Assembly: GCA_002104945.1 (NCBI GenBank)
Contig: MCFH01000027.1
Span: 372,001 to 436,000 of the forward strand
Origin: Piromyces finnis finn
Taxonomy: Eukaryota; Fungi; Neocallimastigomycota
Length of the DNA: 64,000 nt
Direction of reading: 5' to 3'
The stretch's first letter is position 1. Each line of letters begins with the position of its first letter. This document shows positions 1 to 64,000 of this stretch, piece after piece. The notes beneath the pieces are model-generated. The model was given only the letters and a program-made list of their open reading frames with translations. It made no database searches and was not told the DNA's origin. The translations under genes were made by a program, and so were the position numbers.

Positions 1-106
1 AATTATAAAAAAAAAAAAAAATTTTTTTTTCATAGAATAAAAAACTGAAATTATTTATAAACTAAATAATTATTGTAATTAACAATTAGTTATTTTATTT
101 TCTAAA

Positions 107-144
<38 letters not shown>

Positions 145-477
145 TCTTTTGTTCTATTAAATAAATAATATATACTTTTAGTAGTGTATATACTTTTTGA
201 TTATTTCTTTTTCTATTATCAATTTTAAATAACTTAATTTAGATTTTTTTGATAGGCGTTTTATATAAAAGATTGACTAATAATAATTGTGTATAAATCA
301 TTTCTTGTTGGGGTATAAGAATTAATTGATATTATGATGATGATGATGATGATGTTATTACGCTTTTTTGAAAGTTTTCGTTTTCTTCAAAATTGTCAAT
401 TTTTTTTATGCAATTTTAAATTACAGGGGGGGGGGGGAGGAGGTTTATTGGGATATTCTTCCTTATTTTTATTCACT

Positions 478-3400
478 CTAAACATTATCCAAGAATCTTT
501 GTCTTTTCTTCATATTTTCTTTATGTTCATAACGTCTAAGATAGGCCTTTAATAATTCAATAATAACTAATTGAATAATTAAACCAATAATGATACCTAA
601 CCAAGCTTGCCAGTTAATATCATAATTTTCTAAGAAATCAGAAATACCCGGTACATAGATACCGATAAGCATTAATACAAAAGATAATAAGTTAGCACCA
701 ATTAACCATTTATTGTCCCAGATACCAGTACGGAAAATACTAGTACTAACACTACGACTATGGAAGGCTTGAATTAATTGAAGAGTAATTAAACCAGCAA
801 AAGCAACAGTTTGAGCATATTGGAATTGAGTACAGTCCTTAGCTTTACCAAGAATTTCAGTTTCCTTACCTAACATATAAAGACCAAAGGAGACACCAGC
901 TTGAATTGTACCTTGTAAAACAGCTGAAATAGTTGTTGGAACGTTAAGTACTCCTGCTTTTGGATCATTTGGATAACGCTCCATAACATCACGTTCTGGT
1001 GGTTCTAAACCAAGAGCTGTAGCTGGTGGTACATCAGCAATAATATTTGCCCATAAAATCATAATGGTAGTGAATGGAAGTGGAATGTTGAAAATGGTAC
1101 AGACCATCATTAATTGAATTTCAGCAGAGTTACAACTTAAAAGGTAAATAATGAATTTTAAAATATTATCATAGACTCTTCTACCTTCACGAATGGCTTC
1201 AACAATAGTAGAGAAGTTATCATCAGCTAAGACAATATCAGCGGCTTGTTTAGTAATTTCTGTACCACTTAAACCCATAGCAATACCAACATCAGCTTTT
1301 TTAATGGCTGGAGCATCATTTACGCCATCACCAGTCATGGCATCCAATTCACCACGAGCTTGAAGAGCCTTGACAATTTTTAATTTATTATCTGGACTAA
1401 CACGTGCAAAGACCGATGGGAATGGTTTTAATTCGGCAATAGCATCATCGGATAATAAATCCAATTCACTACCCTTCATGGTACGTTGCATACTAACATT
1501 ATCTGGATCAATAATACCTAATTGACGAGCAATGGCTGAAGCAGTAGTAACATGATCACCAGTAATCATAATAACACGAATACCAGCAGTTTTACAGGTA
1601 GCAATACTTTCACGAACACCCTTCTTTGGTGGATCAATAAGACCAATTAAACCAATAAAGGAAAGTTGGGTTTCAGATTTTTCCATTTTTTCGGATTTTA
1701 CGATATCTTCGGCTTCTTCATGACCAACTTTACGAATAGCAAGAGCTAAAACTCTAAGACCACGACTAGCCATTTGTTCATTACGAGTAGCAATAAGAGC
1801 TTTAATTTCATTGGTTAATTCTTTTTGTTCACCATTTATTAATTCGCTCAAGGAACCGTGACCGGCGGCGGTAGATGGAACATAACTAATAGAACGTTGA
1901 AGAATAGCTTCTGGTGCACCCTTAGCTAAAACTATTGAGGTATTTGGAATTGGAGAGGCAGCATTAGCATTTTGAGCAGTCATATCGGTTTCACCGGTAG
2001 CAGGTTCGTCCTTACGAGTAGAAGTGTAGATAACACTCATTAATTTACGTTCACTATCGAATGGGTATTCACCAAGTTTACGTAAACCATTCTTTTCCCA
2101 ACTATCACGACTAAAACCAGCCTTTTGAGCAGCAACAATCATAGCTACTTCAGTAGGATCACCAATAGACTTCCATTCGTTGGTTTCTGGGTCAATAACA
2201 ACAGAACTATTATTACAAAGGGATGCAGAAAGAATAGCAGCCATTAATTGAGGATCAGTGGTATCGTAAGTTTTACCAGTATCAGCAGCAGTACTTAAAT
2301 TTTCTTCTGTGATTTCACCAGCACTTAATTTTTGAACAGTACCTTTGTTTGGATCAATATTAGTACTTTCAGTGAAAGTATAAGCACAATCATCAATAGT
2401 CCAAATTAAAGAGGTACCCATTTTACCTTCAGTCAAAGTACCAGTTTTATCAGAACAAATAACAGTAACAGAACCTAATGTTTCAACGGATGGTAATTTT
2501 CTAACAATTGCATTTCTTTTTGCCATACGACGTACACCAAGAGCCATAGTAACAGTAACGACAGCAACTAAACCTTCTGGAATAACAGAGACAGCTAAAC
2601 TTAAACCAACATTAATAGTTTCCTTCTTATCATTACCATAAATCAAGTTAATGACAACAATGATAATACATAAAACAATAGCAATAACAACAAGCCATTT
2701 ACCCAAAATATCTAATTTTCTTTGAATATTAGTTTTAACTTGAGGTTGAGAAGTAATAGAATTACTAATTTTACCAATTTCAGTGTTATCACCAGTTCTG
2801 ACAACAAGACCTTTACCACGACCATGGGCAACAACAGTACCCATAAAAGCATTACCTCTACAATCGGCTAATGGGATCTTTCTAGTTCTACTACGTATAT
2901 GTTTAATATCCTTGGATGTTGGTACACTTTCCCCAGTTAAAATACTTTCAACAATTTCTAATTGAGATTGTTCAATGATACGTAAATCAGCTGGAACACC
3001 TTCACCTTCATCTAAAATAACAACATCACCAGGAACTAATTCACTTGAATTAATTTTTTCTTGTTTTCCGTCACGAATAACAAGGGCTTGAGGGATAGTA
3101 AGTGAAGTTAAAGCTTCTAAAGCTTTTTCAGCTTTATATTCTTGAGTGAAACCAATAACAATATTAATTACAATAACAACAAATAAAACAGCAGCATCCT
3201 TATATTCACCAATACAAATTTCAACAATAGTAGCAATAATTAAAATAATATTCATAAAGTTATAAATTTGACCAAGTAACATTTTTAATGGGGAAGGTTT
3301 TGGTGGTGGTTGAAGATTATTTGGACCATAATGTTTACGAAGATTTTCAATAGAATCACTTGAAAGACCCTTATCTTTATCTACTTTGAACATATCTAAT

Positions 3401-5037
3401 AAAACATTTACTTTTCTATCAATCCATAAACCTAAAAAAAAAAAAAAGAATGACGGTAATTATTAATAAATATGTAATATATATAATAAAAATCAAAAAA
3501 TAATTTAATACTACATTTCATTATGTATATGGTATCAAAAACTTACTTTGTGGTGGTAATAAGTCTTCTGGAGATTTTGGCATTTCTGGAATTTCTAAAG
3601 TGTTTTCATATTCCTTTAATACCTTTTCTACCATACTATGTTCATCTTTTTTAACTAAATCCTTCCAATCTGAAAATTCTGTAAAATTTTTTGTTAAAAG
3701 ACCAATAACAGCTACAGCTGATTTTTTTTGTTCATCCGTTGCAGAGGATGTACAACGTCTATGTATTTTTAATGAATAAGCTAAATCAGTAACTGGAACA
3801 CCTCTGACGACTTGTCTAAATTCTTCAACTATTTTTTTTATTAATTTATTGGGAAAGAAAATTTTTAAACATTTTATATAAATAAATATATATTTTATAA
3901 TAATAATAAATATAAAGTAAATAAACAAATAATGATAACAACAATAATAATACTAATAATAAATGTAACTTTTTTTTTTTTATACTATTAATATTTAATT
4001 ATTAATTTTTAAAAATGATTTTTAATGATATAGTTATTTAATTATTAATTTTTAAAAATGATTTTTAATGATATAGTTATTTAATTATTAATTTTTAAAA
4101 ATGATTTTTAATGATATAGTTATTTAATTATTAATTTTTAAAAATGATTTTTAATGATATAGTTATTTAATTATTAATTTTTAAAAATGATTTTTAATGA
4201 TATAGTTTCATATGTGAATATAAAAGTGAATATATGAAATGAATTTTATTTTTTTTTTTAAATTTAAACACCATTATGTTTAAGACATTTATTTTATTAA
4301 TGTACATTTAAAAAATATCTTTTATTGAGAATATATATATACAATTGTTTGTTTCTTTTATTAAATTTTACAAAAATAAGAAAATATTTTTGATTCAATA
4401 TTATATTAAATAATAATGAATAGAATGACTTTTTTTATTGTAAATTATATTGAATATAAAAATATATTCATGTGAATATACAAAAGAAAGGAAAAAAAAA
4501 AGGATAATATTTTATAAGGTAACTTTATAAAAAATATAAAAATTTATATTCATTGAAGCATTATGTTTTTCCAGTTTTTCACAAATTATATTCATCTCAT
4601 TGTTGTTTTTCTCATGTTCCGTATTTTATCATTATATTTCAATTCAAAATAAAAAAAAGAATACAATTTTATTTATATTTTTATATTTACTATACATTAA
4701 AAGTATAATTACCTTCTTGGATAAATTCACCAAATAAATGAAGAGCCATATCTGATTCTTCAGTTGGAATATTTTGAAAGTGTTCTTTTTCACAATGACC
4801 TATATTAGAAAGTAAACCATTACAAAGACGTTTCATTAAATCGTAATCCAAATGTGGAAGTCTACCACCCTTAATACGATATTCCATTACGTACATAAGG
4901 CCGGCTAAGATTTCTTTTAATGAAATATCATTATTGTTGGTTACTTCTGTAAGATCATTGACGTGAATATTAATTTGATGTTCTACAGATGATTTACCAT
5001 CTGTAAAAGTACCAACAGTATCAACTCTTTTCAACAT
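478..5037 (-). CDS. P2-type cation-transporting P-type ATPase (Ca2+/Mn2+/Na+ class) with long N-terminal extension; 3 exons (5037-4713, 3828-3547, 3431-478), 1186 aa
   Basis: Motifs TGES, IPEGL, DKTGTLT, KGAPE, TGD and GDGVNDAPA are in ORF 478..3393. ORFs 4690..5037 and 3521..3928 join to it through GT-AG introns (3829-4712, 3432-3546) with consistent phase 1. Spliced length is 3561 nt. Confidence 0.93.
3994..4207. repeat. 43-bp minisatellite, 5 near-perfect tandem copies, in ATPase intron 1
   Basis: Unit ttattaatttttaaaaatgatttttaatgatatagttatttaa; the anchor aaaaatgatt recurs at 4011, 4054, 4097, 4140 and 4183. Confidence 0.95.
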
Positions 5038-7260
5038 TAATATTAAATTCTTTTTCTTTTTCTTTTTTTTTTTTTTTTTTTTTTACTTTTATAAAGTTAA
5101 TTAAAAGATAAATAAATGATTCTATATATTTTATATAAAATTTATAAAATTATATTTTTCAATGCTAATTCAAAATTTTATTTCTCTTAATTTTTTAAAG
5201 TTTAAAAAAATTTTTTTTTTAATCCTTTTTCTCTTTCTTTTATATTAAAATGAAAATTTAAAAATTTAATAATTATACATTTTTTAATATATAACAATAT
5301 AATCAAATAATAAATTAAATATAATTCATTTAGTGATTAGAATCTACTAAAAAACGAATAATTCATTAAGAGGAAAAATTGGAAAAATCTAAATAGTTAA
5401 ATATTAAAGTATACTTTTTTTTTTTTTTAGAATTTGATAATGTAGTGAATCTTAAATAATTCATACTTTTCCCTAAATAGTAAAGGATGAACTATCAAAT
5501 TAATATAAAACAACGTTTATTCAACACTTTAATGTTATCAACCTACTACCAATTTATCTTTAAATTATCAATAATTAATTCATATTTTTTGGTTCCTATT
5601 GGCTAATCTTGGGTGAGTGAACGATGCAAACTATGCAAGATAAATATAAATTTTAATTTATATAATTATTTTGATATAGATCATTAAACCAAAAAAAAAA
5701 AAATTAAATAATTAGATTTATGCCAATTATAATTATTATTATAATTATATCTATTTTACTTTTGAGTTTACTTATTCAAAAGGATGTGGGTGTACATACA
5801 CAATAAATTCTTATCCATATTTATTTTTTTTTTTTTTTTTTAAAAAAATCCCAATAAATTTTAAACTTTAATACGCCTCATTCGAAAATGCTAATTTTTT
5901 TAATAATTAAATTAATTTAGTATGAATTGTGGCATTTCATATATATATAAGATTCAAATGTAATATATTTAAATAATTAATTAATTAAATATAATTAATT
6001 TTAAAACAAAATTATTTACTTAACAATTATATTATAATTTAATTTAATTGAAACAGAGGTATTTATTAAAATATATTCTTTTAATATATAATTAAATTAA
6101 ATGAAATATATACTACAAAAGTTACCTTTTTTTTTTTTTTTTTAGAAAAAGTCTTTAAATAATTCTTATGGTAAAAAAGAGTTTTTTTCTTATAACTCAG
6201 CATACTAATAACATCGATATTATTACTACTACTAATACTACTACTAACAACAACAACAACAACACTATAAAAGTATAAATCTAAAAAACTAATGATTAAA
6301 GCATCTTTTTTTTAATAATTTTTTTATTATTATTATTATCCTAAAAGTACAAATAAAAAGAATTTTCTTATTGGAAAAAAAAATTAAAGTTTTAACCAAC
6401 CAACTGAGCACGCCACCACAAAAAATACATTCTTAGAAATGAGGGAAAAATGAATAAAATTATAAACCATTTTAAATCGTAAAATTATGTCTTCTGATGT
6501 ATGCATTATGCTTATGAATAGTGTGAAGTTTTTTTTTTTATTACTATTCTATTGTACATATGTAAATATGTTATTATTATTTTCTTTATAATTCTAAAAG
6601 AATGACATGAATCTTTTTTTTTATATTATATATTATAATAGGAATAAATGGAGGATTATCTACTACAATAAAATTATTGTATTTTTTAAATTCATATTGT
6701 ATTATGATTGATATAATAATTATAATAATTCGATACTGATTTAACAATTGCATTAAAGAAATCTAATATATGTTAACAAGTATGCTAATAAAATATAGCA
6801 TTATCTTTGAGGGAATAGCATCCTATAGTAATAGTAATTGTAATATTCTTTAAAATAATTGTTCCTTTTGAAAATAAAAAAGATTTTATAGTAATTTCAG
6901 TTCACAACAAATCATTTTAATGGATTTGATCATTCAATATAAAAATTATTGTACATTTTATTACATTATACTTCGATTTTCATTGGTTAATATAAATTGT
7001 ATTATTATTTTGGTTCTTTTTAAAAAAGAGCTAAAATTTAACCAAAAAAAAAAAAGAATTTTTCAATAAATAATCCTATTTTTTAACTATTGATTAATGC
7101 ATGCATAAAGTTAGTAGGAATGCTAGAGTAATTGCTAAATTGAATATAATGATGCATTTTGCTTAGTTTGAAATTTTAAAAAGAAAAATCAGAATTGATA
7201 ATGGCATTAATTTTATTATTATTATATTATTGCTATTTCTTAACATTTATATATATATAA

Positions 7261-7449
7261 CTAAATGAATGAATGAATAAATAAATAAATAACTAACTAA
7301 CTAACTAAATAAATAAATAAATAAATAACTAAATAAATAAATAAATAAATAAATAACTAACTAACTAACTAACTAAATAAATAAATAAATAACTAAATAA
7401 ATAAATAAATAAATAAATAACTAAATAAATAAATAAATAAATAAATAAC

Positions 7450-7484
<35 letters not shown>

Positions 7485-7525
7485 CTAAATAAATAAATAA
7501 ATAAATAACTAAATAAATAAATAAA

Positions 7526-7556
<31 letters not shown>

Positions 7557-7625
7557 ATAAATAAATAAATAACTAAATAAATAAATAAATAAATAACTAA
7601 ATAAATAAATAAATAAATAAATAAC

Positions 7626-7660
<35 letters not shown>

Positions 7661-7722
7661 CTAAATAAATAAATAAATAAATAAATAACTAAATAAATAA
7701 ATAAATAAATAAATAACTAAAT
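7261..7722. repeat. (TAAA)n microsatellite with interspersed TAAC units
   Basis: Read directly from the sequence. Confidence 0.95.
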
Positions 7723-8030
7723 AATTTAAATTTTATAAAATACAAAAAACTTTTAAATTAACTTTTAAAAAAAATAAAAAAAAAAAAAAAAGACAAACTA
7801 TAAAATATAATGCAATACCTTTTAGTATAATGAATATTTTATAGTTTTTTTTTTTAAATATATAATATATAAAGTTCACAAATAAACAAATAAATAATGA
7901 AATTTAAAGTTTTGTTTCAATAATAAGAAAAAAAAGCATGAGTCATTTTATTTTTCATTTTATTTTTTTTATATTTTTAACTTTTATAGTAGGGAATAGT
8001 TATTCAGATACTAACAGTGACATTTGTCTA

Positions 8031-8061
<31 letters not shown>

Positions 8062-8075
8062 TTTGTTCATCAAAA

Positions 8076-8398
8076 ATGGAAGAATTAAATCAATGGTCGT
8101 TATATTCTTGGAAAAATAAAGAGATTGTACAAAATGTTGTTTACAAAGATAAAAAAAAATATGAAAGTATCCTTGAAAAATTAGATGTCCTTCCACCTTT
8201 GGTTCATCAAGATGAAGTAATTAAAAATTATTATTTATAAATATTAAATATTTGTTTGTTTATTTAAATTTTACATAAAATGTTTATTTTTTTTTTCTTT
8301 AATATATTTTAATATATGTTAATATTGTTATAAATATAAATGGATTTTACATTTTAATGAATAAGAAAAATAAATTAATTTTTCTTCTTTATTTATTT

Positions 8399-8440
<42 letters not shown>

Positions 8441-9073
8441 ATAATAAGAATAATAATAAATAAATAAATAAATATAAAAAAAATATATGACTCTGTAATG
8501 AAATGTTTTCTAACATCTTTGTTATTTCTATTGTATATGATTTTTTTTTTTTTTTTTTAAATGCTATTTATAATAAAATTACCATAGATTGAAAAATTGA
8601 AAGAACAATTAAGAGAAGTAGCAGAAAATAAAAGGTTTTTATTACAAGGTGGTGATTGTGCAGAATTATTTGAATATTGTAATAAAGTAAATATAAAAAT
8701 TCTAATTTAAAAAATAAAATATCATTTCATTTCTTTTCTTTTTTTTTTAATAAAGAAATTAAAAAAAATATATATATTAACGGAATATCAAAATTTTTTA
8801 AAAAATCAATATAATGGATATAAAAGGATAATATTGAGAATCAATTAAAAATTCTTTTAAAACAAAGTTTAATTTTAATTTGGGGTGGTCGTACTTCAGT
8901 TGTAAGAATTGGAAGAATGGCTGGACAAGTAATTATTAAATTTAAAATAAAAATTATAGATTTTATTTTTCATATTATATTAAAATATTGAAAATATTAT
9001 TGTATTACTACTTTTAAAGTATGCTAAACCACGTTCAAGTCCAGTGGGTAATAATAAGAATCTTTTCATTATG

Positions 9074-9105
<32 letters not shown>

Positions 9106-11100
9106 TATAGTTTTGTATTAATTTTATAATATAAATAAATTTTTAATACTGTTAGAAATTATTGATGGAAAAGAATATCCATCATATCGTGGTGATATTG
9201 TAAATGGTTATGAAATAGATGATCGTGAACCAAATCCAGATAGATTACTTCGTAAGAACCATTTTTTAAATCATATAAAAATATATATATATAAAAAAGA
9301 AAAAATAAATACTTTATATAAATTTTATTTATTATTAATTTCCTCTACCTTTTATTTTTATGTAATATTTTTTTTATATCTATATTATTTTTTTTCTATC
9401 TCTATGTACTAATTATATAGAATCATATTTCCATTCTAGTGCTACCTTAAATTATATACGTTCTTTAATTAATACTGGATTTGCTGATTTACATAAAGCT
9501 GAACATTGGAATTTAAGTCATATTCGTAATCAAACATTACGTGAAGAACATGAAGCTATTATTGATCAATTAAGAACTTCCTTAGAATTTTTAAATATTG
9601 TTGGTATAGGTAAAAATTCAAATCCATCTTTAGAAACTATTGATTTCTTTGTTTCTCATGAAGGTCTTTTACTTGATGTAAGTTAAAAAAAAAAAAAAAT
9701 ATTAGATATATAAATAGTTATTATTATTATATATATATAATTATTTAATATTAATAAACCCTTTTTATTTTATTTTATTTTTTTTTTTTTTTTTAGTATG
9801 AAAGTCAATTTACAAAAAAGGTTGTTGATCCAACTGATTCTAATAAAACAGAAAAATGGTATAATCTTGGTACCCATTTCCTCTGGATTGGTGATCGTAC
9901 CCGTCAATTAAATGGTGCACATGTTGAATACTTTAGAGGTATTCAAAATCCTATTGGAATAAAGGTAGGACCATCAATGAAACCTCAAGAATTAATTGAT
10001 CTCTTAGATATTGTTGATCCAAACTTTGAATTAGGTAAAGAGAAAGAAATCACCTGTATTCATATATTAAATTATGAAATAATAATATAAATAGCACATA
10101 CAAGATTCTTTTTTGAAATCGAATGAGAATTTATGTGGTATTAAATTCATTAGTATCATTATTACTAATTTTATATTATGACTATATAATATATGTATTT
10201 ACACAGGAAAAGTTACTTTAATTACAAGATATGGATTTGATAAGGTATACATTAATTATAAAATTAAGAAAGAATCCTTGTTTTTAATCATTAATTGTTT
10301 TTTTCTTATATATTAAAAAGATTGAACAATACCTTCCGGATCATATAAAAGCTGTTCAATCAACAAAACATAGAATTATTTGGTGTTGTGGTAAGTATGA
10401 ATCATTTAATATTTTAAATATTTAGATAGTCGACTTAATTTTATAATAAAATAAATTATTTTTTATAAAAGATCCAATGCATGGTAATACTGTAAAATCA
10501 AGTATTGGTTTAAAAACAAGAAACTTTGATAATATTTTAGGAGTAAGTTTTTTTTTTTTTTTTTTTTTTTATTATATACATTTAATATATAAATTGATAA
10601 TGATAGGAATAAAAATGGCTTAATCAATATTAATAATATTTGAAAATTAGGAATTAAAAAAAGCTTTTGAAATTCATAAATCTTTAAATAGTAATTTGAA
10701 TGGTGTTCATTTTGAAATGACAGGTGAAAAGGGTGTTACGGAATGTATTGGTGGTTCTATGCAAATAACTGAAAAGGATTTAAAAAAGAATTATCAAACT
10801 AATTGTGATCCAAGGTGATTTATATAGATATACGATTATTTAACAATAAAACTTTATTTTTTTCATTATTTTTATTATTATTATTATCTAACCAATAGTT
10901 CATATATTATTTTAGATTAAATTATGAACAGTCTTTAGATATTTCCCTTTTAATTGCTCAAGTAAATATTTTTTTATTACATATACATATATATATATAT
11001 ACTATTTCTATAAAATAGTTATGAATTATCCTTGATTAACGATGCCTTATTATAAATATATATCTAGTTATTAAGAGCTGAATCAAATAAAAAAAATTAA
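8076..11100 (+). CDS. Class II DAHP synthase (phospho-2-dehydro-3-deoxyheptonate aldolase), about 13 exons
   Basis: Spliced exons give LPPLV, FLLQGGDCAE, RMAGQYAKPRS, SYRGDIVNG, SHEGLLLDYE, HFLWIGDRTRQL, NPIGIKVGP, DPMHGNT, GVHFEMTG and CDPRLNYEQSL. Stop TAA at 11098-11100. The start could instead be the in-frame ATG at 7938. Confidence 0.95.
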
Positions 11101-11693
11101 AATAATATACACCTGCTAAATGTAGGGGAAAAAAGTGATGATTTTATATAAATGTAGATAAATTCGTTTTTTTTTAAATAAAACAAAAAAATTTATAAAA
11201 AATACGTATAAAACTAAAACTATAAAATAAAATAAAAAATATATTTATAAAAAAGAAAAATTTTTACATTTTTTTTTTTCTATAAAATATTTAAAAATTT
11301 TTTATTTATTATATATATTTAAGATGGATTCCTAACAAGGTTGAAATAGAAAAAAAAAATTCAAAATATGAAACAGATATAAATAAATAATACTATAACA
11401 AACCAAAAAAAATAAAAGAAAAATAAATTAAAAAAAGTAATTTCTTTTTTATTTTTTTATTTTTCTTTTATTTTTTTTTTTTTTCAATTTTTGATAGCTA
11501 AATAATGATTTTATTAAAATATTAATCTAATTGAATGTATAGTGTCTAAAATTATAAAAATAAAAATAAAAAAAATATATATATATAAATATATAAATAT
11601 ATATTATGAAACGAATTTTAATCTTTTAAATAAATAATGGTGGATTGAGTTGGTTTTTTTTTTTTTTTCCTACTTTCTATTTCATTTGTTTAT

Positions 11694-14600
11694 CTAACGT
11701 CTTCTCTTGTACCTTTTAATAAATATCAAAAAAAAAAAAAAAAAAAATTGGTTTAGTATCAATTGCCGAGTATGGATTATAATAATATTCAAAATGAAAA
11801 ACTTTAAAACTTACTTGCTCTTAGATTTAAAGGATTTAACAGACTTCTTCTTACCAAGTCTCTTTCTTTCTGGCTTAAATTCTTTAGTGGCTCTATTACC
11901 TTCTTTAGCCGCTGACTTATTTTTGGTTTCTGAAGTACTCTTTATTTCAGTTTCAAAACCTGCAGATTTAACTTCCTTCTTTTTATTTGGTTTTGGTCTT
12001 GATTGGGCATTTGGATTAGGTGTAGGCATATAAGTAATCTTCTTTGGTTTCTTGGCACGCTTGGCTTCACGTACAATATATTGTTGTTCCTTAATGGCTT
12101 CACGATCAGCTTCACTTAAAGCTTCTAAACGTCTCTTTTTGGTTCTATTTAAATCCTTTGCATTCTAAATTACAAAATTTTGTTTTATAATACGGCCATA
12201 GAAAATATAAAAGGAATACATATACCATTATTGATATTAATACATTAGAAAAATAAAAATAAAAAAATTAAACTATGAATGGTTTACACTTTATACTATT
12301 TTCAAGTGTTATTAAACTTGCATTACTGCTTAAAAAAAAAAAAAAAAAAAAAAATTCTATTACCTCTTTAACCTTGGTTGAATTACCAGCAAGTTCATCA
12401 TATTTATTCTTACTTAATTCCTTTGCTAATTTCTTTTCTTTTTCGGTTTGGAACCAGGTCTTAGCTGGTCTACTATTAATTTCTTCTTGGTATTTAATCA
12501 TGTTAGTAGCTTTATTAGCTTCCATTTCAGCAATACGAAGCTATAATAATATTAAAAATAATTGAAAATAAAATGAAAAAAATATACATTTGGATACAGT
12601 GCAAATTATAAATTAATGATTATTGAAATAGTTAATTTTAATGTTTATTGCATAATATCTATTTTTAGTTATTGCTTGATTATTCTAATTTAAAAAACTT
12701 ACAGCCTTTTCTTCTTTTTCTTCATCCATAATTTCCTTAATTTGATCCTTGAAACCATTAATTTTAACCTTATACTTAGCAACAACAGCAGATGGTATAA
12801 TACGATGCTTTACTTCAGAAGTAGAATTTTTAATAGCTAATTTTAATACTTTTCTGTCAGCTTCACCAATTAAACTTACAGCTCTATTATGATTATTTTT
12901 ATTTAATTAATAATGATGATAATAATAAAAATGTTATATTTTATTTATTTAATATAGTTTATAATTTTTTTTTTCAAAAAAAAAAAAAAATAATAGTTTT
13001 TATTTCAATTTATAAATATATAATCTTATTATAATTACCTTCCCCCTTGATCAGCACGAGCAGTACGACCAACACGATGGACATATTGTTGATAAAGTTG
13101 TGGCATATCATAATTAATAACTGTTTTAATACCAGCAATATCTAAACCTCTACTAGCTAAATCAGTGGCAAGTAAGAAATCAGTTTTACGATCACGGAAG
13201 GATTCTAAGGATTCAAGACGTTGTAATTGGGTAAGATTACCATGAAGTTCTGTTGCGTTTAAACCTAATAAACCGAAAACAATCTTCATGTAGTGAGCAG
13301 CAGCTTTACTTCTAAAGAAAATAATTGTTTCGCTTTTATAAGTTCTGCTACAAAGAGCAGCTAAAATTGCTGGTCTATCTTCTTCACGATGTTGACGAAT
13401 ACGAATGAATTCTTGAATAAGATTATTAGCAATAGCATTATTACTATTAACAAAGAGACGTACTGGTCTATTTAATGATAATTTAACTAATTGATCAATC
13501 TATATTATTAAATTTAAAATAAAAAGATATATTTTCATTAATTATATTAGTTTTTTTTTTTTAAAAAAAAAATATAAAAAAAATATAATCAATTAAACAT
13601 TATTATTATAGTGTCTTTTATTTTACATTATCTGTCATAGTAGCAGAGAAAAGCATGGTTTGTCTACCCATTGGACAATTCTTAATAATTTCATTTAATT
13701 CAGCGGCAAAACCTTCTTCTAACATTCTATCAGCTTCATCCATAATTAAAATTTCAATAGTATCAAGGGTGAAAGAAACTGAATTTCTAATGTGATCAAT
13801 TAAACGACCTGGAGTAGCAATAATAACATCTGGTCTTCTACGTAATTCAGCCTTTTGTGCGTTTGATGAAAGACCACCTTTTTTAAAAAAAAAAAAAAAT
13901 GTTTATAAATATTATATAATATTTATAATAAAATATAAATATTAATTTATATTGGTTTCAATAAAATAACAAATATTTTATTATTTAATAATTTAATAAT
14001 ATTATTTTATTTTATTTAACATATTTACCAACAAGTAATGAGAATTGAATATCAGTAAATTTAGCAAGATTTTGTGCAACAGAATGGACTTGAGCACCCA
14101 ATTCACGAGTTGGGACAAGAATTAAAACTCTAGTGGTTGGAACAGCTTTTGGTCTATATAAAAGACGTTCTAAAATTGGAATAACAAAAGCAGCAGTCTT
14201 ACCAGAACCAGTAGTGGCAGAACCACAAATATCTAAACCTTGCATAGCAATTGGAATAGCTCTAGCTTGAATTGGTGTTGGTTTAACAAAACCTAAATTT
14301 GAAATACCTTTTAAAATTGGTCTTGATAAAGACATTGTAGTGAAAGTTTCAGTTAATTCTTCATTAACTTCTGGAGCTGGTGCGAAATAAGCAGCTTTTC
14401 TCTATTATTAATTATTATAATTTATTTTGTTTATTTAATTTTAATCGTAGCAATTTTTTGTTGATATGATATGAAAATGTAATATAATAATAAATAAATG
14501 ATAAATTAAAATAATTATTGATAAAAGTATTTATTGCCAGCATTTATATTTATATTAAGTTGTTGTTTTTTTTTTTTCAGTATAATTTATTTTACCTTTT

Positions 14601-15653
14601 GTTGAACAATATCTTCATCATCATCATCTTCTTCATTATTCTTTTTTTCTTCACTAACTTCATCATCATCATCTTCTTCTTCACTACTATCTTCCTTGTC
14701 ATTATCGTCATCTTCATCGTCATCATCTTCACTTAATTCTTCATCATCATCGTCTTCTTCAGCAAATTCATCATCTTTTTCATCATCATCATCATTTTTT
14801 TCTGTAAATTGGTGAAAATAGTAATGTTTAATAATATAATCTGATAATCAAGATGTCTTTAAAATTATATTATATTAAAAATAATAAATAAAAAAACTAT
14901 TAATAGTTACTTATATTTTGATTTCTTTTTCTTTCAATAATTTCATCAATTGAAACTTGAGCTTGAGTCTTCATTTATATATATAATTTTAAAATTTGAA
15001 ATTCATTAGTAATTGACGATTATATTAAAGAAATATATTTTGTCAATATATTTACAGAATGTTTCTTTAAAGCAGCTTTAGCTTGTGTGAAATCCCATGG
15101 ATGACCTGAGCCACCTAATGCTATATCTTTATCAATATCAAATTTAAAAGAAGAATTTATTTCCTTGTCTTTATTATTCTTCTTTTTTGGCTATTTCAAT
15201 TATAAATATAAATATTATTGAAATAAAATAAATTAATTAATACTCATTTTCTTTATTAATAAGAATACAATTATTTAAAAATTTAAAATTGAAATTGAAT
15301 TATTATTATTTTCCTAATAATCAAATTAATTAAATTTTCATTTTAAGATTATTTAATATTTAAAAATTATAATGTATAATTTCTATTTTTATCACTTTTA
15401 TTCAATTTAATTATGATAAAATCAAGGTTATAAATTATTTAAAAATTTTATGAATCTTTTATACTTTTAATTATATTATATTATATCATATTATATTATA
15501 TTATATTATATTATACTATATTATAAATTATTATTTATTTATAATTATATAAAAATTTAAATAATCTAGTACTTTAGTTTCTTCGACTTCATTGTCACTT
15601 TCATAGACTTGGATGTCATCATCCTCATCAATTGTCATAATAAAATCAGACAT
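11694..15653 (-). CDS. DRS1: DEAD-box RNA helicase DRS1/DDX27 (60S biogenesis), multi-exon
   Basis: N-term MSDFIMTI; Q motif (GFVKPTPIQ), [42 protein letters not shown]-like ASRGLDI and [10 protein letters not shown]-term SFKSKSKYKRRR* after splicing. Confidence 0.93.
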
Positions 15654-17966
15654 GTTGATATATTATATTTATTATTAAAAAAAAATAGTAATAAAAAGAA
15701 CGATTGTTTGTTTTGAAATAAATTACTGAAAAATTAAATATAAATTAAATATTATAAATTTGAATTTCTGTTAAAATATATTTTAATTATATATATAAAT
15801 ATATAGATAAATTTTGTTAATATATATTGTTTAATATTATATTATTATTTAGTATTTATATTTACAATTACTACTGTTATACAATTGGAAAATTATGAAG
15901 ACAAACAATTAAACAATAATAAAAAAAACGTTAATTGCGTCCTTGTATAACTATTAACTTTTTTTTTTTTTTTGATAAATTAATTTTAATTTAACATTTG
16001 CAAAATCTTTAATTTTTTTTTTTAAAATAAACTTTTTTTTGATTGGCTAAATAGTTGATTTTTTATATATAAGAAGTAGAATTTATAAATATTATTATTA
16101 TAAATTTTAAATATAATATATACATAATATTAGATAGAAACTAGGTGCCTTTTAATTTCCAAGTGACAAAGAAATCTTTTTAAAAAATATACATACCTAT
16201 AGTATATATAGTATAATAAAAAATCATTTGACTTATTAAATATATATAATACTAGAATTTCAAAAAATAGGTAGAGAATAAGAATATTGAAATATTTACA
16301 TAAATTAAAAACCAAAATAAGAGAATTTTAAATAATATATACTAAATGAATAGTCATTAGTAATGTATTAAAAAAGAAATTATAATCAAATTTTGTATAA
16401 CTAGTAGATATAAATTAATGGTTCTAATTTTTTTAAATTCATTTTCATTTTTATTTTGAAATAATAATAAACATAATAATAAACATAATAATAATAATTA
16501 AATGGCTTTTTGATAATAATAAAGTTTACTATTTTTTATCATTGATAGAAATGGTTTAAAGGAATAATTCATAGATATAAATTGTATTACTTTTTTTTAC
16601 ATATAAGAATATCCTCTAAATTAATAATTTAAAAAATCTATAATTAAATTAATAAATATAATATTTAATCCAATGTGTGTATTTATAAACTATTTTATAT
16701 GTTCTAATATACTGCATTGATTGTCATTTCAAAGAGCTTTAGTTTATTCTTCGGTAATAGTTACTAACAAATAACAAACTTTATAAAATATAAAAAAATG
16801 GAAATATCTATTATTATAATATTTTTAAGCTTTTTGAACACGAATTTTAATTACTATAGTATTTTATTAGGATTTTTATTTTTATATCATTATTTAAATT
16901 ATAATGTAAATTTTTCATATTTAATAAAACAAAGACTGTATTTACAATTAAAGAAAGAGTTTTATATAAAAAAAGGAATGATAATTAACGCAATGCTGTT
17001 AAAAAAGAAAAAGAAAAAAAGAAATAAATGTTTTTTTTTTATAATTAAACAGTTGTTGTTTTTTAATATATTGAAATTTCATATGTCAAATTAAAAATTT
17101 AATAAAATTAATTTAATTATGTTTCATTTTTATTATTTTTTTTTTTTTTAAATACTAACTTTTTTTTATAAAAATGAAAAAAAAAAAAAAAAAAAAGATT
17201 TTATAGTCAATGGTAATAAAGGAAGAAAAAAGGATTTATATTTGATATTAAAGTTTTTATATACATTATTTGCCTTCATAATAATTTCTATATCTGATTT
17301 TAAGTTATTATTAAGTTCTTACATAATAAAAACATCCACAAATTTCAATTTAAATATAGTACAAAAAAATTTTTTTTTTAAAATATCTAATTAACTTTAT
17401 TATATAATATAATATAATATATTGAATTATATATTTTTTATATTTTTAATTATCAAAAAAAAAAAAAGGATCATCATCTTAATATTTATTAATTGGTTTA
17501 TAGATAAAATAAAAACGTCTTTATTTGAATCTTCCCTTAATAAGTATTAATCAAGATCATTTAGAAATAAAATAAAATGATTTATACACCAATTTAAAAA
17601 CAAACAAGTAAATAAAACAATTAATAAATGATAATATATTGGTATAATATATACAATTAAAAATAAAATAAAAAAAACATTCCTATTATATATTTGAAAT
17701 GTATTTTTTAAATATATAGTATTAAAGTTTATTTAAACATTTATTCATTACAAAAAAGCTAACTATATATTTTATTTTATTAATATAGATTATTATATAA
17801 CATATTTATAAATAAAACTATTATATACTATCAGTCTACAAATGAATGTTCAATATACTTGAAATTAATTCAAAACATAAAAACACAAAGTTTATTTATC
17901 AATTATTAATATAACCAAAAATTAAAAAAAAAAAAAAATATTTATATTTAAATATAAATATATAAA

Positions 17967-20900
17967 ATGTCTATATTTTTTTGGATTTTTTTTGGAAGTA
18001 AATAATAAAATATATTTCATAATAATAATATTCAAGCTCTAAATAACAAACACTAATAAATTAAACCTCTATTTTTTTAAATGTTGAATTTTTTATTATT
18101 TAAAGTTTTCATTACCATTGCTTCTGAAGTTTATATAATATATTATATATATTCATTGATTATCAGTATAAGGAATGAAAGAAAACAAAACAATGTCAAA
18201 AATAATAAAGATACAAATATAGAAGAAACAATCAAAAATAATGAATTAGAAGAAATAAAACAAAATAATTCAGAAAAAGATGAAGACTCCAGTAAAACTG
18301 ATAAAGATGGGTGGCCACCAAAAATTATTGAATATTTAGAAAATTGCTTATTCCCACAATATAATGATAAATCTAATCCACCTACAGAATGTTGTACTTG
18401 GGTGAATATTGTTTTTGCAAGATACTTTTTAGAATTACGAAAAGCTAAAGACTTTAAGGAAAGAATGATGAAGAAATTAAATGAAAAATTCACTAGGAAA
18501 TTAAAAAATAATTCATATATTGTAAAGTATTATACAACAAAAAATCAAAATGTTTCGATTTATTTATTATTGTTGAAATTATAAATATTTGGTGGTAACA
18601 GCCTATATTAACTAAAAAAATAAATATTTGAAATATTATATATCAAAAATAATTTCATAAAAAAATAGCAAAGTGTAGCGTTAACAGATTTTGATTTAGG
18701 TGAAGTTTGTCCACATTTTAACGGTGTAAGAGTTAAAAAATCAACTACAGAAAAATTAGAAGTGGTATGTTAATATTGCTTATTAAACTATTCAAAATAA
18801 TATAAATATATAAATATATATATGAATCTTTTAATAAATTATCTTTTAAATTATTAAATCTTTAATTTATAAGAATTTGGAAATGGAAATGGAATATTCA
18901 GGAGCTCCTAATAGTTTAAGTTTTAATTTAGATATAATATTAGTAAAAGGCATAATTATACCTGTGAAAATTAAATTATTAAAATGCAATGGAACGGTAA
19001 TAATAATAATTATAATAATAATAATAATAATAGTAGTAGTAGTAGTAGTAGTAGTAGTAATATAATTTAATTTTTTTGAATAATCGTTATTAAACTTTTA
19101 ATTTTTTTTCTGTATTTCTTGTATATAATTAATGTAGCTTTTAATTGTTGTGCCATATTTAAAGGACCCTACATTATTTGGTATTACATTTGTCAATAAT
19201 CCAAATCCAGAGTTTTCTATTGAAGTTTTATCAAATAAAATGAAGGATAAGAAAAAATATTTACTTTCACCAATATTATCAGTATTAAATAAATTATTAA
19301 AATCATTTTTTGTTGAATTTTGTACTCTCCCAGCAATAAGAACCTTTGATTTACCATTAGTTGCTCCAAAAATACCAATATATGTAAGCATTTTATTCAT
19401 ATATTTTTATTTATTATATATAGTCTATTTCTTAATTATACAAGTACATAATAAATATAGAATAAATTAAAACAATTTCTATAAATATTTATTTAATCTT
19501 AATATATATTATTAACGACTATAATATTCTTTATGTAGGTATATTTGTCAGATAATAAAAAAATGAGTAGTATTAATTTACAGCCACCTCCAATACAATC
19601 AACAAAAAGAAACACTAATAACCAGAAATTATTGGATATTTTCGAAGATAAAACATTCCCAATATATACACATGTTTCATCAAGCAATGCGTTATTATTA
19701 AATGAAAAATTAACATCTACTTTTATCCAATTAGCAAAGGAAAACAATAATGATATAATTAAACTATTAGAAAAGAGACAATCAATTGACCAAAATCCGT
19801 TAAATTTTGAAATTTGGAAGACTCTAAAAAATAAAAATGGTATTCATGTTCAAAAAAAATTAATAAACGAATATGGTGAAAGAGGTTGTATATTTAAAGG
19901 TACATTTGTTGTAAGAATGAATCCAAAAGATGTCTATGGTATAATTAAAAATATGAGTAACGAAGCAAGTGGTTATATTTTTAATGAAACTTTTATTCGT
20001 TCATCAATTGTTAAATGTTTTAACGATGACACATTAGTAAGACATATATCTTTTAAATTAAATCGCCAACAAAATCATGGATATGTATTGTTTGAAGCAC
20101 ATAAGGAATTTAATGAAGATAATCAAAATGATGACTTTTTTGACTATTTATCTAGTGATAAACAAACTGCCATTATAGAAGAAGACGAAAACCAACAAAA
20201 AAGATATGTTGTTGTTTGGAGATCAATTGCAGGAATTAAGAATGAAGAAAATGATAATATGGATACATTAAATAAACAAAAATTATTAAATAGAAAAAAT
20301 AATTTTTCTAAGGAAAGATTAAGAAGTTATACCACAAATGATATTATAGAAAAAGTAAATAGAGAACAATTAATAAATTCCCTTAAACAAAATGATGATG
20401 AAAAACTTTTGAATAATAAAAATGAAAATCTTAAAGTAAATGATGATTCATTACTAAAAGTAAACTCTAGCAATAGTATTAAAAGAGAACATGTATCATC
20501 TAATTCATATTTTTCACTTCACGGATTACTTAAAAATGAAATTGATTCAACAATGGAAATTTTACAAAAATCTACTATAATAAATGATAAATCTGAACAT
20601 ATACCAAGATTGAAGAAAGAGAACAGTAAGTATAACTTGTTATTATTGTTGTTATTAATATTGTCAGTAGTAGTAGTAGTAGTTCTAATAGTTCTAATTA
20701 GTTGTGTTGAAGATGTTAGAATTATATCAATGAAAAGCTTAATTATAAAACCATATTAAATAGTTTAATTAATTATTAATATATGTTATCACAATTAAAA
20801 AATAAATAATAAATTCATTTCAAATAGGTTTTAGGGGAAATATTTTAGAAAAAGATAGTCATATAATGGAAAAAACCACTTCAAATTCGAATATAAGTGA

Positions 20901-23455
20901 GACAAATAATAATAATAATAAAATAAAAGAAAATCAAGAATTTTCAGAAAATATAGATAATCTAGATGTAAAGGTTACTTCATCAAAAGATGATATCGTA
21001 TATGAAGAAAATTTCAAAATAAATAATAGACCAGCAGGAATGTTTAAACTTTATTTATCAGATGACGAAGAACCATATGATAATTACTTGAATTCAAATC
21101 GAACTGATTCGTCAACTTCATCTTTAGCTTCCCTTTCGGAAAAATATGAAGACAATTCATCAGTAATTAATGAAGATTCCTTAGAAAAGAAAGATGAATT
21201 ACTAGACACATTTGGTAATGACTTATTAGAAACAGATAAGAACGCTGAACTATCAATTTTAGAACCAAAACCAACAAATGTAAACGATGATAAATCATAT
21301 GATCCTCAAAATATAAAAGAATGTCCTATAAAACAAAATAATGATAAAGATGAATTATATGAAAATATTAATGCTTTATTAATAAAAGGATTTTATTTAG
21401 GTAAGGGAAATTATACTAACGCTGTTAAAAAAAAAAAAAAAATAAACTATAAAATAAATTTCATTATTATATAGAATAAAATACTAAATATAAAATTTCA
21501 AATAATATTAACAGAACCTCAACTTGGTGATCCAGAAGCATGTTATTTAACGGTTATATCTCAGTTTGAGTCTAGCTTTAAGAAATTTGAAGCTACTTAT
21601 GAATATTGTAGAAAATTGAAAAAATATTTAGAAGATCAAAATAGTACTGCACATTACAATTCTAATATAAATATAACAGAAGAAGATAAAAAGAAATCTT
21701 TTGGAAGGTCAATATCTAGTGAAAATATTGCTAAACTTGGAAAAATAAAGAATTATTTAAGTAGTGGTTTGGTGAAGGTCAAACGGTCACATAGTAGTAT
21801 GAAAGACTCTACAAAACCACCAATGTTAAAATATGATACACTAAGCATGACTAAATCAAAAAATGACGTTATATCTCCTACAAAACTAAAAGTAGATATA
21901 TACGCTCTTAACAATAAAATAAAACCGGAAGAACATAATTCATCAAATAGTCCACAAAGTGATGCAATAAATGAAGCTAATGAGACTTCTAGTAATGAAA
22001 TGAACATATCACCTATAAAATACTCTCCTTTATCTAATAACGATGAATTATCAAAATCAATTCCTGTTCCACCAATATCATCTATGCCAAATACCACAGC
22101 TACAACAAACAACTCACAAAGTAATAAAAAAAGTGTAATTAGAATATTTAAAAAAGTACAAAAAGTAGTAACAAAAAGATCATCATCATCAACTAATAAT
22201 AGCATTAGTATTGTATCTGATGAACGCCCAAGTCCTAAGAATGAAGATAATAATTGCACTTCTAATTTATATCTTTCAGATATTTGTCATTCCACAGAAT
22301 CTGTGAATTCATTAGACGAAGAAAAAGAAAAAGAAATTCATACAAAAAATAATATTGTTATATTGAAGCATGTTAATAGACCAAATATTCCATTAAATAA
22401 GCAAAACTTTACAAATCAATTTATTAATAATAAAGAAACAATTAAAGTTGAATCTCAACATCTAGGTGGTGAAACTTGGAATGATTTAAGATTTGAATTT
22501 AATGAGGCAAAAAATCTACCGCTTGATTTCAGCGTTTCTTTTAAACCAAATATAATAGGTTTATTTGACAAATGGAAGCATATTTATTCTGAATCTCCAA
22601 ATGAACCAGGTGTATTTACAATTATCCCAACATATACCTGTAGTACTTCACAGACACTAAAAATCATTAATGGCTGTATAAGTATCTATAGTTTCCCACC
22701 CGGTATATTTATATTTAAATGGGAAAATAATGCTAGAAAAACAGCAAAACACATTTCATTTAGATTTGCTATACAACCTGTTACCTTATTATGTTCCCCC
22801 ATTCAAAATTCACTTTCTCAATATTGTAATGAATATAATAGCGTTGTTAGTATCCGACAAAGATCATGTGGTACTTTTTCATTGCCTTATATCCCGTTAA
22901 GCGACTTTTGTTATAAATCTATTGGAATATCGGGAAGAACAGCATTTTTGAGTTATCAAATTTATACCAAGGGTAGTGATATTCAATTTGGAATTTTATT
23001 TGAACCATTACACGAAAGTAACAATGTATCTATGCAAGAATTATCAATACAACAGCAACAACAAAGTATTGAAGTAATTAATTCTAAAAGACTATCGAAT
23101 AGAAAAACAAGTAGTTATTCAAATATTTTATCAGAAGAAAGTTATCGTAATAATATATTAGAAGAAAGTAGATTCAGACATTCAGACGAAAACTTACTTT
23201 CACCTAAAACCGAAGTAGTAATTGAAAATATAAATCTAACAAGTGAAATACATACTAATATTGGTAAAGATTCATTTGAACTTAAACCAAATCAAAGATA
23301 TGTTGTCCCAATTGCAAAATGTAATTCACATAAAAATGTATTAAATGGAACAATACCAATAGCTAACAAATTCGGTATATACACCTTTGTTTTTAATAAT
23401 TCATTTTCAATTGTTACCTCTAAAACACTGGAATTAAATATTAAATTATTAATTC

Positions 23456-23460
<5 letters not shown>
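17967..23460 (+). CDS. Large predicted lipid-transfer protein: N-terminal TM, SMP (TULIP) domain, START-like domain, disordered linker, two GOLD-like domains; 8 exons, about 1500 aa
   Basis: Exons join in phase from the ATG at 17967. SMP-like ECCTWVNIVFARYFLELR, LTDFDLGEVCPHF and FCTLPAIRTF; START-like WKTLKNKNGIHVQKK...CIFKGTFVV...RYVVVWRSI; GOLD-like PGIFIFKWEN and SYQIYTKGSDIQFGILF...GIYTFVFNNSFSIVTSKTLEL. Confidence 0.7.
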
Positions 23461-23490
<30 letters not shown>

Positions 23491-24685
23491 AGTATTTTCA
23501 TAAAAATGCACATAATCCTAAATATAAATGTTCTATCTATTCATTTTTCCATTTCCTATCTATTTATTATTTATATTAGTTATATTAGTTATTTATTTAT
23601 TTATTGTTATTAATATTTTTATAAAAATTATTAATATTCATTTTTTTTTTTTAATATTGAATATAATATATATATATATATATTTTTTAAACTTTTAACA
23701 TGTATAATATTATGTTTTTATTAGATATTTTATTAGTAAAGATTAGAAACTTAATTCGCTTTTTCGAATGTTATAATTATTAATATATATATTAATAATA
23801 TTACTAACATAAACTCTCACTGTTTTTTTTTTTTTTTTTTACTAAATATTATATATTAGCCCAAAGCATGTATATACAATAATTATAAAAATTTATAATT
23901 TATAATAAAATAATAATACTTATAAAAAGTTAGAATTTAAAGTTTTTTATATTTATTAGTTTATTTTTTATCTGTATATTTATTAATAAAAGTAAAAATT
24001 TTATTTATTACTGTTAAGAGGTAAAATCATATAAATAAAAAAGGACGACGTAGTAAAATATATAAAATGTATTTTTTTAATAATACAATAAAAAAGCAAA
24101 AATAAATATAATATTAATAAATCTATTATCTTAAAATAAATAAATAAAAAAAAAAAAAAAAAAAAAAAAAACTATCTGTCCATTTCTTTTTTGTATAAAA
24201 ATTGCTTAAATATTTACTTTATTAAGTAAAATTAATTATATACAAAATAAAAAAATAAGGTATAAAAAATATTGAGATTATGTTTATAAAAGATTATATT
24301 TTAGAGTTTGTCAATAATTTATCATTTATAATAAATAATCATAGTGAAAAAGTTTATATAATTTATTAAGTTTTAATAGTAATAATATTACAATTCATAT
24401 TTCATTTCTATTCATTATTCCCTATACATTGTATAATGAATAAATAGTATTATTATTATTTTATATATCATAATAAAAAGTAATATTGTGGATTAAATAC
24501 TTCATTAAAAGAAATCCTGAAATCATTAATTATTATTAAAATCATATCAATTGTGGATTTTAGGAGATTTTATTCGCATATTTTTTTTTAAATAAATTTT
24601 AAAATTATATCGATCGATACATATTCATAAGATTTTTTTTCTCAAAAAATAAAAAAAAAAAAAGTATACATAAAAACAAAGCAAA

Positions 24686-25650
24686 ATGATGCCAATTAAT
24701 ATTGATGCAATACTATGTATTTTCTTATCTGTTGTAAGATATAAATCAAATCAAATATATTAAAAATAAAAATAAATAAAAGCATACTTATTGAAAAAAA
24801 AAGAAAATATTAAACAAGATTTTTTTTTAATTATATTTATATATATATAAACATTATAGACTGGATTTTTAATATATACAATATCTTATATATTAAATTG
24901 TATTGAAAAACCAGAATATGGACATGATCATAATATAGATAGATGGCAAACATGGTTATGTGTTGATATTGCGGTAGTTTGCATAATTATGTCTGTATTT
25001 ACCTTCTTTAATAAGTTGGAAAATATAAGAACATTGGTATTAAATATTGATAATAAAAATTATTTGCTATATGTAAATGTAGAATAATTTTTTAATTCTA
25101 CTTTAAATATTCAATAATTAGCTTTCATCCTTAATAGCTATAACCATTACATGGATTGTTCGAGATGGGGATGTAGAGTATCAAATAATATAAATACATA
25201 TAAGCTTTAAAAATATATTGTAATTACTCATCCTTAAATAATTAATTAACTTGTTATATAAATATTTTGTTGTTGTTTCTAGTTCTTAATTTTCCATAAT
25301 GAATGTAAATACTACGTTGTTATGGGTTGTGGTAATTGTTTAAACAGATATTTAAGCTATTATTTAATAATATCAAAATTAACATTAATAATAATATAAT
25401 AAATATACTATAATATTAAAAATTTAATTATTATATTTATATAAAATTATAAAAGGACTTTTCGTTGTCGCTGCAGGATTTGTATATATTATTTATTATA
25501 ATTAAAAAAAAAAAAAAGGATAGAAATTTACATTAATTCTTTTTTATTTATACATACATATATAACTATTTATAATTATTTATATCGAAAAAAAAAAAAA
25601 GTTCTTTTCATTAATAGTTATACAATTTGAAGGACCAATTACACAAATGA
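24686..25650 (+). CDS. Small orphan membrane protein (about 127 aa, about 4 hydrophobic helices), 6 exons, absent from the ORF track
   Basis: Exons 24686-24733, 24860-25036, 25122-25172, 25283-25331, 25456-25481 and 25618-25650 are all GT-AG, in phase and total 384 nt: MMPINIDAILCIFLSVTGFLIYTISYILNCIEKPEYGHDHNIDRWQTWLCVDIAVVCIIMSVFTFFNKLENIRTLLSSLIAITITWIVRDGDFLIFHNECKYYVVMGCGLFVVAAGFLYNLKDQLHK*. Confidence 0.65.
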
Positions 25651-26320
25651 CAGGAAGAAATCAAAAAATAAACAATGTAAATATAGTTAACGGTTTAATG
25701 GTTTAATAACAATTACCTATAAGAAGAATAAATTTGCAATATAAATAGAATTCTTTTTTTTTTTTTTATATATAATAGACAAAAACAATAATTAATTAAG
25801 CATTATTTAATCACAAAAAAAGTTGTTGGTTTTTTTTTTTTCTTTCTTTTTAAATCTTTTTTTTCTTTTCATCTTTTCAAAAAATAAATAAATAAATAAT
25901 ATTAATTTAATTGCATACATGTACACCTATTCTTATTATTTTTAATAAGTTAATAAGATAAAATTAAAATAACATATATAAATATATATATTTAAAATTA
26001 ATAAAAAAAATTAAAAAAATATATATTATTATTCTTATTTTATATAAATATTGTTTATTATGCCATTGATAGGAGTATAAAAAAATAAAAACATAAACAA
26101 ATAATTAGTATTCATAAATACTAAATACTTTTGATTTTAATTATATATATATTCTTATTGAAATACTAATAAGTTTTGTTTCATATTTTTATCCCTTTTT
26201 TTTTTTTTTTAATAGTTTGTTTGTTTGTTCTAGTGTTAATATTGACAAGTAAATAATAAACCGGTTTTATCGATAAAAAAATAACTAAATAAAGACTGAT
26301 TTTTTAATTTAAATTAAAAT

Positions 26321-27826
26321 TTATGGTAAATTGTTCCAATCTATTGGTTTATAACCCATTTCAACTAAATAATCATTTGCTTTTGAAAAATGCTTACAAC
26401 CGAAAAATCCACCTCTATTTGCTGAAAGTGGGGATGGATGAACTGCCTTTAAAATAAGATGCTTTTTCTAAATACAAAAGAAAAAAATAGTAAAAATATG
26501 TAATAATCATTAATATCTATTCTATTAATTTTATTTCTACATTTAAAACTTTAAATATTTTTATAGTATATATAATATAATTTCATATTTTTTTATAAAA
26601 TTACCTTGTCAATGTTCTTTCCTTTTTTTTGAGCATGAGAGCCCCACAATATAAATACAACATTTTTTCTACATTGGTTTATATAAGCAATAATAGCATC
26701 AGTAAACTGTTGCCATCCGATACTTGAATGAGATGCTGGTTCACCTTTTCTTACACTTAAAGATGTATTTAATAACAGTACACCTTGTTTAACCCAACCA
26801 TCTAAATAGCCATGTTTTGGTATATCAAATTTATCACCTAAATCATTTTTTAACTCTCTGTAAATATTGATTAAGGATGGTGGTGGTGGAACACCTTTTT
26901 TAACTGAAAAACATAAACCATGAGCTTGTCCAATACCATGATAAGGATCTTTTTATAAAATGGGGATTTTAAGTAATTATTTTTTATCAATTAAATATCA
27001 TAAATTTATTGTAATATCATAAAAATATATATATTTTTTTAGTCAACTTTTTAAAAGTAATTTTTAATTTATTATATATCAAATTAAAATATCTTTTAAT
27101 TTTATAATTGCTATTAAATAATATTATTTCTATTCATAATATATATACAATTTGGAAAAAAAAATAATAATAATAATAATAATAAGACTATTGTAATTAT
27201 AATTATTATTTTACCTTGTCCGATAATTACAACACGAACTTGTTTTAATGGACATTGTGTAAAACTATACATATCTTTTTCTTCGGGAAATATAATTTTT
27301 CCTTCTTTCTTTTCTTTTTCAATGAATTTTTTAAGCTATTTTAAATTTAAAATTATTATAAAATAATAATAATAATAATAATAAATTATTTATTTCTATT
27401 AATTTAAATTAAATTCTTTATAACTTTCAAAATACCAACTTTTATGAAATATGCTTTTATCATTTCAGAACGGAAAGCCTTATACCAATCCTCAGCCATA
27501 TATTTTTTTTCAAGAACTAAATGAGCTGGTACTAATTCCTTCTTTTCCTAAAAAAAAGGTTATAATATTTTTAATAATAAAAAAAAAAAACATTTACAAT
27601 TCAGGATTTGTTATTATTTTAAGAAATTTTAAAAGTATCGAAAGTTTATAAAAATTTTATACATATATATTATATATATTATATATATATATAAACATAC
27701 TGGAACATCAGTTTTAAGTTTTTTTGAATCACTATTATCATCATTATCATCAATTGAATGTTTTTTACTTTCTTCTGGTTTTGGAGGTGGATTCTCTACT
27801 CTTTTAAAATAATTTAATAAAGACAT
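26321..27826 (-). CDS. UNG1: Family-1 uracil-DNA glycosylase, 5 exons
   Basis: [68 protein letters not shown] and GCKHFSKAN...IDW after splicing. Confidence 0.97.
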
Positions 27827-28255
27827 TTTGAATAATAATAAAATTTGACTTTAAAAATATATTCTTCTATTTTTTTATGCTTTTTTTTTTATCTATAAAA
27901 AAAACCTTGTCCCCTACTTTTAATATATTTAAACGAACTATCCGCCAACCAAAACTATTAAATTAATGTAACAGTTTATTATTTAATTTGTTACATAATG
28001 TAGTTCATGAATTAAATTTAATTACATTTTTTTAAAATTATATTTTTAATTAAATTCCAAATTCTACTCTTCTTTTTTTTTAAGAAAAAAAGTATAAACT
28101 TATAAATTAACTAATTAATAAAAAGTTGTTGTTGTTTTCTTATATATAAAAATAAAAAAAGTATGTTCATTTTTAATGAAAATATATTATTTATTTAATT
28201 ATATAATTTATTCAATATCATAAAAATAAAGAAAAAAAAAAAAAATAGATTTACT

Positions 28256-30153
28256 ATGGGCATAAAAGGATTAACAACATTCACAAATAAGTGCTTTGAA
28301 GAATTCGCAATATCGAAAGAAAATTTATTAAAAGAGAAAATTAAGGAATTAGAAAAGAAAAATGATAATTCAAAAGAAATAAAAGATATTTTAAAAACTT
28401 TGGAAAAAGAATTATTAATTAATAAAAAAAAGCAAAACGAAAAATGTCTTTCTTTTGATATTAATATGAATTTATTTAATTCACTGTCATTAGAAAGTGA
28501 TTTGAAAAAAATTCAATATCCAAAAATTAATAAAGATGGTAAATTATCATTAATTATTGATGCAAATTCTTTTTTCTTTTATTTTTCATCAAAAATCAAT
28601 TGGGTTACCTGTGATTATTCTAATTTTATTGAATTTTTAAAATTTGTAAGTAGACAAAATTATATTTACCAAAGAAATTCGAAAATCATAATATTTTTTT
28701 ACTAAAAAAAATAATAATAATAACTTTTTCATTATCATAATTATTATTGATAACAATAAATATATTATTTTTTAATAAATAATAGTATGTTAGGATATTT
28801 ATATCAATAAAAGATGTTAAAAATATATTTTTTATATTTGATGGAATAGAACCAATAAATAAAATAAATTCTGGAACTTCTATTAAAAGAATAAAAAGTA
28901 AAGGAAAAAGAATATTTAATAAAGTTAAGAATAGTGTAGTAAATAATAATATAAGAGCAAATTACGATGATATGGTAATAGCTTATAATCCACTTTATCC
29001 ACCACCTCTCACTATTATTATATATATGCAAGAATTAAGAAAAATAAGTAAAAATTTAAAAGACTTCAAGTTCCCAGTAAACTTAAAAGTAATTCAAGCA
29101 GAATATGAAGCTGATGTAATTGTAGCTAAATATGCAAGAAAATATAATGGGTAATTAAATATATAATTTTTCCTATTAATTATATTAACAAATTTATATA
29201 TCATTGCTAATACAAATTGTCTAATTATGCATATAAAATATTTGAAATAATTTGCCAATAAAGTTTTATTATAGGAAATGACTCCGACTATTTAATATAT
29301 GAATCACCGGGATATATACCACTAGATAGTATTACATTACCTGAAATGAAAAAAATAAAATATCCTTGTAAAAAAAAGTGGAAAATAGAATGTACTCTTT
29401 GGAAAATCAAAAGTTTATGTGATATATTAGATTTTCCCAGTTTATATTTGCCAGTTTTCGGTACATTATGTGGTAATGATTATATTGACTCATTTAAAAT
29501 ACCTATGAGTTTTGTTAAAGAATATACGGAAACTCTTATAAATTATTATATAGTTGATAAAATTGAATATGAAAATTATGATTCAAAAGAAATTCTTCGA
29601 GTTATCAACAAAAATGTTAATATATTTAATGATAAGGATACGCTGAAAGAGGCACTCGATGATTTTCCTAAACTAAAATATAAGATTAATGAGATTATTA
29701 GAACAAATGCTAATAAAGCAAATACAAAAAAGAAAAAGGTTAATGTGATACCTATAAAAGATGAAGACTTGAATAATATAGCCACTATAATATATAAAAA
29801 AAACTATATGAAGGTTTTAGTAGAATATCTTAAGAAGAAAATTTCAAAATCAGAAAAAAGAGTAATCTCAAATACTAGTAATAGTAGTATATCTCAAGAA
29901 AGGGAGTATAATAAAGTAAAGTTAATAAAAGCCTTGATTTTAGATATAGCAAAAGATAAAAATGAATCTGAGGAAAAATATCAAAAATTATATGATTTAG
30001 CTAAAGTTTATATTTCAAATGATGAATTTATTGAAAAGCAAAATTTTTCTGAATTTATAAACCAAAAAAATATTAATAAAATATCTGATTACTTTTACAA
30101 GGGATTATTCTATGGAAAAGAAGTAAAAGGTATGTATATTCAATTAAAAAGAA

Positions 30154-30196
<43 letters not shown>

Positions 30197-31233
30197 TGTT
30201 ATTTATTATTTAATATTATTTATATTTAGTTTTAAAGTATAAAACATTCCATTGTTCTCCTTATTTAGAAAATGTATTTAATGATTCGTGTTGGGAAATT
30301 ACTAATAAACTTAGAAAAAAATTATATTCAATATTATTTTCACTATATGGCTGTGATAATGAAAATAAATCTGTAACTATTGAAGAATATAAAAGAAAAA
30401 AAATTGAATTACATGAAGATGAAATTGATGAAATCGAAGAAAGTTATGATGACGAAAAAGTAAATAGCGTTTTCATTACAGTAGAAGAAACAAACCCTTC
30501 TATTATAAATCCTAAAACTAGAGAACTTAAATATTTCATTAATAAATATGTTAAAGAGGATATAATAATAAATTTAAAGAATATTGGTATTACAGAGAAA
30601 GAGAAATTTGCACTTTATAAAAAGATATTTTATTCAAGTAACATGAAAATGAATGGTGTTAAAAAGATTTTCATACCAATAGCTACATCCATTAGATTTT
30701 TTATAATTGAAACTTATAAAAGAAATAAATTGAACGCCATTACGGAACATGAATTGACAGCATTAATAGCATCAATAGTGTCATCAATGTCAAATCTTCT
30801 TGGAGTTCAAAACACTCGAAATAACAATTCTTCATTAAAAGTAACAAATAAAACAAGTCCATTGCCAAAAAACAAAGTATCCAAAATGACATTACATTTT
30901 ATTCATCGATTTTCCGAATTTCAAAATATAATATTTTTAAATATTTTTATATTATCAGCATTAACATTACTTGATTCCCCTTTTTTAAATAATAAATCAA
31001 ATATGATAAATCATTTCCATGAGTATTGTTGGGCATATGGTTTTCATAAATTTTTGGAATATTTTAAAACATTAGATTTTCTTCATAATGGTAAAGGAGA
31101 AAAGGAAGGACCATTTCATTCTAATTTTTTAAATAATGAATTTAAAATGATACTTAATGCCGTTATTGAAAATATTAATCACTATATTATTATAAATAAA
31201 GAAAAGCCCTTTTTAAAATATTACTTAAAATAA
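28256..31233 (+). CDS. Asteroid/XPG-like PIN-domain nuclease family protein (copy 1), 4 exons (28256-28645, 28786-29150, 29264-30129, 30230-31233)
   Basis: MGIKGL start, then IIDANS, FIFDG, PPPL, EYEAD, GNDSDYLIY and FGTLCGNDY. Splice phases are consistent. Confidence 0.85.
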
Positions 31234-32058
31234 CAAATCTTTAAAAAAAATTAAAATATAAATAATAATGCAAGCAAGTATTTAATTTAATTTGTTTATT
31301 TATTTATTCTTTTTCAAAAAAAAAAATAATAATAATAATAATAATTATAAATACGAATAATATTCATTTCAGAAATTTTGAAAATTTTTACAAATATACC
31401 CAGAAGATAAATTTTAAATTTTAATTGTGGATTTTTTATCTATTATCTACAACTATAAAGTTTAAAAAATATTAAATATAACAAAATAAAATATACCAAA
31501 AACATAATAATAGTAATAAATAATAATATCAAATAAATAAAAAAAAACTTTTTTTTATAAATAAAAGTATTATTATTTCAATATATTGATTTTTCAAGAT
31601 ATATATATTTTTCATTAAAAAAAAAAAAAAGGTTGTTATTTTTTATTATTTGAAATAACGTAAAGCAATTCCAAAAATCAAAAATGTAAATTATTTTATA
31701 TATAATTACATAATTTATATCATTAAATGTATAAAATTATAATAAATTTATATTATTTAAATTTTAAATCTTTAAATATTTTTAAAAAAAAAAAAGTGCA
31801 TACAATGATATTGACTATTAAGAATATCTTGTCAAATTTAAAAAGAAAAATCTAAACTCTAAAAATAGTATTATATATATTTATGTAATAATTTGAGTTT
31901 TTTTTTTTTTTCTTCTTCTTCTTCTTCTTCTTTTTTATTTCTTTATTTCTTTTTTTTTACTTTTAAAATTAAATAAAATCCTGAACCTTTAAATTTTAAG
32001 GAAATTTTAATTCCCATTTAAATAAAAATATAATCAAATATTTTTAATAAATATAACA

Positions 32059-33078
32059 ATGGGATGTGATTGTCCTGACGTTTTAAGTAATTTTAATTTT
32101 AGTTATATTGTAACAAATATACTTTATTACACAAAAGATTCATTATATTATTGTTATATTATACAATTAATTCTTGTTGGTTATGGATATATGAGATTTG
32201 GTAAAGGAAAATATTGGAAAACATTACTTATTGCATCATGTACAGGGTTATTAGGAGCAATATTAGAAAAAATATGTGTTGTATGGACTGATCATCCGAA
32301 AAACACAAATGCGAAATTAATATATATATTATTATTGTTGAATGAGCCATGTTGGATTATTACTGAATTTGCAATTCCATATTTAAATATGATCAAATTA
32401 AATGCAGTATTAGCAAAAAATGGACAAGATATTTTAAAAATATTTACTATAATTATGTTTATATTATTTTCAATATTTAGATTTAGAATTGGTTATTTAA
32501 GATATTCTTCTCATACCGTATTTAATGAAGAAATATTTCATGCCCATGGTTTTGCATTTAGTACCATGGCAATTACAGAATTCGTATTTAGTATATGTAT
32601 TTTAAAAAAAATAACAAAAAACTTTAATACAGCAAAGGAGAGAGGAGTCCATGATGAATTATATGATAAATCAAGAAAATCATCCCTTACTATTCTATTA
32701 TTAATTGATATATGTGGTATTATTTTAGCCATTTTATCAATGTTTAGTAATGATACTCTTGAAAAAGTTCTTAAACCTTTCCATTGTTTAAAATCAAATT
32801 CAATTTTAATTTTAGCATTTGATTCAATTATATTAAAATTAGATTCAAAAACTCATGGATTTAGTACATCAAGTTCATTTTATAAATCTTCCGCCAATGC
32901 CGAATCAACAACAAATTATATTCAATCTAGTCAAAATATAAATTGTCCCAAAAATAATTTATCGAATGAAAAAATTCATAGAGTAGATATAGAAAAATTG
33001 GGAAATATTAATGAAAATCCTACAACTAATATACCAAATTCATCATCTATTAACTCTATTCAAATAGCTAACAAATAA
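32059..33078 (+). CDS. Intronless 339-aa protein with about 7 transmembrane helices (GPCR-like topology, function unknown)
   Basis: Single ORF with seven hydrophobic stretches, a short N-terminus and an S/N-rich C-tail. Confidence 0.8.
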   Translation: MGCDCPDVLSNFNFSYIVTNILYYTKDSLYYCYIIQLILVGYGYMRFGKGKYWKTLLIASCTGLLGAILEKICVVWTDHPKNTNAKLIYILLLLNEPCWIITEFAIPYLNMIKLNAVLAKNGQDILKIFTIIMFILFSIFRFRIGYLRYSSHTVFNEEIFHAHGFAFSTMAITEFVFSICILKKITKNFNTAKERGVHDELYDKSRKSSLTILLLIDICGIILAILSMFSNDTLEKVLKPFHCLKSNSILILAFDSIILKLDSKTHGFSTSSSFYKSSANAESTTNYIQSSQNINCPKNNLSNEKIHRVDIEKLGNINENPTTNIPNSSSINSIQIANK

Positions 33079-33461
33079 TAAGTATAATAAAATTTAATAT
33101 TTATTATATATACATTTATCATAAAAAAAAAGGATTACAAAATTGGATTTCAATATGAAAATAAAATAATATATTTAATTATATTCACATATATGAAATA
33201 TTTTTTTAATGATACTATTAAATAGTTGTCTTACTTATTTAATAATTATAAATAATGCAAAATATTAGTATTATATGAAAAAATATTGTATATATATCCT
33301 ATTATTTAATTTGCATTTCTTTTATATAATATTAAAAAATATAACATTGCAATCATGCAAAATAAAAAAACAAATAGTTTATATAATAATAATAAAAATT
33401 ATTAATAAAATGATACACATAGTTTTTTCATATTTCTTATTTATTCATTTATTCATTAATA

Positions 33462-33462
33462 G

Positions 33463-33549
<87 letters not shown>

Positions 33550-33552
33550 TTT
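33462..33552. repeat. (TTTA)n microsatellite
   Basis: Read directly; it explains the FIYL repeat in spurious ORF 33275..33613. Confidence 0.9.
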
Positions 33553-34249
33553 GTTAAAGTTTAATACCATAAATTTATTTTTAGTGGAAAAATTACTTAA
33601 TAAAATAGTTTAAAATGAAAATATATTTTTTTATTAAAAGATTAGAAAAACTATAAATAGTTGTTATTATACTTCAATATGTCAGATACTTGATATTCAT
33701 GAAATTAATAATATTTAAAGTGATAAAGAAACATACAAAGATATTAATAGTTTTTTTTTTACAAAAAAAAAAAAGGAATTATATAATATGATTTATTATA
33801 ATAATTTATAACTATAAAAACAATTATGAAAAGGGTATTTACAATAAATAAAATGAAGAATATTAAAGATCAATATTATATGTATTTATTAATATAAATA
33901 TTCATTTTTATAATATTTATTATTAAAATTATTAATTATATAAACAAAAAAGATGAAAACATCTAAATATTGCTTGCTATAATCATATACAAATATTTCT
34001 TTTTTAGTTTTGCATATTTATTTATAAACTAATCTTTTATGTAAAAGTTGAATTTATACCACCAAAAATAATAAGTTTATTTAATATTCAAATTTAATAT
34101 ATACATTTAATTAGGATTAAGCTTTTAAATTTTAAAAATTCATTTATTATGAATAAAGTTAACCTAATCATATTATTATCCAATCAAATTAAATATTTAT
34201 CATTCATTAAATTTAGAATAATATCAATCAATAAATAAAATATAAATAC

Positions 34250-34268
34250 TAGCCCATATCCGGACCAT
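34250..34268 (+). promoter_or_regulatory. Candidate U1 snRNA proximal promoter element (tagcccatatccggaccat), preceded by a TATA-like tataaata
   Basis: Only GC-rich block in otherwise AT-only DNA, 12-30 nt upstream of U1. Function is inferred from position alone. Confidence 0.35.
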
Positions 34269-34279
34269 ATTAAATTTTC

Positions 34280-34446
34280 ATACTTACCTGGCGAGTGTAA
34301 TTTCGTGATCAAGAAGGCGAAATACATGGTTTGGTTGTTTCACATTGCACAAAGTGAAGTGATCAGGCTGCGAACGTTCTATACGAATGTCTCGGTCGCA
34401 TAATTTTTGGTAGTGGGGATTACAGGCGTTCGCGCCAGTTTTCCCT
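34280..34446 (+). ncRNA. U1: U1 spliceosomal snRNA (compact, about 165 nt)
   Basis: 5' ATACTTACCTGG; stem-loop I with GATCAAGAAG (U1-70K site); stem-loop II with ATTGCAC (U1A site); Sm site AATTTTTGG at 34402-34410; terminal stem-loop with GGCG-TTCG-CGCC. Confidence 0.97.
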
Positions 34447-34753
34447 TTTATTAATTAATTTAATTTAAAAACTTTGTAATCAAATAATATATTTTTTAAT
34501 AATTTTAATAATTTGTAAATTTAAGAAGAATTTTTGGATGTTGATTAAGAATAAAAGATTAAGAATAAAAGTTTAGTTGCAAATATTAATATTTTAATAA
34601 TATTGATATTTTATTTTGAAATAAAACATTTAAGGTTTGATTTTATATTAAACTATTTAATTATTATTTTTATTTTGTATTTTTAACACTTTATTTCATT
34701 CTATTCTATCATTATTATTTATTATTTTTTTTTTTAATTGTATTTCATTATAA

Positions 34754-37410
34754 ATGGAGGATATTCTTAAGAGGTTTTATTTCTAATATAAATTTTGTTG
34801 GTTTTAAATAAACTTTTTCATTTATATTTTATTGATATAGTTTACAGTTATTTAAATTAGTCGAACCAGGTGAACAGTTAATTAATGATAAAAGATATGA
34901 TGAAGGTGTATCCTATTTTTCTAAATTAATTGGTAATTTTATAATAAATTGATATAAAAGTATATAAGTATAGGAAAGAAGAATTTTTTTTTTTCTTTTT
35001 TCTTTTTTTTTTTTTTTTTTTTTTTGTATATTATTCCTAATTATTAAAGCTATTTCTTTTAATATATGTATCAATAATTATTATTTAGAGAAATTTCCAA
35101 ATGAAGCTGAGTTATATAATAAAAGAGCATCTTGTTATATTTATTTAGAAAATGCTGAAAAAGCTATTGAGGATAGTACAAAAGCCATTAGTTTAGATAA
35201 ATTAAATTTAAAGTCCTATTTTCGTAATTTACGTTGTTATATTTTTTTGGGAAATGTTGAAAAAGCAAAATATTATGCGGAAAATGGATTAAAATTTTCA
35301 AAAAAGACAAACATATCAAAAATGAATAACAAGTTATTTGAAACTGAAGTAATATAAAAATATATATATGTATTAATTTTTATTAAACACTTTTTCAAAA
35401 TGTTTAGAGAATTAATGAATATTTTCTGCTTATTACCCCTAATAAAATATAAACGAATTACACCAAAATTTGAAGTTAAATAATATTATTAAACTGGAAG
35501 AACTTTTAAAGAACGTTAAACTAAATTATCAAAGAAGAAAATATACAAATGCTTTAAAATATTTAGAGGAAGCATTTTTAATTGCAGATCCAACTTTGGA
35601 GCAACGTATAAAATTGAGAGATGGTAATGAATAATCATTATATACCTATTTTTTTTTTAAAATACTTTATAAAATATGAAATTGTTTCTTAAAAAATGAA
35701 ATGAAAAAAAAAAAAAAGCCAATATATATATACGTATTATTTATATATTTATTTATTTATAAATATAATATATTAGGTATTAGCATGTTTGGTAATATAT
35801 CAACAAACGGAGTTTGCAAAGAGTGGCAACTATTTCGTGGAAAGATTTTATTAAAGTGTAAACAATTTACAAGTGCAAAAAAGATTGCAAGGTTATTATA
35901 ATTTTTAAGTATATATATATATATATTATTTTTTTTTATCTTAACTATTTAATAACTGTTTGGGAATGACATCTATTATTTAAAATAGTAATTTATAACC
36001 ATTAAATCATCATCATTGATGTCTATTTTATATTATATTATAATAGTACAATGACAAATAAATATCCGTTATATTTACATGGTCAATTTTTTAGTACATA
36101 TATGCAATATATATATGACGAAATTCCAACGAATGATATTATTATGAAACTTAAGGATATAATTAAGAGTTTAAATAATGATGATGATAATGAAGTGGAT
36201 CTTTTTGAAAATGATGATATTTTAAATGAAGTATTAGATTTTCATAGAGCTGTTGAGGAAATTGAACGTTTAAAAAAGAAACATAATGATGAATATAACC
36301 AAGAAAAATATAAATCAGCAGATAATGGTTATTATCAATGTTTAAAGACATTAGATTTTTATGAATTATATGGAATATCCTATATTAAACTATTAAGTAA
36401 TATATCAAATACAAAAAGTAAGGTAAAGTTTATCATAATAAAAAAAAAGTCAAAAAATAACAATTACAATGATATATATAATTATAATTGAGATAGAGTA
36501 ATTTTTAATTTTCAACTATCTAAATTTAAATATAGTTAAATAATTATAGATTATCAGTAAATTATTGTACAAGTGGTATTGAAATGTTAGAAAATATTAT
36601 TATTGGTAGTAATAAAAAAAAGGTTGAAATAAAAATTAGGGAAATTAATAAATCTTCATTTAAGTATTTGTTTACTAAATTATACATGAGAAGAGCATCC
36701 TCCTATAGACAACAAAAATTTTATGAAAAGGCAATCCATGATTATGAATTTTTATTAAAATTACTACCTGATGATAATGGTATATGTTTTTTTTTTTTTT
36801 TTTTTTTTTCTAGTAGTTATTGTATTATGTGTATTATATGTATTATATATATTATTAATAATATTAGTATAATAAATTTATTTTTATTTTATTCTTTTTC
36901 TTTTTATTAGAAATTAAACAAAACTTAAATGATACGAAATATGAAAAAGAAAATAAAAATAATAATTCTAAAGATAACAATAGTAATAATAACAATAACA
37001 ATAGTTATAAAAATAATAATAGCTCAGCCGACCTAAATACAGATGATAATTACTATACATTGTTAGGATTAAAATTTGAAGATAATCCTGATATTAATAC
37101 AATTAAAAAATCTTTTCATAAAATGGCTCTTAAATACCATCCTGATAAATGTACTGGTAAAAGTAGTATTCAAAAAGAGGAGGCTGAACGAAAATTTAAA
37201 AAAATTAATGAAGCTTACTCTGTATTATCTAACAATGATTCAAAGCAAGCTTATGATAATAAATTAAAGTATTCTAATTTCTTTAAGGTTTATTTTGATT
37301 CAAAACCTGATAAAACGCCACAAAAGAAACAAACTGTTTCAACAGATGAATTATTGGATCGATTTATTAATGAAGAAAATAAGAAAAAATTCTTTTTTGG
37401 ATGGTTTTAA
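34754..37410 (+). CDS. TPR-repeat plus C-terminal J-domain co-chaperone (DNAJC7-like), about 8 exons
   Basis: TPR-like LYNKRASCYIYLENAEKAIEDSTKAISLD and LYMRRASSYRQQKFYEKAIHDY; J domain YYTLLG...IKKSFHKMALKYHPDK...FKKINEAYSVLS. Confidence 0.85.
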
Positions 37411-37911
37411 TTTTTCTTTTTTTTTTTTTTTTTTTTTTTTTAAATAAAAATATAATAGTTGTAAATATTTTGTACTTTTGAATCTTTTTTTTTAATCAAC
37501 TATAAAAATAAATATATATCAATATTTAATTATTAATACTTTTATTTTACAAAATAGATATCATTAAAATTTATATATATATTTTATTTAAATTATATTA
37601 ATTTTTATCAATGATTATAAAGTTAAAAAATGATTATTGTTAGTATTTCAATGAAAAAAACAACAACAATAACAAAAAAAAAAAAAAAAAAAAATCTAAT
37701 ATTCTATAAAAATTTATAATGAATTTACTTGATCAATTTTTATTAAATAAAATAAATTAGTAAAAATAAATTAAAAAAATAAGATTGGTTTTTTATGTTT
37801 TTTTTTTTTTTTTTTTATCTTTTGATTATATTATTAATTTAAAAATAGACTATATGGAATTGTGTAGGTAAACGATGTTATTAAAATAAATAATTAATTC
37901 CAATCATTAAT

Positions 37912-40900
37912 CTAATTTTTTCTCTTCTTTCTTTCACGATCATATTTATTTTGTTCCCCTTGTTCATTACCAAGCATACTAATATTTTTATTTTTGAAAT
38001 AAAAAATAAATATTTTAGTATAATAAATAACGATGACGACAACAACAACAACAATATATATTCAATAATACTGTACCCATAAATTCCCTTAATCTTTTCT
38101 TTGTATTCTCTATCCTTTTCTCTGATTTCTTGTAATCTCTTACGAGCCAAGAACATATTATCTTTACGTAATTCACGTAAGGCACCCTTCTTTTCTTTTT
38201 GTACTTGAGCCTTTAACTTGTTATATTCAGCACGTTCACGGTTCTTATCATAATGTTTATCAACAGAGTAGCTATATAATATTTTAATAATATATTAATT
38301 TATCAGTATTATAAATATAAAATCCAATTATTTATATTAATTCATTTATAATTACTTTTCTTCAAATTTAGGAACAATTGAAGCAATTGCAACTGGTTTA
38401 CGCTTTTGCCATTGTAATGATCTTCTTTTAATACCTTCACCAGCGATATATGAATTTATGTTTGATTTAAATTTATTTATAGATTCCTTTAATTTATCTG
38501 AAACTGGCATTTTTTCTAAATCAGAAACTAATTTTTCAACACCAGAGAATATTTCTTTAAGACAACCAATATCCATATATAATCTTGAATACTTTTCGAG
38601 AAGTTCAATACATAAACCGATGATTGATATTCTTTATATTATTATTATTATTATTAAAACATATTATATAAATAATATTTATAATAGTTAATACATAATT
38701 CTAATGATTTATTTTTTTTTATTCCTTCTCCCCTTTTACTTCCTTAATTGTTTAATTATAGATAATAATAAAATAAAATACCTTAATTCATTACTCTTGC
38801 AATATTTAATATATTCTTTCTTTGAAGTATTATTGCTCATAATTAATGATAAATTCAATGCCTTTAATTCAACATTTTCCCAATCCTTTCCGGTTAAACT
38901 GTATTTAGTATTGTTTACTAAAATATTCGAATTTAACATATCTGCTTTTGTGTTTTTAGATATATATGATTCTGGTACAATAATTAATAATGTCTTCATT
39001 ATAAAGTTCATTGCTTCTGGGATATATCTTTTGGATTGTTTTTGAGTCTTTAATCATCAAACAATAAATATGATAATATTAATGCATTTTATTTATTTTA
39101 ATATATTAATTTATTTATAATATTTATATAGCTTACCATATACATAATATTACAAAGGTAAAGTCCTCTTACAATATCTCTTTCATTATTTATAATAGCT
39201 TGAGATAAGTAATTTTCCATAATTAATAATGCTGGTGTAATAATTGGATGGGAATAATCAGATGTTGAGTAAATAACAGTAATTAATTGAAGGAAAATTA
39301 AATCATTTAAGTTTATGATTTCTTTGCCATTTACAGATAATTTTTTTGTTATCTTTTTCTCAATTTGTATCAATTTGTTTTTTGCGTAATCATTAAAATA
39401 TTCTATAAATTGAAAAGCAAAAGACAAAATACATCTGGTGTAACGGTTAATTTCGTCAAATGAAACTTCACTTTTGTTTGTTAAATAATTTAAATGTTGT
39501 AAAATGATACCAAAGAAATACTAATATTTTAAATATAAATTAATATGAAAATAAATAATTTAATATATTTTTTAATTTAATGTGAAACTATCATTTATAG
39601 AAAAAATAAAATATATAATAGATAGAATAAAAAATAAGTAAATAAATAATATATATATTTATTTATACATACAGTAAGTTTATCTTTATTTTGAGGATGA
39701 ATCTTGACATTATATAAAATTCTAATACGTTTAATGATGGTCATTTGGTCTTGAATACTCTTATCTTTAATTAATTCTAAGAATTTACTATGACTTTCTG
39801 GAATACTGAAAACATATCCTAATTCATTTTTAGCTTGTTCATGTCTTTCTTTTCTTCTTTTTTCTATTTCTTTTTTAACATTTTCATCTTGTTCTAAAGA
39901 TTGTTTATTTGTCTTTTTTATAACTTCTAATTCATCATCTCCACTTTCATTATCATCCTCATTTTCATTTTTATCATCATCTTCATTTAAAATATCATCA
40001 TTATCAGTTTCTTCTTCACCTTCATCTTCTTCATCTTCAGCGTCATCATCATCATCATCATTTTCATCATCATCATCACTAATTTCTTCATCATCATCAT
40101 CCTTTGCTTTTCTTTTTCTAGAAAAACCTATATCTTGATTAATTAATTTACCATCCTTATATGTTAAAGGCATGCTTTCCTCTTCATCGTAATTATAATC
40201 AAGACCGTCATCTAAATCATCAGCTTGAGCTGGTCTATTTTTAGAATCATTTTCTTCTTCTTCATCTGAATCTATTCCATTCATACGTCTTTGACGATCT
40301 CTCTATTTTAAGGCATTTCAATTTATATTTAAAATTATTTTGTATTGTTTGTATTTTATAGATAATATTATTATTTTGTATTATTTGTATTTTATAGATA
40401 ATATTATTATTAGAAACATAAATGTTATATTCAATATTATGTTAAAATCCCAATTAATTTAGATTATTATTGATTAATAAAATACACATAACCATTTATA
40501 TATTTAATATTTAATAAGATAAATATTATTTAAATTATACATACTTCAGCTCTTTCCAATTTTTCCTTTGCTTCAATAGCAAGTTCTTCTTCGCTCTTTA
40601 ATCTATCAGTAGGTCTAGCTCTTCTGTCAGATGCAACAGCCTTCAAGAAACTATTATATTGATCATCAGTTTTTGATCTTTTAATTTTTAATTTTTCTTT
40701 TTCTTCTTCATTTTTCTCTGTTAAGGATTGATTAACAAGTTTTTTAATGTCTTCAAGTTCAGCATCAACTTCATTTTTAATTTCTTCATTTTCTTCTTTT
40801 TCCTTTTGTCTTTCATACTATTATATTGATAATATTAATTAATTTTTTATTCAACTTTTGAATAATTGTATAATTGTAAAGTTTCTAAAAAAAAATTTTT

Positions 40901-42028
40901 TTTTAAGATGAATTATTTAATAATAATAATTGGAAATACATACTTTATAGTATTTACTTTTAGCTATCAATTCTTTCATAATTTCAGATTTGGATTTTTT
41001 TTCTCCACTTTTTTCTTCTTCCTATAAAATTTTTGAAAAATCATTAATACATATTCTTTTTGTATATATATATTTTTACATTAATATTACTTACTTCGTC
41101 AAAACCACCAAAGTGATCTTGATGAACAGTAAATTGGTCAATTTGACCATCTATAAAATAATCATAATAAAAATATTTAAATTAGATTAAAACAACAACA
41201 TCCTTGAAAAAATCTTTAACTAAAAATGTGTTTTCTTACTATCTGATTCATCATCTGAATGGACTATATCATCTCCTAAATGGTCTCCTAAAGCTTGTCC
41301 AAAATGTGTTAATTGTTCATCTTCTAAATTAAAATCTCCATGATTTGATTTTCTCTATTATTTCGAATAGTTTCAATTTATATGCATATATTTATATATT
41401 GATGATAATAAATATAATTAATATTATTAAATAAGTTGTGAAATTGATTTTTTTTATAAGCAATTATATTGATATTTTAAAAAATAAAAATAAAATTAAA
41501 ATACCTGTTTTTCCCTAATAAATCTTTCCATCATTTTATCTTCAAGTGATAAGGTAGGATCATTTTCACCAAAACGTCTATCAACAAATGAAGAATTTTT
41601 GTTTCTTTTTTCATATTCTACTAATAAGGTATTTTTTCTCTGTTATTCATAATAAAAATGATTATTATAGACATTGAAAAATATTTATTACTTCATACTT
41701 TTAAGAAATATATTTAAAAATTATTGTTTTATTAAAAAAATATCTTTAATACAGTTTTTTCAGCTTTTGAACGGGCTTGTCCTGGTTTTCCTTGAATACC
41801 TTTAATTTTTCTTCCCATAATATCATGCTTTTGTTTTGTGAATTTAATTTCAAATGGATTAGTTTCTTTCTTTAAATTTTCAAGTTTTTCCTTTGTCTTT
41901 TTTCTTAATTCTTTTTTATCGAAACCTTTTTTTTTTGAGCTAACATTTTCACCAATAATTCCAGAACTCTTTAATCTGGTCTTAAGTCTCTTTAAAGCAG
42001 AGACATTTGACTTTTTTTGATTTACCAT
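37912..42028 (-). CDS. NOP14: Nucleolar protein 14 (SSU processome), multi-exon
   Basis: NPFEIKFTKQKHDIMGRK, FVDRRFGENDP, LTHFGQAL, HFGG, KSKSEIMKELIAKSKYYK, PTDRLKSEEE, LQWQKRKPVAIASIVPKFEE and EKKGALRELRKDNMFLAR. Confidence 0.95.
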
Positions 42029-42218
42029 TTTATTTTTTGACTTTTTTTTAATTCTATTATAACTATTATTATTTTAAAAGCTATATCTTATTTAAATAAA
42101 TACACTTTTCAACAAATACTTTTATTTTTAATTTAAAAAAATAATAATAATAATAATAATGAAATTTTAAATTTTTAAATTTCAAAATTTCAAAATTATT
42201 TATTAATTTTAAATTACC

Positions 42219-42249
<31 letters not shown>

Positions 42250-42333
42250 CTTCAAAATGTTTATTGGTTAAAGTTAATCTAACCAATTATTTATTATTAA
42301 ATTATAATATGTATTAAAAGAAAAATGTAATAC

Positions 42334-42648
42334 AAATAAATAAATAAATAACTAAATAAATAACTAAATAAATAAATAAATAACTAAATAAATAAATAAA
42401 TATATAAATAAATAAATGGATAAATAAATAAATAACTAAATAAATAAATAACTAACTAACTAAATAAATAAATAAATCAATAAAAAACTAACTAAATAAA
42501 TAAATAAATCAATAAAAAACTAACTAAATAAAAAACTAAATAAATAAATAACTAAATAAATAAATAACTAACTAACTAAATAAATAAATAAATCAATAAA
42601 AAACTAACTAAATAAAAAACTAACTAAATCAATCAATCAATAAATCAA
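42334..42648. repeat. Compound (TAAA/TAAC/TCAA)n microsatellite with internal duplicated blocks
   Basis: Read directly; lies about 300 bp upstream of the NOP14 start. Confidence 0.9.
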
Positions 42649-43533
42649 TGACTTATTTACTGTATACACTATTTAAAAAAGCAATGCTAGAAAATACTCT
42701 AATAAATGAACTCTTTTTTAAAAATAGCTCTAAAAAAAAAAGGTTAGCCTAATAATCAAGTATAATAAATATTATAAGAATTAAAATTTCATAAAATAAA
42801 TGTCTATTTTAGGTTAGGACTTTGGTAATGGTGGGATAAAAAAAATTTTTTTTTTTATATTAATAAATATATTATAATAATTAAAATTTTATTGTAAAAT
42901 GTATATTTTTTATGGATTCGATAGTTCATGGGGATATAAAAATTAATCTAGGAATATATTAAATAAATTATATCAATTATATAAAATATATATATAAAAT
43001 GGAAAAAAAAAATAAATAAATTAAAGGATTCTTTTTTTTTTTTTTTATTTACTTTTTTTGAAATAAGAAGAAAAAAAAAAAAAAAAATTTAAATTTTATA
43101 GTATTTAGATATATAAAGAAAGAAGGAATAAAAAAAAAAAGATAAAAAGGTAAAATATAAAGATAAAAAATTATCTATCTATTTATTATTGAATATATAT
43201 ATAATATAAATATTATAAAGAATTCTATATAAATTTTCTAATGTATTTTTTTTTTTTTTTTATTTTAAAATTAATACATTTTTAATAGTTTAAATAAAAA
43301 GTTAAAATTTAACAATTTCAATTGTTATAATATTTCTTATTTTTAACTAAAATCTATTATTAAATACAACATAAATAGTTAGGGCGAAATAAAATATTCC
43401 AAAAAATAATTTTCTTAAAAGCTATAAAGAAAATATATTTTATAAATAAATATTAAATTTCATATTTAGATTAAAATTGATAATATTAAAAATAACCACT
43501 TATTACTACTTTATATATAAGGAATAAGAAATC

Positions 43534-44394
43534 ATGAATGGAAAAAATCTTTTTGTTCTTTTGTTTATATTATTAAATATCTTAACTTTTGTATACTCTC
43601 AGGATCCTGCTACAGGTGAGGATAATAAAGAACCAGATAACCCTGGTGGTGAACAAAATAATCCAAATCCAGGTACAAATCCAGGTACAAATCCAGGTAC
43701 AAATCCAGGTACAAATCCAGGTACAAATACTGGTGGTGATAATGATGACCCTCAAACAGGAGGAGATAACAACAACATCGGCAATAATAATCCAGCACCA
43801 CCAGGTGGTGGAGCTGATACTAATCAAACTGGTGCACCTCCTGTAGCAACATCAATTCAAAATCAACCTGGTGGTCCAAACCAAGAAACACCTGCTTTAA
43901 CTAATGTACCTATTCCAACAACAAAAGTTCTTTCTACAACAACACAACCCTCATTGATTGGGGTTAAAACAATTAGTGAAATTAACACAAACATGGGTAT
44001 TAAAACTACTGTTGCTAATGTCAATCCAATTCAAACTAATGTTGTTCAAACACAAGCGCAAAACACTGTTATTAAAAAGTATCCACAAACAGAATTTAAA
44101 AAATATGATGAGAGTGATAATAAAAACGAGGAAAATCAAAAATATTTAAATACTTTATATGTAATAAGTGTAATAATGTGTTCTGTATTAGTTGGTTTTG
44201 CATCTCTTACAATTTATAAGAAAGGTTTGGGTGATGAAACTTCTAATGCTTCAAAAACATGGGAAACTAATTTAGATGAAGATAGCTATAACAGAAATAA
44301 ATCTACAATTTCACGTAATACATTAACACCTTCAATTAGAAACCCCACTTTAAGTTCTCCAGGTTCTAATCCAACTAATACTCGATTCAATTAA
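43534..44394 (+). CDS. Intronless type-I membrane/cell-surface protein, 286 aa (signal peptide, NPGT repeats, T/P/N/Q-rich stalk, single TM, S/T-rich tail)
   Basis: Signal-like MNGKNLFVLLFILLNILTFVYS; TM LYVISVIMCSVLVGFASLTIY; higher GC than flanks. Confidence 0.85.
   Translation: MNGKNLFVLLFILLNILTFVYSQDPATGEDNKEPDNPGGEQNNPNPGTNPGTNPGTNPGTNPGTNTGGDNDDPQTGGDNNNIGNNNPAPPGGGADTNQTGAPPVATSIQNQPGGPNQETPALTNVPIPTTKVLSTTTQPSLIGVKTISEINTNMGIKTTVANVNPIQTNVVQTQAQNTVIKKYPQTEFKKYDESDNKNEENQKYLNTLYVISVIMCSVLVGFASLTIYKKGLGDETSNASKTWETNLDEDSYNRNKSTISRNTLTPSIRNPTLSSPGSNPTNTRFN
43666..43728 (+). repeat. Coding 12-bp tandem repeat aatccaggtaca x5 (NPGT)
   Basis: Five perfect copies, read directly. Confidence 0.95.
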
Positions 44395-44894
44395 TAAAAA
44401 ACAATTATTTTTTTTCTTTAAAAAATAAGTCATACAATTAATTGATTGTAAAATGAGAATAAAAAGAATTTAAAAATAGAAATAAAAATATTTCAAAAAT
44501 TTATATTATTTGTATTATCTTTATAAAAAAATATAAAATATATGTAAAATAAGAATATTAAGAATTTTAAAATAAAATAGATATTATTATCATAAATTAC
44601 CAATTAAATAAACAATTATTAAAAAAGAGTCTTTTTTATATATATATATTTTAAAAATAATATTTGATATTAGAAACTAAATATAAATACACACACATTA
44701 TATCTATATATTTTAAAAGAAAAAAATTAATGTAAATTTATTTATTTATTATTATTATTTTATTTTCAAAATTGTTGATTTTAATAAATAATTCGGCAGA
44801 AAAAAGTTTGAATTTATTAATATTAACAAAATCAAAATGAAAATTACATCGTGTATTTTGGAAAAGGTAATGAAAGAAAAAAATATTATAAAAT

Positions 44895-45372
44895 TTAATT
44901 TTGATTATTTTGAAGTTCAGCTCTATTGTTTAAAATAAAATAGATTGATATTGTTAGTATAGTTTTATAATTCTATTAAAAAAAAAAAAAAGTAAAATAA
45001 TATTTAAGATTATAACAATAATAAATTTTCATCATTTCAAATTATAAATTAATAATTACCTCAATTGTTTTGAAAATTCATCATCTATATCACTATCGTC
45101 CCAATTATCTTCCCAATATTGTGAATCATCTTGATCTTTTTGAACTTCCCAATCTATTTATATAAAAGGTTTTAAAGGAAATTAATATAAATTATTTGAA
45201 TTATATGAATATATATAAATTAAAAATTATTAAAATTGTATGATTTTAAATAACATTATAATAAATTGTTATTTAAATTTATTTTTAAATTATTATCAAT
45301 ATTATTACCATTTGCTGGGAAATCTTCAAAGTCATCATCTTCATCTATTTGTGTAGAATTATTTCTATCCAT
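44895..45372 (-). CDS. SEM1: SEM1/DSS1 proteasome lid subunit, 3 exons (45372-45309, 45153-45060, 44922-44895); not in the ORF track
   Basis: Spliced product MDRNNSTQIDEDDDFEDFPANDWEVQKDQDDSQYWEDNWDDSDIDDEFSKQLRAELQNNQN* carries the DDDFEDF, WEDNWDD and DDFS.QLR.EL-type signatures. Confidence 0.95.
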
Positions 45373-45462
45373 TATAAATTAAATTTATTAGTTAAATGAG
45401 AAATAAAAAATTGAAGGGTTTCAGTTTTTAAAATAAAAAGTTTTATATGAATAAATTAATTA

Positions 45463-45464
<2 letters not shown>

Positions 45465-45498
<34 letters not shown>

Positions 45499-45507
45499 AT
45501 GAATGAA

Positions 45508-45542
<35 letters not shown>

Positions 45543-45567
45543 ATGAATAAATAAATAAATAAATGAA

Positions 45568-45602
<35 letters not shown>

Positions 45603-45607
45603 ACGAA

Positions 45608-45638
<31 letters not shown>

Positions 45639-45743
45639 ATGAATAAATAAATAAATAAACGAATAAATAAATAAATAAACGAATAAATAAATAAATAAAT
45701 GAATAAATAAATAAATAAACGAATAAATAAATAAATAAACGAA

Positions 45744-45807
<64 letters not shown>

Positions 45808-45834
45808 AAATAAATAAATAAATAAATAAATATA
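45465..45834. repeat. (TAAA)n microsatellite with periodic GAAT/AAAC variants
   Basis: Read directly; source of spurious ORF 45463..45846. Confidence 0.95.
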
Positions 45835-45970
45835 AATTTTAAACACTATATTCTATAAATATAATATATTATTGTATTAAAATGTTAAAATATGATACAA
45901 TATTTAATATTTTTATTTTATTTTTGGATTTTTATAATTAATACATGAATTAGTATTTATTTATTATTTA

Positions 45971-48900
45971 TTATTCCCATAAAAATGCTTTCTTATTTCT
46001 ATATTTCATTTTTGCATCGTATTTTAGTATAGCATCCACATTAGTATTCTTTTCTTTTTTACGAAGGGTATTCATAATTCTATTCTTAGGAGTACTGTTA
46101 ATACTTTTGATATCTACCAGGTTTGATGACTTTCCTTTTATTTGTTTCATTTCATTTAGTTTTCTTTTTTTAGCAAAAAAGGTTTCTATATTTATATATA
46201 CATAAAAAAAAAAAAAAAAACATTATCGTCATTCGTTTGATAATTAGTATTATTTATTTCCTAAACTACTCGAGAACTAAATAATTCAATATTTATAATC
46301 TTACCATTGTTTGAATTAGAAGACATTGATTTAGCCAAATTATTTTCATCTTCAGGATTTATTGGATTTCCTTCATCATCTCTTGGAATGATTTTTCCAT
46401 GATATGGACAATTTTCTTTATCTCTTCTTTTACAAAGAGTTCCATTTGGCATTTTAGCCCGACATTCCTATTATTATTAATATATTACATTTTTAATAAA
46501 CATTTTTTTTATAAGAAATAACTAAATACATACTGGATATATAATTCTTTCTTTTTTAGGAAAATATATTGCTCTTTTCTGTAATCTTTCTAACGTTTCA
46601 TCAGAAATATAATTATTTCCTTCTGATACCCCAAAAAATCTATGTGACCTTTCTATTTATATATTTATATATTCATAATTAATAGAAAATAACTTTTATT
46701 ATTATACCAATAATTATAGTATTAAACAACTATTTTTTTTTATAATATTTTTTTAAAAAAAATTACCCATTCCACTGAATTCATTAAATTGAATTTTTGT
46801 TCTACCCCAATATAATAAATCATCATTAAATTCTACAACTGGTGCTGTCTTATATAATTCTATATCATTATAATAATTATATTTATAAAATAATTATTAG
46901 GATTGTTATTATCTTAAATATCTAGGATAAATTGTTTAATTTTAAAATTAAAAAGAATAGATACTAACCTTTTAAGTCATCCGGTATATTTTCTGGTATT
47001 GTTTGCCTATATTTTATAGCATTAAGATTTTTAATTTTTAATCTTTATTATACTTTAATATATAGATAGATATAGTTGATTATTTACTCGTCGTTGTTTT
47101 TTTCAACAGATATAATATTATTTTCAGAATTTAAATGATTAATGTTCATCACTGTGGGGTCTTTTTCAATATCATCATAATTCGCATAATCAATGTTAAA
47201 TACTTTATTGAATGATGAATTGGAACTAACTTTATTTGCAGTGTTACTTTTTACTTTCTTTTTATTATTAGTTATATTAATATTAATTGGTACTTCTTCA
47301 AAAGTTTCATCATCGTCATCATCGTCTTCATCACTATTTTCATTAAAATCATCTTGTGAATCAGAACCAAACAATTCTTCATTTAATAGTATGTCATTAT
47401 CATTATTGTCTGCTTCATTTTTCCCTTTATCTTTTTTAATTTTCTTCTCATCTAAATTTTTTTATATTAAAGAATAAAAAAATTTTAATATTTACAAGTT
47501 CAATATATATTAATACAAGCCAGTCGTTTTATTAGTTGTTATACCATCCAAAATGGTTCTTAATTCCATGATATTTAATTTTTCACATTTTTCTTTAATA
47601 TCCTTTAGTTTTTGTTTCCAAATATATAACATGCGTAAGGTTTCATTTTGCTTATTTTCATCCTAAATAAATATTTCATAAAATGATATATGTTATATAT
47701 AAAAATTTTTATATCATATTTAAATTTCAATTATAATACTCTTAATTTTTATTGAGCAAAAAGTTAGTTGATTTACATTAGTATCAATGTTTCTTATTTT
47801 TAATATCATATTTCCAACATCTTTTAGTTGACCCGATTTTATCTGATTATAATACTCACGAAGCTGTTGAAAAATAATTGTATTTTCCGAGGTTTCTTTT
47901 ACATTTAATTCTTTTAGTAACTCATCTTGATCTGGTGATATTACAATAGGATAAACCACTTTTTTATTTTCCTATACCATTATTATTATTATTTTAAAAA
48001 ATTATTTTATAGAAAAATATTATTTTATTATGAATATAATTGTTAATAAGTATTAATACTTTTTTTAATTCCTCTGAATGCTTTTTCTGATTAATCGGTA
48101 TATTTATTGGAACTTCTGGAATTAATATATGAAAACAAGATTCCTATTGTAAATTTAATAGTTAATAAATAATAATATTATGCAAAGTATTTTTCAACAT
48201 TTTTACTATTTATATTTACGGTAACATTGACGGTCTCATTAACTTTTTCTCTTAATATTTCAATGCTTTCCAAAGCTTTATGAAATCTTTCTTCATTTTT
48301 TCTCTTTATTTGTGTATAATATGAGGATCAATTATATATGTATTTTTAATATTAAAAGAGGTATTAATATATTTATTTATAAATATATATACTTGATTTT
48401 CAAGTTCTTGTTCAATTGATGCTTGCTGATTATTTTTCATATAATTGTATCCGATTTTTATCTTAATATATATACAAAATTAAATTATCATAGTTAATCA
48501 TTTTTTTTTTTTTTTATTTTATTTTTGAGAATATGAAAGACAATAGTTTACTTGTGTATTTTTATCACTAAATTTATTATTCCATTCAACCATGGTATTA
48601 TATGTTAGGATTTTAAGTTTTGAGGCCCAATTTTTTGGTAGTGGTAATTTATCAGAACATACTATATTAAATAAATAATACAGTTGTTATTATTATATAT
48701 TTATTATATATGTATTATTAATCAAAGAATAATGTTACAGATATTATTTATATTATATATTAATATAATTAAATAAAAATTAGGCAACAATTCATATATA
48801 TATTTTAAATTATTATATGTAAAAACAGTAATGGAAATAAAAACTTGTTAAATCTAGCATTTCTGGTAAATTATCAATAATCTTTTTACGGAAAATCACT

Positions 48901-49793
48901 GCTCTATGAAACAAATAATCAATTAGTTGAATGCAAGAATATCTTATCTTTAGTGAAAATGGCCAATAATAGCATCAGTATAATATTAAGGATTATTTCA
49001 TATATATTTATACAAAAGAAAATAATAAATTTCAGATATAAAATATAATAAAATTAAAATTGTCTGTTAAATATTTATGAAATTTTGTATATAAAACAAT
49101 TAAATTATTCAAAGTATATAATAAATATTAAATAAGAATAAAATAAAATAAATATAAATGTATATAAAAGCCCATGGATATTACTTGGGAATGATTTTTT
49201 TGTAATTGACTCCATATAAAATCATATGTAAACATTACATTTTCGTCTGATTTTCTACAAAGACATTTAATTGCCTAGCATTTATTTTCATTTATTATTA
49301 TTATTATTTTTTTAAAAATTATTATTATATTGTTATTAATTGAATTAGAAATATTAATTTTAATTAATATTAATGATTATCAAAAAGAAAAAAAAAAAAT
49401 TATTAAAATGTATATTTGAATAAAAATTTCAAAAATCCATTAAAAAAAAAAAAAAAAAAGAAACTATAATAATTATCCACATCTTATATTATAACTTATT
49501 CTTTTCAATATATATATATATATATTTAAAAAAAGGAGAAATAAATGAATTATATTTCTTAAAGTTATCTTTTAAAATTTGAAGTTCAATTACAAATGGA
49601 TTTAACAAATTATTTTGAATATATAGAAAAAAATCAAGTGAATATTAACTTTTAAGTACTCAATATCTAAATGATTTTTTCCTTTTGACGTAATATCACG
49701 AACTAGTATTTTTAGACGAATTTCATCACTCAAAGTTACATCTTTTAATAAGCTTATTGGATCTTTGCTTTTTTTCTTTTCGTTTAATGACAT
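45971..49793 (-). CDS. UVSSA: UV-stimulated scaffold protein A homolog (VHS-like N-terminus plus DUF2043), about 13 exons
   Basis: N-term [25 protein letters not shown]; C-terminal signature [34 protein letters not shown]; ends RNKKAFLWE*. Confidence 0.88.
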
Positions 49794-50001
49794 TTTAAAT
49801 TTTGATTAACAATTTTACATATATATAGCATTATTCAAATATATAATAATTATTTATTTATATGCTTTTTTTTTTATTTATTTTTTTATAAAAAACTGAT
49901 GAAAACTTTTTAATAAATGAAATTTGATTCTTAGGCTTGTCTTTAATTTTAAGAAAATTAGATAATAAAATAAAAATAAAAATATATTAAATTTTTTAAA
50001 T

Positions 50002-50002
<1 letters not shown>

Positions 50003-50061
<59 letters not shown>

Positions 50062-50216
50062 ATATATATATAAATAAATATATATATAAATAAATAAATA
50101 TATATATATAAATAAATAAATAAATGAATGAATGAATGAATAAATAAATAAATAAATAAATAAATGAATAAATAAATAAATAAATAAATAAATATATAAA
50201 TAAATAAATAAATAAA
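50003..50216. repeat. (TAAA)n microsatellite with TA and GAAT interruptions
   Basis: Read directly; about 210 bp upstream of the UVSSA start. Confidence 0.9.
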
Positions 50217-51140
50217 TTTAATATTTTATTTTAATGGATAACCCAACTCTTTTTTTTAATATCATCATTAAATTTTCACAAATATAAATTTTAAAATGAT
50301 ATTAGAAATGGTCAAAATGCTTTTTGTTTAAAAAATATAAAATATATATTTGAAGAATATTTTAATATGTTGAAATATATTCTCTTTACCTTTTTATGAT
50401 TGAATAATACAAACATAAAGATTATTTGTATAATTCATTATTAATAAGAGAGTTTTAAAAGTAAAATAGTTTAATAAATAAATTTTATAATTTTTTAATA
50501 ATTTTATTTTTTTATAATTTATAATATATTAAAACCAATATATTACAATATATTTAAACTTTGCGTAAATCATCAAATTGTTTATAAAAATAAAAAAATG
50601 TTTTTTTTTTTTTAAAAAGAAATAATTATTGGAATTATTTTTTATGTTCATTTTTAAATAAATATAGCATTGGTAACCTAACTCAGTAGTGTCTTTCTTT
50701 AAACGACTTCTTTATTTATAATAAAGTAATGAAAATACTAATATTATATATGAAATACAAAAAAACTATTTAAAATAATGTTATGAATATGGGATATATG
50801 AAAGTGTATTTAATAAATATTTACATCTAGAGGTTTAATTATTAATCACCACAAAACATTAAAATTTATATTTCAGGTTCAATTACTTCAATTTAAAACT
50901 AAAAATGTAATATATTCGATATAACCAAAATAAAAATGATTTACATTAACAAACTTTTTCTTTTCTTTTCTTTTTTTTTCTTTTCCTTTTTTTTTTCAAC
51001 ACTACACTATTATAAAGATGTAAATTATACAACCATATAAATTTCAATAATGAATTAATATATATACCATTTTTATATAATGTTTTTCAATTTATTTTAA
51101 TGAAATAAATAAATATGAATAAGTAAAAAAAAATTTACAA

Positions 51141-51177
<37 letters not shown>

Positions 51178-51967
51178 GAAAAATAGTAAATATTATTATT
51201 TTGATATTTAATTAATTTGTAATTACTGATACCTGATACATTTCAAATTTAAAACAATTTATTATTTAAATTTCTGACAAATTTCTCAAATTTATCTATA
51301 TAATTTAGTATTTATATACATATATTTTTTTTATTTATTATTTAACAATTAAAAAATAGAAACTAACATCAAATTATTATACACATTAAATAATATTTTA
51401 TTTTTTCACAACTTTACTTAAATTATTTGAATTTTTATATCCGATAAAAATAAATATAATAAAAGCAAGTCATATTGAAATCAAAAATCCAATCAATCAA
51501 TAATTAATATATTTATAAATTTGAATATTTATTCATGAACAATAATAAAATTACATTAAACAACAAATTAATGAATTAATGAATTATTTTTGAAAATAAA
51601 TATAATAATTGTATTTATAACAATATATATTTTCATTTTTTTAAAAAATGCATTATATATATTAAATAACAACAAATATTTATTAATAATTTAAATGTAT
51701 TATATATATATAATACATATATATAAAAACTAAAATATAAAATAAAAATTATACATATTAAAAAGTATTTTTTATATCAATATCAAAAGTAACTTTTAAA
51801 AATTTCATTATAAATTATAAATATAATAAAAAGAAAATAATATAATTATATAAAAAAATCGTAATATTTATATATATATAAAAGCAAAACAAAACAAAAC
51901 GAAGAAGTGAATAAAATATAGAAAAGAAAGCACAATAAATTAATATATAACTAAATTGAAATAAAGA

Positions 51968-56813
<4,846 letters not shown>

Positions 56814-57383
56814 ATCATTTTAATAGTACTTTAATACCTTTTATCAAATAATAAAGTAAAATATAAAAAACAAAACAAAAAACAAAAAACAAAAAAACAA
56901 AACAAAAAGAAGCAAAAAGCAAAAACAAAAACAAAAAAGAAATATAGATATATATTTATCATTTTAATTCAATTTATTTAAAAATTCTTTTTTTAATTTT
57001 CGTACATTTTATTATTCCCATTTATAATAAAAAAAAATATATATTTAAATTAACCCATTATTTATAAATAAATTATATTTCCATACTAAATAGTTTTAAA
57101 AATTAAAATATAAATTATGTTTAATAGATAAAGTATCAATATATAATTATCAAAATCTATTTTTATTTATATTTAATAAAGTCAAAAGAAACATATATAT
57201 AAAAAATATAAAAAATATATAGTTTTTTTTTTTTTTCTTTTTCTTTTTGTTTTTTATACTTATTTTTAAATTTGATTCTTCTTTGATCTTTTTTTATTTT
57301 TATTTTTATAAAAGTATAATATTTGAAAACTATTAAAGTAAATGAAAAAATGTAATAAAAAGAAAAGTTTAAAAACAACATTT

Positions 57384-57400
57384 AAATCAATAAATCAATA

Positions 57401-57493
<93 letters not shown>

Positions 57494-57510
57494 GTAAATA
57501 AGTAAATAAG

Positions 57511-57545
<35 letters not shown>

Positions 57546-57600
57546 ATATAGAAATAAATATAGAAATAAATATAGAAATGAATATAGGAATGAATAGAGA
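57384..57600. repeat. Compound satellite grading from (TCAA) to (TAAA) to (TAAG) to a 12-mer aaataaatatag
   Basis: Read directly. Confidence 0.9.
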
Positions 57601-57906
57601 AATATAATTAATGAGCAGTTTAAAAGTAATTTTACTTTTTTTTTTATTTATTATTATCTTTACATGTATAATGATCGGATTACTATATTTAAAAAAAGTT
57701 AAATATTATAACTTTCTTATTTAAAATAATAATAAAAAGAATATATATATTTTTTGTATCTTTTTCTCATTAGATTATTTAAAATTAAGAAACAACTATT
57801 TTCAATAATTTTGAATATATCTTTTCTAAATATTTAAAATAGTCTTTATCTTTAACTCTTTTTTTACATTTTCATTCAATTTAAATAATTTTTCGAAACC
57901 TATTTT

Positions 57907-57911
57907 TTATC

Positions 57912-57956
<45 letters not shown>

Positions 57957-60499
57957 TTAATTTGATCTGTAAACATATAAAATACCTTTTCCCATTGATA
58001 TTGATACATAGAAGTGAACATCTAAGTTCTTCTAAATCAATGGTTAATTTTAATACTTGTAGTAAAAAAGAATTGGAATTAAGTATATTGATAAATTTAG
58101 AATATATTTGAATGGCATTTTTAATTTCAATTCGCGTTTTATATTTAACCATGATTCTTTTTCTCTATATATTTTTATAGATATTATTACATTTTTTTAT
58201 ATCATATCTATTATCTTCAATTGAATGCTCTGATAAAGAATCTTCAGCTTCATTAAACAATTTTTCTTTCACTCCATTATAAAACTCAGCATTTAAATAA
58301 GTAAAAGATAATGCAGCAATGCATAAAGCTAAAAGACCTTCTAGTTCATAATATCTTAATTCTGTTTTTATTTTCTATTTGAGTTGATTTATTGTCATTT
58401 TGCATATGATTTTCATTTTTATTCATTTCCTTTTTCTTTAAATGAGAATAGTTTGAATCACCTTCTGGAAAAATAAATAAATCATCTTCTACTTTTGCTT
58501 TTAAGATATAACGACAAGTAGCAACACAAGAAATTAAATAAAAAGGTAAATTTTTTAATATCATTTATATCTAAATGGAATAAATTAATGTATTTTTTAA
58601 ATCTTTCATCAACAGAATTAAATTTAATTTCTTCTCTTTTAATAGGAATTAATTCATCAGTTAATCTAATTTCAGTTGAACTAAATCCTTTTCTTCTTAA
58701 TTCCTTAATAGAAACATCTTGATCATAATTACCAGTAGTATCAAGATTCAACATGATTTTACATATTTCTTTTCTTAATTTGTAAGTTATATTCCAGCAA
58801 TTTTCCTTTTCCAAATTTTCGAAATATTGTACACATAAATAGTAATTATTTATTAATACTAGAAAAGTTAATAAAATATATTATATTAATATTAGTATTA
58901 TATATAATATTTATATATTTTTATGTATATATGAAAAAGACAAAAGATAAAAAAAAAAAACTTACTGTTTAAGATTTTGTTATTAATATTACCAGAATAA
59001 TAATTATCTAAGATTTGTTCATCAAGGAAAGAAATTTTATTTATAATATTTTTATTATCACAATAGAATGAATTGCCTTTGTATTTTTTTATAATAGCTT
59101 TATTTTTTTTAATGTCACAATCCTCAATATTACTAGTTTTAATATACTCTCTTACTGAATTAACAAATTCTATTTGAAATTTATTCCATTGTTTTTTGTT
59201 ATTAAACCACTTTTTTATTTCTTCAAATAATTGTTTAATGACTTCTTTCTGAAGTTCAGTAAGATCCTTACACTCACCAACGCGTGAATACTTTGGGTTA
59301 GAAATATTATTACTTTTTGCTTGTTTAATCATACATAAAACAAAAATTATAATTTTTCTGACATAATCCTTCTTACCCTCTTCATATTCAACACTAATAA
59401 ATTCTAGTTTTTCAAATTTCTCAGTGGTTTTAAACTCTTTTATATGTTTTTTAATATTATTATAAATAATAATAGAATCATTTCCACATAATGTACCACA
59501 TATTGGCATAATCTCTTTATCCATATCTAAGGATTTACTAATAATTTCACTATTATTTGATTTATATTCTATTTTGAGATCATCATTTTTAGTATTATTT
59601 GGAAATTTCAAATCTGAAAAATTAACATAATTTGGCACATCATATATTAAAAAGTCAGAGTCATTACTTAAAACAAAACTATTATTAATAAAATATATAT
59701 AAAAAATATTAGAAATATTATTTTACTAGATTTTATTTAATAATAAATTTTAACTTACATTTTATTATTTGGATTTTCTTTTTTGAGGTTATTAGCTATT
59801 TTAAAAATACTGGGATCTGCCTCAAATAATGAAAAATTTAATATCTATTTTATCGAAAATTTCTTTTGAATCCTTAATTATTTGAATATAATTCGTTATA
59901 TTAAGAGGTGAAGGAGAGAAATCCAATTCACTTTTATTTTTAATATCTTTATAAATGTATTTTTTTTTCTGAAAATTTCTTATTAATTTTTTTTTAATCT
60001 TGTAATTCTCTTATTTCCCTGTTCTTTTCTCTTTTCTTTTTTAATAAGAGTATCAGCCCCATCAAAAACAAATATTAATTTTTTAATTTTTTTATTGAAA
60101 AAAATTAGTTAATTTTCTTTCATCTATAATTTTTGAGTATTTCAATACAAAAAATTTATTTTATTAGTAAGTAATTTTATTTAATTATCGTAACAATAAT
60201 AATCTAATAATAAACATAACAATTATAATGACAACAATAATAATACCTTTGTTGTGTTATTTATCAAATTTAAAATATCATATTCAAACCATTTACTTTT
60301 TTTTTCAAGTTCATAATAAAATACTCCTCCATCTATTATTATATAAATTGAATCATCGTCACATGTTGGTTCTAAATAGTCAACTTTTTTATCTTTACCT
60401 TCTAATTTTGAGAAAAGTTCTTTGTTTATTTGCCATTCTCCAGATTCTCGACAAATATCATTTTCATACCTTACTATATGATTTTAGTATTCTTACCAT
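57907..60499 (-). pseudogene. Disrupted Asteroid/PIN family copy (copy 2) with multiple frameshifts
   Basis: Motifs IIDGG, FVFDG, FEAD, SNDSDFLIY and CGTLCGND are present. The frame breaks near 60475, 60100, 60000, 59835, 58553, 58367 and 58022, judged against copies 1 and 3. Confidence 0.6.
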
Positions 60500-60652
60500 T
60501 CTACTTTGAATTTTTTAAAAAACCATATATTTTTATTTATGTTTTTATTTAATTATCTTTTTTTCTTTTTTAATTTTTAATTTTTTTTATTTTTATTATT
60601 ATTATTTTTTTATTTTTATTTTTTTTTTTTTATTTTTATTATTATTATTTTT

Positions 60653-60687
<35 letters not shown>

Positions 60688-61070
60688 TTTTTTTTTATAT
60701 TTTTATTTCAACTTTTAAAAGTAAACATTTCCTCGAAACCTTTTTCATTTTATGGATTATTCATTAAACTATTAACCAATAACATAATTTTAAAATTTAA
60801 TTAAATATAGACAAATAAAATTATATGCAATTTTTGGTACTGGATGGACATACTATAGACATTGTTTGAAAAAAACATTAACAATAGAACAAATTTTGTT
60901 TTTAGTAGGCTTGGAATCTGCTCGATTTTTTGGAGATGTTCAGCATTAGATAAATAATAATACTTATATATTATTACTAATCTAATGATTATAATAATAA
61001 TAATAGTTTTATTCTTTTCGTATGAGAATTATATTTAAACCATCTATATCATTTTATAAATTTAATAAAA

Positions 61071-61108
<38 letters not shown>

Positions 61109-61697
61109 TTAATATTTTAACAATATTTATATAATATCAATATTTATTATATTTTTAAAAAAATCAAAATATTATATATATTTTCCATTTAAATATTTAA
61201 TCTAATGGTATCGTTGTAATTACAATTAATATATGCTGCTAAATTGATTTGATCTAAAAACGGAGGAGAGAAAATATATTATGATAAAAATATAAAAACA
61301 TAATTTATCAATTTTTATAAAAGTCAAAATATGTTTTTACAATAACAATTAAACATATTAGTTGGTTGAAATATATATTAAATAAATAAATAAATAAATA
61401 TATAAATAATAATAATAACAATAATAACAATCATCATCATCATCATCATCATCATCAATGGATAAAAAATATTATTATTTTATATTAATTTTCATTTAAT
61501 ATAAAATACAAAAACAATATATATAGTTTTTGTATATATTGGCAATTTAATTATATATACGAAAAGTTTAAATAAATCTATAAACAAATAGACAAATAAA
61601 AATAGACAAAAGAATAATTAATAATTTAAATAAAAATAAAAAACCAAGATTTATAAATCCATAAATCCATTGATATCTCCTTTATCAACAATTATAT

Positions 61698-64000
61698 TTA
61701 ATTTGCTATTATAGAATTAAACATTATATAGTAAATTTCTTCTAAATATTCGAGATAAGCTTCTTTTTGTTTCTCTGTACCTATTATAGTGTATAAATGA
61801 TTAAATATAAACGATATTTTGTTATCTCTGTTAATTCTAAAGAAATCTATCATATTATAATAAGCTTCTTCACATTGATATTGATACATTGAAAAGAATT
61901 CTTGAAATTCTGGAAGGTTGTCCATTATTGACATTGATTGTAATAAGTATGAATTCATAATTAAAATACTTTGGAATTCAGCGTAAATTTGGATAGCGTT
62001 TTCAAAGAGTGTTTTTTTATTTTTAAAGTTCTTAATACTGAAATTACTTTTTAATTTTAAACTCCTTCCTCTATTTTCCTTAAATTGTTTATATAAATTA
62101 TTATCATAGCCATCAATATTTTTATTCTGTCTTATATTTTCAGAAATGGAAGATATAGATGATGATATATTATGATTGATTTTTCGATTAGATGCTTTTA
62201 TATTCAAAAAGGAAAAGGTCATAGCTATTATACTGGAAGCAATAAGTGCTTCTAACTCATAATGATATAATTTTGCTATTTTATCTGAATCACAATTTTC
62301 ATGATTTATATTATTTACTATGTTAGAATAGGCTTTATCATTACTTTTATAGATAAAATTGTTTGTTTTTAATTTTTCTTTTAGTAAGAATCGAAGATTT
62401 GAAACTATTGGAATTAAATAATATGGCAATTTTTTTACACACGATTCATTACTATTTAAAATTCTTAAATATTCATCAAAAATGATTTCGATAGAACCAT
62501 TAAATAGGTTACTATTTTCGTAAGGATATATATTTACATTTTTGGAAATGAGAGTAGTATTATTTCTTAGTATTTCTTCTATTTTGACTGGTTTATCTTT
62601 TTCATTATTTCTTATTTTTAAAAGTTCATACATTCTCTTTCTTATATTTTGTGTTATATCCCAACAATTCGATCTATTAACGTCTTCAAAGTATTGGTTA
62701 CATTCAAATTGATTATTTATTAAAACTAATTTTAGGATTTTTTTTTTTTTTAATTTTAAATATATAATAATAAAAAATATTGGATTAATATAGAATAAAG
62801 CATATGTTTTTTTCTACTATTTTAAATAAAAATTATTGGATTAATATAGAATAAAGCATATGTTTTTTTCTACTTTTTTAAATAAAAAATATTATTCATT
62901 ATAGTTATTGTAGTATAAACTAATTGTATTTAATTGTATTTACCATTCATAATTTCTGGGTAGAGGCATCCAGAGTTATAACTACTCAAAATATTCTTAT
63001 CTAGGGATAAGACTTTGGAATTACCATTAATATCTTCAAAAATATCGGTATTATATTCATTTGTTGATGATAAATAATATTGTCTTACAGAATTAATTAA
63101 AGTTAATTTAAAATCATCTGTACTAGACCAATTTGTAAATATATTTTCTATAATTAATTTTTGTGTATCTGTGAGATCGGTGTATCTACTTGTAAATGTT
63201 TGGTTTCTTGGTCTTTTTGTTTGAGTCGCATTATCTAATATAAAATTAACAATATGTTTATAGATAGGATATTGAATTGAATTTGTATTTTTTCTAACAT
63301 TTCTATAATTTTTGAAATGCTGCTTTAATCTGGGATAATTATCAATTTTGAAATAATCATTTCCACATAAACTTGCAAATATTGGTAACATATCATATGT
63401 TAATTTGAGATTTAAAAATATTTCTTTATTTGTATATAATTGATATTTAATAATAAAGTTGTATTCATCATTGATATTTTCATTAATCTCTTTTGGGAAT
63501 TCTAATGAATTAAAATTAATATATCCAGGTGTTTTATAAATGAAAAAATCGGAATCATTACTTAAAACATACCTTTTTTTTTTTTTTTTTTTTGATATTT
63601 ATGTAATATATATATTTTTACATATAAATGAGTATATTTATTATTTAGTTATAGTATTATTATAAATGATACTACTGAGTAAATTAAATATTTTCAATAA
63701 TATGTAGTTAAATTTTTTTTATAAAAAATACATTAGTATCAAATAATATTTAAATTTTAAAAATGTAATTACCCATTATATTTATTTGCCAATTCCGCAA
63801 TATATTTATCAGCTTCCAATAAAGCGAATTTCAATTCAATGCAATGATATATTTTTTGTGCACCAAGTAAAAATTGCATAAATGTCATAAAAGACAAAGG
63901 TGATGGTGTTATACTTTTTGGAAAATTCTTTTCTTGAAATTCTTTAGAAACAATTTCATTGTAAAAATCCTTTATTGAAATAATTTTTAATTCACGTCTC
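61698..64000 (-). CDS. Asteroid/XPG-like PIN-domain nuclease family protein (copy 3), 5' end outside the window; exons >=64000-63773, 63572-62944, 62726-61698
   Basis: PSPLSF, FALLEADKYIA, GYVLSNDSDFFIY, FASLCGNDYF, NCWDITQNIR and ELEALIAS. Splice phases are consistent and no stops were found in the window. Confidence 0.85.
62771..62890. repeat. 56-bp tandem duplication in an intron of Asteroid copy 3
   Basis: tggattaatatagaataaagcatatgtttttttctact occurs at 62781 and 62837. Confidence 0.9.

What the first reader, a model, noticed from the sequence alone, without database searches (positions are those of the whole stretch)
17967..23460. TM-SMP-START-GOLD-GOLD: a candidate new multi-module lipid-transfer tether
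One spliced ORF of about 1500 aa appears to fuse an ER-type N-terminal anchor and SMP tunnel (Mmm1/PDZD8-like) with a START-like lipid-binding pocket and two C-terminal GOLD-like beta-sandwiches. Known SMP proteins pair SMP with C2, PH, PDZ or C1 domains, and GOLD usually pairs with CRAL-TRIO or ACBD. I do not recognise this combination. Inference: it relays lipids at a contact site such as ER-Golgi or ER-hydrogenosome, of interest in anaerobic fungi that lack ergosterol and typical mitochondria.
Basis: partly seen in the sequence, partly recalled or inferred. Interest (0 to 1): 0.72.

Follow-up and report, generated by a model that had tools for sequence, protein, structure and literature searches.

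The report
Membrane-anchored lipid carrier with two lipid pockets
This gut-fungus gene encodes one long, membrane-anchored protein that carries two different lipid-carrying modules and two docking modules, a combination found only in swimming-spore fungi and apparently never described, although its function is untested.

Summary
Window 18081-23460 (+) is a seven-exon GT-AG gene of Piromyces finnis. It encodes a 1503-aa protein identical to the public model ORX48418.1 / A0A1Y1V6I7, which is named only "SMP-LTD domain-containing protein".

An intron-free orthologous contig carries the whole chain in one ORF, and the window's exons abut exactly on it. It is therefore one gene, not two.

- **SMP:** confirmed by sequence (Pfam MMM1 46 bits; profile hit to the Mmm1 crystal chain, E 1.5e-8).
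- **START:** confirmed by structure only (AF2 model, Z 21.4 to ACOT11 START). It is split by a disordered insert of about 310 aa.
- **Two GOLD domains:** both confirmed by structure (Z about 8.7). The second is also confirmed by sequence (ACBD3 GOLD, E 2e-10).

The whole architecture is conserved in Chytridiomycota and Neocallimastigomycota and was found nowhere else. It is therefore not an adaptation to anaerobic life.

Three orthologues appear in the SMP dataset of Wideman et al. 2018, which reported an unnamed paralog "specific to flagellated fungi". I found no paper describing the START and GOLD parts.

Most likely it is an ER-anchored tether with two lipid-transfer modules whose GOLD pair binds a partner organelle. 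Target, lipids and localisation are inferred. No RNA reads could be obtained.

The parts
18081..23460 (+). Whole gene. Seven exons: E1 18081-18521, E2 18669-18764, E3 18874-18996, E4 19138-19383, E5 19539-20625, E6 20828-21400, E7 21515-23460 (stop TAA included). It encodes 1503 aa.
   Evidence: The frames join through six GT-AG introns. Exon translations are exact consecutive substrings of P0005. All exons are colinear in the related genomic contig L001. The window's exons abut exactly in the intron-free orthologous contig L003.
18084..18167 (+). N-terminal hydrophobic helix (residues about 2-29), the presumed membrane anchor. Basic residues follow it, and it contains a Glu that is conserved across the family.
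   Evidence: The highest Kyte-Doolittle 19-mer windows of the protein all lie at residues 1-28. The helix aligns with hydrophobic N-termini of chytrid orthologues. The database lists a precomputed Pfam PDZD8_N hit.
18303..19377 (+). SMP (TULIP) lipid-transfer domain, residues about 75-300, spread over exons 1-4.
   Evidence: Pfam MMM1 scores 46.4 bits (cut-off 21.9), E 3.9e-12, on P0005:1-330, and 11 of 14 family members match. The family profile hits the Mmm1 crystal chain 5yk6 at E 1.5e-8 over the whole SMP domain. Exon-wise hits continue along the profile (8-60, then 63-89).
19689..20234 (+). START domain, N-terminal part (residues 353-534): helix a1, strands b1-b3, helices a2-a3, strands b4-b7.
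   Evidence: The AF2 model mbff8737122c0 has high pLDDT in these elements. VIA gives Z 21.4, rmsd 2.5 A over 195 residues to ACOT11 START, and Z 18-19 to STARD4, CERT, STARD10 and STARD5. Foldseek's top 49 hits are all START domains.
20235..21372 (+). Disordered insert inside the START domain, between b7 and b8 (residues 535-846, including intron 5). It is low in complexity and rich in Ser, Asn and acidic residues.
   Evidence: pLDDT is below 50. Identity is 37-57% within anaerobic fungi against 65-96% in the folded modules. The insert is only 43-169 aa in chytrids.
21373..21648 (+). START domain, C-terminal part (residues 847-900): strands b8-b9 and the C-terminal helix a4. It spans intron 6.
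   Evidence: The model elements E514-524, E527-539 and H550-565 have pLDDT 77-93, and all START alignments run to model residue 566. This is the best-conserved START block across the family.
21691..21798 (+). Conserved basic helix-like motif (residues 915-950, ENIAKLGKIKNYLSSGLVKVKR...). Its role is unknown.
   Evidence: Identity is 63-94% within anaerobic fungi and 19-33% to chytrids. An HMM built from it re-finds it in nearly all family members. It was not modelled.
22399..22788 (+). GOLD domain 1 (residues 1151-1280).
   Evidence: In the AF2 model m6fcd5039f02d, pLDDT is mostly above 90. VIA gives Z 8.7 to the SEC14L2 GOLD domain (rmsd 2.9 A, 106 aa), 8.4 to ACBD3 GOLD and 7.7 to p24beta1 GOLD (rmsd 1.7 A, 90 of 93 aa), with model range 2-129. 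There is no Pfam hit. The GOLD1 HMM cross-hits GOLD2 C-terminal parts in several members.
22789..23457 (+). GOLD domain 2 (residues 1281-1503), with a disordered insert at about 1354-1449 (window about 23014-23283). ACBD3-type GOLD_2 domains have an insert at the same position.
   Evidence: Pfam GOLD_2 gives E 3.9e-6, 27.6 bits (cut-off 28.4) on exon 7, and scores above the cut-off in homologues P0007, P0009, P0010 and P0018. The family profile hits ACBD3 GOLD chains at E 2e-10 in two stretches flanking the insert, and SEC14L2/3 at about 1e-8. VIA gives Z 8.7 to ACBD3 GOLD (24% id) and 7.7 to p24gamma2 GOLD.

Best explanation
The gene encodes a single-copy, 1503-aa membrane-contact-site protein of a family restricted to zoosporic (flagellated) fungi. 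An N-terminal transmembrane helix anchors it, most likely in the ER as in its SMP relatives Mmm1 and PDZD8. The rest of the protein would then face the cytosol. An SMP domain would carry glycerophospholipids, probably as a dimer. A canonical START domain, reached through a flexible linker, would hold one lipid molecule in its helix-grip pocket. Long disordered stretches then lead to a rigid pair of GOLD beta-sandwiches at the C-terminus. In known proteins such as ACBD3, SEC14-like proteins and p24, GOLD domains are protein-binding modules of the Golgi and early secretory pathway. The GOLD pair would therefore bind a partner on the opposite membrane and set the contact site, most plausibly ER-Golgi or ER-endosome. 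What is shown: the gene structure, the single ORF, the four module types, and their order and conservation. What is inferred: ER localisation, lipid transfer by either module, which lipids, GOLD-mediated targeting and the partner organelle.
For: - **Gene model:**; it is identical to public P0005.
- **One transcript unit:** the orthologue P0039 is an uninterrupted 1611-aa ORF on contig L003. It runs across every predicted junction, and the window's exons abut there with the introns precisely missing. P0003 on L002 fuses exons 6 and 7 as predicted. The chytrid models P0034 and P0041 carry JGI names showing they were seeded by Trinity transcripts, and P0034 contains every module from SMP to GOLD2.
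- **SMP:**
- **START fold:** Z 21.4, well above generic Bet v1/SRPBCC folds at Z 11-12.
- **GOLD x2:**
- **Selection:** folded modules are 65-96% identical among anaerobic fungi against 37-68% for most linkers and inserts. All full-length chytrid members keep the same module order.
- **Copy number:** single copy in the genome.
- **Not Mmm1:** a distinct, stronger Mmm1 gene exists elsewhere in the genome, and the SMP shares only 25% identity over 55 aa with it.
Against: The START domain has no sequence-level match to Pfam START or to any PDB chain, so it rests on one AF2 model built from a 17-sequence alignment. A 310-aa insert could disable or regulate the pocket. The GOLD Z-scores of about 8 lie in the range the tool calls middling, and GOLD1 has structural support only. 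GOLD domains do not always mean Golgi. Nothing here tests the membrane in which the N-terminal helix sits. L003 could be an intron-less genomic copy rather than an mRNA, although that would still show a single ORF.
Confidence: 0.7

Rival explanations
1. It is the zoosporic-fungal orthologue of animal PDZD8 (an ER to late-endosome/lysosome tether) in which START and GOLD replaced the PDZ, C1 and coiled-coil parts. It would then work at ER-endolysosome contacts rather than at the Golgi.
For: The database's precomputed Pfam hits list PDZD8_N (PF26547) alongside MMM1 for P0005, P0037, P0038, P0039 and P0040. The layout (N-terminal TM, then SMP, then a long C-terminal extension with targeting modules) is the same as in PDZD8 (PMC11320393).
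Against: No PDZ or C1 domain was found. Wideman et al. 2018 recover the flagellated-fungal sequences as a paralog separate from PDZD8. I could not see the tree itself, and I did not build one. PF26547 is not in the local Pfam copy, so I could not reproduce that hit.
Confidence: 0.15
2. Only the SMP domain moves lipids. The START-like fold is a degenerate, regulatory or scaffolding module, for example a lipid sensor or an autoinhibitory domain gated by its large Ser-rich insert, and the GOLD pair mediates oligomerisation rather than targeting.
For: START is undetectable by sequence profiles. It carries a 43-347 aa disordered insert in every member. The insert holds a Ser-rich acidic motif conserved within anaerobic fungi.
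Against: The fold is complete (a1, nine strands, C-terminal helix) and superposes on ligand-bound STARTs at rmsd 2.5-3.4 A over about 200 residues. Both START halves are under clear constraint from anaerobic fungi to chytrids.
Confidence: 0.12
3. The fused model is an annotation artefact: two neighbouring genes (TM-SMP in exons 1-4; START-GOLD-GOLD starting at the in-frame ATG 19563 in exon 5).
For: Exon 5 has an in-frame Met nine codons after its acceptor site. No reads from P. finnis itself were available.
Against: Sequence is conserved from the acceptor AG itself, while the intron is full of indels. There is no conserved stop or tail after exon 4. The uninterrupted ORF of L003 reads ...PKIPIYVYVS... 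straight through the junction. All full-length chytrid orthologues carry SMP and START in one model.
Confidence: 0.03

Closest known systems
Unnamed SMP paralog 'specific to flagellated fungi' of Wideman et al. 2018 (F1000Res 7:1088, PMC6069729)
   Same: Three orthologues of this gene are in that paper's sequence list: Anaeromyces robustus 297130 (P0038), Entophlyctis helioformis 486021 (P0034) and Globomyces pollinis-pini 590046 (P0041). The taxonomic range I find (Chytridiomycota plus Neocallimastigomycota only) fits their description.
   Different: That paper analysed SMP domains only and left the clade unnamed. Its text says nothing about START or GOLD modules. I could not see their figure, so the assignment of these three sequences to that clade is very likely but not verified.
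Mmm1 (ERMES subunit) and PDZD8
   Same: Both have an N-terminal membrane anchor followed directly by an SMP domain of the same subgroup. Pfam MMM1 scores over its cut-off, and the family profile matches the Mmm1 crystal chain over the whole domain. PDZD8_N is listed among the precomputed hits.
   Different: It is not Mmm1: P. finnis has a separate gene with much stronger MMM1 matches, and identity to it is about 25%. It is not PDZD8-like downstream, having no PDZ, C1 or coiled coil. Mmm1 has no C-terminal modules at all.
CERT / STARD11 (PH-FFAT-START ceramide carrier at ER-Golgi contacts)
   Same: Both have a canonical START fold (Z 19.0, rmsd 3.3 A, 203 residues). The logic is also shared: an ER attachment, a START pocket and a module that picks the other membrane, joined by disordered Ser-rich linkers.
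   Different: CERT binds the ER through VAP and the Golgi through a PH domain. Here the ER attachment would be a transmembrane helix, and the candidate targeting module is a GOLD pair. There is also an additional SMP domain. Sequence identity is only about 11%, and the lipid is unknown.
ACBD3/GCP60 and SEC14L1-4 (GOLD-containing lipid-related proteins)
   Same: GOLD2 is sequence-homologous to the ACBD3 and SEC14L2-4 GOLD domains, with an insert at the same place as in ACBD3. SEC14L1 also combines two lipid-binding modules with a C-terminal GOLD (own knowledge).
   Different: Those proteins have one GOLD, are soluble, and pair it with ACB or CRAL-TRIO domains, not with SMP or START. A tandem GOLD pair after START was not found outside this family: only 32 hits among 1.84 billion representatives. 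Every named hit comes from a chytrid or an anaerobic fungus. All but one of the 32 matched at least one of the family's module profiles.

Membership tests
SMP / TULIP domain proteins (Mmm1-PDZD8 subgroup) | Sequence match to the SMP profile above the curated threshold | tested here: met
   Pfam MMM1 scores 46.4 bits against a cut-off of 21.9 on P0005:1-330, and 11 of 14 family members match. The whole-protein scan missed it. The exon-wise scan gave weak but colinear hits.
SMP / TULIP domain proteins (Mmm1-PDZD8 subgroup) | Homology over the full SMP domain to a solved SMP structure | tested here: met
   The profile of alignment A7 against the Mmm1 chain 5yk6_A gives E 1.5e-8, query 90-289 against chain 22-246. 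E-Syt2 and Mdm12 give weak hits.
SMP / TULIP domain proteins (Mmm1-PDZD8 subgroup) | Lipid binding and dimerisation | not testable with these tools
   This needs biochemistry or an experimental structure.
Mmm1 (ERMES) orthologue | Best reciprocal Mmm1 match in the genome | tested here: not met
   A different locus (G000:C222:704259-705401) covers MMM1 profile positions 2-236 with three matches of 32-42 bits each. This gene was not among the listed matches. Identity between the two is 25% over 55 aa.
PDZD8 | PDZ and C1 domains after the SMP domain | tested here: not met
   No PDZ or C1 hit appeared in any exon or in P0005. A PDZD8_N hit is reported only by the database's precomputed list.
START (StARkin) domain | Helix-grip fold: N-terminal helix, nine-stranded curved sheet, long C-terminal helix | tested here: met
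   The AF2 element order matches. VIA gives Z 21.4 at 2.5 A over 195 aa to ACOT11, with 35 START entries at Z 17-21 and bacterial or plant Bet v1-like folds at only Z 11-12. Foldseek E-values go down to 5e-7.
START (StARkin) domain | Sequence match to Pfam START or to a solved START | tested here: not met
   There was no START hit at E up to 5 on exon 5 or at E up to 0.1 in seven chytrid and metagenomic relatives (P0013-P0018, P0024). There was no PDB hit with either the single sequence or the family profile at E up to 10.
START (StARkin) domain | Closed hydrophobic pocket that holds a lipid | not testable with these tools
   Model coordinates could not be inspected, and there is no ligand assay.
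GOLD domain | Beta-sandwich of GOLD topology (both copies) | tested here: met
   The top 19 VIA rows are all GOLD domains. Copy 1 (model 2-129) reaches Z 8.7 and copy 2 (model 144-354) reaches Z 7.7-8.7. These Z values are middling, but the hits agree on one family.
GOLD domain | Sequence homology to GOLD_2 | tested here: met
   This holds for copy 2 only. Pfam GOLD_2 gives 27.6 bits (cut-off 28.4) here and 30-33 bits in homologues. The family profile against ACBD3 GOLD gives E 2e-10. Copy 1 has no Pfam hit, only HMM cross-hits to copy 2.
Flagellated-fungi SMP paralog (Wideman 2018) | Falls in that clade of the published SMP tree | tested here: inconclusive
   Three orthologues' JGI ids are in the paper's sequence list, and the taxonomic range fits. 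The figure is not held, and I built no tree.

The most novel reading that the evidence does not exclude
A lipid-transfer protein that unites a tubular SMP module and a box-like START module on one ER anchor, aimed by a tandem GOLD pair. It would have arisen once in the ancestor of zoosporic fungi and been lost with the flagellum. It would serve a contact site peculiar to zoospore-forming cells, for example the lipid-globule/microbody complex or Golgi-derived membranes used during zoospore cleavage. It might couple bulk phospholipid flow to transfer of one specific lipid.
Probability: 0.15. Interest if true: 0.7.

Novelty: new variant of a known kind. Interest (0 to 1): 0.5.

Why it matters
Known SMP proteins pair the SMP domain with C2, PH, PDZ or C1 modules (2024 review, PMC11320393), and known START and GOLD proteins are soluble. 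This family places two mechanistically different lipid-transfer modules and a tandem GOLD pair on one membrane anchor. It has been conserved from chytrids to rumen fungi. It gives a full domain architecture to an SMP clade that was probably noticed in 2018 and left unnamed. It also offers a natural test of whether SMP and START modules cooperate at one contact site. Finally, it adds a marker gene to the set lost when fungi gave up the zoospore. It says nothing specific about anaerobiosis, hydrogenosomes or sterol loss.

Tried and rejected
- **Upstream ATG at 17967.** Rejected as the start codon: a stop follows after 12 codons, and the only possible splice runs into a stop.
- **Sequence-level START detection.** Pfam and NCBIfam on exon 5 and on chytrid homologues found no START. 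PDB sequence searches with exon 5 and with the START family profile found nothing.
- **Exon-7 profile against PDB.** The profile including linkers found nothing. Trimming to the GOLD region did find hits.
- **Word-index search with exon 7.** It found only fragments because of its length window. The exhaustive search was needed to reach the full-length proteins.
- **An irrelevant paper.** A 2026 paper on fungal sphingolipid proteins matched 'SMP' only through the SMPD gene names.
- **Earlier findings of this scan.** They hold nothing on this gene.
- **Joined exon chain.** No exon chain joined from the window was sent to any search or fold tool. Exons were searched one by one by reference. Whole-protein work used the public protein P0005 returned by the search. 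In one script the exon strings were concatenated only to count length and GC.


Full report
**What is in the sequence**

The window is extremely AT-rich: GC is 0.10-0.18 outside coding sequence and about 0.26 inside. Between 18081 and 23460 on the + strand, seven open stretches join in frame through six introns of 109-202 nt. All six begin with GT and end with AG.

| Exon | Window coordinates |
|---|---|
| E1 | 18081-18521 |
| E2 | 18669-18764 |
| E3 | 18874-18996 |
| E4 | 19138-19383 |
| E5 | 19539-20625 |
| E6 | 20828-21400 |
| E7 | 21515-23460 |

E5/E6 and E6/E7 share split codons, AGT (Ser) and GAA (Glu). The product has 1503 residues.

**The model is already public**

The exhaustive protein search returned P0005, also 1503 aa. 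Every exon translation is an exact, consecutive substring of it. It is ORX48418.1 / UniProt A0A1Y1V6I7 of Piromyces finnis, named 'hypothetical protein' and 'SMP-LTD domain-containing protein'. The gene model is therefore annotated, but only its SMP domain is reflected in the name.

Exons were searched separately by reference. Whole-protein analyses used P0005 by its id.

**One gene or two**

- A related metagenomic genomic contig (L001, about 75% protein identity) has all seven exons in the same order. The three small SMP exons have the same sizes there and 93-95% identity.
- At the critical exon 4/5 junction the intron is riddled with indels, while conservation resumes exactly at the acceptor AG.
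- Contig L003 carries an uninterrupted 1611-aa ORF (P0039, 59-60% identity). It reads straight through every predicted junction (...NNSYIQNV......KLEVNLE......CNGTLLIVVPY......PKIPIYVYVS......IKGFYLEPQLGDPE...).
- At nucleotide level the window's exons abut on L003, with the introns precisely absent.
- L002, from a relative 77% identical in nucleotides to L003, has non-homologous AT-rich sequence where L003 continues into exon 5. L003 therefore behaves like a spliced mRNA. Even if L003 were genomic, it would still show a single ORF.
- L002 itself lacks intron 6 and fuses exons 6 and 7 exactly as predicted.
- Chytrid models named by JGI as seeded by Trinity transcripts (Entophlyctis 486021, Globomyces 590046) belong to the family. 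The Entophlyctis protein contains all modules.

**The modules**

1. *Anchor.* The only strongly hydrophobic region lies at residues 1-28.
2. *SMP, residues about 75-300.*
   - Pfam MMM1 scores 46.4 bits (cut-off 21.9) on the first 330 residues, and 11 of 14 family members match.
   - A family profile hits the Mmm1 crystal chain 5yk6 at E 1.5e-8 over the entire SMP domain.
   - The database also lists a precomputed PDZD8_N hit.
3. *START, residues 353-534 plus 847-900.*
   - No sequence method sees it.
   - An AlphaFold2 model from a 17-sequence family alignment gives the full helix-grip element order, with pLDDT mostly 75-93 in the ordered parts.
   - Foldseek's first 49 PDB hits are all START domains.
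   - VIA gives Z 21.4 (rmsd 2.5 A, 195 residues) to ACOT11 START and Z 18-19 to STARD4, CERT, STARD10 and STARD5. Generic Bet v1-like folds reach only Z 11-12.
   - The domain is interrupted between b7 and b8 by a disordered insert: about 310 aa here and 43-169 aa in chytrids.
4. *Basic motif.* A conserved basic helix-like motif lies at residues 915-950.
5. *Two GOLD domains, residues 1151-1280 and 1281-1503.*
   - The model has pTM 0.70, with pLDDT mostly above 90 outside an insert in the second copy.
   - The top 19 VIA rows are all GOLD domains (ACBD3, SEC14L2/3/4, p24/TMED). Separate alignments cover the first copy (model 2-129, Z up to 8.7) and the second (model 144-354, Z 7.7-8.7).
   - The second copy is also homologous by sequence. 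Pfam GOLD_2 gives E 3.9e-6 here and scores above the cut-off in homologues.
   - The family profile against ACBD3 GOLD gives E 2e-10, in two stretches flanking an insert at the same place as in ACBD3.
   - The first copy rests on structure plus HMM cross-hits to the second copy.

**Family and distribution**

A profile of the C-terminal half found only 32 proteins at E <= 0.001 among 1.84 billion representatives. Every named one comes from Chytridiomycota or Neocallimastigomycota. The chytrids include Synchytrium, Batrachochytrium, Polychytrium, Nowakowskiella, Globomyces, Boothiomyces, Polyrhizophydium, Entophlyctis, Rhizophlyctis, Physocladia and a Chytridiales isolate. The anaerobic fungi are Piromyces, Anaeromyces and Neocallimastix.

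Module HMMs built from the alignment show the same order in every full-length member: SMP, START-N, START-C, basic motif, GOLD1, GOLD2. Folded modules are 65-96% identical among anaerobic fungi and 17-42% identical to chytrids. Inserts are 37-64% and about 0-14% respectively.

The gene is single-copy in P. finnis.

**Relation to what is known**

P. finnis has a different locus with much stronger MMM1 matches (G000:C222:704259-705401). That locus shares only 25% identity over 55 aa with this SMP. This gene is therefore a paralog of Mmm1, not Mmm1 itself.

Wideman et al. [quoted passage not shown] Their sequence list contains Anaeromyces 297130, Entophlyctis 486021 and Globomyces 590046, which are orthologues P0038, P0034 and P0041 of this gene. 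The SMP clade has thus very probably been seen before, unnamed.

I found no text describing START or GOLD modules in it. Four full-text searches gave no paper with the combination. A 2024 review of SMP proteins contains neither word.

**Mechanism**

By analogy with Mmm1, PDZD8, E-Syt and Tex2, the N-terminal helix would sit in the ER with the rest of the protein in the cytosol. The SMP would carry glycerophospholipids, and the START would carry one lipid of unknown class. Its nearest structures bind fatty acids, sterols and ceramide, which does not discriminate between classes.

The disordered linkers give reach. The C-terminal GOLD pair would bind a protein on the partner membrane. Known GOLD domains point to the Golgi and early secretory pathway, so ER-Golgi is the best guess and ER-endolysosome (PDZD8-like) the second. 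All of this is inference.

**Verdict**

This is a new variant of a known kind: a lineage-restricted SMP tether with an undescribed START plus tandem-GOLD extension. Interest is moderate.

Noticed in passing
G000:C222:704259-705401 (- strand; loci L004-L006) and G000:C172:464949-465131 (L007): The genome has a separate gene whose three exons cover Pfam MMM1 positions 2-236, each at 32-42 bits. It is probably the true Mmm1 of an ERMES complex in this hydrogenosome-bearing fungus. A further weak SMP-like match lies on another contig.
   Followed up: partly
L002:1-310 and L002:900-915, compared with window 21401-21514: A relative (about 60% protein identity) has no intron at the exon 6/7 junction but does seem to keep the intron before exon 6. 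Intron 6 has therefore been gained or lost within the anaerobic fungi.
   Followed up: partly
window 21088-21165 (P0005 residues about 752-777, inside the START insert): A Ser-rich acidic motif (NRTDSSTSSLASLSEKYED) is almost invariant among anaerobic-fungal orthologues, although it sits in an otherwise poorly conserved disordered insert. It recalls the phospho-regulated serine-repeat motif of CERT. It is not conserved in chytrids.
   Followed up: no
window 18997-19062 and 20660-20700: Introns 3 and 5 begin with ATA/GTA trinucleotide repeats. These create the spurious poly-Ile/poly-Val ORF tails seen in the mechanical ORF list.
   Followed up: no
window 18126-18128 (Glu16 of the N-terminal helix): A glutamate in the middle of the presumed transmembrane helix is conserved from anaerobic fungi to chytrids (consensus ...VE...). 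This is unusual for a simple anchor and may mark an interaction within the membrane.
   Followed up: no
window 23461-23491 and 17925-17940: Long A runs lie directly after the stop codon (about 30 A) and upstream of the start codon. This is typical of this genome's intergenic DNA, and no terminator or promoter analysis was attempted.
   Followed up: no
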